Shown here: positions 1-44,555 of the stretch, in pieces | How positions within the stretch are numbered: position 1 is the first letter of the stretch | How the letters are laid out: each line of letters opens with the position of its first letter | Source of the DNA: a virus | Lineage: Duplodnaviria > Heunggongvirae > Uroviricota > Caudoviricetes | Reading direction: 5' to 3' (one strand) | Virus record (IMG/VR): IMGVR_UViG_2684622774_000013 | Length of the DNA: 44,555 nucleotides | The notes under the pieces: model-generated | Seen by the model: only the letters and a program-made list of their open reading frames with translations | The model's database searches: none | What the model was told of the DNA's origin: nothing | Program-made: the position numbers and the translations under genes

Positions 1-1236
1 CTACGATAACCGCGCATTCAACATGGCTACCTGTTCGTCGTTCATGTCATCAATCCACATACCGTAAATTTCATACACCATCTGCGCAGTTTCATGCCCC
101 ATCTGGCTGGCTATAAACGCCGGGTTCGCTCCTGCCGTCAACAGCCAGCAGGCAAAAGTATGCCGCGTATGGTACGGATTACGGCGGCGAATACCAGCAC
201 GTTTTACTGCTGCATTCCATCTCGCACCCAAACTGCTTACCGAGTAATAAGGTTTCTGTTTTCCGTTACACACTCTGGGCATGAAAACAAAATGCAGTTT
301 TTGCTTTTCGGTTCTGCCGTACTCCCGATGATAAAAAGTGATTTCGCTTTTGCGATGATGCCCGGTCAGTTTGTATTGCTCCTTCAGTGCTTCAAGAGCA
401 GGCTGCAGTAGTGTTACCGTCCGGATCCCCGCATTTGTTTTTGGGGGACCGAACATATCCAGTATCGTCAGGTTTCTTCTGACATTCACAACTCCCTTCT
501 CGAAATCCACATCCTCCCACGCCAGAGCAGCCAGTTCCCCGTGACGAAGCCCGGAGTATACGGCAAATTTCCACAAGTTCTGGCTCTGTCCTTTTTCACT
601 TTCCATTAATGCATTGAATTCTGTTTTAGATAACGGGTCAGGCTTTATTCTGTTTCTCTGTAATTTCTTTACTCCTTCAAATGGTTTGGTTGATATAAAT
701 CCCGACTGATACGCAAAACGTAACAACGAACAGAGCAGGGCGATATAGTTATCAACTGTGCGCACGGTTCTTCCTTTTTTGTTGGATCTTGGATTATCCA
801 GGTAAAGCGTTTCTCCATGCAGCAGTTCATTCCGGTAGTTTAAGATATCGCTATAACGAATATGCGATATCGGAGTACTCTCACAAATTATTATCCTGAG
901 TGTTTTTAATTGTGATTTCGTTTTCTTCATTGTGTTTGTTGTTAACTCTGTTTCTTTAATTTTTGTCCAGATATCACAAAGCTCCCCGAACGTTTTTATG
1001 ACCCTCGTTGTCACCATTTTTGCCCCAGTGCTGGACTGGGGAAAACGTCTTAAATACTCAAACTCACCGGAATTGATTTCATGAACTATCAACGCTCTTA
1101 AATTCCCGGCTTTTTTAATGTTACTGTTAGTAACCTCCCAGCCTTTCAATGTTTCCCGACATCGTTTTCCTCGAAACATGAACCAGATGCGAATGTATTT
1201 ACCTCGAATCTCGACACCTGTTGGTAATTTAGACAT
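1..1236 (-). CDS. intR: Phage integrase, tyrosine recombinase (411 aa), Rac prophage type
   Basis: Full-length ORF from track. C-terminal catalytic region (HTRHTFACWLL...) is typical of lambda-family tyrosine integrases, and the sequence is recognisable as Rac IntR. Stop codon at 1-3. Confidence 0.93.
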   Translation of the reverse strand: MSKLPTGVEIRGKYIRIWFMFRGKRCRETLKGWEVTNSNIKKAGNLRALIVHEINSGEFEYLRRFPQSSTGAKMVTTRVIKTFGELCDIWTKIKETELTTNTMKKTKSQLKTLRIIICESTPISHIRYSDILNYRNELLHGETLYLDNPRSNKKGRTVRTVDNYIALLCSLLRFAYQSGFISTKPFEGVKKLQRNRIKPDPLSKTEFNALMESEKGQSQNLWKFAVYSGLRHGELAALAWEDVDFEKGVVNVRRNLTILDMFGPPKTNAGIRTVTLLQPALEALKEQYKLTGHHRKSEITFYHREYGRTEKQKLHFVFMPRVCNGKQKPYYSVSSLGARWNAAVKRAGIRRRNPYHTRHTFACWLLTAGANPAFIASQMGHETAQMVYEIYGMWIDDMNDEQVAMLNARLS

Positions 1237-1237
1237 A

Positions 1238-1453
1238 TCATGAGTCTTTGATAAACTGATTTATCTTTGGATAGTTATACCAGATAATCCCTCGCTTACT
1301 GTCTGGCTTCCCTAAAGGAGATACTCGTTTGAAGTGGAAGCCTTCCACCCAACAGTTCTGGCGGTATGCTTCAATTTGTCTGGCCCCCAGACCAGTGCGA
1401 AGCATCAGGCCGTATTCAACCATCCACTCTTCATTAAAGATTACTTGTGCCAT
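1238..1453 (-). CDS. xisR: Excisionase-like protein (71 aa)
   Basis: Small ORF directly upstream of int on the same strand. Chosen start is the internal ATG ([10 protein letters not shown]...) preceded by GAGGTGA. Position and size fit Rac ydaQ/xisR. Confidence 0.8.
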
Positions 1454-1552
1454 CGCATCACCTCTGGCAGGCGCCAATGTTAGACTTAAATTGACGCCCG
1501 ATGTTGATTATTAATAATCAGCTATGAAGTTTTAATTTGAATACAATGCAAT

Positions 1553-1741
1553 TCACGAGGACTGAAGTTTCTCGCAATTAAAATTTATCAGTTTTACTTT
1601 CTGCTCTCTGGAAACGCCTGCTTCTTTTTTACCTGAGAGCATTTTTTCGCATTCTGATTTCGTTAGTTTAGATTTTGAATATCTTGTCCAGTTAGTAGGA
1701 GTGCCACCTTCCTTTTCAATAGTGGCGGTAATTTTATACAT
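1553..1741 (-). CDS. rcbA: Small Rac prophage protein (62 aa), YdaC/RcbA-like
   Basis: ORF in track. ATG chosen at MYKITATIEK, overlapping the ralR stop (ATGTATAA). Sits between xis and ralR as in Rac. Confidence 0.6.
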   Translation of the reverse strand: MYKITATIEKEGGTPTNWTRYSKSKLTKSECEKMLSGKKEAGVSREQKVKLINFNCEKLQSS

Positions 1742-1928
1742 GAACACCTCCATTATTATTTCCAGTGGTTCGTTTATTTCATCGTTCGAGTGCTTCTTTT
1801 TCACTTCCACCATAACCGGTTCGGGATTCGCATCCGTTACACTTCGCTCGGTAATATCCTGAAATGGCTTTCACCGTTACTGATGGACAACCACAAAATG
1901 GACATGGTTTAACATTGTCATATCTCAT
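1734..1928 (-). CDS. ralR: Restriction alleviation protein RalR (64 aa)
   Basis: Hand-translated; below the 60-aa cutoff of the ORF track. MRYDNVKPCPFCGCPSVTVKAISGYYRAKCNGCESRTGYGGSEKEALERWNKRTTGNNNGGVHV, with CxxC pairs and the expected position between rcbA and recT. Confidence 0.85.
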
Positions 1929-1983
1929 AATTTTTCTCATAAAAATATTTCAAGTTGGCGGTGCATTACACCGCCAGGCTGAA

Positions 1984-2793
1984 TTATTCCTCTGAATTAT
2001 CGATTACACTGTATTCCCCGGTTAATACAGAGGAATCTGCAGGATCGATTGTCAGTGGTTCCTTTTCATCCATTGATACTGCACGCTGGATCTCAATTGA
2101 TACGGGCAGATATTTGAACAGGCGACGAATAGCCGTTTTCTTTGCCATTTCTTCCCAGTGAGTTACCCACGGCCCGTTATTACCAGCTTTACTCTGGCTG
2201 CGCACCAGCTCAATCTGTTTGCGCGTCATAACTTCAAACTGAGTACCTCCGTCTTTCAGTCTTGCGACAGCATAGACGTGGGTAACAGGGGCATCTTCGT
2301 TTTCTCCTGGGCGGTGTATTAACTTTTCATCAAGGCCAAATTCGAAATTAAACTCGTCACCTTCACGGACAACACGGGCTGACAGGCTGGCGATTTGACC
2401 TGAACGGCGAGCCAGATCAATCATGCCGCGATAGCCAATGATTAGCTGAACGTTTTTTTTACCGCTCTTTTCGTTTTTATTACCAAAAGGCAGTAAATAT
2501 GCATGACCGAGGGCGCTACCGGGCTCAAGTCCGAGCTGTGAACACTGTACGATTGCACTGACAAAACTCATAGTGTCACAGTTTCCTAACGCCGGAACTT
2601 TACGAATTTCTGTGGTGGCGATACGGATCATACGTTCAGCCGTCATATGGCGTGGAAGAGCTGCTGCCAGTTGCTCTTTCATTGATGGCTGGTTAATAAA
2701 ACTAATCACGTCGTTATTTTTAATTGCTGCTGGTGCACGGTTTCCCTGAGTTTTTTGCAGATCGGCTTTTGCGATTGGTGGTTGCTTAGTCAT
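1984..2793 (-). CDS. recT: Recombinase RecT (ssDNA annealing protein, 269 aa)
   Basis: Translation from the internal ATG ([14 protein letters not shown]...) is recognisable as E. coli RecT. Overlaps the recE stop by 8 nt. Confidence 0.95.
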
Positions 2794-5386
2794 TTGCATA
2801 TTCCTTAGCCCAGCGGGGCAGTGATAACGTCTTAATAGCTGGCCATTCATCGGTATTGAGGCAGTCAGCCAGGGTTCGCAGATTGCGGTGATATTCCAGC
2901 TGACCTGCCAGTTTTGCTTCTTCGCCCATCATGAAAATTTCAACCGGATAACGTCCGCATTCAATAGTTGTGCTGGCAACCAGAAAAACGAAAGTTGGCT
3001 GCACTCCAAACTGTGCTTCATAACCGTCACTGTAGAATGCATCCTGAACGTGATAGCGGTAGTCGTAATAAGCGGTTTTGAATCGTTGAATATCCGCCGT
3101 AGTTTTCACGTCCATGATCCAGTGAAATTCAGGGATAATTTTGTCCGGACGGCACCGACACAAAATTGCTGTTTCAGGATCTTCCCAGTAAATTGATGAT
3201 TCAGCGTGTCCGGCGCTTTCAACAAGCCATTGCCCCAGCGGCAAAGCCATAACGCTCTGATACATGAGTTCAATTTTCCGGCCTTCTTCGGCAGTGATAA
3301 CCGTTTTTCCTGTGCTTGCGCATTCCCTCAGAAACGCTTTCTCTTCTTCTTTTCCGGAGTTTGTCCGGCGGTTAAATTCAGGTGCTACGATAAAGCGGTT
3401 ACTGAATTCTTCCGGCTCAAGTACCCGGCAGTGGAAAGCGGTTCCTAAATCGAGCGTTTTTGTCTTTGTGGTGTCCACGGGGGCATTTTTACGCCACAAA
3501 TACAGTGCCGGAGTATCAGCAATGTCATCGAGCTGAGACTTACTGACACCGGGACCCGCGTGGTAATTCTCATTCGAAATTCCGTAATAAATACCTGGCT
3601 CTATGTCTTCTACGATTACGGGATCTGCGACTTCGCCAGTTTCATCACTGCAATCGCGATGCGGATCGCTGCCAGCATTCTCATTGTGCGGATGTTCAGC
3701 GCCTTCCATTTCCTCCGGATCATTTTCCTTAGCTTCAACCTGACTCTCTTCATCGAATGTTTCCTGGTATGTTGCGTCGCCCATCACCGCACCACAGTCA
3801 GGGCAGTTATCCCCGCCAGTCTGGCCGCAGGCATTGCAGGCTATTTCCGGTTCCTGTTGCACTACTGGCTCAGGTTGATTCATATCCGGGCTGGTTTTTT
3901 CCGTTTCTGGCTGGTTCTGGTACACACAATCGCGAGTCTGGATCCCCTTTACCCATTTCGGATCGTTCGGGTCGCTAATTCCGTCAACAAATTCACCACG
4001 TGATGCAGCAAGCAATTTATCGGCATCGACAGGATTTTTTGATGGAATGTTTTTCCGGGCTTCATGGAGTTCTGCCCGCAGTTCCTGATATTTCGCATCA
4101 ACAGAATTTACCTGTGACTGAGCATCCAGCGGCTGCGTGTCCTGATGATGTTCAGTTGCGTCCGGTTCCATTGTTTCAGCCTCTCCCTGTTCAACTGCCG
4201 TTGTTCCAGATGGTTGCGGTTTTTCTTCATCATCCTGTTTTCCTTCTTCTGTTACTCGCTGCGGCATCGGGGCAGAGGAGCGACCGCAGGCAATATCCAC
4301 GATTTCCGGATCAGGGTTGGCATGATCGGTTTCAGTCAGTACTTTGTTCAGATATTCAGTGACGTGCGCGGGGATGACCTCGATCCCAATTGGTGCTTCT
4401 TTTACGGACGCAACCACGATGGCGCGGGAATAATCCAGCCCGCCAGGCATGGTGATGAATTTGTCGCGGAAAACAGAAAAGGGCGGTTTATTTTCAGCGA
4501 TAATTTCCTCAATGCGTTTAGCGTGTGCCGGATGAAGGTTATAGATGTCCAGATCCATTGAACGGGCCAGTACGCCAGTGGCTACGTCCCGCGCCAGTGA
4601 CGTCAGATCGTGTACGAAACCTTCGCCGCGATCGGTGAGGTTTCCGCCGCCAGCATTAGCACCGGAAGCCGTGCGAGTGATGTGTGAAACACGATTACCC
4701 TTCATCCACTCTTTTGTCAGCAGTCCTCGATCGGTGTAGTCAGCGTTCAGGTATGCTTCGAAAAAAGCAGTTATCAGTCCCAGGTTTGAATTACCAGGAT
4801 TAGGGAAAACTTTGTCAGTGTCACGAACCAGTTTGTGGAGTTCGCGAATTTCCAGCGGGTCGAGCAGGCTGGTTTTGTGGGAAACAGCCAGGGCAGTAAC
4901 AGCCGGTAGTTCTTCAGCCCGAGCAATGTGTAATGCCTGGAGTCCGTCGCGTGAAACGTGCGTTACCGGTTTTTCGCTGCCGTGTTGAGCAAGCCAACGA
5001 ATGGGCAGTTCCTGGCCAGAAATTGGGAGTAGCATATTCTCCTCAATCTCAGTCATGTCTTCGCCGTTGACGTTGGTATTGCCTTGATAGTGAGCGTTGT
5101 CTGGTGCTGCTCCCGGTTTTAGTTCCCATGTCATGGAGTCTTTGCTGAGTTGATAGCGTTCACTCCAGGTAAAATCGATCTCACCTTCAGCGGGCAGGTC
5201 ATTAACGACAGGAAAATTCGTGGCAACAGCTTTAAAATAGCTGCTCAGTTTTTTACCTGACTTAACGATCAGGTAGTCCAGAGTGGCACAGGTCGATTCA
5301 AAATCGTTGCTTGCCCACAGGACGACGTCAGGTTCACCGGATGATTTTTTCGCTTTCCGTAACAGGAAGAGTGGTTTTGTGCTCAT
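2786..5386 (-). CDS. recE: Exonuclease VIII RecE (866 aa)
   Basis: Full-length 866-aa ORF recognisable as RecE (N-terminal [20 protein letters not shown]..., C-terminal nuclease domain). Confidence 0.95.
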
Positions 5387-5487
5387 TGTTTTTTAACCTC
5401 AACTCAGATTAAAATTCGTTTTGTTCAGTGAATGATCTTGCCGGATACACACTGTTCATAGCCTGCGCCATACGCAGGCTATTTCTT

Positions 5488-5763
5488 TCAGATTTCACCT
5501 TTTAATTTCATTGCAATTAGAGTTGCCAGAAATTCGGCTTTTTTTTCTGCGGGCAGATTCTTTCCGATATGCACCAGGCACATTTTTTTGACACCTTCAT
5601 CAAGTGTTTTTACGTTGCCTGATGGACCATCGATATCAACCACAGTGAATGGGGTTTCTTTATTTTCTGTTTTAATTACGTAGCCAATGCGCTTTCCTTC
5701 CAGATTCACCTCGTGAACAATGTCATCGGTAGTTACAACAGTGGCTTCATAATTGGTAATCAT
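5488..5763 (-). CDS. racC: Rac prophage protein RacC (91 aa)
   Basis: MITNYEATVVTTDDIVHEVNLEGKRIGYVIK... from the internal ATG of the track ORF. Sits upstream of recE as in Rac. Confidence 0.88.
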   Translation of the reverse strand: MITNYEATVVTTDDIVHEVNLEGKRIGYVIKTENKETPFTVVDIDGPSGNVKTLDEGVKKMCLVHIGKNLPAEKKAEFLATLIAMKLKGEI

Positions 5764-5837
5764 GTTTTTCTCCTTAATTAAGGTTGAGCGAATACCTGCC
5801 ATTTCTGGCATAAATTCAGTTTCGAATAGTCAATTAA

Positions 5838-6008
5838 TTAAAGTTCATGTGCCATCTGGTCTTTTTCGGCACAAGCTTCACTGCAATATTTTCTCGGTTC
5901 GTCTTTTGATAAAATCCCGTGCATGAAGTGAAGCATTCTTTCAATAGCTTTGCTTTCTTCAACGTCTTTTTTGCAAAGGTGGTAAGCACATTTTATTTTC
6001 TTAGTCAT
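5838..6008 (-). CDS. ydaE: Small Cys-rich protein YdaE (56 aa)
   Basis: Hand-translated; under the track cutoff. [56 protein letters not shown]. Its start codon overlaps the kilR stop (TGATG). Confidence 0.75.
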   Translation of the reverse strand: MTKKIKCAYHLCKKDVEESKAIERMLHFMHGILSKDEPRKYCSEACAEKDQMAHEL

Positions 6009-6229
6009 CACCATGACTCCGCCTTTACAGGTAAACCATCACGACCGAGGAAGACTTTAATCATGCGGTCAGTAATGCATGTTTTTGTGGTCAGGTTACG
6101 AATATATAGTTTTCGCTTTTTAATATTGTTTGCCGAGGCAATATATGTCCGGCCTTCATGAAGAACATAATCGCCAGGAGTCACACACTGACGTGGTATT
6201 TCATCAGTTCCGAAGTGATGTGCAATCAT
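6008..6229 (-). CDS. kilR: Cell-division inhibitor KilR (73 aa)
   Basis: [46 protein letters not shown]... is recognisable as Rac KilR. ATG is the fifth codon of the track ORF. Confidence 0.9.
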
Positions 6230-6410
6230 AATTATCTCCATTTTTACAAATGAACTTTGTTGATGCGGTGCCTGGTGCCTCCAGGTGACTGCAACCAGTT
6301 AACAATTACAGTCGGCTTTCCCACCCAAACCAATAAGGACTAACATGACTTTTAACTGTGCCACGTGCGCTTAGCCGCATTCACCGCATCACAAAATTCA
6401 CTTTAAAAAG

Positions 6411-6452
6411 GGCGGACATCAGCCGAACTTCAAGAAAAAAACTGATGCCGCC
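6411..6452 (-). terminator. Candidate leftward intrinsic terminator or attenuator upstream of kilR
   Basis: Inverted repeat GGCGGACATCAG / CTGATGCCGCC (one bulge) with a 19-nt loop. On the minus strand the hairpin is followed by CTTTTTAAAG. Confidence 0.3.
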
Positions 6453-6670
6453 AGGACTACACACAGCAATGTCGTTATTTACAACCGGAGGCGCACTCCC
6501 ACCATTTAAATTTAACAGACAAGACCGACTCTTTATGGATATCGGAAATGCGCCTTCGTGTTGTGCCCGGTTTTATTTCACCACCTCCGGGCTTCGGTGG
6601 TCTCGGCTATACCCCTACAGCGAGAGCTTGTGTTAACATTTCAATACCCTTACAGTTGAGAGTTATTGAT

Positions 6671-7159
6671 ATGTTGGATGTATTTACTCCATTGTTGAAA
6701 CTTTTTGCTAACGAGCCACTCGAAATACTTATGTATACGATTATCATTTTTGGTCTCACTCTCTGGCTGATACCGAAAGAGTTTACTGTCGCATTCAATG
6801 CTTATACTGAAATACCTTGGCTCTTTCAGATTATCGTTTTTGCCTTTTCTTTCGTGGTCGCCATTTCCTTCTCAAGATTGCGAGCACATATTCAAAAGCA
6901 TTATTCATTACTACCAGAGCAACGAGTATTGCTTCGTTTATCTGAGAAAGAAATCGCTGTATTTAAAGATTTCCTTAAAACAGGAAATCTTATTATCACT
7001 TCTCCTTGCCGTAACCCGGTTATGAAAAAATTAGAACGGAAGGGCATCATTCAACATCAGAGTGATAGCGCAAACTGTTCTTATTATCTCGTCACCGAAA
7101 AATACTCCCATTTTATGAAGTTATTCTGGAACAGCAGGAGTAGACGTTTTAATCGTTAG
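6671..7159 (+). CDS. sieB: Superinfection exclusion protein B (162 aa, membrane protein)
   Basis: MLDVFTPLLKLFANEPLEILMYTIIIFGLTLWLIPKEF... has hydrophobic N-terminal segments and is recognisable as SieB. ATG at 6671 lies inside a longer track ORF. Confidence 0.85.
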   Translation: MLDVFTPLLKLFANEPLEILMYTIIIFGLTLWLIPKEFTVAFNAYTEIPWLFQIIVFAFSFVVAISFSRLRAHIQKHYSLLPEQRVLLRLSEKEIAVFKDFLKTGNLIITSPCRNPVMKKLERKGIIQHQSDSANCSYYLVTEKYSHFMKLFWNSRSRRFNR

Positions 7160-7321
7160 CTTACTGTGTGCTTCTCCAACCATCGGCGCGCACCAGTTTC
7201 GGTTTTAAATGTTTTGCTTTTGGTATACGTCATGGCAGTGAACGTTCCATCCTGGTTGGGGAACACGCCGCACACCAGGGATTCGTTGTTGCCGAGGTCG
7301 ATTTTTTGCATTTTGCGAATC

Positions 7322-7456
7322 TCACATCTTGTTGCTGTGTATAGCGACTTCTGCCTGCCAGAGATCCCAGTCGTTGCTGCGTAAAGCCTGCACAGCCTGG
7401 TTGTAAGTGATACCGCAACAATCCATCAAATACTGAACTACTTCGTAATGCACCAT
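7322..7456 (-). CDS. ydaF: Small Rac protein (44 aa), YdaF-like
   Basis: MVHYEVVQYLMDCCGITYNQAVQALRSNDWDLWQAEVAIHSNKM, with a strong SD (AAGGGGAGAG) 6-8 nt upstream of the ATG at 7456. Confidence 0.55.
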   Translation of the reverse strand: MVHYEVVQYLMDCCGITYNQAVQALRSNDWDLWQAEVAIHSNKM

Positions 7457-7647
7457 CTTATCTCTCCCCTTAACGCCGGGTGGCGGAACTGAAACCTGCT
7501 GCACTGCAAAATCTGAACCCTGCCGTCATGTTCATACGCCTCGGGCTGGCTACTTAACCCCTGACCACTGCCTGGTAACTCGAAGTATTGCCCTGCGTTC
7601 TGTGGGGCGGGGTGGGTTGGTAGGTATATAATGTACTTTGTGTTCAT
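7438..7647 (-). CDS. Hypothetical small protein (69 aa), possibly YdaG-like
   Basis: ORF from track in the position of Rac ydaG. No convincing SD; start lies just downstream of the operator-like repeats. Confidence 0.3.
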   Translation of the reverse strand: MNTKYIIYLPTHPAPQNAGQYFELPGSGQGLSSQPEAYEHDGRVQILQCSRFQFRHPALRGEIRWCITK

Positions 7648-7672
7648 TGATGTAAAGTACTATAAGTACATT
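7627..7672. promoter_or_regulatory. Operator-like repeat cluster (ATGTACT / AGTACT / AGTACAT) downstream of the repressor gene, OL-like
   Basis: ATGTACT at 7631-7637, palindromic AGTACT at 7656-7661 and the reverse complement AGTACAT at 7665-7671, embedded in TATAAT (7627-7632) and TATAGT-like elements. The same heptamer recurs in the repressor/cro intergenic region. Confidence 0.35.
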
Positions 7673-7746
7673 TTGTGTGTAAAAAAATGAGATGGGATAA
7701 AGTGAAGCACAAACCCGGAGGGGGACGCTACCGGATTTATGCTGGT

Positions 7747-8166
7747 TTAAGAGGCTTTTTGTTTTTTCTTTCGTGCTAGCTCTTCGTAAATTGCATTGTA
7801 CTTCTGTTTTTTCTCCTCAAGAGTTTTTAAAAGTTCATCTGTCTCACTGTCAGGGAGCTCGTCCAGAAGGTCAATGATGATTTTTTGTCTTGGATTTAAC
7901 TCCTGATAGAAACGTACCTGTCCACTTTCTTCTGTATCCTCTCCCAAAAGATAGGTTGGTGTTGTTCCAATGAGTGTTGCTAATTCCCTTAATTTCTCTC
8001 GGCGAGGAATTGTTTCGCCATTAAACCATTTGCTAACCGCTTTTGGTGTTAATTTCATTCGACGGGCAATTTCTGCCTGCCTTCCATGTTGTTCATAACC
8101 AGCGTTTTCACAGGCTAGCGCAAGCCTACTGGCGAACTCTTTACGCGCTTTATCTTCATGAACCAT
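7747..8166 (-). CDS. racR: Prophage repressor, CI-like HTH protein (139 aa), RacR-like
   Basis: HTH segment (GRQAEIARRMKLTPKAVSKWFNGE), divergent from a Cro-like gene, no peptidase S24 domain visible. The track ORF starts with GTG at 8184; the ATG at 8166 is preferred. Confidence 0.7.
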   Translation of the reverse strand: MVHEDKARKEFASRLALACENAGYEQHGRQAEIARRMKLTPKAVSKWFNGETIPRREKLRELATLIGTTPTYLLGEDTEESGQVRFYQELNPRQKIIIDLLDELPDSETDELLKTLEEKKQKYNAIYEELARKKKQKAS

Positions 8167-8245
8167 AAGTTCAATGATATTCACTCTTGAATGTACTGTC
8201 AGTTCTGTTATAGCATGTACTCAAAGTTCACATTGTGAGGGTGAT
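8167..8245. promoter_or_regulatory. Divergent promoter/operator region between repressor and cro-like gene, OR-like
   Basis: Two direct ATGTACT repeats (8191-8197, 8215-8221) spaced 24 bp. Plus-strand -35 TTGAAT (8187-8192) and -10 TATAGC (8209-8214). Minus-strand -35 CTGACA (8202-8197), 17-bp spacer, -10 TATCAT (8179-8174) ending about 7 nt from the racR ATG, suggesting a leaderless mRNA. Confidence 0.4.
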
Positions 8246-8500
8246 ATGAACCAGAAAACACTTGAAGATGTAATCAAAACTGTTCGCGTTTCTGTTGTGG
8301 CCGACGTTTGTGGTGTCAGCCAAAGAGCAATCTACAAATGGATGGATAACGGAAAATTGCCTCGCACAGAATATACCGGCGAAACAAATTACGCTGAAAA
8401 AATCGCTCATGCATCAAACGGATTATTTTCTGCTGATGTAATTTTAACTATTGGCAGAAATAAAACTACTACGAAAAAGCTGATGGGAGTTGATTCATGA
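8246..8500 (+). CDS. ydaS: Cro/CI-type HTH regulator (84 aa), YdaS-like
   Basis: MNQKTLEDVIKTVRVSVVADVCGVSQRAIYKWM... with an HTH motif and GAGGG SD. Divergent from the repressor gene. Confidence 0.7.
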   Translation: MNQKTLEDVIKTVRVSVVADVCGVSQRAIYKWMDNGKLPRTEYTGETNYAEKIAHASNGLFSADVILTIGRNKTTTKKLMGVDS

Positions 8501-8919
8501 AAATCAAGCATGAGCACATCGAGTCAGTGTTGTTAGCCCTGGCAGCCGAAAAAGGGCAGGCATGGGTAGCCAATGCCATTACTGAAGAATATCTGCGCCA
8601 GGGGGGCGGCGAATTGCCCCTGGTACCAGGCAAGGACTGGAATAATCAGCAGAATATCTATCACCGTTGGTTGAAAGGTGAAACGAAAACGCAAAGAGAA
8701 AAAATTCAGAAGCTGATCCCAGCAATTCTGGCAATCCTTCCGCGCGAGCTGCGTCACCGACTCTGCATCTTCGATACCCTGGAACGCCGTGCATTACTGG
8801 CGGCGCAGGAAGCGTTAAGTACGGCAATTGATGCGCATGATGATGCAGTCCAAGCCGTTTACCGGAAAGCGCATTTCAGCGGCGGCGGGTCTTCCGACGA
8901 TTCTGTCATTGTTCATTAA
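8497..8919 (+). CDS. ydaT: Rac prophage protein YdaT (140 aa)
   Basis: MKIKHEHIESVLLALAAEKGQAWVANAITEEYLRQGGGELPL... is recognisable as YdaT. Start overlaps the ydaS stop (ATGA). Confidence 0.75.
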   Translation: MKIKHEHIESVLLALAAEKGQAWVANAITEEYLRQGGGELPLVPGKDWNNQQNIYHRWLKGETKTQREKIQKLIPAILAILPRELRHRLCIFDTLERRALLAAQEALSTAIDAHDDAVQAVYRKAHFSGGGSSDDSVIVH

Positions 8920-8931
8920 GCAAAAGTTTCC

Positions 8932-9789
8932 ATGCTGTTTGTGCTTATTCTAAGCCACCGGGCAGCATCATACGGGGCAATTATGGCCGCATTACCATAC
9001 ATGCAACTGTACATAGCTGATTACCTGGCTGACACCATGCATTTGTCAGCAGAGGAGCATGGTGCGTATTTGTTGCTGATGTTCAATTACTGGCAAACAG
9101 GAAAGCCAATACCTAAAAACAGGCTGGCAAAAATTGCCCGTCTGACTAACGAGCGATGGGCTGATGTTGAACCATCCTTGCAGGAGTTTTTTTGCGATAA
9201 CGGCGAGGAATGGGTGCATCTTCGGATTGAGGAAGATCTGGCATCAGTCAGGGAAAAATTAACCAAAAAATCAGCCGCAGGAAAAGCATCTGTTCAGGCC
9301 AGAAGAAGCAGAAAGGAAGCAGATGTTCAAACAAAACAAGAGAGAAATTTAACAGGTGTTCAAACAGATGTTGAAGTGGTGTTTGAACATGATGTCAACA
9401 CAAAGGCAACTAATAAAGATACAGATAAAGATCTAAAAACAGATCCCCCCCTAAATCCCCCCCGGGGGAATCGAGGTGTCAAAAAGTTTGACCCTCTGGA
9501 TATTGCTTTGCCGAACTGGATTTCTGTCTCGCTTTGGCGTGAGTGGGTTGAATTTCGCCAGGCATTGCGAAAACCGATTCGAACGGAGCAGGGCGCTAAC
9601 GGGGCGATACGGGAGCTGGAAAAATTCCGCCAGCAGGGTTTTTCACCTGAGCAGGTGATTCGACACAGCATCGCCAATGAATACCAGGGCTTGTTCGCGC
9701 CGAAAGGTGTTCGACCTGAGACGTTACTCCGACAGGTTAACACCGTCTCGTTACCGGATAGTGCGATCCCGCCAGGCTTCAGGGGGTAA
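8932..9789 (+). CDS. ydaU: Replication-associated protein YdaU (DUF1376 family), 285 aa, or 268 aa from ATG 8983
   Basis: Track ORF; ...MAALPYMQLYIADYLADTMHLSAEEHGAYLLLMFNYWQTGKPIP... Precedes a DnaC-like gene. Confidence 0.75.
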   Translation: MLFVLILSHRAASYGAIMAALPYMQLYIADYLADTMHLSAEEHGAYLLLMFNYWQTGKPIPKNRLAKIARLTNERWADVEPSLQEFFCDNGEEWVHLRIEEDLASVREKLTKKSAAGKASVQARRSRKEADVQTKQERNLTGVQTDVEVVFEHDVNTKATNKDTDKDLKTDPPLNPPRGNRGVKKFDPLDIALPNWISVSLWREWVEFRQALRKPIRTEQGANGAIRELEKFRQQGFSPEQVIRHSIANEYQGLFAPKGVRPETLLRQVNTVSLPDSAIPPGFRG

Positions 9790-9795
9790 CTGACC

Positions 9796-10228
9796 ATGAA
9801 AAATATTGCGACAGGCGACGTTCTTGAACGTATCCGCAGACTGGCCCCGTCACATGTAACCGCGCCATTCAAGACGGTAGCGGAGTGGCGCGAGTGGCAA
9901 CTTTCCGAAGGCCAGAAACGTTGTGAGGAGATCAACCGTCAGAATCGTCAGTTGCGGGTGGAAAAAATTCTGAATCGCTCTGGCATCCAGCCATTGCACC
10001 GCAAATGCTCGTTTTCGAATTACCAGGTGCAGAACGAAGCGCAGCGATACGCGTTGAGTCAGGCGAAATCCATCGCTGATGAACTGATGACCGGGTGTAC
10101 AAATTTTGCGTTCAGCGGAAAACCTGGTACCGGGAAGAACCACTTAGCGGCAGCTATCGGGAATCGCCTGCTGAAAGACGGTCAGACAGTGATTGTGGTT
10201 ACCGTGGCTGATGTTATGAGTGCCCTGC
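9796..10228 (+). CDS. ydaV: DnaC/IstB-like replication ATPase (helicase loader), 3-prime end lost in N-masked block
   Basis: Walker A motif FSGKPGTGKNHLAAAIG. ORF runs into the N-run at 10229-10530, so it is partial. Confidence 0.75.
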
Positions 10229-10554
10229 NNNNNNNNNNNNNNNNNNNNNNNNNNNNNNNNNNNNNNNNNNNNNNNNNNNNNNNNNNNNNNNNNNNNNNNN
10301 NNNNNNNNNNNNNNNNNNNNNNNNNNNNNNNNNNNNNNNNNNNNNNNNNNNNNNNNNNNNNNNNNNNNNNNNNNNNNNNNNNNNNNNNNNNNNNNNNNNN
10401 NNNNNNNNNNNNNNNNNNNNNNNNNNNNNNNNNNNNNNNNNNNNNNNNNNNNNNNNNNNNNNNNNNNNNNNNNNNNNNNNNNNNNNNNNNNNNNNNNNNN
10501 NNNNNNNNNNNNNNNNNNNNNNNNNNNNNNAATTTTTACCGGGAGGAAATTTTT

Positions 10555-11316
10555 ATGGAGACTGTTTTTGACGCACTGAAAGCAATGGGAAAAGCCACAT
10601 CCATAGAACTTGCTGCGCGACTTGATATCAGTCGTGAAGAAGTGCTGAACGAACTATGGGAACTGAAAAAAGCTGGTTTCGTTGATAAAAGCGCGTACAC
10701 CTGGCGTGTGGCTGATAACAACGTTCAGCAGGAACAGCCAATGCAGGCAGAACTGCCGGAAGAAACCACCACGGCAACTGTAGTGAAAATCTCAGAGTGC
10801 GATTTAACCGCGACGATTGAACAACGCGGACCACAAACGGCGGATGAACTGGCTACGCTGTTCGGTACAACATCCCGCAAAGTTGCTTCAACGCTGGCAA
10901 TGGCAATCAGCAAAGGACGCCTGATTCGCGTAAACCAGAACAGTAAATTTCGTTACTGCATGCCGGGCGATAATTTACCAGCAGAGCCGAAAGCTGCATC
11001 GGTAGCGGAAACTGATGGTAAAGCCTTTCCTCAGCCAGCCGGTGTTGCGTTACCAGTACAGGAAGCGGCAACACAGGAAGATATTAAAACAGAAACTGTG
11101 GCGGACATTGTGCAGTCGCTGCCATCGTTTACTGAAACGCAAGCGGATGACCTAGTTTTACCATCGCTGCATATGGCAAACCGCGAACTGCGTCGGGCGA
11201 AAAATCATGTCCAGAAGTGGGAGCGAGTCTGCGCCGCGCTGCGGGAGCTGAACAAGCACCGGGATATTGTCCGACAGATTGTCGATTCCTCCAGTCGTAT
11301 TGTGTCGGAAAAGTGA
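10555..11316 (+). CDS. ydaW: Phage protein with winged-helix N-terminus (253 aa), YdaW-like
   Basis: ATG at 10555 preceded by [53 protein letters not shown]... The track fuses it to ydaV through the N-run. Confidence 0.7.
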
Positions 11317-11331
11317 TTGCCGGAGGCGCTT

Positions 11332-11748
11332 ATGGCAAAAGTTTTTACACAGGAAGAGCGTGAAAAAATTAAGGAGCAGGTTGTTGAGTTGGTACGCCAG
11401 AGTGGGCGCGAGACGTTAAGGCAACTGGAGGCCAAGACAGGTGCGACAAGATATCTGATGAGCATTCTTGCCAGAGAGTTGGTTGCCAGTGGCGATGTAT
11501 ACAACTCTGGCTATGGGTTATTCCCGTCTGAACAGGCTCGTAAGGATTGGAAAAACGCCCGCAAAAAACTATCCAGGGCAAAGGTGAAAAAAACGGTTGT
11601 GGTTGATCCTGACCTTATCTGGTCATTACCAGACGGAGAAATACGCCGCTATGACAGGCGTCAGAACATAATCTGTCGCGAGTGCCGGAAGAGTGAAGTT
11701 ATGAAACGTGTACTGGCATTTTATCAAGGAAATCTTCGGTATTTATAG
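11332..11748 (+). CDS. Hypothetical protein (138 aa)
   Basis: ATG at 11332 with GGAGG SD at 11322-11326. MAKVFTQEEREKIKEQVVELVRQSGRETLRQLEAKTGATRYLM...; function not recognised. Confidence 0.6.
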   Translation: MAKVFTQEEREKIKEQVVELVRQSGRETLRQLEAKTGATRYLMSILARELVASGDVYNSGYGLFPSEQARKDWKNARKKLSRAKVKKTVVVDPDLIWSLPDGEIRRYDRRQNIICRECRKSEVMKRVLAFYQGNLRYL

Positions 11749-11886
11749 ACGTTACTAGATCAAAGAGCATTAGTTCATATGTAAATTGACATTTTTCTGG
11801 CACAGGGGAGAGCTAGCGTGGTTGTCCGCTTTGTGCCAATAGCGGACATTGCTGGCTCATGGTATGTTAGTTTAAGGAGGCAGGTT

Positions 11887-12909
11887 ATGCCCTGTATTTC
11901 GCTGTGGTATAATAGTTGCGCAATTGATACAAGGGAGCGTTACATCGTGAAAATTGTTTTCGAGGTTAATGGAAAGAAAGTTCCACTAAAATCTTTAAAA
12001 TACATAAGCAAAAAAGATCAACTCGAAGTAATGAAAAACTGGTTCTTTGAAAACTTTGAAGATCCGGCAAATGCTTGTCCGTATGAAAGTAGAGAAGGTG
12101 GCTATGCTTACATATATGGCGGGCCGTATGATGCGAGCGAAGAACTACAATCCATCTTCGGTCAATATGTTAAATCTGAGTATATTGAGGAATTAGTAGA
12201 TGAATTACAAACACAATGTTTTGACTGGTCTGGAAACTCAAATAATATAGATGATTGGTACGATGATGATATCTACGACGCTGTAACGTCTTCCGGTAAT
12301 CCGTATTTAAAATTCATTGATAATATCGATAAAATAAAAAAACTTGCAAAAGATAAAACTGAACAACAGCAAAAAAACCACTTGCTTAGTTTGCTCTACA
12401 CGAATGTTATTACAGCTTTGGAAACGCTTTATGTTGAGCTATTCATTAATTCTATAGAGAAAGATGATGTCTACATAGCCAATTGTATAGAAAAAGGTAA
12501 GACTGAATTTAAAGTAAGCAAAGATATTGCTGCGTTGCCTTTCAAGGGTGAACCCATCGAGAAAATTAGGGGAGAGCTAATCAGGTCAATCAAGGAACAC
12601 TTGATCAGTGCAAGCTGGCATAGCACTAAAAAGGTAATCGACCGCTATGAAGCTACATTCGATATAAAAGTACAAAAAGACTGTCCGATAGAAGCTATTG
12701 AATTGGCAACCCTCAATCGAAATCACTTAGTGCATCGTGGTGGAAAGGATAAAGAAGGGAACCTCGTAGTGATTACAGACCAGGATCTTGAAACGCTGAT
12801 TGAAAATGCATCGAACCTGGCAATTATGCTCTACAACAGTTTAAATGTAGCAACGAATAAAACCACCATTTTGCAACCAGATGACAAACCGTTCATTCAT
12901 GAATTTTAA
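11887..12909 (+). CDS. Hypothetical protein (340 aa) with C-terminal R-x4-H motif, possible HEPN-like domain; first gene of AT-rich cassette
   Basis: ATG at 11887 with AGGAGG at 11875-11880. Alternative GTG start at 11947 preceded by TGgTATAAT (11905-11913) and GGGAG. Motif LNRNHLVHRGG near the C-terminus; coding sequence visibly AT-rich compared with flanks. Confidence 0.65.
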   Translation: MPCISLWYNSCAIDTRERYIVKIVFEVNGKKVPLKSLKYISKKDQLEVMKNWFFENFEDPANACPYESREGGYAYIYGGPYDASEELQSIFGQYVKSEYIEELVDELQTQCFDWSGNSNNIDDWYDDDIYDAVTSSGNPYLKFIDNIDKIKKLAKDKTEQQQKNHLLSLLYTNVITALETLYVELFINSIEKDDVYIANCIEKGKTEFKVSKDIAALPFKGEPIEKIRGELIRSIKEHLISASWHSTKKVIDRYEATFDIKVQKDCPIEAIELATLNRNHLVHRGGKDKEGNLVVITDQDLETLIENASNLAIMLYNSLNVATNKTTILQPDDKPFIHEF

Positions 12910-12924
12910 TAGCGCAGGTCATAC

Positions 12925-13926
12925 ATGGATATTCGCACACGAAAGACAAAATTTTTAGAGTCGTTAGATTCAACTGAAGTGATACGCAAAGCAGTAAGTC
13001 TCGCTATAGATTGCATTATTGATAATCATAATAGTAATGAAGATACCCCCTTAGTTATTACCAGCTATGATGATCTCTGTAGAATCCAGGTGCTAAATTA
13101 TGTACAGGAGTTTTGCGAAGCTGCATTCCCTGATATGGATGAATATTACTTTAGTCCTAACATACTTCGCATCAACGGCAAGACTAGTGAAGAAGCTTGT
13201 ATTAACTTAATTAAACTCTTAAGAAGTACAAAAGGCATGCTATTCTGGTCCGATGCCCCATCGTGGTTCGCTAGCCTCCCCGACGGATTATTCCATGTTG
13301 TTAACATTGATCAAAAAATCGTTACTCGCGGCCTTAATAAGAAAAACTCTAAGCCGACAATAATCAATAAAGATTACAGTGTAGATACACTACTATCAGA
13401 GCTATTTTTGAATGGCGCACACATGGAGCAACCCAACGTACACAACGTTTCTGAGGGAAACATGAAGTTCTATGATGAATGCCATGCTGGATTAATCAGA
13501 CCAATACCCGCTCCAATAGGCGCGTCATACGATGAAGAGATCACAATTAATTCTCCAGATTGGCAAAAGCTCGCGTGTGTAGCTTTACGCCGCTATCAGT
13601 CGAAGGAATGTCATGACGGAATGCAATGGGATACAACCGATCATGGTTGGACTGATGTAATCGCGTATCCATTCGTCGAAGAAATACAATCAATGGATAA
13701 TAGTGGTTATCGACAATGTTTAGTTGGGCTGGTCACAATAAACAATTCAAATGCAAATTCTCCGTACCTATCTACCGTTTGGATACATCCATTTTATCGC
13801 AGGAGAGGGTTATTAAGTAAGTTATGGCCAAAATTACAAGAGTTATATGGAAGTAACTTCGAAATTGAGCGACCTAATGAAAATATGAAAGCATTTCTGA
13901 AAAGTGCGAAACACGCAGATTACTAA
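12925..13926 (+). CDS. Hypothetical protein (333 aa) with GNAT-like C-terminal domain (motif A-like FYRRRGLLSKLW); second gene of cassette
   Basis: ATG 15 bp after the upstream stop, same strand, AT-rich. The C-terminal 130 aa show a GNAT-like pattern (VGLVTI..., RRRGLLSKL, NENMKAFLKS). N-terminal 200 aa not recognised. Confidence 0.7.
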   Translation: MDIRTRKTKFLESLDSTEVIRKAVSLAIDCIIDNHNSNEDTPLVITSYDDLCRIQVLNYVQEFCEAAFPDMDEYYFSPNILRINGKTSEEACINLIKLLRSTKGMLFWSDAPSWFASLPDGLFHVVNIDQKIVTRGLNKKNSKPTIINKDYSVDTLLSELFLNGAHMEQPNVHNVSEGNMKFYDECHAGLIRPIPAPIGASYDEEITINSPDWQKLACVALRRYQSKECHDGMQWDTTDHGWTDVIAYPFVEEIQSMDNSGYRQCLVGLVTINNSNANSPYLSTVWIHPFYRRRGLLSKLWPKLQELYGSNFEIERPNENMKAFLKSAKHADY

Positions 13927-14103
13927 TTTATGAATCAGTCTGTGGAGTTAGGGTTGGTGTGAACAAGTAGGGTAAGAGCCTCAACGTGATGCTATGCCGA
14001 CCTGCTCCCTGAGAATTCACACAGAAGGCTGCTAGCAATGTCTGCAGATCGCTCAAAGCGGACTAAAATGTTGGCTTGTTTCTGACTTAGAGCATTTAAG
14101 GAA

Positions 14104-14328
14104 GTGCTGGTGGTGACTGGTTGTTGTGTTCCATTTCTACAGAATAAAATCACAGAAACTATACCCAATAGTTGTATTGAATCACTGACGAGACAGCCTC
14201 ATATTTATCAGGACTGGTGTGCGTCTAATACAGGGGGTTGTCGTGCTGGTTCTCAAATGTGCGCTGGCTATTGCGGCTGTAATGGCAATTTATTGTCTTG
14301 CTGTTGTTCTTATGGAGCGGCTTTCTGA
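14104..14328 (+). CDS. Possible small Cys-rich peptide (about 71-74 aa, 12 Cys); coding status uncertain
   Basis: GTG-initiated ORF with AAGGAAG immediately upstream. C-terminal CRAGSQMCAGYCGCNGNLLSCCCSYGAAF. No recognisable family. Confidence 0.25.
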   Translation: MLVVTGCCVPFLQNKITETIPNSCIESLTRQPHIYQDWCASNTGGCRAGSQMCAGYCGCNGNLLSCCCSYGAAF

Positions 14329-14480
14329 TTGATTACATACTGGCTAGAAAAAAGGTGTTACCTTGGTTTATCTTTGTCCGGCAAGGTGCGCTCATTAATC
14401 TTAAGTAAATTTATTGCTCAAGTATTCAGATTACTTCTTATGGTTGAAGTCTCCTGTCAATGTAGAACCAATATATTTAC

Positions 14481-14517
14481 AAAAATGAGACCCGTCGGGG
14501 ATAGCCCTGCCGGGTCT
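14481..14517 (-). terminator. Candidate intrinsic terminator of the yeaR-like gene
   Basis: Inverted repeat AGACCCG / CGGGTCT (14488-14494 and 14511-14517) followed on the minus strand by a T-run (plus 14481-14485 AAAAA), about 30 nt downstream of the stop. Confidence 0.4.
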
Positions 14518-14546
14518 GACTGTTAAAGCATTTTTAATATGATCAT

Positions 14547-14885
14547 CTATTTTTTGGTGCTATAGACTTTTTCGCCCGAAAAGTCTGGAGCGACCCAAAA
14601 GTTAATATTAAACTGAGCATCATCGCTTAGTTCAACACGGTGCCAGTATTGTGGTGGGCTTGTTGCAAAAGCGCCAGCATTAATGACTACTTTTATCTCC
14701 GGTTCAGTAGCATTCTCATCAGTAAAACCATAATATGTTACAGTGCCTTCCATTACGCACAACTGCCCAAAAACACCTGCTGCTGTATTATGATGTGTTA
14801 ATAACGCTGAAGGTACGTTCTCTTTTGTGAAGAACGGAGTTGAGCGTTTGATTACCCAATCTTTAGGAATTCTCTTGTGTGTCAT
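14547..14885 (-). CDS. DUF1971 (YeaR-like, TehB-related cupin) protein, 112 aa
   Basis: MTHKRIPKDWVIKRSTPFFTKENVPSALLTHHNTAAGVFGQLCVMEGTVTYYGFTDENATEPE... resembles E. coli YeaR. ATG at 14885 with GGAGGAGG SD. Confidence 0.8.
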   Translation of the reverse strand: MTHKRIPKDWVIKRSTPFFTKENVPSALLTHHNTAAGVFGQLCVMEGTVTYYGFTDENATEPEIKVVINAGAFATSPPQYWHRVELSDDAQFNINFWVAPDFSGEKVYSTKK

Positions 14886-14893
14886 AACCACCT

Positions 14894-14930
14894 CCTCCAA
14901 AACATGCATTAAAAATGCATCTTTTGGAGG
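14894..14930. promoter_or_regulatory. 37-bp near-perfect palindrome with NsrR-box-like core (AACATGCATTAAAAATGCATCTT) upstream of the yeaR-like gene, overlapping its SD
   Basis: CCTCCAAAACATGCATT-A-AAAATGCATCTTTTGGAGG has one mismatch between arms. The core matches the 11-1-11 NsrR motif as remembered. The left arm overlaps the GGAGG SD, so the mRNA could fold into a 16-bp hairpin. Confidence 0.45.
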
Positions 14931-15698
14931 GTTATGTCAAGCTGTTATGAAACACATAATTGATATGTTGATTAGAGGAGAAGATAGAATAAATATGGTT
15001 GTTTTTCGTATAACTATTTGTTTTACTTTTAGTTTATGCATTCTGTGTGTTAGGAATAAGTTATTAAAGTTTAATCAAAAAATCTCGATGTAGTCCACAT
15101 AGATTACTGTTACTGAACCTTATTGTGTGTATTAGTTGTGTTCTGAAATTTCAGCTTAATTATTTATGATGTATTTTTTAACGATAAATATTTTCCCAGG
15201 ATACCTTTACTGTGTATATAAATAAATTATATACGCATAAATAATGTAAAGGCGTCCTTTTAGATATATCTTATCAAATGTTAATGACTTGAGTGGGAAA
15301 TATGATTCCAGCAACTTATCATGTGGCTACTTTATAAAAATAATGCCCATATAAAACAACAAGCGAAAAGGATTACGGATAAAAAAGGAGCGAGATGTGC
15401 GAACTTGTTATTTTCCATGTTTAACCACCTTAAATAATTGATGATGACGGGATGATTGCATCTGTAATGCTTTTATTGAAATGTTATGATAAAAAAGAAC
15501 TTTTGCATAACATTAAAATGTAATTTATCTAATCGTTTTTAATAATAAGTGTCGTATTTCTATCCTTGTACCAGCTATTTGATATGTAGTGTTTGTTCAT
15601 GCTATGTGGGGCTTTACACCATAGCCAGTTTATTTATACTTTATTCGTCAGCCTGAACAACTGGCATCTGCTGCGCTGCGCCATCGAGAGATTGAGAA

Positions 15699-16298
15699 AT
15701 GGCGCATATACAACTGGTCAAACAAACCTCTTCTGGTTTACTTCTCCCGGCGACGCCGGAGAGTTGCGATTTTCTGCATCAAATCAAAATAGGTGAGTGG
15801 ATACACGCAGACTTTAAGCGTGTGCGTAACTACGCATTCCACAAGCGTTTTTTCAAACTCCTGCAACTGGGATTCGATTACTGGACTCCGGTCGGTGGGG
15901 CGATCACGCCTCGCGAACGAGAACTGCTGTCTGGTTTCGTTGATTACCTGTGCGAATCAGTTGGTCGGGAACACACGCCAGCCCTGAGTGATGCCGCAGA
16001 GCAATACCTTAACACCGTTGCGACTCGTAGAACCCGGGATACGGCGTTGCTAAAGTCGTTTGAGGCTTTCCGCGAGTGGGTAACCATTCAGGCCGGATTT
16101 TACACCGAGCATATTTATCCGGACGGTAGCCGTGGGCGTCGGGCAAAATCCATCGCTTTTGCGAATATGGACGAAGTCGAGTTTCAGCAGGTTTATAAAT
16201 CTGTACTGAATGTGCTGTGGAACTGGATTCTGTTCCGTAAATTCTCCTCTCAGGAGGAAGTTGAAAATGTGGCCGCACAACTACTGGAGTTTGCGTAA
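15699..16298 (+). CDS. Phage nin-region protein (199 aa), DUF1367-like
   Basis: ATG at 15699. MAHIQLVKQTSSGLLLPATPESCDFLHQIKIGEWIHADFKRVRNYAFHKRFFKLL... Precedes ybcO-like and Q-like genes. Confidence 0.75.
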   Translation: MAHIQLVKQTSSGLLLPATPESCDFLHQIKIGEWIHADFKRVRNYAFHKRFFKLLQLGFDYWTPVGGAITPRERELLSGFVDYLCESVGREHTPALSDAAEQYLNTVATRRTRDTALLKSFEAFREWVTIQAGFYTEHIYPDGSRGRRAKSIAFANMDEVEFQQVYKSVLNVLWNWILFRKFSSQEEVENVAAQLLEFA

Positions 16299-16588
16299 TG
16301 GTGAATTTACGTAAAGCGGCTAAAGGCCAGATGTGCCAGATCAGAATCCCTGGCTACTGCAATCACAATCCCGAAACCTCTGTGCTGGCGCATTACAGGC
16401 TGGCGGGGACGTGCGGAACAGCGACAAAACCACATGATATGCAGGCGGCGATAGCCTGTAGCTCATGCCACGATCTAATCGACGGGCGGGTAAAAACCAG
16501 CGATTACACCAAAGAAGAATTGCGCCTGATGCATGCTGAAGGGGTTTTTCGCACACAAGAAATCTGGAGAAAGAAAGGTCATTTATGA
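16298..16588 (+). CDS. YbcO-like protein (DUF1364, putative Zn-binding nuclease), 96 aa
   Basis: MVNLRKAAKGQMCQIRIPGYCNHNPETSVLAHYRLAGTCGTATKPHDMQAAIACSSCHDLIDGR... resembles DLP12 YbcO. Start overlaps the upstream stop. Confidence 0.8.
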   Translation: MVNLRKAAKGQMCQIRIPGYCNHNPETSVLAHYRLAGTCGTATKPHDMQAAIACSSCHDLIDGRVKTSDYTKEELRLMHAEGVFRTQEIWRKKGHL

Positions 16589-17127
16589 TTTACCCAACGA
16601 ATACAGGAAAAAGCGGAGAACACCTTCGCCTCACCACGCTGGAAAGTGTCTGGATTCAGGGAAAACTACGTATGTGGGGGCGCTGGTCGTATATTGGCGG
16701 TGGCAGGTCAGGGAATATGTTCAATCAGTTGTTGGCATCCAAAAAACTGACGAAAACAGCCATTAATGAAGCCCTGCGCAGAATGAAAAAAGCGGGAATA
16801 GAGAAAGCTGAGCTGGAAGCGTTTTTGCGAGAGATGATCAACGGCAAGCAAAAGAGCTGGCTGGCGCATTGTACTGATGCAGAGGCGTTATGTATTGATC
16901 GAGTCATAAGTGAGGTGCTGGCAGAGCATCCAGGATTGATTTGCATTCTCCGGCAACGCTATGAAGGGCGGGGGATGACTAAGCGCAAAATGGCTGAATT
17001 GCTAAATGATGCACACCCAGAGTGGTGTTTTAGCACATGCGAAAAACGGATTGCTAATTGGTTAGCTGTTGCTGAGTATGCCCTATATATTCCCATGCGT
17101 GAATCATTTGCTGAGAAAATGGCTTGA
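16585..17127 (+). CDS. Putative late-gene antitermination protein Q (180 aa)
   Basis: Last gene before the lysis region, start overlapping ybcO-like stop (ATGA). N-terminal LRMWGRWSYIGGG resembles the Q antiterminator family. Followed by terminators. Confidence 0.6.
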   Translation: MIYPTNTGKSGEHLRLTTLESVWIQGKLRMWGRWSYIGGGRSGNMFNQLLASKKLTKTAINEALRRMKKAGIEKAELEAFLREMINGKQKSWLAHCTDAEALCIDRVISEVLAEHPGLICILRQRYEGRGMTKRKMAELLNDAHPEWCFSTCEKRIANWLAVAEYALYIPMRESFAEKMA

Positions 17128-17207
17128 TTTCTTACGTATAAACTGCTTCAATTTTGCTATGCTTCGCAAAGCTGTATCGCGAGGCGGATTGCAGACATGG
17201 ACATCGT

Positions 17208-17234
17208 AAAAAAACCGCTTAATGCGGTTTTTTT
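17208..17234 (+). terminator. Intrinsic terminator downstream of Q (bidirectional-looking, A-run / hairpin / T-run)
   Basis: AAAAAACCGC-TTAAT-GCGGTTTTTTT. Confidence 0.7.
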
Positions 17235-17521
17235 ACGTCAGGAAAGCAGGGGAGAATGCTGCTAGTTGGGCAACTGGTCTTTCTGCTCCAAATTATAACA
17301 GAGACCAGTTATAGTTTCGGTGCTGTGTTTTTTTTACAATATTGTGATAACACATTGCTGGCGGGAGTTTTGATATTTCTTGGCAGGGGCTGATGATGCG
17401 TTATCCTGATGTCGTCAACTCATATAAAATGAGATGAGAGATCATTGCAGGGTGGTTTGTAATTCGCTGTTTAGCGGGACAATATGTTGTCTGATACAAG
17501 ACACCCGACGCCTCAGATTAC

Positions 17522-17580
17522 TATAATAAAGACGAAGCATCCTTTGTATTGACCAACCGCCTGTTTAGGCGGTTCTTTTT
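17522..17580 (+). promoter_or_regulatory. Candidate late promoter -10 (TATAAT 17522-17527) followed about 28 nt later by an intrinsic terminator (17555-17580), pR'/tR'-like
   Basis: Perfect TATAAT hexamer, then hairpin AACCGCC-TGTTTA-GGCGGTT followed by CTTTTT. The arrangement resembles a short terminated leader that Q could read through. -35 is weak. Confidence 0.35.
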
Positions 17581-18171
17581 GGGCTGGTTTATTGTATGCC
17601 AAATGATTATTAAAAAGGTTGTGTTAATAACAAGATCCGAAATAATATGCCTGCATATTTTTATCTTGCTTATATTCTGCATATTGTGCATAGCAGGCTC
17701 ATCCCTGCAATCAAAACTGTATGATGAGTATTTTTTGTTTTCCTTTTTTCCAGTCATCTGATGATGACCTGCTTCTTTTTAATCCGGATCGACATCAGTT
17801 TTTTAAGATAATTCCTGCGAGTTATATGCATAAATGCCACAAACTCCGCATTTTATGTGGTTGGGAGTTGCCGGGCGCGCAGTGAGTTTGCTAAGAAAAC
17901 TCCTGCATGGTGAATCCCCCTGTGCGGTGGGGTGATACCATTAACCTTTTCTGTCGCCGACAGGTATCACGAACATTTTGTTCACCGGGAGGCACCCGGC
18001 ACCATGCACTTCAATAGATTCTCTCCACATTATGGATATTCTTTCAGAATATCCCACGCAGACTTTGTGTAAATGTTAACAAATGTGCGTTTTATTTGAT
18101 CTGATTCGCTGTTTGAGCGTCCAAAACAACGGTATATATAATCCTTTACTATATGACATATGTGAGGAAAA

Positions 18172-18600
18172 ATGGGTTTTCGTAGCGCATCAATTCTTAC
18201 GTTGATTATTAGTGGGATTATTATCGGGTGCACTGATGCTGTATCGACAAATTATCATGACCGTACATCATATTACTCCGATAAAGCAATAGAGACACAG
18301 TATGTGAGTTCATCTGAACGTACTTCTGATGTTAGTGAGGATATCCGTCTGTATGCCCATCAAATCAAGAGCGCCATCGAAAAACAGTTCGGGGATGCGA
18401 GTAAGTATTCAGGAAAAGAGTGTACACTGAGAATGCATATGGCCCCGAATGGCCTTCTACTGGAGGTTAAAAGAGAAAGTGGAGACCTCGATTTATGTCG
18501 TGAAGCGATGAATGCGATAAAGAATGCTGATATACCTGCCCCCCCTTCGCCGGAAGTATATAAAGTATTTCAAAATGGGGTGCTGGATTTTAAACCCTGA
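18172..18600 (+). CDS. Lipoprotein with TolA C-terminal (domain III)-like domain, 142 aa
   Basis: Signal peptide with lipobox (IIGC). C-terminal region (YAHQIKSAIEKQFGDASKYSGKECTLRMHMAPNGLLLEVKRESGDLDLCREAMNAIKNADIPAPPSPEVYKVFQNGVLDFKP) closely parallels E. coli TolA domain III. GAGGA SD; TATAAT at 18137-18142. Confidence 0.8.
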   Translation: MGFRSASILTLIISGIIIGCTDAVSTNYHDRTSYYSDKAIETQYVSSSERTSDVSEDIRLYAHQIKSAIEKQFGDASKYSGKECTLRMHMAPNGLLLEVKRESGDLDLCREAMNAIKNADIPAPPSPEVYKVFQNGVLDFKP

Positions 18601-18750
18601 TATTTATTGTTTTGTAATAAACGGTTTCGGCTTAGGTTTGTTCTGACACAGCTACGGCACTGAGCTAAATTTAGCGGATAGTCAGCTCTGAGCCAGTGGC
18701 GGACGTAACAACTACTATTGCTGAGATTTTAATGGATTGAGGAGCAAGAA

Positions 18751-19146
18751 GTGGGATTAAAGAAAATCGTTATGTTGACTTTTTGGGTCGGTTTTGTTGC
18801 GGGATGCACACCTTTACACCCTTCAGATTGCCACAAAACTACTGCTACAGGTAGTTGCAGTTCAGGACGCTGGGATGATCAGGATGAATGGGGGGCGCAA
18901 GCGCGGGGAATCAGAGCTGCAATTAATGCCAAACTTGATGAGCCGCATAACTGGAAAGGGAAAAAATGCAGGTTGCATATGGAATTCTCTCAGGATGGCA
19001 CGGCGTTAAAAATATCTACCAGTAACGGTGATAAAGCCTATTGCGAAGCGATAAAGTCCGCAGCTCATAAAGCCAAATTTCCGGCCTTCAACAATCCGGA
19101 AGTCTACAGAGATTTTCAGAAATCTGGCTTTGACATGCGAGGTTAG
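18751..19146 (+). CDS. Second lipoprotein with divergent TolA domain III-like region, 131 aa
   Basis: GTG start with GAGGAG SD; lipobox VAGC. IRAAINAKLDEPHNWKGKKCRLHMEFSQDGTALKISTSNGDKAYCEAIKSAAHKAKFPAFNNPEVYRDFQKSGFDMRG is a paralog of the upstream gene. Confidence 0.75.
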   Translation: MGLKKIVMLTFWVGFVAGCTPLHPSDCHKTTATGSCSSGRWDDQDEWGAQARGIRAAINAKLDEPHNWKGKKCRLHMEFSQDGTALKISTSNGDKAYCEAIKSAAHKAKFPAFNNPEVYRDFQKSGFDMRG

Positions 19147-19271
19147 CTCTTCAATTACTATATCTCATTCATAGCAAACTGACAGATTTGATGATGTTCT
19201 ATATACGAAACCTGTGATGTCAAGTCTGAGCTAATACAAATAAACATAATATCAGAGAAATACATTTTATT

Positions 19272-19294
19272 AGCTCGCTACGGCGAGCTTTTTA
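19272..19294 (+). terminator. Intrinsic terminator between lipoprotein genes and holin
   Basis: AGCTCGC-TACG-GCGAGCT followed by TTTT. Confidence 0.65.
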
Positions 19295-19397
19295 TATTGC
19301 ATCGTCTCCAGCATATATATCAATTAAGGCTCTGATTGATGTGTCTGAAAGCCTACACATAATAACTATGCCATCCGTTCCGTGCGGAGGTGAGGCT

Positions 19398-19613
19398 ATG
19401 AAATCCATGGACAAAATTTCAACAGGCATTGCCTACGGCACCTCCGCAGGCAGTGCTGGCTACTGGTTTTTACAGTTGCTCGATAGAGTAACTCCGTCAC
19501 AGTGGGCTGCAATCGGTGTGCTGGGTAGTCTGGTATTTGGCCTGCTGACGTACCTGACAAACCTTTATTTCAAGATTAAAGAAGATAAGCGCAAGGCTGC
19601 GAGAGGTGAATAA
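19398..19613 (+). CDS. Holin, phage 21 S-type (pinholin-like), 71 aa with dual-start motif MKSMDK
   Basis: [71 protein letters not shown] is recognisable as S21-like. Two in-frame ATGs at 19398 and 19407; GGAGGTGAGG SD. Confidence 0.9.
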
Positions 19614-19792
19614 TGCCTCCATCATTACGAAAAGTCGTTGCTGCTGCTATTGGTGGCGGAGCAATTGCTATAGCATCAGTGTTAATCACTGGCCCAAGTG
19701 GTAACGATGGTCTGGAAGGTGTCAGCTACATACCATACAAAGATATTGTTGGTGTATGGACTGTATGTCACGGGCATACAGGAAAAGACATC
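19613..19792 (+). CDS. SAR-endolysin (phage 21 R-type lysozyme), N-terminal 60 aa only; remainder N-masked
   Basis: [60 protein letters not shown] has a signal-anchor-release segment. Start overlaps the holin stop (TAATG). Runs into N block 19793-20101. Confidence 0.8.
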
Positions 19793-20101
19793 NNNNNNNN
19801 NNNNNNNNNNNNNNNNNNNNNNNNNNNNNNNNNNNNNNNNNNNNNNNNNNNNNNNNNNNNNNNNNNNNNNNNNNNNNNNNNNNNNNNNNNNNNNNNNNNN
19901 NNNNNNNNNNNNNNNNNNNNNNNNNNNNNNNNNNNNNNNNNNNNNNNNNNNNNNNNNNNNNNNNNNNNNNNNNNNNNNNNNNNNNNNNNNNNNNNNNNNN
20001 NNNNNNNNNNNNNNNNNNNNNNNNNNNNNNNNNNNNNNNNNNNNNNNNNNNNNNNNNNNNNNNNNNNNNNNNNNNNNNNNNNNNNNNNNNNNNNNNNNNN
20101 N

Positions 20102-20542
20102 TCCGCTCTGGTTATCTGCATCATCGTCTGCCTGTCATGGGCTGTTAATCATTACCGTGATAACGCCATTACCTACAAAGCCCAGCGCGACAAAAATGCC
20201 AGAGAACTGAAGCTGGCGAACGCGGCAATTACTGACATGCAGATGCGTCAGCGTGATGTTGCTGCGCTCGATGCAAAATACACGAAGGAGTTAGCTGATG
20301 CGAAAGCTGAAAATGATGCTCTGCGTGATGATGTTGCCGCTGGTCGTCGTCGGTTGCACATCAAAGCAGTCTGTCAGTCAGTGCGTGAAGCCACCACCGC
20401 CTCCGGCGTGGATAATGCAGCCTCCCCCCGACTGGCAGACACCGCTGAACGGGATTATTTCACCCTCCGGGAACGACTGGTAATGATGCAGGCCCAACTT
20501 GAAGGTGCTCAGCAATACATAACCGAGCAGTGTTTAAAGTAA
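20102..20542 (+). CDS. Spanin inner-membrane subunit Rz (i-spanin), 5-prime end in N-masked block
   Basis: [60 protein letters not shown]... is recognisable as lambda-type Rz (Rac rzpR equivalent). Confidence 0.85.
20298..20483 (+). CDS. Spanin outer-membrane lipoprotein subunit Rz1 (o-spanin), 61 aa, embedded in the +1 frame of Rz
   Basis: [61 protein letters not shown] with lipobox and proline-rich region, wholly inside Rz (Rac rzoR equivalent). Confidence 0.85.
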
Positions 20543-20679
20543 AATCTTAACTACAATATGATTCATTTTGATGATTGTTTCATAAGGAACAGTGAAGTAA
20601 GATCTAAGAGGAGTTAAATTTTATACAGTATAATCATAATATTGCAGCAAGGTGGTTATAATTGAAAGAATATTTAGAT

Positions 20680-22137
20680 ATGAATACATCTCATGTAAGA
20701 GTTGTTACTCATATGTGTGGGTTCCTGGTTTGGCTCTATAGTCTTTCAATGTTGCCACCAATGGTTGTAGCATTGTTTTATAAAGAAAAAAGCCTGTTCG
20801 TTTTCTTTATAACTTTCGTTATATTTTTTTGCATTGGTGGCGGAGCGTGGTATACAACTAAGAAATCTGGCATTCAATTACGTACCCGTGATGGGTTTAT
20901 TATAATTGTAATGTTTTGGATTTTGTTTTCTGTTATTAGTGCATTCCCTTTATGGATTGACTCAGAACTTAATTTAACGTTCATTGATGCTCTGTTTGAA
21001 GGGGTTTCTGGAATAACAACAACAGGAGCAACTGTAATTGATGATGTTAGTTCATTACCTCGGGCATATTTGTACTATCGGTCACAGTTAAATTTTATAG
21101 GTGGTTTAGGAGTTATTGTTCTGGCGGTTGCAGTATTGCCATTATTGGGTATTGGTGGTGCAAAGCTTTATCAGTCAGAAATGCCGGGGCCATTTAAGGA
21201 TGACAAACTCACTCCCCGCCTGGCCGATACGTCACGGACACTGTGGATAACTTATTCTTTATTAGGTATTGCTTGTATTGTCTGTTATAGACTTGCAGGA
21301 ATGCCTTTGTTTGATGCTATTTGTCACGGGATTTCCACAGTTTCGCTTGGTGGTTTCTCAACTCATAGCGAGAGTATCGGATATTTTAATAACTATTTGG
21401 TTGAGCTGGTGGCTGGTTCTTTTTCCCTGCTATCGGCTTTCAACTTCACTCTTTGGTATATTGTTATTAGCAGAAAAACGATAAAACCTTTAATCAGAGA
21501 TATTGAACTTCGTTTCTTTCTGTTAATAGCCTTAGGGGTGATCATTGTTACCTCTTTCCAGGTCTGGCATATAGGTATGTATGACTTGCATGGAAGTTTT
21601 ATTCATTCGTTTTTTCTTGCCAGCTCCATGCTCACTGATAATGGTTTAGCTACGCAGGATTATGCAAACTGGCCCACGCACACGATAGTGTTTTTGCTGT
21701 TGTCAAGTTTCTTTGGGGGATGTATAGGTTCAACCTGTGGTGGAATTAAGTCACTTCGATTTCTTATACTTTTCAAACAAAGCAAACACGAGATAAATCA
21801 GCTTTCTCATCCCAGAGCGTTGTTGAGTGTAAATGTAGGAGGGAAGATAGTTACAGATCGTGTAATGAGGTCTGTATGGAGTTTCTTTTTTCTTTATACT
21901 CTCTTCACGGTGTTTTTTATACTGGTGTTAAATGGTATGGGATATGATTTTCTTACATCATTTGCAACAGTGGCTGCATGTATTAATAATATGGGATTAG
22001 GTTTTGGGGCTACTGCATCGTCATTCGGAGTGCTTAATGACATTGCAAAATATTTAATGTGCATAGCTATGATTCTTGGTCGCCTTGAAATTTATCCTGT
22101 TATTATATTGTTTTCAGGTTTTTTTTGGCGCTCCTAA
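20680..22137 (+). CDS. trkG: Potassium uptake protein TrkG (485 aa)
   Basis: MNTSHVRVVTHMCGFLVWLYSLSMLPPMVVALFYKE... is a multi-pass membrane protein recognisable as TrkG, the known Rac moron. AT-rich. The track ORF begins at an upstream TTG. Confidence 0.93.
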   Translation: MNTSHVRVVTHMCGFLVWLYSLSMLPPMVVALFYKEKSLFVFFITFVIFFCIGGGAWYTTKKSGIQLRTRDGFIIIVMFWILFSVISAFPLWIDSELNLTFIDALFEGVSGITTTGATVIDDVSSLPRAYLYYRSQLNFIGGLGVIVLAVAVLPLLGIGGAKLYQSEMPGPFKDDKLTPRLADTSRTLWITYSLLGIACIVCYRLAGMPLFDAICHGISTVSLGGFSTHSESIGYFNNYLVELVAGSFSLLSAFNFTLWYIVISRKTIKPLIRDIELRFFLLIALGVIIVTSFQVWHIGMYDLHGSFIHSFFLASSMLTDNGLATQDYANWPTHTIVFLLLSSFFGGCIGSTCGGIKSLRFLILFKQSKHEINQLSHPRALLSVNVGGKIVTDRVMRSVWSFFFLYTLFTVFFILVLNGMGYDFLTSFATVAACINNMGLGFGATASSFGVLNDIAKYLMCIAMILGRLEIYPVIILFSGFFWRS

Positions 22138-22274
22138 TATATGGCTGATTTATAATTGTGAGTTTAATATTATGTTGACTCACTCATTGATCCAATACCT
22201 AACTTTACCAGCAACACCTCCGCCCCCAGTAGCACTGGCTGCTGGGGTGCGTTTTATTCATAAAGCAAGGCTGT

Positions 22275-23063
22275 ATGAGCGAGAAATTAAAGATAGTCTA
22301 TCGCCCATTACAAGAATTGTCACCGTATGCGCACAACGCCAGGACGCACAGTACTGAGCAGGTGGCACAACTGGTAGAAAGTATTAAGCAATTCGGCTGG
22401 ACTAATCCGGTGCTGATTGACGAAAAGGGCGAAATTATTGCGGGTCACGGTCGTGTTATGGCGGCTGAAATGCTCAAAATGGATTCTGTTCCGGTCATTG
22501 TTCTGTCTGGCCTGACGGATGAGCAGAAAAAGGCGTACCGCCTGGCAGATAATCGCCTGCCGATGAATGCTGGCTGGGATGAAGATCTGTTGCGGATGGA
22601 GCTGTCGGACCTAATCAATGCTGATTTTGATGTCTCCCTGACAGGCTTCATCCCGGCAGAAATTGATGAACTGTTGACGGATGTTTTGCCCGGTACAGGA
22701 AATGAGGAGGAGCCGTATACGACGAAAATTGATACGCCTGTTTATGAGCCGTCAGGCGGTAAACCGGATATCAGTGAACTGTACGACGATACGAAAACTC
22801 AGGAGCTGATCAGCCGGATACGTTCGGCGTCCCTTGATCCTGATATTGAGAAATTCCTCCTGTGTGCAGCAGAACGTCACACGGTGTTTAATTTCAGCAG
22901 AATTGCGGACTATTACGCTCATGCCCCCGCTGAAATTCAGTGCCTTTTCGAGGAGTCGGCGCTGGTGATCATTGATTATCAGCAGGCTATTGAAAATGGA
23001 TTTGTCCGAATGACGCAGCGCATGGTGGAGATCATGCATGGCGGGGAGGAGGAATATGCGTGA
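22275..23063 (+). CDS. ParB-like nuclease domain protein (262 aa), YnaK-like
   Basis: N-terminal ParB/Srx-like motif (...IIAGHGRVMAAEM...). Positioned upstream of the terminase genes, as is common in lambdoid phages. Confidence 0.75.
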   Translation: MSEKLKIVYRPLQELSPYAHNARTHSTEQVAQLVESIKQFGWTNPVLIDEKGEIIAGHGRVMAAEMLKMDSVPVIVLSGLTDEQKKAYRLADNRLPMNAGWDEDLLRMELSDLINADFDVSLTGFIPAEIDELLTDVLPGTGNEEEPYTTKIDTPVYEPSGGKPDISELYDDTKTQELISRIRSASLDPDIEKFLLCAAERHTVFNFSRIADYYAHAPAEIQCLFEESALVIIDYQQAIENGFVRMTQRMVEIMHGGEEEYA

Positions 23064-23988
23064 TGATTTTTGCGCCTTTATTCTGACTCACGGGCGACCG
23101 GACAAAGTTCTGACTTACCGGACGTTGCGTCGTGCTGGCTATACCGGGAAAATTTTTATCGTTGTTGATGATGAAGATAAGACACGGCATCAGTACATGG
23201 CTGAATTTGGTGAACAGGTGCTGGTATTTTCCAAAGCCGATATTGCTAGTCGTTTTGACGAAGCCGATAATTTTAGTGACCGCCGCTCAATTTTTTACGC
23301 CCGTAATGCCTGTTTCGACCAGGCAAAACTGGTCGGGTGTAAATACTTCATTCAGCTCGATGATGATTATCACGAGTTCCAGTTTCGGGTGGATCGCAAC
23401 TATGACCAGGCCTATTTCCCGATAAGGAAACTGGATGAGATCCTTTCTGAAATGCTTGCGTACTACGAATCAATACCTGCTCTTTCCATCGCTATGTCGC
23501 AGGGCGGGGATTTTCTTGGTGACAATGGCGGCCATGCTTCGTGGGTGAAACGCAAGGCAATGAACAGCTTTATCTGTTCGGTTGATCGACCGTTCTCATT
23601 CATGGGGCGCATTAACGAGGATGTGAATACGTACACGAATCTCGGTCGCTGTGGTGAATTGTTTATGACGATCGGTGCTGTCCAGTTAGGGCAGAAACAG
23701 ACGCAGAAAAACAGCGGCGGAATGACCGAGCTGTATCTGGATTCCGGAACCTACGTTAAAAGTTTTTACTCCGTCATGTATGCGCCGTCGTGCGTAAAAA
23801 TCTCACTTATGGGTGCCAGTCATAAACGCATTCACCATCAGGTCACCTGGAACAACGCTGCAGTAAAAATCCTTCACGAAAAATACAGGAAGAAGACACC
23901 CTGCATATCAATGGGGGTGACAAATGATTCCGTATTCGAAAGTCGAGTCTCTGGCAGCGTGCCGGATGACTGCACAACAAATCGCTGA
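23056..23988 (+). CDS. Hypothetical protein (310 aa); possible GT-A-like glycosyltransferase (DxD-like IQLDDDYHEF)
   Basis: ATG at 23056 with GGGGAGGAGG SD. The functional guess rests only on an N-terminal Rossmann-like pattern and an acidic LDDD motif. Confidence 0.55.
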   Translation: MRDDFCAFILTHGRPDKVLTYRTLRRAGYTGKIFIVVDDEDKTRHQYMAEFGEQVLVFSKADIASRFDEADNFSDRRSIFYARNACFDQAKLVGCKYFIQLDDDYHEFQFRVDRNYDQAYFPIRKLDEILSEMLAYYESIPALSIAMSQGGDFLGDNGGHASWVKRKAMNSFICSVDRPFSFMGRINEDVNTYTNLGRCGELFMTIGAVQLGQKQTQKNSGGMTELYLDSGTYVKSFYSVMYAPSCVKISLMGASHKRIHHQVTWNNAAVKILHEKYRKKTPCISMGVTNDSVFESRVSGSVPDDCTTNR

Positions 23989-24175
23989 CGTTCTGGATGT
24001 TGATCTGAACCGACTGAAAGAAAATCGGGAAGCAATGACAGATTTTTATGCGGCCATCCGTAAGGGCAGAGCGAAAGGTGAAGCCGAGTTACGAGCGGCA
24101 TTGTTTAAGCTTGCCAGAAAAGGGGATGCCTTTGCTCTGCGCGAACTACTCAGGGTGGATAAAAATCAGGACTAA
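23924..24175 (+). CDS. Hypothetical small protein (83 aa)
   Basis: ATG with GGGGGTGA SD. Overlaps the upstream gene by 65 nt in another frame. Confidence 0.45.
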   Translation: MIPYSKVESLAACRMTAQQIADVLDVDLNRLKENREAMTDFYAAIRKGRAKGEAELRAALFKLARKGDAFALRELLRVDKNQD

Positions 24176-24178
24176 CTG

Positions 24179-25273
24179 ATGAGCAGACCGGACTGGGGGG
24201 CGTTGCAGCAGGAGTATATTGCTGAATACACCCGCTCCGGTATATCTCCGGTGGCATGGTGTGAAGCAAGGGGACTGAATTACGCAACAGCCCGTCGTTA
24301 CATCAAAAAAACTCCGAAAAATGCGCAGACAGAAATGTGCAAAACTGCGCAAAAAAGTGCGCAGAAAAAATCTGCGCAGACTGCACAAAAGCGGAACGAA
24401 AAATCTCAGGAAAAAAAGCCAGTATTCGATGCGGGCCTGAATGAGGGCGACGCGGAGGAATTTTCGTTCTGTCCCGATGAATTCGGCATTTCTGACCAGC
24501 AGGCTAAGTTTGCGATGCTTGTTGCTCAGGGTAAAAAGCCGACAGAGGCGTACCGACTAGCCGGTTATGAGGGGCAAGGTGCGACAGCTAACAGCAACGC
24601 CAGTCGTATGCTTAGAAATGCCAGGGTTTTTCGCGCTATCAGCTACTTCCGCAATCAGTACCAGAAACGCTATACCGCAGACCTGGATTTACTAGTGAGT
24701 CAGTTGATGGCTATTGTCCTGGCCGACCCCAATCAGCTTGCACAATTTCGCCGTGTTAACTGCCGTTATTGCTGGGGCGAGAATCATCTCTACCAGTGGC
24801 GCGATATAGCAGAATTCGACAAGGCAGCGGCGCAGGCTTCCAGAGATGGCAAACCCGAACCGGAATATGGAGGCCTCGGCTTTGTTGATAACGCCATACC
24901 CAATCCGGACTGCCCGAAGTGCTGCGGTGAGGGAACGGGACAGCTTTATATGGCTGATACCACTCTGCTTGATGGGGATGCGCGGCAATTATATGCAGGG
25001 GCAAAATTCGGAAAATTCGGCGTTGAGATCCTGCTGGAGGATAAGGCTGCCGCCCGGCGTGAATTGTTGCGTTTGTTTTCTGCTGGCGGGGCTTTATGTG
25101 CAGATAAGCGGCTACGGGAACTGGAAATTGAACGGCGCAGAATGGAAAACCAGAAGCTGCGCAAAGAGATCGAAACGGTGGAAGATAATGAACATCCCCA
25201 GCCTGTGGCGATCAATATTAATGTGGTTGATGCCAGAGTAAGGAGTGATGAAGATGATCTCTCCGACGCTTAA
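24179..25273 (+). CDS. Terminase small subunit (364 aa)
   Basis: Precedes the large terminase. Central region (QQAKFAMLVAQGKKPTEAYRLAGYEG...ASRMLRN) resembles the Terminase_2 small-subunit family. Confidence 0.7.
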   Translation: MSRPDWGALQQEYIAEYTRSGISPVAWCEARGLNYATARRYIKKTPKNAQTEMCKTAQKSAQKKSAQTAQKRNEKSQEKKPVFDAGLNEGDAEEFSFCPDEFGISDQQAKFAMLVAQGKKPTEAYRLAGYEGQGATANSNASRMLRNARVFRAISYFRNQYQKRYTADLDLLVSQLMAIVLADPNQLAQFRRVNCRYCWGENHLYQWRDIAEFDKAAAQASRDGKPEPEYGGLGFVDNAIPNPDCPKCCGEGTGQLYMADTTLLDGDARQLYAGAKFGKFGVEILLEDKAAARRELLRLFSAGGALCADKRLRELEIERRRMENQKLRKEIETVEDNEHPQPVAININVVDARVRSDEDDLSDA

Positions 25274-26555
25274 TGTGCCTCAGGCGCGATTTCTTTCAAT
25301 GCCCCATAAATTTAAAGCCTATATTGCTGGTTTTGGCTCGGGCAAAACATGGGTTGGGTGTGGCGGCATATGCAAGGGGATTTGGGAGCATCCAGGTATA
25401 AATCAGGGATATTTTGCGCCAACGTATCCCCAAATTCGCGATATTTTTTACCCTACAGTGGAAGAAGTTGCTGCTGACTGGGGATTGAACGTAAAAATTA
25501 ATGAGGGAAATAAAGAGGTTCACTTTTATTACGGACGCCAGTATCGGGGAACCACTATCTGCAGATCGATGGAGAAGCCACAAACGATCGTCGGTTTCAA
25601 AATTGGTAATGCGTTGGTGGATGAACTGGACATTTTGCCGAAGGAAAAAGCCAGAACGGCGTGGCGCAAGATAATTGCACGTATGCGTTATAAGATTGAT
25701 GGACTTCGCAACGGTATTGACGTTACAACCACGCCGGAAGGATTCAAATTTGTCTACGAGCAGTTTGTTAAAGCCGTGCGTGAAAAAACAGAGCTGGCCT
25801 CACTGTATGGTCTGGTGCAGGCATCTACTTTCGATAATGAAAAGAACCTGCCAGCAGATTACATTCCTTCGCTTCTTGAATCATACCCTCCAGAGCTGAT
25901 TAAAGCCTATCTTCGAGGACAGTTTACTAACCTGACAAGTGGTACTGTTTACCATCAGTTTGACCGGAAACTGAATAATTGCGAAGAAGTGGAGCAGCCA
26001 GGGGAGCCGATTTATATTGGGATGGATTTTAACGTTGGAAAGATGGCGGGAATCGTCCATGTGCTGCGTTTGGGGCTTCCATGTGCGGTAACTGAAATCA
26101 TCAATGCCTACGATACGCCGGATATGATCCGCATCATTAAAGAACGCTTCTGGCTGTATGATGGGAATGATTACCGGAAAGTGAGGGAAATTTATATTTA
26201 TCCAGATGCTTCCGGGGATTCCAGAAAATCAAGTAACGCAAGTACGACGGATATAGCCCAGCTTAAGCAGGCTGGTTTTAACGTTGTGGTGAACAGCTCG
26301 AACCCGCCAGTAAAAGATCGCGTTAACTCAATGAATGCAATGTTCTGCAATGCCAATGGTGAGCGTCGCTATAAAGTTAATGTGAAGCGTTGCCCGTTAT
26401 ATGCCGAATCTCTGGAGCAACAGGTCTGGGATGAGAAGGGGGAGCCTGATAAAAAATCTGGCAATGATCACCCGAATGATGCCGGAGGTTATTTCATCGT
26501 TAAGCAATTCCCTATTGTCAAACCGACCGGAAGAGTCACATCACTTCGGATTTAA
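25254..26555 (+). CDS. Terminase large subunit (433 aa)
   Basis: Walker A-like AGFGSGKT near the N-terminus, C-terminal nuclease-like acidic motifs. AGGAG SD before ATG 25254. Confidence 0.88.
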   Translation: MISPTLNVPQARFLSMPHKFKAYIAGFGSGKTWVGCGGICKGIWEHPGINQGYFAPTYPQIRDIFYPTVEEVAADWGLNVKINEGNKEVHFYYGRQYRGTTICRSMEKPQTIVGFKIGNALVDELDILPKEKARTAWRKIIARMRYKIDGLRNGIDVTTTPEGFKFVYEQFVKAVREKTELASLYGLVQASTFDNEKNLPADYIPSLLESYPPELIKAYLRGQFTNLTSGTVYHQFDRKLNNCEEVEQPGEPIYIGMDFNVGKMAGIVHVLRLGLPCAVTEIINAYDTPDMIRIIKERFWLYDGNDYRKVREIYIYPDASGDSRKSSNASTTDIAQLKQAGFNVVVNSSNPPVKDRVNSMNAMFCNANGERRYKVNVKRCPLYAESLEQQVWDEKGEPDKKSGNDHPNDAGGYFIVKQFPIVKPTGRVTSLRI

Positions 26556-26557
26556 TT

Positions 26558-27964
26558 ATGGCTGATATATCAACACCCAACCTCGACTATAACGATATGC
26601 TGGAGGCGTGGGATATTAACGACGCACTGATGGGCGGTACGCTTGAAATGCGCAGGCAGGGGGAAAATTATCTCCCAAAATGGCCTAACGAAGATGAAGA
26701 CGCTTATAAAAAACGCCTGTCTGTGGCTACGCTACTTCCTGTGTATGAAGAAAGCATCAAGCAAAATATTGGGCGCATATTTGCAGAGCCGACAGTATTG
26801 AGTGAGGAAACGCCGGCAAAAATCAGGGAATATGCAGAAAATATCGACATGGAGGGGAGCCGACTGGATGTGTGGGCGCAGCAATTTTTCAGCCTCGCAT
26901 TTCAGTATGGTGTGGCACATGCGCTGGTGGACTATCCACGAACGGATATGAAAGAGATTCGGACAAAAGCCGATGAAAACGCGACCGGTGGTCGTCCGTA
27001 CGTTACGATGCTGAATCCACGCCAGGTTATTGGATGGAAATCGAAAGTTGAAAAAGGGAAAGTTGTTCTCACTGATTTGCGTATAAAAGAGGTCATCATT
27101 ATTGATGGTGATGATTTCGGGCAGAAGAAGGTGGAGCAGATCCGCCATATTATGCCCCGTCGAGTTGAAATTTATCGACGTAGCGAAGGCACTAATGGCG
27201 AATCTGTCTGGACGCTTCATGAGTCATGGAATACCAGCCGTGATGATATTCCTCTGGTAACACTGTACACGAAGAAAACAGGATTTATGCGTGGTACACC
27301 GCCATTGCTTAATCTTGGCTTGCTGAATATCAAGCACTGGCAAAGCCAGAGCGAGCAGGACAATATTCTTCATGTTGCCCGCGTTCCATTGCTGGTGGCC
27401 TACGGGCTGGACAGGAATGAAGAACTGACGGTTGGTGCATCCACCGCTACGATTTTTGAGGACAGAACAAAAAATGGCCTCGAATATGTTGAACATAGTG
27501 GCGCAGCGATAGAATCTGGCGAAACATCACTTGAGAAGCTGGAAAATCAGATGCGTCATGCCGGCGCTAAACTTCTGCGTGCTGAAAATACATCCACCAA
27601 ATCTGTTGATCAGACTAATGAAGAGCGAATGCAGGAAAACTCGCCGCTTTATACAATGGCGAACTCCCTCGAAGATGCCCTCGATAATATTCTCCAGATA
27701 ATGGCGGAATGGATCGGAGAGAGTTGCGGTGGCAATGTGGATGTGCGCACTGAACTGGATGTATCTGCCCAGGTGTTTGACTCATCCTCCGCGCTGGCTG
27801 TTCAGTCATTGCGTCAGGGCGGTGATATACGTCAGATTGATGCGGTTCGGGTGTTGCAGGCGTTGAAATTTATCGATCAGGATTCCCGTCCAGAGGAAGT
27901 GATCGATGAATTAAAAAATCAGAGTGTAATGCTGATGGAAATCAATGATGCAAACCGTGAATGA
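26558..27964 (+). CDS. Portal protein (468 aa)
   Basis: Large ORF immediately after the terminase, with size and position typical of a portal. Confidence 0.8.
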   Translation: MADISTPNLDYNDMLEAWDINDALMGGTLEMRRQGENYLPKWPNEDEDAYKKRLSVATLLPVYEESIKQNIGRIFAEPTVLSEETPAKIREYAENIDMEGSRLDVWAQQFFSLAFQYGVAHALVDYPRTDMKEIRTKADENATGGRPYVTMLNPRQVIGWKSKVEKGKVVLTDLRIKEVIIIDGDDFGQKKVEQIRHIMPRRVEIYRRSEGTNGESVWTLHESWNTSRDDIPLVTLYTKKTGFMRGTPPLLNLGLLNIKHWQSQSEQDNILHVARVPLLVAYGLDRNEELTVGASTATIFEDRTKNGLEYVEHSGAAIESGETSLEKLENQMRHAGAKLLRAENTSTKSVDQTNEERMQENSPLYTMANSLEDALDNILQIMAEWIGESCGGNVDVRTELDVSAQVFDSSSALAVQSLRQGGDIRQIDAVRVLQALKFIDQDSRPEEVIDELKNQSVMLMEINDANRE

Positions 27965-29060
27965 ACGGCTGCGTGATGAATCAATTGCTCATGCAGTCTG
28001 GATATCCCGCTATAGCACTGGCGTGGCTGCCAGAATGGTGAAAATACTGAATGACAGCGATGCGGAACTTACTGCTCGCCTGCTGATAGCACTGGACAGC
28101 CTCGATCCAGGTAGTTTTACCGTTAAGCGCCTGGAGTCACTTCTGGCGAGCGTCAGAGAGGTTAACCGCACTGCTATTAACAGCATGTTTACCAGTCTCT
28201 CCGGAGAGCTGAACGAGCTGGCAATTTATGAGGCTGGTTATCAGTTAAGTCTGTTTGATTCTATGCTACCTGATTTTGTTGCTGATGTTCACCCTCTGGT
28301 TGGTATCTCTCCTGATGCACTTTATGCCGCTGCAATGGCGCGACCATTCCAGGGACGACTGCTCAGTGAGTGGGCCTCAGATCTTGAGGCGGATCGGCTC
28401 AGACGCATAACAAATACAGTGCGTCAGGGTTTTTTGCTGGGGGATACCAATGAGCAGATCGCAAGAAAAATTCGGGGACATGTCAGTAAGGGATTTCAGG
28501 ATGGTGCATTGCAGATGAGCCGGGCTAATGCGGCCAGCATTGCAAAAACAGCGGTTGGACATCTTGCTGCTACTGCCCGTGAGAGTTTTGCCAGCGCGAA
28601 TAATGATTTGATTAAGGGTAAGCAATGGTTATCAACGCTTGATAATCGTACTACGCCACAATGTCGAATCAGGGATCGCCTCAAATATACGCTGAATAAT
28701 AAACCTGTAGGTCACAGCGTGCCTTATTTGCAGGGGCCGGGAAAAATTCATTTCTGCTGCCGCTCAACGGAAACGTTCATTCTGAAATCAGCGAAGGAAC
28801 TGGGTATTGATGTTCGCGATATTTCCCCGGCTGAGCGGGCCAGCATGGATGGCGTGGTGGCCGGAGATACAACCTACAGGGAATGGTTTTTGCGTCAGCC
28901 TTACACCAGACAAAAACAGATTGTGGGGGAAAGCCGAGCAAAGCTGATTCGGGATGGTGGTATGTCGCCAGATGAATTTTACACCGATAAAGGCGAATGG
29001 CTGACGCTGAAGCAGCTCCGTGAGCGTGATGCACAGGTATTCAGAAAAGCAGGGATTTAA
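27945..29060 (+). CDS. Head morphogenesis protein (Mu F / SPP1 gp7-like), 371 aa
   Basis: Follows the portal with a 20-nt overlap. Minor head protein family features. Confidence 0.7.
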   Translation: MMQTVNERLRDESIAHAVWISRYSTGVAARMVKILNDSDAELTARLLIALDSLDPGSFTVKRLESLLASVREVNRTAINSMFTSLSGELNELAIYEAGYQLSLFDSMLPDFVADVHPLVGISPDALYAAAMARPFQGRLLSEWASDLEADRLRRITNTVRQGFLLGDTNEQIARKIRGHVSKGFQDGALQMSRANAASIAKTAVGHLAATARESFASANNDLIKGKQWLSTLDNRTTPQCRIRDRLKYTLNNKPVGHSVPYLQGPGKIHFCCRSTETFILKSAKELGIDVRDISPAERASMDGVVAGDTTYREWFLRQPYTRQKQIVGESRAKLIRDGGMSPDEFYTDKGEWLTLKQLRERDAQVFRKAGI

Positions 29061-29079
29061 ATAAATCATTTATTACAAC

Positions 29080-29105
29080 AGGCTACCTTCGGGTGGCCTT
29101 TTTTA
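29080..29105 (+). terminator. Intrinsic terminator-like hairpin inside the late operon (UUCG tetraloop)
   Basis: AGGCTACC-TTCG-GGTGGCCT followed by TTTTTT. Confidence 0.6.
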
Positions 29106-29164
29106 TTGCTGCGATCCGGATGGTGAGCAGCGTAACTGTCGGAAGACTTAAACCAGGTACTAAT

Positions 29165-29929
29165 ATGAAACTGAAAACGGTCGAGATTAACGGAAAACAA
29201 TACGCAGAAATTGATACTGCTGGCCTGCCAGTTTATGTGCACGACGATGGTAAAGAAATTGGCTTCGATGCACCGCTGGCGACAAAAAAAATTACAGAGC
29301 TTAATGGCGAGGCAAAAAATCATCGCCTGGCTAAAGAAGCTGCAGAGGAAAAACTGGCTAAGTTTGCCGCTATCGAAGACCCGAAGAAGGCGATCGAGGC
29401 ACTGGAAATGCTGTCAAAAATCGACCAGAAAAAGCTGCTCGATGCGGGACAGGTTGACCAGGTTAAGGCAGAAATTACGAAAAATTTTCAGCAGCAATTA
29501 GATGAAGAAAAGCAACGCTCTCAGATGCTGGAGAAGCAGCTTTACGATTCTATGATTGGCGGTAGTTTTGCGGGTTCAAAATATATTGCCGATAAAATTG
29601 CGATCCCGGCAGATTTATTACAAGCCCGCTTCGGGCAGGCATTCAAAGTGGAAGAAGGGAGGATCGTTGCTTATGACGCTTCCGGCAACAAAATTTATTC
29701 CCGCGCGAAGCCTGGCGAACTGGCGCAGTTTGATGAGGCGCTGGAGTTCCTTGTCGAAAATTACCCTCAGAAAGACTACATCCTGAAAGCCAGTGGCAAC
29801 AATGGCGGCGGCTCCCGTCCGACACAGCATGATATTGGTCAGAAAACGATGAAACGCTCTGCTTTTGATGCACTGGATGTTGCAGGTAAGCAAAACGCAT
29901 TGAAAGACGGTATCACAATCGTTGATTAA
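29165..29929 (+). CDS. Putative scaffolding protein (254 aa)
   Basis: Acidic, alpha-helical and coiled-coil-like sequence between the head morphogenesis and major capsid genes. ATG at 29165; the track ORF begins at an upstream GTG inside the terminator hairpin. Confidence 0.65.
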   Translation: MKLKTVEINGKQYAEIDTAGLPVYVHDDGKEIGFDAPLATKKITELNGEAKNHRLAKEAAEEKLAKFAAIEDPKKAIEALEMLSKIDQKKLLDAGQVDQVKAEITKNFQQQLDEEKQRSQMLEKQLYDSMIGGSFAGSKYIADKIAIPADLLQARFGQAFKVEEGRIVAYDASGNKIYSRAKPGELAQFDEALEFLVENYPQKDYILKASGNNGGGSRPTQHDIGQKTMKRSAFDALDVAGKQNALKDGITIVD

Positions 29930-30027
29930 CACATTTGTCAGCTTCCGGATGGGAGCTGGTGTCAGGGCTGGATAGCTCATTACTCCATCTATTCACAATT
30001 ACGCAAATTTTTAAGGAATATTTAATT

Positions 30028-31167
30028 ATGGCTGGAAATACCCTGACCGGGTTGATCCCGACTATTTATACCGCCCTGGATGTTGTATCCCGTGAGCAGG
30101 TAGGTTTTATCCCTGCGGTAGCAAAAAACGCAAAAGCTGACGCCGCAGCAAAAGATCAGACGGTAACCGCGCCAGTTGCGCCTGAGGCGAAAACCGAAGA
30201 TATCGTACCGGGGCCGTCAGCTCCGAATACCGGTGATCAAAATATTGGCACTGTTGATGTAAAAATTACTAAATCCAAAATGGCACCGGTTAAATGGAAT
30301 GGTGAAGAACAACTGGCTCTTGGCCCTTCAGGGACTTACAACACCATTCTGGCTGATCAGTTCAAGCAGGCTTTTCGCGCCCTTGCAAACGAGGTTGAGG
30401 CTGATCTTGGTGCGTTGTATTTCGGTGCTTCCCGCGCCGTGGGAACCGCAGGGACAACGCCGTTTGGTGTTAAAGATGATCTTTCTGATGCTGCTCTGGC
30501 TCGTCAGGTTCTGGAGGATAACGGCGCACCGACAACCGATCTGCAGATGGTGCTTGGCTCCACTGCCATTGCTAATTTGCGCGGAAAACAGTCTGTATTG
30601 TTTAAAGTGAATGAATCCGGCACTGAACAGCTACTGCGTGAGGGCGTGTTGGGGCGTCTGGAGGGATTCAATATTCACAGTTCGGCAGGTGTGAAACGAG
30701 CGCCAAAGGTTGCTGCAACTGGTTATCTCGTGAATGGAGAGAAAAAAGAAGGCGATGTTCTTATTTCCATTGATACTGGTTCGGGGAGTATTTCTGCAGG
30801 TCAGATTGTTACGTTCGCTGGTGATCCGAATCAGTATGTTGTGGCAGCAGCGACCAGCAATCTGATTACTCTTGCAGCGCCCGGACTGCGTCAGGATCTG
30901 GCCGATGATACTGCCATCACAGTTGTTGGGGCCTTTACTGCAAATATGGCGTTTGATCGCAACGCGTTTCTGCTGGCATCCCGTACTCCGGCAATGCCGG
31001 AAGGTGGCGATAATGCTGATGATGTAATGAATGTTACGGACCCGATTTCAGGGATTACGTTCCAGATTGCACTGTATCGTCAGTATCGCCAGGTGCGCTA
31101 TGAAGTTGGACTGGCATGGGGTGTTTCATCAGTGAAGCCGGCACATGGTTGTCTGATTCTTGGTTAA
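30028..31167 (+). CDS. Major capsid protein (379 aa)
   Basis: ATG at 30028 with AAGGA SD. Size, position after the scaffold gene and a strong terminator after the stop. Confidence 0.8.
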   Translation: MAGNTLTGLIPTIYTALDVVSREQVGFIPAVAKNAKADAAAKDQTVTAPVAPEAKTEDIVPGPSAPNTGDQNIGTVDVKITKSKMAPVKWNGEEQLALGPSGTYNTILADQFKQAFRALANEVEADLGALYFGASRAVGTAGTTPFGVKDDLSDAALARQVLEDNGAPTTDLQMVLGSTAIANLRGKQSVLFKVNESGTEQLLREGVLGRLEGFNIHSSAGVKRAPKVAATGYLVNGEKKEGDVLISIDTGSGSISAGQIVTFAGDPNQYVVAAATSNLITLAAPGLRQDLADDTAITVVGAFTANMAFDRNAFLLASRTPAMPEGGDNADDVMNVTDPISGITFQIALYRQYRQVRYEVGLAWGVSSVKPAHGCLILG

Positions 31168-31177
31168 ACATTCAAAC

Positions 31178-31197
31178 GGGGCTTCGGCCCCATTTTT
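31178..31197 (+). terminator. Intrinsic terminator after the major capsid gene
   Basis: GGGGC-TTCG-GCCCC followed by ATTTTT. Confidence 0.65.
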
Positions 31198-31209
31198 AAT
31201 GGGGGGCAT

Positions 31210-31386
31210 ATGGCCGGATTAACTAAAGAGCAAAGAGCACAGCGTGAAGCCGCACAAAAAACGCAAATTGAGTTAGTGGTTATGGTGACCGATTATCAGA
31301 TGTTTCCCGGCGCACCAACTATCGCTAATGTTCATCCTGATGAAGTTGACAACTGGAAGGCTATGGGCTGGAAAACTCAGGAGTAA
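31210..31386 (+). CDS. Possible small head-associated protein (58 aa)
   Basis: Hand-found ORF below the track cutoff: MAGLTKEQRAQREAAQKTQIELVVMVTDYQMFPGAPTIANVHPDEVDNWKAMGWKTQE. GGGGGG precedes the ATG, and it fills the gap between capsid and connector genes. Confidence 0.4.
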   Translation: MAGLTKEQRAQREAAQKTQIELVVMVTDYQMFPGAPTIANVHPDEVDNWKAMGWKTQE

Positions 31387-31389
31387 CAC

Positions 31390-31785
31390 ATGATCACTTA
31401 CGTGACCTGTGATGACGTTGATAATGCGTTTGGGAACGCCTGGACGAGTGAGAACGCTAAAAATAAAGCTGTTTTAATGGCTAATGCCTGGCTTAATGGC
31501 TTCAACCTGAAAATTAACCCATCCCGTATTCCGGAAGAGGTAAAACTTGCGGGAGCATATGCAGCCAGAATTGCCTCATTCGGTAAGTTGTTTCAGCAGA
31601 AAAATGATTCTGGCGTTGTTATCAGTAAAGCCGTGTCGGCTGACGGGGTCAGTGTATCGAAATCATTTTCTGAGTTGCCAGCAAACAGCACTGCATTGCT
31701 TGAACCCGATTTACAGCTTGCGATAGCACTGCTGAAACCGTACGGACTTAGTCGCTCACAAGTCAGGGTTGTGAGGGGGGGATAA
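31390..31785 (+). CDS. Head-tail connector / head completion protein (131 aa), putative
   Basis: Position in the morphogenesis module; AGGAG SD. Confidence 0.6.
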   Translation: MITYVTCDDVDNAFGNAWTSENAKNKAVLMANAWLNGFNLKINPSRIPEEVKLAGAYAARIASFGKLFQQKNDSGVVISKAVSADGVSVSKSFSELPANSTALLEPDLQLAIALLKPYGLSRSQVRVVRGG

Positions 31786-32168
31786 TGGGGCTTCGTGAAG
31801 AGATTCAGTCAGAGGTTGCCGCTGCTTTTGATGAGGATTTAGCGGACGCCGTGAGTGATTTTTCTGGTTCTTACGTTACGCACCGGCACTGGGATCCTGT
31901 GACGGAAACTGGCGGCGAATCCACCGCAATCTATACCGGGCGAGGCGTGTTGACACGTTATAAGCTGGGCAGAATTGATGGGATTAATATTTTGCATGGT
32001 GACCTTAAATTAACCGCTCTGGTATGCGAGGTTACGGATAAACCAGCTGTCGACCATATTATTGAGATTTATGATCCTGTATCAAGGCAGTTACAACGAT
32101 ACGAGGTAATTACAGCAAGTGTAGATCCTTCCGCATCAGTTTACTCTATCCAGTTAAGGAGAGCGTAA
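31785..32168 (+). CDS. Head-tail joining protein (127 aa), putative
   Basis: Start overlaps the upstream stop; GAGGGGGGG SD. Confidence 0.6.
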   Translation: MGLREEIQSEVAAAFDEDLADAVSDFSGSYVTHRHWDPVTETGGESTAIYTGRGVLTRYKLGRIDGINILHGDLKLTALVCEVTDKPAVDHIIEIYDPVSRQLQRYEVITASVDPSASVYSIQLRRA

Positions 32169-32549
32169 ATGGCAAAGGCATGGGATATAGAACCGTCAAT
32201 ATTTGCCGGGATGATTGAGGAAGATGTAGGGCTGAAGATTCGCTACATCGCTATGCAGATTCTTACTGCTATTGATATTGCTGCTCCGGTTGATACCGGA
32301 CGTTTCAGAAATAACAACCTGGTGTCGTTACAGCATCCCGATTTTGGTATATCTGATAACGTGGATCCGAACGGTACGATTGCTGTTCAGCGTGGGATCG
32401 GGGTTATTTCGAAAGCTGCAAATTACGGGGTTATTTATATCCAGAATAACCTTCCTTATGCAGAGGCTCTTGAAAACGGTCATTCACAACAAGCGCCAAC
32501 TGGCGTGTATGCCAACGCTTTTCATGGTGTTTTACAGGCTTACAAATGA
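32169..32549 (+). CDS. Tail component, HK97 gp10-like (126 aa), putative
   Basis: Position; AAGGAGAG SD. Confidence 0.6.
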   Translation: MAKAWDIEPSIFAGMIEEDVGLKIRYIAMQILTAIDIAAPVDTGRFRNNNLVSLQHPDFGISDNVDPNGTIAVQRGIGVISKAANYGVIYIQNNLPYAEALENGHSQQAPTGVYANAFHGVLQAYK

Positions 32550-32938
32550 AGTTTACTGAAATCAGAAATACGGTTATTTCCAGAATGACGGCACAGACGA
32601 TTATTGATGGAAAAGACGTATTGTATCCGAACGGGCCAACGTTCGATCCTTCCGGTAAGTTAATCTGGGCGCGGTTAAGTAATATTCCCGGGCAGGCTGG
32701 AGTTAATGAAATTGGCGCGGGGCCGGTTGTTTATCGCACGGGGATAATCATTATTCAGTTATTTGTCCCCGCAGGTTCTGGTTCAAAACTCATTACTGAG
32801 ACAGCCGATAAATTGCGGGAACTGTTTGAGTTTCAGGATGACGATCGTCTCAGTTACCAGGCTGTTTCCTCAATAGCCGTTGGCGAAAAGAATGGCTGGT
32901 TCCAGCTTAATCTTCAAATTCCATATCGCGCGCTCTAG
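32546..32938 (+). CDS. Tail completion / tail terminator-like protein (130 aa), putative
   Basis: Start overlaps the upstream stop; precedes the major tail gene. Confidence 0.6.
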   Translation: MKFTEIRNTVISRMTAQTIIDGKDVLYPNGPTFDPSGKLIWARLSNIPGQAGVNEIGAGPVVYRTGIIIIQLFVPAGSGSKLITETADKLRELFEFQDDDRLSYQAVSSIAVGEKNGWFQLNLQIPYRAL

Positions 32939-32964
32939 CGCAATTAATGACATAGGAGGCTCCT

Positions 32965-33927
32965 GTGAGTTCAGGTGCAAAGGTTATCTCGGCATTTATC
33001 CGGGAGACGGTTGCAGGCACTACGCCAGCAAGTGGTGACTGGAGTTTATTAAAACGCACAAGCTGGGGAGTAAAACCCACCCAGAATAAAGGCGAAAATA
33101 ATGAGATTGGTGGCTCCCGGATGGCTCAGGGGGCGACGCCTGGCACTGTGGATGTCGGCGGTGATGTTGGTACCAAATTTCGCTGGGGTCAACATGATGA
33201 TTTTCTTGCATCCTGTTTCGGCGCGGAATGGTCAGGCGATTCTCTGACAATGGGGAATGAGCGAATAACATTTTCTCTGGCGACCTATGCGTCCGATGTC
33301 GGAATTGCCTCTGTCGTCAGAGGAGCGCAGGTTGGCTCATGGAAAATGCAGATCCCTAACGACGGCGATATTACAGCGACCGTAACCTTTGCCGGACTGG
33401 ACTGGGAATCAAAGGCCGATGATACGAATTTTATCAAAGGCGAACCTGTGGATAGTGCAGGAAAGCTACGTTATTCGTTTAAGGAGGTTTCAGCAGTAAG
33501 CCTGAATGGTGTTGCCGGAGGTAACGGTTTTTGTATCGACAGTTTTGATATTCAGTTCGATAACAAACTCCAGACACAGCGTTGTATCGGGACTGGCTCG
33601 CCTTATGCAGGAGCAAATATTCCGACTACTTTTACACCGTCCGGTACGGTGACGCTTTCATGGTCTAAAGCCGCGTGGGAAATCTGGAGTAAAACACTGA
33701 CTGGAGAAACAGTTCCGTTCAGCTTCACGCTTTCGAATGGAGAGGGGGCATACACTTTCAGTTTCCCGAAGGTTCAGGTGTCAGGTGAATGGCCTGATGG
33801 GGGTAATAGCGACATTATCCAGGTTCAATTGAGCATTACCGCAGCAGATGAAGCACCTACGATAACCAGAAAAAAAAATTCCCCGGCTGCCGTGATCGCA
33901 AAAGCCAGTGCTGAGGCGATTAGTTGA
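32965..33927 (+). CDS. Major tail (tube) protein (320 aa)
   Basis: GTG start with TAGGAGG SD. Gly, Ser and Thr-rich; located before the chaperone and tape-measure genes. Confidence 0.78.
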   Translation: MSSGAKVISAFIRETVAGTTPASGDWSLLKRTSWGVKPTQNKGENNEIGGSRMAQGATPGTVDVGGDVGTKFRWGQHDDFLASCFGAEWSGDSLTMGNERITFSLATYASDVGIASVVRGAQVGSWKMQIPNDGDITATVTFAGLDWESKADDTNFIKGEPVDSAGKLRYSFKEVSAVSLNGVAGGNGFCIDSFDIQFDNKLQTQRCIGTGSPYAGANIPTTFTPSGTVTLSWSKAAWEIWSKTLTGETVPFSFTLSNGEGAYTFSFPKVQVSGEWPDGGNSDIIQVQLSITAADEAPTITRKKNSPAAVIAKASAEAIS

Positions 33928-33975
33928 TTTTCCGTTATTCCTCCTGTGGTACTGCCCTACAGGGGGACGCATTGA

Positions 33976-34437
33976 ATGAGGTTATGGATGTTTATTCTTA
34001 ATCAGAAAATTATCATTGGTGGAGAACGCTGGTTTACGCCAATGAAGGACTTAAAACCTGTAGACGGGTTAAAACTGTTGGTGGCAAGCAGCGATAACGA
34101 TCAGTATCGCTCCCGTAATGCATTAATCCGTCGCCACATTGAGAAAATGGATGCCAGTTTGCACGTCGGAACGAAGGAGTTTGATATTTCAAAGGTTTCC
34201 GAGGTGGATTCTGTTGATGATTTACTCATTGATAATGCCGCTCGTTATCTGCTGAAAGACTGGAAAGGGGTTGGTGAACTGGTTAATGGTGTTGAGGTTG
34301 CACTGGAATATACGGCAGAACGAGGGATCGCGCTGCTTAAGCAGAATCCAGAGTTGTACTGGCAGATCCTTGCAGAAGCAGCCAGCATCGCCCAGGGTAA
34401 AGAGCAGCATAAGCAGGATACGATAAAAAAGCCATAG
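33976..34437 (+). CDS. Tail assembly chaperone, gpG-like (153 aa)
   Basis: Precedes the tape measure gene and ends just after an A_AAA_AAG slippery heptamer. Confidence 0.8.
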   Translation: MRLWMFILNQKIIIGGERWFTPMKDLKPVDGLKLLVASSDNDQYRSRNALIRRHIEKMDASLHVGTKEFDISKVSEVDSVDDLLIDNAARYLLKDWKGVGELVNGVEVALEYTAERGIALLKQNPELYWQILAEAASIAQGKEQHKQDTIKKP

Positions 34438-34745
34438 CTGCCCAGCGGTGGTTATCGGAGTTCGGGGGAGAAAGGGGGGAAAAGGCAAGATGGAAGCGAG
34501 AAAAACTCAGGTTGCCACCGATACCGGAACCAGAAATAGACCCGGTGCTTAAGGAGTTGTTGTACGCCTATTCGGTAATATCCCGTGCCCGACGTTATGC
34601 TGGAATGGCTGGGGTGCCTTTGCCTTTATCTCTGACAGAGATAAATGAATATTTAGCCACTCATCCGGTATTGATTGAGCGCGATGAATTTGAAGCAGTG
34701 ATCTTTGCACTGGATGACCAGTATTTTCAGGAGCAGTGTGTGTAG
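33976..34745 (+). CDS. Tail assembly chaperone fusion, gpGT-like, made by -1 programmed frameshift at 34425-34431
   Basis: Heptamer A AAA AAG (34425-34431) lies in the correct frame 4 nt before the G stop. The -1 frame is open from there to 34745 with no stop, encoding ...LPPIPEPEIDPVLKELLYAYSVISRARRYAGMAGVPLP... Confidence 0.7.
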
Positions 34746-34865
34746 TTGTTAATTACGTACACTCTGTTACAGAGATGTGATGGTGTCTTTAATTAAATCG
34801 ATGATGCTCCTGGAGAAAAGCATTGCGTGGCCTCGTAATCGCTATATCTACTATTATGTCGCCTG

Positions 34866-34890
34866 AAACCCACTTCGCGGTGGGTTTTTT
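34866..34890 (+). terminator. Intrinsic terminator-like hairpin just upstream of the tape measure gene
   Basis: AAACCCAC-TTCGCG-GTGGGTTT followed by a T-run; CAGGAG SD follows. Confidence 0.6.
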
Positions 34891-34910
34891 GTTGTCAGGA
34901 GTTTTAATAA

Positions 34911-37900
34911 ATGGCAGAGCAAACCTCGCGTCTCGCAATAATTATTGATAGCACTGGAGCGAAAAATAATGCTGACAATCTGACCTCCTCATTAGTCAAA
35001 ATGACGCAGGCTGGGGAAACTGCTGCAAATAGCGCAGGGAAAGTGACTAAGGCAACAGAAGATGAGAAGAACGCGCTCGCAAAATTAAAAGCAGCTATTG
35101 ATCCAGTTGGTGCCGCAATTGATACTGTCGGTCGACGCTATTCTGAATTAAAGAAATTTTTCGATAAAGGGCTTATTGATAAAGAAGAATATGAATTTCT
35201 TGTCCGTAAACTTAATGAAACCACAGAGGAATTGAGCGGGGTTGCGCAAGCGCAGAGAGAAGCCGAGAAGGCCGGAAAACTTGCTGCCGCCCAGCAGGAA
35301 GCGCAGGCTCAGGCCTTTCAAAGAATGCTGGACAAGATCGACCCTCTGGCTGCGGCGCTAAGAAATCTTGAACAACAGCATGATGAACTTAATGCTGCGT
35401 TTGCATCCGGGAAAATAAATGGTTCTCAGTTTGAGAATTATAGCCGAAAAATACAGGAAACACGGCGAGAGCTTACCGGAGAGGCTCAGGCAGAGCGAGA
35501 AGCAGCAAAAGCGCATGATGAACAGGTTGTTGCTTTGCAACGTCTGATTGCTCAACTTGATCCTGTCGGAACTGCTTTTAATCGTCTGGTAGAACAACAG
35601 AAACAGCTCAATGAAGCAAAAGCTAAGGGGATGCTTTCTCCTGAAATGTATGAGGAGCTTTCTGGAAAACTTCGTGCTATGCGGAGTGAGCTTGAGGTTA
35701 CTCAATCACAATTAAGCAAAACCGGAATGTCGGCAAAACAAACGGCTTTTGCTATGCGCATGTTGCCTGTACAAATGACGGATATTGTTGTTGGGTTGTC
35801 CACTGGTCAGTCGCCATTTATGGTGTTAATGCAGCAGGGCGGCCAGCTAAAAGATATGTTCGGTGGGATTGGCCCGGCGATCAAAGGTGTAGGTTCTTAT
35901 GTGCTGGGATTAATTAATCCTTTTACCCTGGCCGCAGCAGCCGTTGGGGTCTTAGGACTGGCTTACTATAAAGGCTCTCAGGAGCAGGACGAATTTAATA
36001 AATCTCTTATTCTTACCGGAAATCAGTTGGGGACAACCAGCGGGCAATTGGGCGATATAGCTCAACGTGCCGGGAATGCGGCTGATTCGACAACTGGTGC
36101 TGCGGCGGCAGTATTAAATCAGCTTGTGCGTTCGGGAAAGGTAGCGAGCAGTTCGCTGGAGCAAGTGACGACAGCGATAGTAAAAACGAGCGAAGTAACA
36201 GGAATATCAACCGAACAACTGGTTAATGACTTCAATGAAATTGCAAAGGATCCTGTCAGTGCCATATCAAAACTTAATGATCAGTACCATTTTCTGACAC
36301 TTGCGACTTATAACCAGATTAAGGCGCTACAGGATGAAGGGAACCAGCAGGAGGCCGCCCGCATTGCGACAGAAGAATACTCATCCTCAATGATCCAGCG
36401 CACCAACCAGATTAAAGAAAATCTTGGTTATCTTGAGACTGCATGGAAAGCTGTCGCAGACTCCGCAAAATGGGCATGGGATTCCATGCTGGATATTGGC
36501 CGTGAGGCCTCCCTTGATCAAAAAATCTCAGATGTTCTCCGTCAAATTGATGAAATAGAAAAAAATACCCGACCCGGAGTTTTCGGGTTAGGTGGCATTG
36601 GAGATGGCGGAGCTCAAAATAAAAGGCTGGCACGATTAAAGCAGCAATTGGGCGTACTTCAAGCAGAAAAAATTGCTCAGGACGTACTAAATTCATCAAT
36701 AAACGATTACAACAAGCGACAACAGGAAGGAATTGAACTCAGACAGAGAGCAGATGCCTTTTCAAAACAATATCAGACCCGGGAGCAGCAGAGAGCTAGT
36801 GAACTTGCAAAACTGGAAAAGCTAAAGAATCAGTATTCAAAGGAAGAATATAATAATCTTATCGCTCAAATAAATGAGCGTTATAAAGATCCAAAGCAAC
36901 CAAAGGCGAAAGGTTATTCTGATGATGCAGCCCAACGAATGATTGATCATCTGAATCAACAGAATGCGTTACTAAGTTCACAAGCTGAGTTGACCGTTAA
37001 ATTAAGTTCCTCTGAACAGGAACTGGTTAAGTGGCGTCAGCGGATTGCCGACCTAGAGTCACGACCATCATCGAAATTAACCCAGGATCAGAAATCGCTT
37101 CTCTTACACCGGGAAGAAATAACCACGTTGATGGAGAAAAATGTTGCGATTGAAAAAAATAACAGGCTAATCAAGGAATCCGCCGAAATAACAGCATGGC
37201 GTGATTCATTGCAGGCTTCGATTGATAATCGTCAGCAGGGGTATGATATTCAGATTGCTGGTTATGGGGTTGGCGATAAAAATCAGCAACGCCAGCAGGA
37301 ATTACTGCGGATTGAACATGGATATAACAATCAGCGTCTGCAACTTGAACGTGACTATGCAGATAAATCCCGTGGAATGTCAGATCATGTTTTTCAAGAG
37401 AAAATGCAGGCTCTGAATGATGCTCTGGAACGGGAAAAAGAAATTGTCAGACAGAAAAACGAGCAGCTCGATATTCAGGCAGGAGACTGGGTTAGTGGTG
37501 CCTCCCAGGGATTCAATAACTGGCTGGATGACACTAAGGATATCAGTGAGCAGATAAAATCAACCACGACTCAGATGTTTGATGGGATGACCGATGCGCT
37601 GGGTGATTTTGTCACGACAGGCAAGGCAAATTTTCGTTCTTTCGCTACTTCCGTGATTTCGGATCTTAGTCGAATAGCATTAAAGGCTTCAATTACTGGG
37701 ATTTTCGACAGCATTAGTAACAGTTCTTCTGGGGGGATTTTAGGAACTATCGGGAGTGCTATTAGTAAATTTATTCCGAATGCAAAGGGCGGTGTTTATG
37801 AGTCTCCGTCATTGAGCACGTATTCGAACGGTATTTATGATTCCCCGCAATTTTTTGCTTTTGCAAAAGGGGCTGGTGTTTTTGGTGAGGCTGGACCGGA

Positions 37901-38144
37901 AGCCATTATGCCATTAACACGAACTTCCGATGGTTCTCTTGGTGTCAGAGCTATTAATAGTAAAAGTGGTAATGGAGGCGGAGATATTACCTATGCCCCT
38001 GTATACCAAATCACTATTCAAAATGACGGCCAGAATGGAGAGATTGGCCCTCAGGCAATAAAAGCACTTATGGGGATGGTTGATCAGCGGGTGCAGGGCA
38101 ATCTGTTAAATATGCGACGTGATGGGGGAATGTTAAGTGGCTAA
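34911..38144 (+). CDS. Tail tape measure protein (1077 aa)
   Basis: Very long alpha-helical protein with three N-terminal about 75-aa repeats (AIDPVGAA..., KIDPLAAA..., QLDPVGTA...) and C-terminal Gly-rich segment. The Rac tmpR remnant corresponds to this gene. Confidence 0.9.
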
Positions 38145-38475
38145 TACGGAAGAATTTCACTGGTTACCAGAGGATGGAATGAAAACAGAAAATAAACCAT
38201 CGATAAAAACTGTAAGATTTGGTGATGGTTATGAGCAACGAAGTCCAAATGGACTTAATCATTCTCTGCGCGTTTTCACCTGTGATTTCAAAGTTGAGGC
38301 GAATGAACGTGATTCATTTGAAAAATTTTTAGCCCGGCATGAAGGCTATAAATCTTTTTTTTGGCGCCCGCCGGGTATTAACAGAAAAATCAGAGTGGTG
38401 TGTCGAACGTGGTCAGCGACAGAACATATCACCTATACCGATTTTTCGTGTCAGTTTGACGAAGTGGTGATCTGA
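38137..38475 (+). CDS. Minor tail protein, lambda gpM-like (112 aa, or 98 aa from ATG 38179)
   Basis: ...[16 protein letters not shown]...[30 protein letters not shown]... parallels lambda gpM. Confidence 0.85.
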
Positions 38476-39173
38476 TGCAGGACATACAACAGGAAACGCT
38501 GAATGAATGCATTCGTGCGGAGCAGTCGGCCAGCGTGGTGCTCTGGGAAATCGACCTGACCGAGGTAGGCGGGGATCGCTACTTTTTCTGCAATGAGCAG
38601 AACGAGAAAGGAGAGTCTGTCACCTGGCAGAGTCGGCAGTATCAGGCCTATCCCATTCAGGGGAGTGGATTTGAGATGAACGGCAAAGGTGCCAGTGCAA
38701 GGCCAACGCTGAAAGTCTCTAATCTGCACGGCATGGTCACCGGGATGGCGGAAGACCTGCAGAGTCTGGTCGGCGGAACGGTGGTCAGGCGTAAGGTTTA
38801 CGCCCGTTTTCTGGATGCGGTGAACTTCGTCAACGGAAACAGTGACGCCGATCCGGAGCAGGAGGTGATCAGCCGCTGGCGTATTGAGCAGTGCAGCGAA
38901 CTGAGCGCGGTCAGTGCCTCCTTTGTACTGTCCACGCCGACGGAAACGGACGGCGCTGTTTTTCCGGGGCGCATCATGCTTGCTAATACCTGCACCTGGA
39001 CCTATCGCGGTGACGAGTGCGGTTATAGCGGTCCGGCTGTCGCGGATGAATATGACCAGCCAACGTCCGATATCACGAAGGATAAATGCAGCAAATGCCT
39101 GAGCGGTTGTAAGTTCCGCAATAACGTCGGCAACTTTGGCGGCTTCCTTTCCATTAACAAACTTTCGCAGTAA
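38475..39173 (+). CDS. Minor tail protein, lambda gpL-like (232 aa)
   Basis: Order M-L-K-I-J. C-terminal Cys cluster (CSKCLSGCKFRNN). Confidence 0.88.
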   Translation: MQDIQQETLNECIRAEQSASVVLWEIDLTEVGGDRYFFCNEQNEKGESVTWQSRQYQAYPIQGSGFEMNGKGASARPTLKVSNLHGMVTGMAEDLQSLVGGTVVRRKVYARFLDAVNFVNGNSDADPEQEVISRWRIEQCSELSAVSASFVLSTPTETDGAVFPGRIMLANTCTWTYRGDECGYSGPAVADEYDQPTSDITKDKCSKCLSGCKFRNNVGNFGGFLSINKLSQ

Positions 39174-39178
39174 ATCCC

Positions 39179-39922
39179 ATGACACAGACAGAATCAGCGA
39201 TTCTGGCGCACGCCCGGCGATGTGCGCCAGCGGAGTCGTGCGGCTTCGTGGTGAGAACACCGGAGGGGGAAAGATATTTCCCCTGCGTGAATATCTCCGG
39301 TGAGCCGGAGGCGTATTTCCGTATGTCGCCGGAAGACTGGCTGCAGGCAGAGATGCAGGGTGAGATTGTGGCGCTGGTCCACAGCCACCCCGGTGGTCTG
39401 CCCTGGCTGAGTGAGGCCGACCGGCGGCTGCAGGTGCAGAGTGATTTGTCGTGGTGGCTGGTCTGCCGCGGGGCGATTCACAAGTTCCGCTGTGTGCCGC
39501 ATCTCACCGGGCGGCGCTTTGAGCACGGGGTGACGGACTGTTACACGCTGTTCCGGGACGCTTACCATCTGGCGGGAATTGAGATGCCAGATTTTCATCG
39601 TGAGGACGACTGGTGGCGTAATGGTCAGAATCTCTATCTGGATAATCTGGAGGCTACAGGGCTGTATCAGGTGCCGTTGTCAACGGCGCAGCCGGGCGAT
39701 GTGCTGCTGTGCTGTTTTGGTTCATCGGTGCCGAATCATGCCGCCATTTACTGTGGTGACGGCGAGCTGCTGCACCATATTCCTGAACAACTGAGTAAAC
39801 GAGAGAGGTACACCGACAAATGGCAGCGACGCACACACTCCCTCTGGCGTCACCGGGCATGGCACGCATCTGCCTTTACGGGGATTTGCAGCGATTTGGC
39901 CGCCGCATCGACCTTCGTGTGA
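39179..39922 (+). CDS. Tail assembly protein, lambda gpK-like (247 aa)
   Basis: JAB/MPN-like (HSHP) and NlpC/P60-like motifs. Confidence 0.88.
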   Translation: MTQTESAILAHARRCAPAESCGFVVRTPEGERYFPCVNISGEPEAYFRMSPEDWLQAEMQGEIVALVHSHPGGLPWLSEADRRLQVQSDLSWWLVCRGAIHKFRCVPHLTGRRFEHGVTDCYTLFRDAYHLAGIEMPDFHREDDWWRNGQNLYLDNLEATGLYQVPLSTAQPGDVLLCCFGSSVPNHAAIYCGDGELLHHIPEQLSKRERYTDKWQRRTHSLWRHRAWHASAFTGICSDLAAASTFV

Positions 39923-40467
39923 AAACGGGGGCCGAAGCCATCCGGGCACTGGCCACACAGCTCCCGGCATTTCGTCAGAAACTGAGCGACGGCTGGTATC
40001 AGGTGCGCATTGCCGGGCGTGATGCAGGCGAAAATGAATTATCTGCCCGTCTTAATGAACCGCTGGCAAATGGTGCCGTGATCCACATCGTTCCGCGTCT
40101 GGCGGGTGCCAAAAGTGGCGGTGTGTTTCAGGCGGTGCTGGGTGCGGCGCTGATTGCGGTGGCATGGTGGAACCCTGTGGGCTGGCTGGGGGCCGCGGCT
40201 GTATCGGGTATGTATGCAGCAGGGGCCAGTATGATCCTGGGTGGTGTGGCGCAGATGCTGGCACCGAAAGCCAGGACGCCCACGGCAGCCAGTACAGATA
40301 ACGGCAAACAGAACACGTATTTCTCGTCACTGGATAACATGGTTGCCCAGGGTAATGTTCTGCCTGTTCTGTACGGGGAAATGCGCGTGGGGTCACGTGT
40401 GGTTTCTCAGGAGATCAGCACGGCAGACGAAGGGGATGGTGGTCAGGTTGTGGTGATTGGTCGCTGA
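39820..40467 (+). CDS. Tail assembly protein, lambda gpI-like (215 aa)
   Basis: Overlaps the end of K as in lambda. Hydrophobic Gly/Ala-rich central segment. Confidence 0.8.
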   Translation: MAATHTLPLASPGMARICLYGDLQRFGRRIDLRVKTGAEAIRALATQLPAFRQKLSDGWYQVRIAGRDAGENELSARLNEPLANGAVIHIVPRLAGAKSGGVFQAVLGAALIAVAWWNPVGWLGAAAVSGMYAAGASMILGGVAQMLAPKARTPTAASTDNGKQNTYFSSLDNMVAQGNVLPVLYGEMRVGSRVVSQEISTADEGDGGQVVVIGR

Positions 40468-40513
40468 TGCAAAATGTTTTATGTGAAATCGCCTCCGGGC
40501 GGTTTTATCGTTT

Positions 40514-43500
40514 ATGGAGCNNNNNNNNNNNNNNNNNNNNNNNNNNNNNNNNNNNNNNNNNNNNNNNNNNNNNNNNNNNNNNNNNNNNNNNNNNNNNNNN
40601 NNNNNNNNNNNNNNNNNNNNNNNNNNNNNNNNNNNNNNNNNNNNNNNNNNNNNNNNNNNNNNNNNNNNNNNNNNNNNNNNNNNNNNNACCAACATCTCCG
40701 GCGTCACGGTGGTGTTCCGGGCAGGTGAGCAGGAGCAGTCACCGCCGGAGGGGTTTGAATCCTCCGGCTCCGAGACGGTGCTGGGTACGGAAGTGAAATA
40801 TGACACGCCGATCACCCGGACCATCACGTCGGCAAACATCGACCGTCTGCGCTTTACCTTCGGTGTACAGGCACTGGTGGAAACCACCTCAAAGGGAGAC
40901 AGGAATCCGTCGGAAGTCCGCCTGCTGGTTCAGATACAGCGTAACGGTGGCTGGGTGACGGAAAAAGACATCACCATTAAGGGCAAAACCACCTCGCAGT
41001 ATCTGGCCTCGGTGGTGGTGGATAACCTGCCGCCGCGCCCGTTTAATATCCGGATGCGCAGAATGACGCCGGACAGCACCACAGACCAGCTGCAGAACAA
41101 AACGCTCTGGTCGTCATACACCGAAATCATCGATGTGAAACAGTGCTACCCGAACACGGCACTGGTCGGCGTGCAGGTGGACTCGGAGCAGTTCGGCAGC
41201 CAGCAGGTGAGCCGTAATTATCATCTTCGCGGGCGCATTCTGCAGGTGCCGTCGAACTATAATCCGCAGACGCGGCAATACAGCGGTATCTGGGACGGAA
41301 CGTTAAAACCGGCATACAGCAACAACATGGCCTGGTGTCTGTGGGATATGCTGACCCATCCGCGCTATGGCATGGGGAAACGTCTTGGTGCGGCAGATGT
41401 GGATAAATGGGCGCTGTATGTCATCGGCCAGTACTGTGACCAGTCGGNNNNNNNNNNNNNNNNNNNNNNNNNNNNNNNNNNNNNNNNNNNNNNNNNNNNN
41501 NNNNNNNNNNNNNNNNNNNNNNNNNNNNNNNNNNNNNNNNNNNNNNNNNNNNNNNNNNNNNNNNNNNNNNNNNNNNNNNNNNNNNNNNNNNNNNNNNNNN
41601 NNNNNNNNNNNNNNNNNNNNNNNNNNNNNNNNNNNNNNNNNNNNNNNNNNNNNNNNNNNNNNNNNNNNNNNNNNNNNNNNNNNNNNNNNNNNNNNNNNNN
41701 NNNNNNNNNNNNNNNNNNNNNNNNNNNNNNNNNNNNNNNNNTTGACCCGGATAACGGCTGGGAGACGGCGACAGAGCTTGTGGAGGATACGCAGGCCATT
41801 GTCCGTTACGGTCGTAACGTCACGAAGATGGATGCCTTTGGCTGTACCAGCCGGGGGCAGGCACACCGCGCCGGGCTGTGGCTGATTAAAACGGAACTGC
41901 TGGAGACGCAGACCGTGGATTTCAGCGTGGGTGCTGAAGGGCTTCGCCATGTACCGGGCGATGTCATTGAAATCTGCGATGATGACTATGCCGGTATCCG
42001 CACCGGCGGGCGCGTGCTGGCGGTGAACAGCCAGACCCGGACGCTGACGCTCGACCGTGAAATCACGCTGCCATCCTCCGGCACCACGCTGATAAGCCTG
42101 GTTGACGGGCAGGGGAATCCGGTCAGCGTGGAGGTCCAGTCCGTCACCGACGGCGTGAAGGTAAAAGTGAGCCGTGTTCCTGACGGTGTTGCTGAATACA
42201 GCGTGTGGGGGCTGAAGCTGCCGACGCTGCACCAGCGATTGTTCCGCTGCGTGAGTANNNNNNNNNNNNNNNNNNNNNNNNNNNNNNNNNNNNNNNNNNN
42301 NNNNNNNNNNNNNNNNNNNNNNNNNNNNNNNNNNNNNNNNNNNNNNNNNNNNNNNNNNNNNNNNNNNNNNNNNNNNNNNNNNNNNNNNNNNNNNNNNNNN
42401 NNNNNNNNNNNNNNNNNNNNNNNNNNNNNNNNNNNNNNNNNNNNNNNNNNNNNNNNNNNNNNNNNNNNNNNNNNNNNNNNNNNNNNNNNNNNNNNNNNNN
42501 NNNNNNNNNNNNNNNNNNNNNNNNNNNNNNNNNNNNNNNNNNNNNNNNNNNNNNNNNNNNNNNNNNNNNNGCTGACAGTCCGGGCAGTAAATGCGTGGGG
42601 GCAGCAGGGCGATCCGGCGTCGGTATCGTTCCGGATTGCCGCACCGGCAGCGCTGTCGCGGATTGAGCTGACGCCGGGCTATTTTCAGATAACCGCCACG
42701 CCGCATCTTGCGGTTTATGATCCGACGGTACAGTTTGAGTTCTGGTTCTCGGAAAAGCGGATTGCGGATATCAGGCAGGTTGAAACCACAGCACGCTATC
42801 TTGGCACGGCGCTGTACTGGATAGCCGCCAGTATCAATATCAAACCGGGCCATGATTATTACTTTTATATCCGCAGTGTGAACACCGTTGGCAAATCGGC
42901 ATTCGTGGAGGCTGTTGGTCAGCCGAGTGATGATGCATCCGGTTATCTGGATTTTTTCAAAGGCGAGATAGGGAAAACCCATCTGGCTCAGGAGCTGTGG
43001 ACGCAGATTGATAACGGTCAGCTTGCGCCTGACCTGGCTGAAATCAGGACGTCCATTACGGATGTCAGCAATGAAATCACGCAGACCGTCAATAAGAAAC
43101 TGGAAGACCAGAGTGCGGCAATTCAGCAGATACAGAAGGTTCAGGTTGATACAAATAATAACCTGAACAGCATGTGGGCTGTGAAGCTGCAGCAGATGCA
43201 GGACGGACGCCTTTATATCGCGGGTATTGGTGCCGGTATTGAGAACACCCCTGACGGCATGCAGAGTCAGGTGCTGCTGGCGGCGGACAGGATTGCGATG
43301 GTTAATCCTGCGAATGGCAACACAAAACCGATGTTTGTTGGTCAGGGCGATCAGATATTCATGAACGACGTGTTCCTGAAACGCCTGACGGCCCCCACCA
43401 TTACCAGCGGTGGAAATCCATCGGCATTTTCCCTGACTCCGGACGGAAAGCTGACCGCTAAAAATGCGGATATCAGTGGCAGTGTGAATGCGAACGCCGG

Positions 43501-44002
43501 GACGCTCAACAATGTCACGGTAAATGAAAACTGTACGATTAAGGGCATGCTGGAGGCGACTCAGGTCAGAGGTGACTTCGTTAAAGCTGTATCCAAATCA
43601 TTTCCGAAACAGGCTGGTACGTGGGGTAACACGGAAACACCAAACGGGACGGTTACAGTCACCATAAGCGATGATCATAACTTTGACCGCCAGATTATTA
43701 TTCCGCCCATTATTTTTAACGGTATAGCGTATGACGATCCGGGGAGCGGAAATAACCCAGGAGGCACGCGATACACGGGTTATGGTTTTGAAGTTCGCAA
43801 AAACGGCGTATTAATCGCATCCAGAGAAACTAAAGGGGCCATTCCCGGTAGTTACAGTGCAGTTATTGATATGCCTAGTGGTGGTGGTAGCGTCACTCTG
43901 GAGTTTAAGATTTTCCAGAAAGGCAATCAGGGGGCAGGCAATATCACCGACTGTACGGTGATTGTGACCAAAAAAGCGGCTTCCGGCATCAGTATTCGTT
44001 GA
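40514..44002 (+). CDS. Host specificity / central tail fibre protein, lambda gpJ-like (about 1160 aa), interrupted by three N-masked blocks
   Basis: Long stretches parallel lambda J ([42 protein letters not shown]...). The C-terminal 150 aa diverge from lambda J. Confidence 0.9.
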
Positions 44003-44024
44003 AATATTTATAACCCCAATAAAT

Positions 44025-44049
44025 GGCGTCAGGAATGACGCCTTTTTTA
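44025..44049 (+). terminator. Intrinsic terminator after the J-like gene
   Basis: GGCGTCA-GGAA-TGACGCC followed by TTTTTT. Confidence 0.7.
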
Positions 44050-44072
44050 TTGCAGAAAAGCGAGAGGTAATT

Positions 44073-44555
44073 ATGCGTAAAGTTTGTGCAGCCATTTTGT
44101 CCGCAGCCATTTGCCTGGCCGTATCCGGTGCGCCTGCATGGGCGTCTGAACATCAGTCCACGCTGAGCGCGGGGTATCTTCATGCCCGGACCAACGTTCC
44201 CGGCAGTGATGATCTGAACGGGATTAACGTGAAATACCGTTATGAGTTTACGGATACGCTGGGGCTGGTGACGTCATTCAGCTATGCAGGAGACAAGAAT
44301 CGCCAGCTGACCCGTTACAGCGATACCCGCTGGCATGAAGATTCCGTGCGTAACCGCTGGTTCAGCGTGATGGCGGGGCCGTCTGTGCGCGTGAATGAAT
44401 GGTTCAGCGCGTATGCGATGGCGGGTGTGGCTTACAGCCGTGTGTCGACTTTTTCCGGGGATTATATCCGCGTAACTGACAATAAGGGGAAAACGCACGA
44501 TGTGCTGACCGGAAGTGATGACGGTCGCCACAGCAACACGTCTCTGGCGCACTGA
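44073..44555 (+). CDS. lomR: Lom/Ail-family outer membrane protein (160 aa); probably C-terminally truncated
   Basis: Signal peptide (MRKVCAAILSAAICLAVSGAPAWA) and Lom-like motifs (GINVKYRYEFTD..., WFSVMAGPSVRVNEWFSAYAMAGVAYSR). No C-terminal aromatic residue; stop coincides with the window end. Confidence 0.75.
   Translation: MRKVCAAILSAAICLAVSGAPAWASEHQSTLSAGYLHARTNVPGSDDLNGINVKYRYEFTDTLGLVTSFSYAGDKNRQLTRYSDTRWHEDSVRNRWFSVMAGPSVRVNEWFSAYAMAGVAYSRVSTFSGDYIRVTDNKGKTHDVLTGSDDGRHSNTSLAH

What the first reader, a model, noticed from the sequence alone, without database searches (positions are those of the whole stretch)
11760..13926. AT-rich two-gene cassette (R-x4-H protein plus GNAT-domain protein) between replication and nin modules: candidate undescribed defence or toxin-antitoxin system
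Two co-directional genes (11887-12909 and 12925-13926) lie 15 bp apart and are markedly more AT-rich than the flanking phage genes, indicating a horizontally acquired moron in a classic lambdoid cargo hotspot. Protein 1 ends with LNRNHLVHRGG, fitting the HEPN R-x4-6-H nuclease signature; protein 2 carries a C-terminal GNAT-like domain (motif A-like FYRRRGLLSKLW) after an unrecognised 200-aa region. I cannot place either protein in a named family. The cassette has its own upstream signals (extended -10 TGgTATAAT at 11905-11913 and a hairpin at 11823-11848).
Basis: partly seen in the sequence, partly recalled or inferred. Interest (0 to 1): 0.8.

Follow-up and report, generated by a model that had tools for sequence, protein, structure and literature searches.

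The report
Prophage HEPN–GNAT defence cassette DS-33
This AT-rich two-gene insert in a lambda-like E. coli prophage is the anti-phage system published in 2026 as DS-33: its first gene, an RNA-cutting HEPN enzyme, does the protecting, its acetyltransferase-like second gene has no known role, and the whole unit is one of many cargo cassettes bounded by the same pair of hairpin repeats.

Summary
Two co-directional genes 15 nt apart have 36-39% GC against 46-49% in the flanks. Gene 1 carries an invariant R-x4-H motif and gene 2 a C-terminal GNAT fold. Gene 1 most likely starts at GTG 11947, not ATG 11887.

It is not undescribed. Gene 1 is identical to WP_014639476.1. Gene 2 differs by one residue from WP_000354965.1. 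That pair was cloned and validated as defence system DS-33 (DefensePredictor, Science 2026, PMC13092281). In the paper's plaque data the HEPN gene and its Arg258 are required against T7, T3, Bas67 and Bas26. Removing the GNAT leaves defence intact.

My comparative data agree. Both families also occur alone, so this is not a toxin-antitoxin pair. GNAT-only deletion derivatives of the cassette persist intact in three contexts. The published construct carries Leu at Pro289, which is invariant in every homologue I examined. The GNAT's role is therefore still open.

One result goes beyond the finding. The unit is exactly 11824-14063, bounded by 24-nt hairpin-forming inverted repeats. At least 25 size classes of cargo share these ends, including PD-T7-1, DarT, AbiH-like and TIR proteins. 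They form arrays joined by a regular 66-nt junction. That junction occurs in 39% of complete E. coli genomes and 507 plasmids. I found no description of it.

The parts
11824..11856 (+). Left terminal inverted repeat of the cassette. The core is a 24-nt hairpin, GTCCGCTTTGTGCCAATAGCGGAC (11824-11847).
   Evidence: Homology to the window starts exactly here in Serratia, in metagenome contigs and in the GNAT-only derivatives. The same motif opens at least 25 other cassette size classes. It folds at -9.3 kcal/mol, z -3.5. No match to the motif appeared in 100 shuffles of the window.
11905..11913 (+). Extended -10 element TGGTATAAT, a candidate cassette promoter.
Evidence: It lies 34 nt upstream of the GTG start. 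It is retained in the GNAT-only deletion derivatives, whose homology runs to about 11919-11923. It is not statistically unusual on its own, and no -35 element passed the scan. Its function is inferred.
11931..11937 (+). Shine-Dalgarno-like AAGGGAG, 9 nt before GTG 11947.
   Evidence: Read directly from the sequence.
11947..12909 (+). Gene 1 = DS-33A, 320 aa. It has an N-terminal HEPN_RES_NTD1-like domain (about residues 1-115) and a C-terminal RiboL-PSP-type HEPN domain (about residues 120-308).
12718..12738 (+). Codons for R258-N-H-L-V-H263-R264, the HEPN R-x4-H catalytic motif.
   Evidence: R258, H263 and R264 are invariant in 52 sequences. The published R258A mutant loses defence against T7, T3, Bas67 and Bas26 in two replicates.
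12925..13926 (+). Gene 2 = DS-33B, 333 aa. It has a family-specific N-terminal alpha/beta domain (about residues 1-195) and a C-terminal GNAT fold (about residues 196-333).
13786..13818 (+). Codons for H288-P289-F-Y-R292-R-R-G295-L-L-S298, the GNAT motif A region at the beta4-alpha3 junction.
   Evidence: H288, P289 and R292 are invariant; G295 is not. Pro289 is present in all 76 loci examined. The allele tested in the paper has Leu289.
14031..14063 (+). Right terminal inverted repeat. The core is 14040-14063, GTCTGCAGATCGCTCAAAGCGGAC. In this copy the hairpin is degenerate.
   Evidence: Homology in other contexts ends at 14063-14065. It is the reverse complement of the left repeat with 7 of 33 mismatches. 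The same CGCTCAnAGCGGAC end closes the other cassettes. In this window it does not fold into the hairpin, whereas the L134 copy does.

Best explanation
The cassette is the anti-phage defence operon DS-33, carried as cargo by a Rac-like lambdoid prophage.

Effector. Gene 1 (DS-33A) is the effector. It is a HEPN ribonuclease of the RiboL-PSP type whose active site needs Arg258 of the R-x4-H motif. Its N-terminal HEPN_RES_NTD1 domain probably keeps it silent until infection.

Proposed mechanism. When a susceptible phage infects, the N-terminal domain senses a phage product or a change in the cell. The HEPN domains then form a composite active site, as HEPN dimers generally do. They cut cellular and/or phage RNA. 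Translation stops and the phage fails to produce progeny, either by abortive infection or by growth arrest.

Gene 2 (DS-33B). It is co-transcribed. It is a GNAT-fold protein with a private N-terminal domain. It is not needed for this defence and is not an antitoxin. I consider it most likely a separately acting accessory: a second, independent activity that travels with the HEPN gene.

What is shown. Protein identity with DS-33; defence; the requirement for the HEPN gene and R258; dispensability of the GNAT in those assays; the two folds.

What is inferred. RNase activity and its target; sensing by the N-terminal domain; abortive outcome; any activity of the GNAT protein.
For: Identity. DS-33A in Table S8 of PMC13092281 is identical to the window protein. 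DS-33B is identical at 332 of 333 residues.

Published plaque assays (Table S7, two replicates; values are log10 reduction in plating).
- Wild type: T7 3.8/2.6, T3 3.3/2.4, Bas67 4.0/2.0, Bas26 5.0/5.9.
- HEPN deletion: about 0 on all phages.
- R258A: 0.8 or less on all phages.
- GNAT deletion: T7 4.8/4.3, T3 3.3/3.3, Bas67 4.0/3.3, Bas26 5.0/4.9.
The system was cloned with its native promoter on a low-copy plasmid in MG1655.

The HEPN protein is autonomous.
- A homologue at 76% identity stands alone between housekeeping genes in Aeromonas.
- One at 75% sits in what looks like a P2-like prophage variable region in Yersinia.
- Distant ones sit beside an integrase or beside Druantia genes.
- None of 78 more distant loci holds a gene 2 homologue.

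The N-terminal domain is modular. The same domain is fused to PIN domains in P0117. It also occurs alone in matches from alphaproteobacterial loci.
Against: No biochemical evidence exists for RNase activity, for the target or for the trigger. No abortive-infection assay for DS-33 was found in the paper. The window protein itself does not reach the Pfam gathering score for either HEPN-related family. PADLOC models, including PD-T4-2 and ApeA, do not match it.

The pair co-diverges with fixed spacing: protein 1 from 100% down to 85% identity, protein 2 from 100% down to 73%. That argues for some functional coupling, which the 'independent accessory' reading does not explain.

The GNAT-deletion result was obtained with a Leu289 allele at an otherwise invariant proline. 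It may therefore under-report what the intact GNAT does.
Confidence: 0.8

Rival explanations
1. DS-33B is an independent second function, for example a defence with a different phage range that acetylates an aminoacyl-tRNA or a phage protein. It merely shares the cassette and promoter with DS-33A. This rival concerns only the role of gene 2 and is compatible with the best explanation.
For: GNAT-only derivatives of the same cassette lack window positions 11920-12847. They keep the promoter region and an intact 333-codon ORF at 86% identity. They occur in three different contexts: L109, L110 next to a P4-type primase, and L131 next to what read as recombinase and methylase-like ORFs (unscanned).

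Homologues at 33-56% identity are always without protein 1. They lie near Abi_2 (L005, on record, weak), and near ORFs that read as HigBA-like, an ATPase and an integrase (unscanned).

Thirty-three columns are invariant across 44 sequences, which indicates purifying selection.
Against: The HEPN-deletion construct, which keeps the GNAT gene, gave no protection against five phages. That construct carried the Leu289 allele and was tested on a small panel.

Motif A is incomplete. The final G/A is replaced by Leu, and G295 is not conserved.

DefensePredictor gave the protein a log-odds of only 1.08, against 9.45 for DS-33A.
Confidence: 0.45
2. DS-33B is a negative regulator of DS-33A, an antitoxin-like brake. 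It could act by acetylating or binding the HEPN protein, in analogy to MNT AMPylating HEPN in type VII toxin-antitoxin systems.
For: The genes are adjacent with a constant 14-15-nt spacing, and the pair co-diverges. In one or both replicates the GNAT-deletion strain defends 0.5-1.7 log10 better against T7, T5, T3 and Bas67.
Against: The HEPN-only construct was obtained and plated normally in MG1655. Close HEPN homologues (54-76% identity) live without any GNAT partner. GNAT-only cassettes persist. The paper's iPTM sheet, as far as it was read, lists no DS-33 A:B pair (passage truncated). The gain in defence is small, and Bas26 goes the other way in one replicate.
Confidence: 0.2
3. The pair is a classical toxin-antitoxin addiction module that stabilises the prophage. 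Defence would be a side effect.
For: HEPN and GNAT domains both occur as toxins in known toxin-antitoxin systems (HEPN-MNT; TacT/AtaT; established knowledge). hok and relBE-type modules lie in the same hotspots.
Against: Either gene can be deleted without loss of viability. Each family occurs alone. There is no MNT partner and no RHH/DUF1778 partner. Defence depends on the catalytic Arg.
Confidence: 0.05

Closest known systems
DS-33 (DefensePredictor discovered system 33; DeWeirdt et al., Science 2026, PMC13092281; working name 'GNAT')
   Same: Same two proteins. DS-33A is identical. DS-33B is identical at 332 of 333 residues. Gene order is the same, and the source is an E. coli prophage.
   Different: The window encodes Pro289 in DS-33B, which is the consensus and is invariant in homologues. 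The published clone encodes Leu289.
PD-T4-2 (Vassallo et al. 2022): a DUF262 protein plus a RiboL-PSP-HEPN protein
   Same: Both use a PF18735-type HEPN domain as the presumed effector in an E. coli defence operon. The paper's remote-homology table links DS-33A to PD-T4-2_B at probability 96.1 over 55% of the protein.
   Different: The partner here is a GNAT-fold protein, not DUF262. DS-33A has a HEPN_RES_NTD1 N-terminal domain. The PADLOC PD-T4-2 models do not match it.
Single-protein HEPN defences: ApeA, AbiJ-like proteins, and HepS of the Gifsy-1 prophage
   Different: There is no sequence-level relationship. The N-terminal domain differs. The trigger and the RNA target of DS-33A are unknown.
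HEPN-MNT (type VII) toxin-antitoxin systems
   Same: The best structural matches of the HEPN domain include HepT toxins 8xdj, 5yep and 7ae2.
   Different: There is no MNT nucleotidyltransferase. The neighbour is dispensable and is not an antitoxin.
GNAT toxins (TacT, AtaT, ItaT, KacT) and GNAT enzymes in general
   Same: The C-terminal 110-140 residues adopt the GNAT fold. Invariant His-Pro and Arg sit at the beta4-alpha3 junction.
   Different: There is no RHH/DUF1778 antitoxin. A 195-residue private N-terminal domain is present. Motif A is incomplete. No activity has been shown. Foldseek's best whole-chain matches are HAT1, but with TM-scores of only 0.24-0.27.
Integron gene cassettes with attC sites, and lambdoid 'morons'
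   Same: Promoter-bearing cargo units of 0.6-5.8 kb sit in tandem arrays. They are separated by a regular imperfect palindrome of about 66 nt and are enriched in defence genes.
   Different: The ends are GTCCGC...GCGGAC, not the RYYYAAC/GTTRRRY cores of attC (established knowledge of attC). Each cassette carries a repeat at both ends. No IntI-type integrase was seen beside the arrays I read through. They occur inside prophages, plasmids and islands rather than on an integron platform.

Membership tests
DS-33 defence system (PMC13092281) | Same two proteins in the same order | tested here: met
   DS-33A is 320/320 identical and DS-33B 332/333 (P289 here, L289 in the paper) to the sequences printed in Table S8. 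The accessions match the RefSeq annotation of identical DNA.
HEPN superfamily (RiboL-PSP-HEPN, PF18735) | Four-helix up-and-down HEPN fold | tested here: met
HEPN superfamily (RiboL-PSP-HEPN, PF18735) | Conserved R-x4-6-H motif | tested here: met
   R258-NHLV-H263 is invariant in 52 homologues. The published R258A mutant abolishes defence.
HEPN superfamily (RiboL-PSP-HEPN, PF18735) | Profile match at Pfam's gathering score | tested here: inconclusive
   The window protein gives no PF18735 hit at E <= 1. 27 of 52 aligned homologues match at E <= 0.01, best 7e-11.
HEPN superfamily | Metal-independent RNase activity | not testable with these tools
   Needs biochemistry. Only the genetic requirement for R258 is known.
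HEPN_RES_NTD1 (PF18870) | Profile match at the gathering score over the N-terminal domain | tested here: inconclusive
   22.2 bits against a cut-off of 27.4, E 1.9e-4, residues 26-92. 48 of 52 homologues match at E <= 0.01.
GNAT acyltransferase superfamily | GNAT fold (mixed sheet with the beta4-alpha3-beta5 core) | tested here: met
GNAT acyltransferase superfamily | Motif A, Q/R-x-x-G-x-G/A, which binds the CoA pyrophosphate | tested here: not met
   The sequence is R292-R-R-G295-L-L297. The last G/A is Leu, and G295 varies to R, E, K or Q in homologues. R292, H288 and P289 are invariant.
GNAT acyltransferase superfamily | Pfam PF00583 at the gathering score | tested here: inconclusive
   19.9 bits against 20.7. 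27 of 44 homologues match at E <= 0.1, best 6e-6.
GNAT acyltransferase superfamily | Acyl-CoA-dependent transfer activity | not testable with these tools
Toxin-antitoxin system (type II or type VII) | The toxin cannot be kept without its cognate antitoxin, and the pair is obligate | tested here: not met
   Each family occurs alone. The published single-gene deletions are viable. No MNT or RHH partner is present.
PD-T4-2 | DUF262 partner, and a match to the PD-T4-2 profiles | tested here: not met
   No PADLOC hit to the PD-T4-2 models. The partner is a GNAT-fold protein.
Integron gene cassette | attC with RYYYAAC ... GTTRRRY core sites, and an IntI platform | tested here: not met
   The ends read GTCCGCT...AGCGGAC on both sides. 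No integron integrase appears in the arrays read through.

The most novel reading that the evidence does not exclude
The DS-33 cassette is one member of a large family of cargo cassettes in Enterobacterales that I could not find described.

Structure. Each unit of 0.6-5.8 kb starts with the hairpin repeat GTCCGCTTnGTGCCAnnAGCGGAC. It ends with that repeat's near reverse complement, TCCGCTnnTCGCTCAnAGCGGAC. Neighbouring units are joined by a regular 66-nt junction: right repeat, an 18-nt spacer, then left repeat.

Distribution and cargo. The same cargo appears with exactly these limits in lambdoid prophages, in a locus beside a P4-type primase and in chromosomal islands; the junction element also occurs beside an e14-type integrase and on IncF plasmids. 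Much of the cargo is anti-phage defence.

Reading. The most novel interpretation is that these repeats are the substrate of a dedicated cassette-exchange mechanism. It could be site-specific or HUH-type recombination. It could instead be short-homology recombination by phage RecET or Red. Either would amount to an integron-like shuffling system for defence genes outside integrons.
Probability: 0.3. Interest if true: 0.8.

Novelty: already known. Interest (0 to 1): 0.35.

Why it matters
For the finding itself there is little that is new.

Three things remain worth knowing.

1. The role of DS-33B is open. The only genetic test used an allele mutated at an invariant proline. GNAT-only cassettes are maintained in nature. 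Two cheap experiments follow from this: test the Pro289 allele, and test the GNAT gene alone on a wide phage panel.

2. DS-33A is a compact, single-gene HEPN defence with a modular N-terminal domain that is also fused to PIN domains (and, by the Pfam family's name, RES) effectors. Finding its trigger would inform a whole class of such proteins.

3. If the hairpin-bounded cassette architecture reflects a dedicated mobilisation mechanism, it would explain how defence genes hop between prophages, satellites, plasmids and islands in Enterobacterales. It would also give a simple sequence handle for mining new defence genes: take whatever lies between a left and a right repeat.

Tried and rejected
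- Direct profile searches of both proteins gave only sub-threshold Pfam hits and PHROGs of unknown function (Pfam, PADLOC, PHROGs, NCBIfam). Sequence search of PDB chains gave nothing useful.
- The phage GenBank collection holds no copy of the cassette. Only the 90-nt left junction matches.
- Rfam found nothing credible in 11500-15700. The simple promoter and terminator scan was at background level and missed the extended -10 because the -35 is poor.
- The afdb50 fold library was not available. Foldseek against the PDB gave only low-TM whole-chain matches to HAT1, so the N-terminal domain of protein 2 stays unassigned. phmmer with that domain alone found no other architecture.
- I first thought the left hairpin belonged to the phage backbone, because cassette-less phages matched 11762-11851. 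I rejected this when those phages proved to carry different cargo between the same two repeats.
- I first read the gene 2 copies without gene 1 (86% identity) as evidence for independent origin. They are in fact deletion derivatives of the two-gene cassette.
- Searches for an empty site all failed. I tried a single hybrid hairpin between the lambdoid flanks, and the flanks joined directly.
- I looked for target-site duplications at 11 insertion contexts and saw none.
- I tested whether the repeat stems covary. Changes are mostly one-sided, so a hairpin requirement is not demonstrated.
- Literature searches by accession, domain name, motif sequence and topic found the DefensePredictor paper but nothing on the repeats.
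Full report
1. WHAT IS IN THE SEQUENCE

An ORF is open from 11818 to 12909 and a second runs 12925-13926. Both are on the + strand, with 15 nt between stop and start. GC content is 0.361 for gene 1 and 0.391 for gene 2. The replication genes to the left have 0.491, the nin-type genes to the right 0.464, and the window as a whole 0.465.

The extended -10 TGGTATAAT lies at 11905-11913. As a bare pattern it is at chance level in this window: 2 matches against 1.5 expected. The inverted repeat lies at 11823-11830 and 11841-11848. As single-stranded DNA it folds at -9.3 kcal/mol, z = -3.5.

Gene 1 most likely starts at GTG 11947.
- NCBI's pipeline calls a 320-aa product on identical DNA.
- All enterobacterial and Aeromonas homologues begin MKIVF or MNIVF.
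- AAGGGAG lies 9 nt upstream of that start.
- The -10 element would otherwise sit inside the gene.
- Some databases do use the ATG at 11887, giving a 340-aa form.

2. WHAT THE TWO PROTEINS ARE

Protein 1
- On its own it reaches only a sub-threshold match to PF18870, HEPN/RES N-terminal domain 1.
- Of 52 aligned homologues, 48 match PF18870 and 27 match PF18735, RiboL-PSP-HEPN.
- R258, H263 and R264 (the sequence R-NHLV-H-R) are invariant.

Protein 2
- It belongs to a narrow gammaproteobacterial family of 66 clusters.
- PF00583 scores just below threshold, 19.9 against 20.7 bits.
- His288, Pro289 and Arg292 at the beta4-alpha3 junction are invariant. The canonical motif A is incomplete: it reads R-R-R-G-L-L, and the glycine is not conserved.
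- The first ~195 residues form an alpha/beta domain. Searched alone against 1.84 billion representatives, it finds only 20 proteins, all full-length members or fragments of this same family.
- Foldseek gives only low-TM whole-chain matches to HAT1.

3. IT IS ALREADY DESCRIBED

A full-text search led to DefensePredictor (Science 2026, PMC13092281).
- Table S6 lists a transcription unit with working name 'GNAT', made of WP_014639476.1 plus WP_000354965.1 from an E. coli draft genome. It is marked defensive and named DS-33.
- WP_014639476.1 is the product annotated on DNA identical to the window.
- The sequences printed in Table S8 match the window at 320/320 and 332/333 residues.
- Units were cloned with their native promoter on a low-copy plasmid in MG1655 and challenged with 24 phages.

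Table S7 gives two replicates. Values are log10 reduction in plating.

| Construct | T7 | T3 | Bas67 | Bas26 |
|---|---|---|---|---|
| Wild type | 3.8 / 2.6 | 3.3 / 2.4 | 4.0 / 2.0 | 5.0 / 5.9 |
| HEPN deletion | about 0 | about 0 | about 0 | 0.5 / 0.3 |
| R258A | 0.8 / 0.5 | at most 0.3 | at most 0.5 | 0.7 / 0.4 |
| GNAT deletion | 4.8 / 4.3 | 3.3 / 3.3 | 4.0 / 3.3 | 5.0 / 4.9 |

T5 was barely affected in any construct.

The HEPN protein with its catalytic arginine is therefore necessary and, in these assays, sufficient. The GNAT protein is dispensable. The main text does not discuss DS-33 individually.

PADLOC 2.0 (2023) has no model for either protein. The paper's own remote-homology table links DS-33A to the HEPN subunit of PD-T4-2, whose partner is a DUF262 protein.

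4. WHAT COMPARATIVE GENOMICS ADDS

Frequency. The full cassette is in 205 of 5,426 complete E. coli genomes. It sits in different lambdoid backgrounds, Rac-like and Qin-like, always after the DUF977 gene.

Pairing.
- Where protein 2 is at least 73% identical, protein 1 (at least 85% identical) lies immediately upstream with the same 14-15-nt spacing.
- The pair co-diverges. Examples of protein 1 / protein 2 identity are 85/78, 87/80 and 90/73.
- Both families also exist alone. None of the loci holding protein 1 relatives at 76% identity or less has a protein 2 relative within 6 kb.
- Lone protein 1 examples: a single gene between housekeeping genes in Aeromonas taiwanensis; a variable region of what looks like a P2-like Yersinia prophage beside another R-x4-H protein (my reading of unscanned ORFs); loci beside an integrase or beside Druantia genes.
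- All protein 2 relatives at 56% identity or less are alone. They lie in marine gammaproteobacteria near Abi_2 (on record, weak), and near ORFs I read as HigBA-like, an ATPase or an integrase (unscanned).

GNAT-only derivatives. Three loci carry protein 2 at 86% identity without protein 1. They are deletion derivatives of the two-gene cassette. Their DNA aligns to window 11824-11920, then jumps to about 12847-14000. The promoter region and an intact gene 2 are kept.

What this means. These facts exclude an obligate toxin-antitoxin relationship. They also show that the GNAT gene is maintained on its own.

A caveat on the published result. The clone encodes Leu at position 289. Pro289 is invariant in my 44-sequence alignment and in all 76 loci examined. 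The 'GNAT dispensable' and 'GNAT alone does nothing' results may reflect a crippled allele.

5. HOW IT MOST LIKELY WORKS

Shown: defence; the requirement for the HEPN gene and Arg258; the two folds.

Inferred from what is established for HEPN defence proteins:
- DS-33A is an RNase held inactive until infection.
- The N-terminal domain acts as sensor or regulator. It is modular. The same domain is fused to PIN domains in one hit, and it matches alone in many alphaproteobacterial loci.
- Activation leads to RNA cleavage, translational arrest and failure of the phage.

For DS-33B I rank the readings as follows.
- Independent accessory function: 0.45.
- Weak negative regulator of DS-33A: 0.2. It is supported only by the 0.5-1.7 log gain in defence on deletion.
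- Classical addiction module: 0.05.

6. THE CASSETTE HAS PRECISE, REPEATED ENDS (beyond the finding)

Limits of the unit. In every non-lambdoid context, homology to the window begins at 11824 and ends at 14063-14065.

The two ends are imperfect inverted repeats.
- The left end is GTCCGCTTTGTGCCAATAGCGGAC, followed by ATTGCTGGC.
- The right end is GCTAGCAAT followed by GTCTGCAGATCGCTCAAAGCGGAC.
- Each core is a palindromic stem, GTCCGCT/AGCGGAC, around a 10-nt loop.
- The loops differ diagnostically between left (TGCC) and right (AGCG) ends.

Other cargo has the same ends. Phages Tritos and Evi matched only the left junction. They carry different cargo between the same two repeats at the same position.

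Survey of viral contigs. In the 82 loci parsed (80 from the scan listing plus phages Tritos and Evi), the next right repeat delimits at least 25 size classes, from 589 to 5,827 nt.

Cargo. Of 20 cargo proteins scanned against PADLOC, 9 matched:
- PD-T7-1 (E 4e-157)
- a ThsB-like TIR protein (9e-128)
- DarT
- AbiH
- candidate families PDC-S15, PDC-S33 and PDC-S39
- weaker AbiC-like and Aga-like hits
Other cassettes look metabolic or regulatory.

Arrays. Adjacent cassettes are joined by a regular junction. In 23 of 32 cases it is exactly right repeat, an 18-nt spacer similar to CTTCAGCTCAGTTACCTG, then left repeat, 66 nt in all. Arrays of three or four units occur.

Distribution of the 66-nt consensus.
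- It matches 2,108 of 5,426 complete E. coli genomes, at 1-5 places each, all in unannotated intergenic DNA.
- It matches 507 plasmids of Klebsiella, Enterobacter, Pantoea, Escherichia and Citrobacter, 316 of them conjugative.
- Examples lie beside the e14-type integrase next to icd, and in what appears to be the leading region of an IncF plasmid, near hok, relBE and the tra genes.
- In a metagenomic island the DS-33 cassette follows a pair I read as Gabija-like (unscanned ORFs), which ends in the same right-end motif and is preceded by another right repeat.

What I could not establish.
- I saw no target-site duplication.
- I found no empty site.
- No integron-type integrase lies beside the arrays I read through.
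- Stem changes are mostly one-sided, so selection for the hairpin as such is not demonstrated.
- No paper in the library prints the motif or describes such ends. That is absence of evidence in an open-access library, not proof of novelty.

7. VERDICT

The system is already published and validated as DS-33, so the finding itself is 'already known' and of modest interest.

Two things remain open. One is the role of the GNAT-fold protein, given the Leu289 caveat and the natural GNAT-only cassettes. The other is the mechanism behind the hairpin-bounded cassette family to which DS-33 belongs. The second is the more novel lead.

Noticed in passing
window 11824-11856 and 14031-14063; loci L162-L286: The cassette is bounded by about 33-nt inverted repeats with 24-nt hairpin cores. 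The same ends delimit at least 25 other cargo size classes, including PD-T7-1, DarT, AbiH-like, ThsB-like TIR, PDC-S15/S33/S39 and metabolic genes. These form arrays joined by a regular 66-nt junction. The junction occurs in 2,108 of 5,426 complete E. coli genomes and in 507 plasmids. No mobilising enzyme, empty site or target duplication was found.
   Followed up: partly
L109:5817-7075, L110:5876-7183, L131:1422-2682: Natural GNAT-only derivatives of the cassette. Window positions 11920-12847, almost all of the HEPN gene, are deleted. The promoter region and an intact 333-codon gene 2 remain, in three different genomic contexts.
   Followed up: partly
window 13789-13791 (codon 289 of gene 2): The DS-33B allele tested in the DefensePredictor paper (WP_000354965.1) has Leu at Pro289. 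That residue is invariant in 44 aligned homologues and in all 76 loci examined. The published 'GNAT dispensable' result may come from a defective allele.
   Followed up: partly
window 18681-18704: A third copy of the end motif, GTCAGCTCTGAGCCAGTGGCGGAC, with 2 mismatches to the degenerate consensus. It is in left-end orientation and lies between two TolA-like genes upstream of the lysis genes. It is conserved in several related prophages (L001, L091, L096, L101). It may mark a second cargo site.
   Followed up: no
window 14064-15698: The stretch right of the cassette is also AT-rich (GC 0.357). It holds a DUF1971 gene on the minus strand (14547-14909). In the S88 prophage the same position holds hokD instead. 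This looks like further variable cargo without recognisable end repeats.
   Followed up: no
L013:4338-5699 (minus strand) and 6001-6945: In Yersinia alsatica a 75%-identical DS-33A homologue, without a GNAT partner, sits in what looks like a P2-like prophage variable region (ORFs read by eye, not scanned). Beside it is a 453-aa protein that also carries an R-x4-H motif (RNKIIH). It has no hairpin end repeats.
   Followed up: no
L134:321-3126; L128:529-4433 and 9047-12618: In metagenomic enterobacterial islands the DS-33 cassette lies next to what read as Gabija-like ATPase/helicase pairs and a dynamin-like GTPase pair (unscanned ORFs). The Gabija-like pair in L134 ends in the same right-end motif and is preceded by another right repeat.
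   Followed up: partly
P0117; L067-L089: The HEPN_RES_NTD1-like N-terminal domain of DS-33A occurs with other C-terminal parts. P0117 has PIN domains (PF18476, PF16289). Many alphaproteobacterial loci match only residues 10-115. This suggests a portable sensor or regulator module.
   Followed up: no
window 10229-10530, 19793-20101, 40521-40687, 41448-41741, 42258-42570: Five runs of N mask parts of the window. The first lies inside the DnaC-like replication gene just left of the finding.
   Followed up: no

Follow-up and report, generated by a model that had tools for sequence, protein, structure and literature searches.

A Rac-type Escherichia coli prophage carries an STM1808-type DUF1971 gene behind a predicted NsrR operator set in a 37-bp palindrome

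Results

The prophage and the elements of the cassette

The stretch of DNA analyzed here, hereafter called the window (44,555 nt), is a Rac-type lambdoid prophage of Escherichia coli integrated next to ttcA. Its genes follow the order intR, xisR, recET, kilR, sieB, ydaT/U/V, the DUF1971 region, DUF1367, DUF1364 and a Q-like antiterminator, after which come the lysis genes, trkG, the terminase and the tail genes. A 25-kb portion matches strain NCTC10444 at 100% identity, and the 701 nt around the DUF1971 cassette are 100% identical to strain LD39-1. The elements of the cassette, from promoter to terminator, are listed below.

14935-14940, minus strand: perfect -35 hexamer TTGACA, 11 nt upstream of the NsrR box (read from the sequence and supported by the comparative offset)
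14912-14917, minus strand: putative -10 hexamer CATTTT, at box positions 7-12 with a 17-bp spacer (deduced from the fixed position of the -35 hexamer)
14901-14923, no strand: predicted NsrR operator, an 11-1-11 inverted repeat reading AAGATGCATTT-T-TAATGCATGTT on the gene strand (matrix score and conservation among orthologues)
14894-14930, no strand: full 37-bp palindrome, made of the NsrR box and the 7-bp flanks CCTCCAA and TTGGAGG (inverted-repeat search; the flanks covary across clades)
14888-14898, minus strand: Shine-Dalgarno (SD) run GGAGGAGGTGG, of which only 14894-14898 (GGAGG) lies within a palindrome arm (read from the sequence)
14547-14885, minus strand: DUF1971 (STM1808-type) coding sequence, 112 aa, stop codon included (PF09313 match, orthologue starts, PGAP)
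14481-14517, minus strand: intrinsic terminator, stem AGACCCG...CGGGUCU followed by CAUUUUU, beginning 30 nt past the stop codon (RNA fold)
14876-14956, no strand: outer imperfect inverted repeat, 14876-14888 with 14944-14956, enclosing the promoter and the start codon (repeats I6 and I13)

The gene is prophage cargo. It runs antisense to the neighbouring phage genes, the cassette has a GC content of 0.41, below the 0.46-0.49 of the phage modules on either side, and it is followed by a 758-nt spacer with a GC content of 0.305. The slot in which it sits accepts other genes: the DUF1367-ybcO-Q module recurs at 87-89% identity in Rac-SA53 and vB_EcoS-683R6 with different cargo in the slot, namely hok/mok/rem in the former and an FtsH-like protein with an S8 peptidase in the latter. 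The original prediction had called the gene a phage-borne moron, and its place in a Rac-type prophage next to ttcA, its own terminator, its antisense orientation and the variable slot all agree with that description.

Among sequenced E. coli phages, vB_EcoS-666R9, vB_EcoS-673R7 and vB_EcoS-613R10 have the cassette at 95% identity. It is also present in 466 of 5426 complete E. coli genomes (about 9%) and in at least one Shigella genome. When a Salmonella probe composed of the dsbB end and STM1808 was compared with E. coli, it matched either through the dsbB end alone or through the prophage copy, at about 74% identity. A contiguous dsbB-STM1808 match was never obtained in E. coli; this species therefore has no chromosomal orthologue of the gene.

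The DUF1971 protein

The encoded protein matches PF09313 (Pfam DUF1971) over profile positions 1-80 of 80, with E = 2.3e-26 and 92 bits against a cutoff of 23.1. Its true start is the ATG at 14885, as all eleven aligned orthologues open with MSH or MTH and the PGAP coding sequence covers the same 339 nt. A 120-aa reading frame starting from an ATG inside the box (14909) was rejected on the same grounds. This long form persists in some database entries (P0001, P0002).

Identity to the eleven aligned chromosomal orthologues, Salmonella, Klebsiella and Aliivibrio among them, ranges from 73 to 82%, the Kluyvera loci standing at 79-82%. In Salmonella, the orthologue (P0014) lies in the neighbourhood fadR-nhaB-dsbB-[gene]-...-minCDE, and from this position after fadR-nhaB-dsbB, together with the LT2 gene numbering, we take it to be STM1808. 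The prophage protein is 79% identical to this dsbB-linked protein and only 41% identical to YeaR; its nearest kin are thus the STM1808 orthologues, YeaR being more distant. The gene had been described beforehand as a yeaR-like member of the DUF1971 family. The family assignment holds, whereas the kinship with yeaR does not, the proper counterpart being the dsbB-linked Salmonella gene, and we have replaced the label "yeaR-like" by "STM1808-type".

Histidines 31, 32 and 82 (numbering of the window protein) are invariant in the alignment of 12 sequences, and H32 and H82 of STM1808 are reportedly zinc ligands. The best structural counterpart is PDB 3DL3, which matches residues 1-111 with E = 3.5e-59 and is about 78% identical by count of the printed alignment. 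Given this match, the fold of the prophage protein can be taken as known. The match to the YeaR structure (PDB 3BB6) is weaker, with E = 1.6e-24, and that to the structure of Haemophilus TehB (PDB 3M70) has E = 5e-11.

We also considered an identity with TehB and rejected it, as the protein scores 49 bits on the NCBIfam TehB model, the cutoff of which is 303, and has no methyltransferase domain. PDB 3DL3 was deposited under the label "tellurite resistance protein B"; this "TehB" name goes back to the N-terminal domain of Haemophilus TehB and was merely carried over in annotation. With respect to anti-phage defence, the DUF1971 protein gave no PADLOC match.

The palindrome and its predicted NsrR-box core

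The palindrome upstream of the gene consists of two arms of 17 nt (14894-14910 and 14914-14930) around a centre of 3 nt, with 16 of the 17 positions complementary. With the limits set at a minimum arm of 17 nt, a maximum loop of 10 nt and no more than one mismatch, it is the sole inverted repeat of the window, and palindromes of this 17/3/17 quality were absent from all 40 Markov-1 shuffles of the window. The 37-bp palindrome with one mismatch announced by the original prediction is therefore real, lies where it had been placed and is unique in the window.

Its 23-bp core (14901-14923) reads AACATGCATTAAAAATGCATCTT on the plus strand and AAGATGCATTTTTAATGCATGTT on the gene strand, and one of its half-sites equals the ytfE half-site AAGATGCATTT at 11 of 11 positions. 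The NsrR-box-like character of this core had been proposed, together with a weight-matrix scan as a check. We built a symmetrised NsrR weight matrix from the 27 published 11-1-11 sites of E. coli CFT073 (PMC5320621, Table 4). The prophage box reached 27.1 bits, which confirms the proposal and ranks the box second of 28 sites, below ytfE alone (30.6 bits) and above hcp (24.5), yeaR (22.5) and hmp (19.4), all scored on the same matrix. The ranking was unchanged with a matrix derived from the ChIP-positive sites alone. The second-best site in the window scored 12.0 bits, and none of 8.6 million positions of composition-matched random sequence was as high as 27.1 bits. By these scores, the core would make an excellent NsrR operator. 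A matrix match alone does not amount to occupancy: in CFT073, yeaR and ygbA escaped ChIP-seq, and the regulation of tehA is disputed (PMC5320621).

Besides the allele of the window, two other prophage alleles were seen, AACACGCATTTATAATGCATGTT and AAGGTGCATTTATAATGCATGTT. In the other common prophage allele, one half-site is weaker and the box scores 19.9 bits.

Conservation of the operator among orthologues

The orthologue group is found on the chromosomes of Salmonella, Kluyvera, Leclercia, Citrobacter, Klebsiella, Raoultella, Vibrio, Aliivibrio, Photobacterium and Shewanella. With the same matrix, we searched 300 nt of upstream sequence at each of 80 chromosomal and 37 IMG/VR orthologue loci. 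Nearly all the Enterobacteriaceae loci scanned possess a box of 24-31 bits located 15-27 nt before the ATG, the box-bearing chromosomal orthologues being those of Kluyvera, Leclercia, Citrobacter, Klebsiella, Raoultella, Salmonella, Pantoea and Enterobacter, and the remainder of each 8-kb orthologue locus rarely exceeds 14 bits. A proximal box is absent from most of the Vibrionaceae loci scanned. The operator is therefore an old trait of this gene in enterobacteria, and it entered the phage together with the gene.

A strict NsrR-pattern scan of IMG/VR returned 10 matches, 7 of which correspond to the same cassette or to a related DUF1971 locus. The other three fall in unrelated AT-rich contigs and look like chance, so that among these 10 matches there was no other convincing phage gene behind an NsrR box. 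A Fur box, such as precedes the Kluyvera and Leclercia orthologues, is absent from the window, where the best match covers 11 of 19 positions.

Predicted promoter and start site

The position of the perfect TTGACA hexamer is a conserved trait. In 47 of 53 loci, the box is preceded at a distance of 11-12 nt by a TTGACA-like hexamer (at least 4 of 6 positions), and any other offset occurs in at most 16 of 53. The upstream sequences are otherwise unalignable between clades, yet the distance from the -35 hexamer to the box is fixed. Such a fixed distance would place the -10 hexamer inside the box and the transcription start site in its 3' half, and for the window we thus infer a start near 14905 (± 3 nt).

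Box positions 7-12 read CATTTT in the window, TATTTT in Kluyvera, TATATT in Citrobacter and CATATT in Klebsiella. The putative -10 hexamer of the window shares only 3 of 6 positions with the consensus, and the strengths of the two hexamers are complementary between loci: TTGACA is found with CATTTT and TTGCCT with TATATT, the best -35 hexamers going with the weaker -10 hexamers and vice versa. A generic promoter scan called no minus-strand promoter in the cassette region. For a promoter farther upstream, from which transcription would read through both arms, the scan gave none either, and reading the 200 nt upstream revealed nothing convincing.

Discussion

Comparison with known systems

The gene family and the type of operator are already known, as are prophage morons and the NsrR control of the gene in Salmonella, and the mechanism discussed here is not new. 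A "tehB homologue" of enterobacteria was predicted as an NsrR target by Rodionov 2005 (PMC1274295). STM1808 is listed in the NsrR regulon and credited with a part in virulence (Karlinsey 2012 as cited in PMC7527575), and it is reported to aid nitrosative-stress resistance and virulence in Salmonella. Like the prophage gene, STM1808 is monocistronic, encodes a protein with the invariant histidines 31, 32 and 82 (79% identity) and is preceded by an NsrR box of 20-29 bits just upstream of the SD, with a -35 hexamer 11-12 nt upstream of the box. The two differ in that STM1808 is a fixed chromosomal gene between dsbB and the min locus, whereas the prophage copy is Rac-type cargo, antisense to the phage genes, and in the distance between box and ATG, which is 15 nt in the prophage and 27 nt at STM1808.

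Among the NsrR targets of E. coli itself, ytfE, hmp and hcp likewise have their 11-1-11 inverted repeat near the SD, 14-26 nt ahead of the ATG, and ytfE has a -35-like hexamer (TTATAG) 11 nt upstream of its box. Unlike the prophage palindrome, which continues for 7 bp past the box, theirs extend by 0-3 bp. The promoter of yeaR is said to be activated by NarL. The yeaR-yoaG operon resembles the cassette in having a DUF1971 gene with an NsrR box upstream (22-24 bits), but YeaR is only distantly similar (41% identity), the box lies 66 nt before the ATG and the transcription unit is bicistronic with yoaG. This operon is induced by nitrate and by nitric oxide (PMC5320621).

A third parallel can be drawn with the rest of the prophage world. 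Lambdoid morons are cargo genes equipped with a promoter and a terminator of their own, for instance bor and lom of lambda or sodCI of Gifsy-2. The cassette shares with them its own promoter and terminator, an orientation opposite to that of the phage genes, a GC content lower than that of the backbone and a variable slot by the Q module, and, as with them, a regulator of the host, not the phage programme, would govern its expression. It differs from the known lambdoid morons in its predicted regulator, NsrR, and in its cargo, an NO-stress gene. We found no report in the literature of a prophage-borne copy in E. coli or Shigella, nor of an NsrR-governed NO-stress gene as a prophage moron.

A cassette probably controlled by promoter occlusion

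Taken together, we judge it quite likely that positions 14481-14940 of the minus strand form a self-contained moron cassette, induced by nitric oxide and controlled by NsrR through promoter occlusion. It would comprise a sigma-70 promoter, an NsrR operator, the STM1808-type DUF1971 gene and an intrinsic terminator. The [4Fe-4S] NsrR of the host would bind the 11-1-11 box over the -10 hexamer and the start site, and in doing so shut the promoter by occlusion. Nitric oxide would then nitrosylate the cluster, NsrR would leave the DNA, and the derepressed gene would give a monocistronic mRNA with a short leader. The product is a small protein of beta-barrel fold, a close relative of PDB 3DL3. The binding of NsrR to the cassette and its induction by NO are what the matrix score and the conservation of the operator upstream of the orthologues would predict. 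NO-responsive transcriptional control, as the original prediction had it, is the best reading of this operator match and of its conservation. The cassette may also benefit the lysogen.

The cassette illustrates how a phage took up a host stress gene with its promoter and operator intact, so that the cargo would have come under the NO sensor of its new host from the outset. Through a Rac-type prophage, about 9% of complete E. coli genomes gain a gene that is chromosomal in Salmonella. If the gene is functional, it would be a strain-specific additional member of the NsrR regulon in the E. coli strains that carry it, and it could provide a defined mechanism by which cryptic prophages help E. coli against host-derived stress.

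Origin of the 7-bp extension

The extension of the palindrome past the NsrR box requires a separate explanation. With 0-3 bp at ytfE, hmp, hcp and yeaR against 7 bp in the window, it cannot be a general property of NsrR sites. As it is also missing from most Kluyvera and Klebsiella loci, NsrR would not need it. Extensions of 7-11 bp nonetheless occur in separate clades, with unrelated sequences and compensatory changes. In E. coli prophages they read CCTCCAA/TTGGAGG, CCCTCAAA/TTTGAGGG and CCATCAAA/TTTGATG. Citrobacter has GCATCTAT/ATAGATGC, GCATTTAT/ATAAATGC, GCACCTAT/ATAGGTGC and GCTTTAT/ATAAAGC, and Yokenella has TCATCTAT/ATAGATGA. The extension of Raoultella planticola is of 10 bp with one mismatch.

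Near-identical prophages reveal stepwise states, from CCCTCAAA/TTTGAGG to CCCTCAAA/TTTGATG and then to CCATCAAA/TTTGATG. In an alignment of 64 sequences, all ten flank pairs have changed on both sides, and the covariation score of the flanks is 0.221, compared with 0.141 in shuffles (none of 500 reached the observed value) and at most 0.135 with slid partners. The allele of the window and the other common prophage allele are separated by 9 differences over 801 nt. The 37-nt palindrome contains 5 of these (P = 2e-5), and the pair at 14926 and 14898 is compensatory.

The explanation that we favour for this pattern is a mutational one, to which we would give a little less than an even chance. The extension would have no function: the near-perfect 23-bp palindrome would provoke intrastrand template switching at replication, i.e. 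the "correction" of a quasi-palindrome, which would make the flanks symmetric, lengthen them and turn the site into a mutation hotspot. The independent emergence of unrelated extensions, their stepwise states, the crowding of allele differences within the palindrome and the dispensability of the extension for NsrR, given its absence from the canonical sites, are all consistent with this process. On the other hand, the explanation is drawn from the pattern, and selection for pairing predicts the same compensatory changes. Moreover, the core palindrome of ytfE is equally good yet has no extension, and a process that removes mismatches does not by itself account for an excess of new substitutions. 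Whatever its cause, the compensatory and hotspot-like change of this palindrome offers a small natural case study of how a strong palindromic operator evolves.

We regard as unlikely the more ambitious proposal that the gene is a lysogenic-conversion gene for NO resistance, absent from the E. coli chromosome, and that both the extended palindrome and the outer 14876-14956 repeat are kept by selection. If selection did act, the hairpin may silence the translation of read-through or antisense transcripts coming from the Q side, for example a paQ-like CII-dependent antisense RNA, and expression would then arise only from the NsrR-gated promoter. Another possible role under selection would be that of a roadblock, the NsrR-DNA complex coupling NO sensing to the rightward phage transcription towards Q.

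The proposed Shine-Dalgarno hairpin

An arm overlapping the SD and a 16-bp hairpin reaching GGAGG had also been predicted, and folding bears this out provided that both arms share one RNA: the hairpin then has about -23 to -25 kcal/mol (z = -5.7), and the 3' arm on the mRNA strand covers the GGAGG at 14894-14898 in the SD run (14888-14898). From there it is one step to dual control, in which NsrR would repress transcription and the mRNA hairpin would sequester the SD, so that translation would be regulated too. The strength of the hairpin speaks for such a scheme, as do the compensatory changes in the flanks and the fact that, in all three E. coli prophage alleles, the GAGG of the SD finds a CCUC partner upstream, although the geometry differs.

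The scheme nevertheless seems to us very unlikely, and the translational control put forward in the original prediction was not supported by our analysis. The conserved -35 hexamer is only 4 nt upstream of the 5' arm, and an arm located between the -35 and -10 hexamers would be promoter spacer and would not be part of the gene's own mRNA. With a start site in the 3' half of the box, the predicted 5' UTR (from about 14906) is devoid of structure (-2.2 kcal/mol, z = +0.7), and the scan described above offered no upstream minus-strand promoter from which a transcript with both arms could arise. In addition, the hairpin leaves the AGGUGG of the SD run unpaired. Occlusion of the SD by the extended palindrome is not conserved among the orthologues either: the extended arms of Citrobacter end 5-6 nt short of the SD, and the extension is mostly missing in Kluyvera and Klebsiella.

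Finally, it is extremely improbable that the palindrome is no NsrR site at all, i.e. a chance AT-rich palindrome or the operator of another, possibly phage-encoded, regulator, for although the box is AT-rich and contains ATGCAT twice, and exact pattern matches do occur in the three AT-rich IMG/VR contigs, the identity with the ytfE half-site, the absence of such a score from the random positions, the retention of the box upstream of chromosomal, non-phage orthologues in many genera, the NsrR regulation reported for the Salmonella orthologue and a prophage annotation containing no Rrf2-family regulator gene all argue against it.

The sole Rfam match of the region, to mir-616 (22 bits against a cutoff of 100), was discarded as spurious, a consequence of the long hairpin. 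Together with the outer inverted repeat, the region yields a 91-nt fold of -37.2 kcal/mol (z = -6.6).

Substitutions in the palindrome and the enclosing inverted repeat

As judged from sequence comparison, the 37-bp palindrome that carries the predicted NsrR box is a substitution hotspot when positions 14898-14926 of the window are compared with the orthologue loci L084, L095 and related loci. Five of the nine differences between two prophage cassettes that are otherwise 99% identical fall inside it (P = 2e-5), and both intermediate and compensated states of the palindrome are present among related loci (L003, L084 and L088). Together with the promoter, the SD and the start codon, the NsrR palindrome lies inside an outer inverted repeat:

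14876-14888 and 14944-14956, 13-nt arms, complementary at 12 of 13 positions

An RNA of 91 nt spanning this repeat has a predicted fold of -37 kcal/mol (z = -6.6). We also considered the outer repeat as a member of an Rfam family; the sole match was miRNA-like and spurious.

The ATG located in the NsrR box has been taken as the gene start in many public entries, for example the matching database proteins P0001 and P0002 (120-121 aa; MHVLEEVVMTHK...). Such a start adds 8 residues that are absent from every orthologue, and it is probably a start-codon misannotation.

Upstream regulation in orthologues

A Fur-box-like sequence, GATAATGAGATTTATTATC, is matched at 15-17 of 19 positions in orthologues from Kluyvera, Pseudescherichia, Silvania, Buttiauxella and Photobacterium, immediately upstream of the -35 hexamer (in loci L004, L006, L014, L022 and L025 it precedes the ATG by about 65 nt; a further locus with it is L056). 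The match is weaker at other Kluyvera and at Leclercia loci (13-14 of 19), and the window and the Citrobacter, Klebsiella and Salmonella loci lack the sequence (10-11 of 19).

In most Vibrio, Aliivibrio and Shewanella orthologues, no NsrR box was found within 300 nt upstream (best score below 12 bits); the loci without one include L031, L036, L044, L053, L069 and further Vibrionaceae. Three marine loci, two from Neptunomonas and one from Parendozoicomonas (L067, L070 and L077), have a site of 22-24 bits elsewhere in the locus, which suggests that the DUF1971 orthologue there belongs to an operon or is regulated differently.

Regions flanking the cassette

The following features lie around the cassette:

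11818-12909 and 12925-13926, two hypothetical genes of low GC (0.38) in the variable slot left of the cassette
14941-15698, AT-rich stretch of 758 nt (GC 0.305) separating the cassette from the DUF1367 gene
15613-15640, plus strand, promoter-like site TTTACA-16-TATACT directly ahead of DUF1367

No convincing ORF was found in 14941-15698. One of the two hypothetical genes has a weak HEPN/RES-NTD1 match and carries an R-x4-H-like motif, and the other has a weak C-terminal GNAT match, both matches scoring below the Pfam cutoffs; they may form a toxin or defence pair. In strain LD39-1, three different hypothetical genes occupy the slot.

Five N runs of 167-313 nt mask parts of the window:

10229-10530
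19793-20101
40521-40687
41448-41741
42258-42570

ORFs crossing them, such as 9796-11316 and 19613-20542, were rejected as masking artefacts.

The Q module

About 80 nt past the Q-like gene lies a further palindrome:

17205-17237, perfect GC-stem palindrome AAAAAAACCGCTTAATGCGGTTTTTTT, flanked by A- and T-runs

It looks like an ordinary lambdoid tR'-type bidirectional terminator. The Rac Q-module of the window is 93.5% identical over 900 nt to a record of the Actinobacillus phage vB_Apl-pPE4 (H48; PP818812.1). Such a match is unexpected for the host assigned to this record, Actinobacillus pleuropneumoniae, and the record could contain E. coli prophage sequence.

Follow-up and report, generated by a model that had tools for sequence, protein, structure and literature searches.

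Two tandem short TolA domain III lipoproteins between the Q-like and holin genes of a Rac-type Escherichia coli prophage, with a possible decoy role in Tol import

Small phage outer-membrane lipoproteins produced from prophage or early genes, such as Llp of T5 and Cor of phi80, N15, HK022 and mEp167, close FhuA, an entry route for phages and colicins alike. With respect to TolA, Levengood-Freyermuth, Click and Webster reportedly showed in 1993 that overproduction of soluble, periplasmic TolA domain III (TolA-III) rendered cells tolerant to colicins and resistant to phage, with some leakiness. A comparable phenotype is seen in filamentous-phage pIII (g3p) N1 immunity, in which periplasmic g3p N1 sequesters TolA, leading to colicin A resistance and a 4-log fall in phage uptake (PMC10424213). 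In lambdoid prophages, morons are found in the late region, stx being located between Q and S and bor beside the lysis genes.

The window considered here, a stretch of 44,555 nucleotides, derives from a Rac-type prophage of E. coli and encodes two adjacent, intact ORFs (Table 1). A sequence-only reading of this DNA had placed them in tandem between Q and the lysis genes, and this arrangement holds, with a Q-like gene upstream and holin and spanin genes downstream. The product of the Q-like gene is annotated as a member of the DUF1133 family in one near-identical E. coli prophage, and the holin gene as essD in near-identical genomes; a 72-aa gene at the essD position of another phage record is labelled 'Phage tail fiber protein'. 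The two ORFs are the first genes past the Q-dependent late promoter region, ahead of the holin gene, and form a mosaic module, the same cassette being found behind two different Q genes. Its left boundary falls at ~17980, inside a match to the STnc100 small RNA family that probably belongs to the leader or terminator region next to pR', and 34 of the 80 IMG/VR loci, as well as phage mEp460, show this breakpoint; the IMG/VR scan consisted of near-identical E. coli prophage copies only and was used solely for mapping module boundaries. In a related STEC prophage, an ORF1-type gene is located after Q, a methyltransferase gene, tRNA-Ile and tRNA-Arg, and before nanS-p and the holin gene, which is exactly the stx position and bears out the analogy with the stx slot drawn in the earlier reading.

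Table 1. Coordinates of the cassette, its protein domains and the flanking genes
Feature	Coordinates	Strand	Basis or remark
Q-like late-gene antiterminator	16585..17127	+	phrog_753 'anti-termination protein Q-like', E 2e-79; upstream slot boundary
STnc100-family small RNA match	17875..18061	+	Rfam RF02076, 86.6 bits (gathering score 47), E 1.8e-18
Sigma-70 promoter-like site, TTGAGC-18 nt-TATAAT	18113..18142	+	10/12 consensus matches; consensus match only
ORF1, lipoprotein precursor	18172..18600	+	142 aa; TolA domain III
ORF1 lipobox Cys20 codon	18229..18231		IIGC
ORF1 TolA domain III	18334..18597		residues 55-142
ORF2, lipoprotein precursor	18751..19146	+	131 aa; diverged TolA domain III
ORF2 lipobox Cys19 codon	18805..18807		VAGC
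ORF2 TolA domain III	18880..19143		residues 44-131
Intrinsic-terminator-like hairpin AGCTCGC-TACG-GCGAGCT (19272-19289) then TTTTAT	19272..19295	+	consensus match only; downstream of ORF2
Class II holin, essD-type	19398..19613	+	phrog_9876 and phrog_20 holin, E 1e-37; downstream slot boundary
Rz1-type spanin	20298..20483		downstream of the holin gene

The promoter and terminator signals proposed earlier for the two genes are present as consensus matches only: the TATAAT hexamer (18137-18142) ends 30 nt upstream of the ORF1 start, and the hairpin comprises 7 pairs, five of which are G-C. Promoter-like sites number 11 in the region, versus 6.5 ± 2.5 in shuffled sequence. The cassette resembles the lambdoid morons in its position between Q and holin, its mosaic boundaries and these promoter- and terminator-like matches, but differs from stx and bor in the protein that it encodes.

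In both proteins a lipobox-bearing signal peptide is followed by a linker of 25-35 residues and a complete, disulfide-containing TolA-III. The Pfam TolA_C profile (PF06519; gathering score 25) matches ORF1 at 82.6 bits (E 2.4e-23; residues 49-140, profile positions 4-96 of 96) and ORF2 at 54.6 bits (E 1.3e-14; residues 44-125, profile positions 10-92 of 96). Sequence matches were also obtained to NCBIfam models and PDB entries. The ORF1 domain aligns without gaps to the C-terminus of E. coli TolA (residues 334-421) with 52 of 88 residues identical (59%), and the ORF2 domain shares 27 of 88 (31%). Cys84-Cys109 of ORF1 are the equivalents of TolA C363-C388, ORF2 carries Cys73-Cys98, and the cysteine pair is invariant across the family alignments; ORF1 terminates in the beta3 strand VLDFKP and ORF2 in FDMRG. 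Superposition of predicted structures on TolA-III had been set beforehand as the check on this relationship. In the AF2 models of both ORFs pLDDT exceeds 90 within the domain and strands are predicted at the C-termini; the ORF1 model superimposes on 2x9a_B with a TM score of 0.96 (rmsd 0.6 Å) and that of ORF2 on 3qdp with 0.92 (rmsd 1.1 Å). The fold likeness to TolA-III that had been proposed thus stands, but the notion of mimicry does not, since with up to 59% identity ORF1 and ORF2 are true TolA-III homologues. No TolA-III-like fold was found in the BFVD viral structure library.

ORF1 and ORF2 have the fold, disulfide and C-terminal edge strand of E. coli TolA-III (residues ~334-421; PDB 1TOL, 2X9A, 3QDP/3QDR, 1S62) in common with it. 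Unlike TolA, they possess neither the membrane anchor (domain I) nor the long helical domain II; a lipoprotein signal peptide takes their place, followed by a short linker, which is of low complexity in ORF1 (residues 21-54) and in ORF2 is conserved and contains two cysteines (C27, C36) and the motif GRWDDQDEWG. Because the transmembrane domain I is absent, coupling to TolQR and the proton-motive force is not expected.

In near-identical genomes ORF1 is annotated by PGAP as a pseudogene, 'tolA, incomplete, missing N-terminus'. The tolA label arises because the C-terminal domain alone passes the TIGR02794 cut-off (75.6 against 59.45); the NF007065 scores of 107.8 (ORF1) and 53.7 (ORF2) lie below the cut-off of 213, so that neither protein is a full-length TolA, and the equivalog matches reach only model positions 265-362 of 362 and 293-386 of 387. 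Taken at face value, the label and the restriction of the match to the last ~90 residues of the TolA models would imply non-functional remnants of a captured tolA gene. Such an origin is highly improbable and is effectively refuted by the integrity of the ORFs, their Shine-Dalgarno sequences, the signal peptides and lipoboxes conserved in diverged homologues, and dN/dS ratios well below 1 (0.24 for the ORF1 domain; 0.08-0.17 for ORF2 versus plasmid and chromosomal homologues). A profile search also recovered a large family of short TolA-III lipoproteins, comprising dozens of 50%-identity clusters of the same architecture. Current annotation, which in hundreds of genomes gives ORF1 the name 'tolA' or lists it as a pseudogene of tolA, is misleading.

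Shine-Dalgarno sequences precede both ORFs, that of ORF2 (GAGGAG) lying ahead of a GTG start codon. The N-terminus of ORF1 (MGFRSASILTLIISGIIIGC...) has R4 followed by a stretch ending in IISGIIIGC, and that of ORF2 (MGLKKIVMLTFWVGFVAGC...) has K4 and K5 followed by one ending in WVGFVAGC. Lipoproteins were recognized by a charged n-region, a hydrophobic h-region and a lipobox conforming to [LVI][ASTVI][GAS]C, all of which are found in both proteins, confirming the earlier lipoprotein assignment; a lipobox also occurs in almost every full-length homologue and in 60 of the 77 short proteins that represent the wider family. Both ORFs have Thr at +2; homologues have mostly Ala, Ser or Thr there (rarely Gly or Val) and never Asp. 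Since the Lol sorting rule assigns proteins with Thr and no Asp at this position to the outer membrane, ORF1 and ORF2 are probably outer-membrane lipoproteins; they are therefore predicted to be anchored from the membrane opposite to that of TolA, from which they also differ in being encoded on mobile elements.

Of 5426 complete E. coli genomes, 771 (14%) carry the ORF1-ORF2 pair; both genes are missing from the Rac prophage of E. coli K-12. ORF2-type genes were also found on pO157-type IncF plasmids, on IncK/Z (I-complex conjugative) plasmids, where 67 bp separate them from the preceding relaxase gene, and as solitary genes on the chromosomes of ~30 Enterobacterales species; the DNA shared with plasmids is limited to ~18721-19149. 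ORF2 is the more widespread and more conserved member of the pair, with 78-89% identity across genera, and its dN/dS values are indicative of strong purifying selection on ORF2-type genes. The chromosomal ORF2-type genes lie in ordinary neighbourhoods in many genera, and no conserved partner gene was detected around 30 homologues in different species; one Serratia homologue adjoins GmrSD and HEPN defence genes.

ORF1 and ORF2 differ at the surfaces through which TolA-III contacts its ligands, as mapped from published contact residues (PMC4339652; PMC3365938). The beta3 strand of ORF1, with LDFKP at the extreme C-terminus, is identical to that of TolA at six of eight positions and is free of proline at the equivalents of D418 and K420 (D139 and K141), alpha2 is identical at 11 of 18 (YA.QIKSAIE), and the colicin A contact lysines K379 and K396 are retained. 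Judged by these residues, ORF1 keeps the beta3/alpha2 face for g3p, colicin N and TolB, as well as most of the colicin A site. ORF2 retains an exposed C-terminal strand, proline-free at the 418 and 420 equivalents (D128 and R130) and with the D418 equivalent kept, but its beta3 has only one of eight residues in common with TolA and all three colicin A contact lysines are lost, so that it appears diverged at both mapped interfaces. The residues conserved among 59 short TolA-III lipoproteins coincide with those of full-length TolAs, and D418 shows higher conservation in the short proteins (0.73) than in the full-length ones (0.28). The N-terminus of endogenous TolB binds the same surface, and its conservation therefore cannot distinguish a decoy from a modulator of Tol-Pal. 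Both of these roles, put forward in the sequence-only reading, are plausible and consistent with the findings, and nothing here separates the two.

The best-supported mechanism, proposed tentatively and at somewhat less than even probability, is that the proteins, tethered to the outer membrane, act as decoys or competitors in Tol-dependent import. Lipidated ORF1 and ORF2, with Thr at +2, would be delivered by the Lol pathway to the inner leaflet of the outer membrane, where the TolA-III domain would hang beneath the membrane, uncoupled from the TolQR motor. TolA-III is the periplasmic hub, bound by g3p N1, colicin N and the TolB N-terminus via beta3 strand addition and alpha2, and by colicin A via strand addition to beta2; situated where invaders enter, an unenergised copy could capture these ligands ahead of the real TolA, and the lysogen or plasmid host would then tolerate Tol-dependent (group A) colicins and resist filamentous phages. 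ORF1 may act as a close surrogate for TolA towards these ligands, and ORF2, a paralogue that has diverged and whose linker is conserved in its own right, probably recognises a different ligand or a narrower set of them. In the lysogen the cassette's own weak promoter would drive expression, and upon induction the late transcript would supply it at a high level. Because colicin N and g3p bind TolA-III with affinities of ~1 µM, compared with 40 µM for TolB (PMC4339652), a decoy present at low level could catch invaders without crippling Tol-Pal. Accessory-gene behaviour, namely the mosaic module, stx position, plasmid carriage and the defence-gene neighbours of one homologue, was counted in favour of a decoy, as were the binding surfaces conserved in ORF1, the evidence that the genes are intact and selected, and the precedents in which interference with the contact between TolA and its ligands protects cells. 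Counted against it were the poor fit of ORF2 to a simple TolA look-alike (31% identity, lost contacts), the stand-alone chromosomal ORF2-type genes of many genera, which also fit a housekeeping envelope role, and the absence of the family from PADLOC (no match in PADLOC-DB 2.0 at E<=1).

As the main alternative, the tethered TolA-III may bind the TolA box at the N-terminus of TolB and compete with energised TolA, in which case Pal mobilisation would be reduced, the link between outer membrane and cell wall loosened, and any colicin or phage tolerance a side effect; vesicles might form, the envelope might be remodelled or, with the late operon fully switched on, the outer membrane might be disrupted and virions released more easily. 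Such modulation of Tol-Pal would suit a cassette that opens the late operon directly before the holin, endolysin and spanin genes. The TolB-binding beta3 strand is moreover the best-kept part of ORF1, the conserved residues of the family match those of full-length TolAs, and point mutations that block the TolA-TolB contact produce a full tol phenotype (PMC4339652). The conservation of ORF2 (dN/dS ~0.1) would likewise be better suited to a conserved host target than to diverse invaders. Nevertheless, this explanation is considered less likely than a decoy, given the weakness of the TolA-TolB interaction and the cost that a leaky envelope would impose on a lysogen or plasmid host, which is at odds with the prevalence of the genes in E. 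coli and their maintenance on plasmids and chromosomes under purifying selection. In addition, the outer membrane is already dealt with at lysis by spanins, and nothing in the plasmid and chromosomal settings of the genes connects them with lysis.

The divergence of ORF2 at both interfaces, its independent, stand-alone distribution and its linker, which is almost invariant across genera and whose W41-W47 region is modelled at pLDDT ~89, also suit a third possibility, that at least the ORF2-type family is neofunctionalised and binds another envelope partner through the TolA-III scaffold, the Cys-loop and the WDDQDEW linker, with a function not predictable from TolA. This too is considered less likely than a decoy, to about the same degree as competition for TolB: strand addition to TolA is mostly backbone-dependent and a wide range of beta3 sequences works (PMC4339652), the proline-free exposed C-terminal strand and D418 equivalent are retained, and the gene neighbourhoods suggest no alternative partner. 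The ORF2 linker (SSGRWDDQDEWG) was also considered as an imitation of a colicin TolB box and set aside as speculative, as the essential Asp is absent and the Trp spacing differs. The colicin TolB box has the form DGSGW...W.

The proposed exclusion by a decoy would follow the same logic as that of Llp and Cor, although there is no sequence or fold relation, and ORF1 and ORF2 would imitate a periplasmic co-receptor, whereas Llp and Cor inactivate a surface receptor. It would interrupt the same contact between TolA-III and its ligand as g3p N1 immunity (PMC10424213), as its mirror image, the ligand occupying TolA in that case and a spare TolA-III occupying the ligand in this one. The 1993 construct can be seen as a laboratory version of the proposed function, being artificial, soluble and overexpressed, whereas ORF1 and ORF2 are natural, diverged and, by prediction, lipid-anchored.

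The pili of I-complex plasmids are receptors for the filamentous phage If1, whose g3p binds TolA-C (PDB 2x9a). A broader and more doubtful extension, to which we assign a lower probability than to the decoy mechanism itself, is that short TolA-III lipoproteins constitute a widespread, unrecognised protection system of Enterobacterales, in which unenergised decoys borne by prophages, plasmids and chromosomes block filamentous phages that depend on pili as well as group A colicins; when carried by an I-complex plasmid, they would shield the pilus-bearing host from the male-specific phages that the plasmid attracts. If the proteins are decoys, they would represent a new lysogenic-conversion or plasmid-fitness function that works by imitating a periplasmic co-receptor instead of masking a receptor at the surface. 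Since the genes are common in E. coli, on plasmids and in many Enterobacterales, they could shape colicin competition in the gut and the outcome of colicin-based antimicrobials. They could also influence which hosts filamentous and plasmid-dependent phages infect, phages used in phage display and plasmid curing among them. If TolB is what they trap, they would represent naturally occurring inhibitors of Tol-Pal, which is of interest as a target for antibacterials.

At E<=0.01 the PHROG matches were phrog_5772 ('unknown function'), hit by both ORFs, and a weak match of ORF2 to phrog_5374 (E 0.0035, unknown function). A full-text literature search found no functional study of TolA-III lipoproteins, the matches being reference lists and gene tables. 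In one paper, EDL933_2012, described as a CP-933O tail fibre protein and likened to TolA, was induced 32-fold by ciprofloxacin; this induction was not counted as evidence for expression of the cassette. A published table of UPEC variable regions contains the entry 'TolA protein, hypothetical protein'.

The relation of ORF1 and ORF2, the tandem lipoprotein genes between the Q-like antiterminator gene and the holin gene, to domain III of TolA (TolA-III) is one of sequence homology, beyond mere resemblance. Both exceed the 25-bit threshold of Pfam TolA_C (ORF1, 82.6 bits, E 2.4e-23; ORF2, 54.6 bits, E 1.3e-14), and against PDB sequences ORF1 residues 55-142 align gaplessly with E. coli TolA 334-421, ending at a common C-terminal proline (E 5e-28), and ORF2 residues 50-129 match TolA with E 5e-9. 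ORF1 is identical to TolA-III at 52/88 positions and ORF2 at 27/88, whereas the two ORFs share only 25/88 with each other; the disulfide cysteine pair of TolA is invariant in both families. AF2 models computed from family alignments have pLDDT >90 across the whole domain, with low confidence in signal peptide and linker; their top Foldseek matches are E. coli TolA-III structures (ORF1 vs 2x9a_B, TM 0.96, rmsd 0.6 Å; ORF2 vs 3qdp, TM 0.92, rmsd 1.1 Å), TonB-type domains scoring far lower. The sequence-only reading had described a TolA domain III-like fold and proposed superposition as a check; the fold was borne out for both proteins, and the relationship is closer than that wording implied. 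Unlike full-length TolA, the two proteins have neither transmembrane domain I nor helical domain II, their matches to NCBIfam TolA models being limited to the last ~90 model positions, and they are best described as free-standing TolA-III domains on a predicted lipid anchor.

The lipoprotein signal peptides first noticed in the sequence-only reading are present and typical in both proteins (MGFRSASILTLIISGIIIG-C20 in ORF1, MGLKKIVMLTFWVGFVAG-C19 in ORF2). Asp is never seen at the residue +2 to the lipid cysteine in the ORFs or their homologues, so that the Lol rule predicts outer-membrane anchoring. In a closely related E. coli prophage (L001, where 20441-20701 corresponds to window ~18340-18600) and in 136 further E. 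coli genomes, NCBI PGAP calls ORF1 a tolA pseudogene "missing N-terminus"; it names ORF1-type variants "tolA: cell envelope integrity protein TolA". The C-terminal domain of ORF1 is enough by itself to pass the TIGR02794 score cut-off. The label looks like an artefact of comparison with the full-length TolA model, and through it an intact lipoprotein gene is systematically mis-annotated. Variants of as little as 65% identity retain the whole ORF1 reading frame together with the Shine-Dalgarno sequence, signal peptide and lipobox. Against a 66%-identical variant, Nei-Gojobori dN/dS for ORF1 is 0.36 overall, with 0.24 for the domain and 0.50 for signal peptide and linker; ORF2, compared with homologues from plasmids, Serratia, Citrobacter and Enterobacter, gives 0.08-0.17 at dS 0.5-1.05. 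Purifying selection thus acts on both genes, strongly on ORF2, and with the intact frames and the retained signal peptide and lipobox it makes it exceedingly improbable that the pair is non-functional debris.

In TolA-III, g3p N1, colicin N and the TolB N-terminus bind by strand addition at β3 (A415-K420) together with helix α2 (334-349), D418P or K420P eliminating this binding, and KD values are ~1 µM for ColN and g3p vs 40 µM for TolB (PMC4339652). Colicin A engages the opposite edge (L375-P380) and makes cation-pi contacts with K368, K379 and K396 (PMC3365938). ORF1 is identical to TolA at 6/8 positions of β3 (…VLDFKP) and 11/18 of α2 (YAHQIKSAIE), and keeps K379 and K396, with His replacing K368. 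The corresponding figures for ORF2 are 1/8, with the D418 equivalent kept and no prolines, and 5/18, the three lysine positions being occupied by Glu, Ser and His. In 59 short lipoproteins, conservation falls on the positions that are also conserved in full-length TolAs, and at D418 and A341 it exceeds that in TolA itself, although these hits were chosen by a profile built from ORF1 and ORF2.

Tentatively, and from sequence comparison, we favour a role for the pair as decoys in the Tol import pathway. An outer-membrane-tethered TolA-III domain uncoupled from TolQR would recognise the epitopes that TolA recognises, near the point where the g3p tip and the translocation domains of colicins reach the periplasm, and could thereby divert incoming ligands. 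Periplasmic g3p N1 sequesters TolA, which makes cells resistant to colicin A and lowers phage uptake by 4 logs (PMC10424213), a result that by analogy supports the idea that interrupting TolA-ligand contact protects cells; the proposed decoy would be the mirror image of that arrangement. The main rival, to which we give a distinctly lower probability, holds that the proteins in fact target the N-terminus of TolB and modulate Tol-Pal; since the same TolA-III surface is involved, conservation does not discriminate between this and a decoy. About as probable as that rival, in our estimate, is that ORF2 serves a different ligand, a reading for which its divergence from TolA and its very high conservation across genera leave scope. 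The ORF1 linker is low-complexity with low pLDDT; that of ORF2 has two extra cysteines and GRWDDQDEWG (C-x7-C-x8-C followed by SSGRWDDQDEWG), is nearly invariant across genera and is partly modelled with confidence, which is unusual for a mere tether.

Features of the window and of related plasmid loci
Feature	Position	Strand	Remarks
Cargo gene	11818-12909	+	363 aa; early region, past replication genes (DUF1376, DUF977)
Cargo gene	12925-13926	+	333 aa; adjacent to the preceding
Q-like antiterminator	16585-17127	+	phrog_753, E 2e-79; upstream of ORF1
STnc100 sRNA match	17875-18061	+	Rfam RF02076, 86.6 bits, E 1.8e-18; between Q-like gene and ORF1
Promoter-like site	18113-18142	+	TTGAGC-18 nt-TATAAT; 5' of ORF1; consensus match only
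ORF1	18172-18600	+	142 aa, intact
ORF2	18751-19146	+	131 aa, intact; GTG start preceded by GAGGAG
ORF2 linker	18805-18894		residues 19-48
Terminator-like hairpin	19272-19295	+	good hairpin, then T-run; 3' of ORF2; consensus match only
Holin	19398-19613	+	
Rz1-type spanin	20298-20483		
ORF2-type gene in L003, L020, L021 (plasmid loci)	~4995-5426 or 5995-6426 of the locus	as relaxase	

The window is an E. coli lambdoid prophage of Rac type. Three blocks, together most of its length, match one complete E. coli genome at 98-99.6% identity, the early/replication part (~8.5-15.3 kb) being different; the annotated order in that genome is intR, recET, kilR ... DUF1133 protein, two TolA-related genes, essD, rrrD, lysis protein and trkG. 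The placement between Q and the lysis genes proposed at the outset was confirmed. The endolysin gene (the rrrD equivalent), between holin and spanin, is N-masked. Masked runs lie at 10229-10530, 19793-20101, 40521-40687, 41448-41741 and 42258-42570; the second takes out most of the endolysin gene, so that the long "ORF" at 19613-20542 is an artefact fusing the endolysin and Rz genes over the mask. At the region of the two cargo genes L001 instead holds a BCCT transporter, LysR and MFS island; Pfam gave sub-threshold hints only (HEPN/RES N-terminal domain, GNAT) and PADLOC no match; the two genes may form a defence or toxin pair not yet catalogued, within a hotspot for prophage cargo.

The promoter-like and terminator signals of the sequence-only reading were recovered as consensus matches, and a search between ORF1 and ORF2 found no terminator-like hairpin. 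The STnc100 match may represent the short pR'-proximal transcript of this type of phage; weak isrK-like matches, under the gathering score, lie at 17161-17289. A mosaic breakpoint of the cassette at ~17980, inside the STnc100 match, recurs among 80 IMG/VR prophage loci (retained as near-identical E. coli prophage copies) and phage mEp460, whose Q gene differs from that of the window, indicating that the pair moves as a module, in many cases with the holin. In other E. coli prophages the same slot is filled by a single ORF1-type gene of 66-80% identity, one arrangement being Antiterm-type Q, TfpB-like, AraC-like, ORF1-type gene, nanS-p, holin and lysozyme gene. In an O22:H8 STEC strain the ORF1-type gene lies directly 3' of the series Q, methyltransferase gene, tRNA-Ile and tRNA-Arg, the position of stxAB in Stx phages.

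Predicted lipoproteins with a lipobox and a free-standing TolA-III domain are encoded, under purifying selection, by this moron-like cassette of the late region as well as by plasmids and chromosomes. Of 5426 complete E. coli genomes, 771 contain the pair at ≥99% identity; among deposited phage genomes it is confined to one, mEp460_ev081; 152 IMG/VR contigs encode an ORF2 relative. ORF2-type genes of ~87% nucleotide identity are carried by ~600 plasmids, the shared DNA being gene-sized (~18721-19149). On pO157-type IncF plasmids they lie beside psiB, psiA and hok, upstream of toxB, and on I-complex conjugative plasmids (IncK2/Z, IncIγ/K1; L003, L020 and L021) 67 bp downstream of a nikB-type relaxase gene. 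A scan of L003 found no promoter-like site of the gene's own, and co-transcription with the relaxosome operon is probable; a small conserved hypothetical gene (231 bp) is convergent to it. I-complex pili are receptors for filamentous phage If1. As the If1 g3p also uses TolA-C (PDB 2x9a), this plasmid location is suggestive of a decoy role.

In ~30 Enterobacterales species, from genera including Enterobacter, Citrobacter, Klebsiella, Raoultella, Leclercia, Serratia, Pantoea, Kluyvera and Rouxiella, ORF2-type genes stand alone on the chromosome, and no conserved neighbour was found among them. In Serratia marcescens (L008-L011, 6001-8736) the gene lies between nrdDG and a GmrSD (DUF262) and HEPN (MAE_28990/RiboL-PSP) pair, an arrangement resembling a small defence islet. 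Searched with a profile, 1.84 billion representative proteins gave 586 matches; of the top 150, 77 have lengths of 105-170 aa, 60 of these with a lipobox. Many short matches terminate in ...FKNAPLDFKP, like TolA, and bear automatic names only (e.g., "TolA protein", "colicin import membrane protein"); two contexts were a phage-like contig and an ordinary chromosomal one. On this distribution, ORF1 and ORF2 exemplify a large family of short TolA-III lipoproteins that has so far gone unstudied. The family belongs to a PHROG of unknown function and has no PADLOC entry, the BFVD set of viral structures contains no equivalent, and the searchable literature, which largely excludes subscription-journal papers, yielded no functional study. 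Relative to that literature the TolA-III domain and the annotation label were already known; the lipid-anchored, motor-less TolA-III on mobile elements and its proposed role are not described there. The genes are common in E. coli and, if the inferred function holds, would bear on colicin ecology and on filamentous or plasmid-dependent phages. Two 8-kb contigs with an ORF2-type gene of 89% identity (L104 and L105, genome_contigs) belong to MAGs assigned to Lachnospiraceae and Treponemataceae; mis-binning of enterobacterial plasmid or phage DNA is the most likely explanation.
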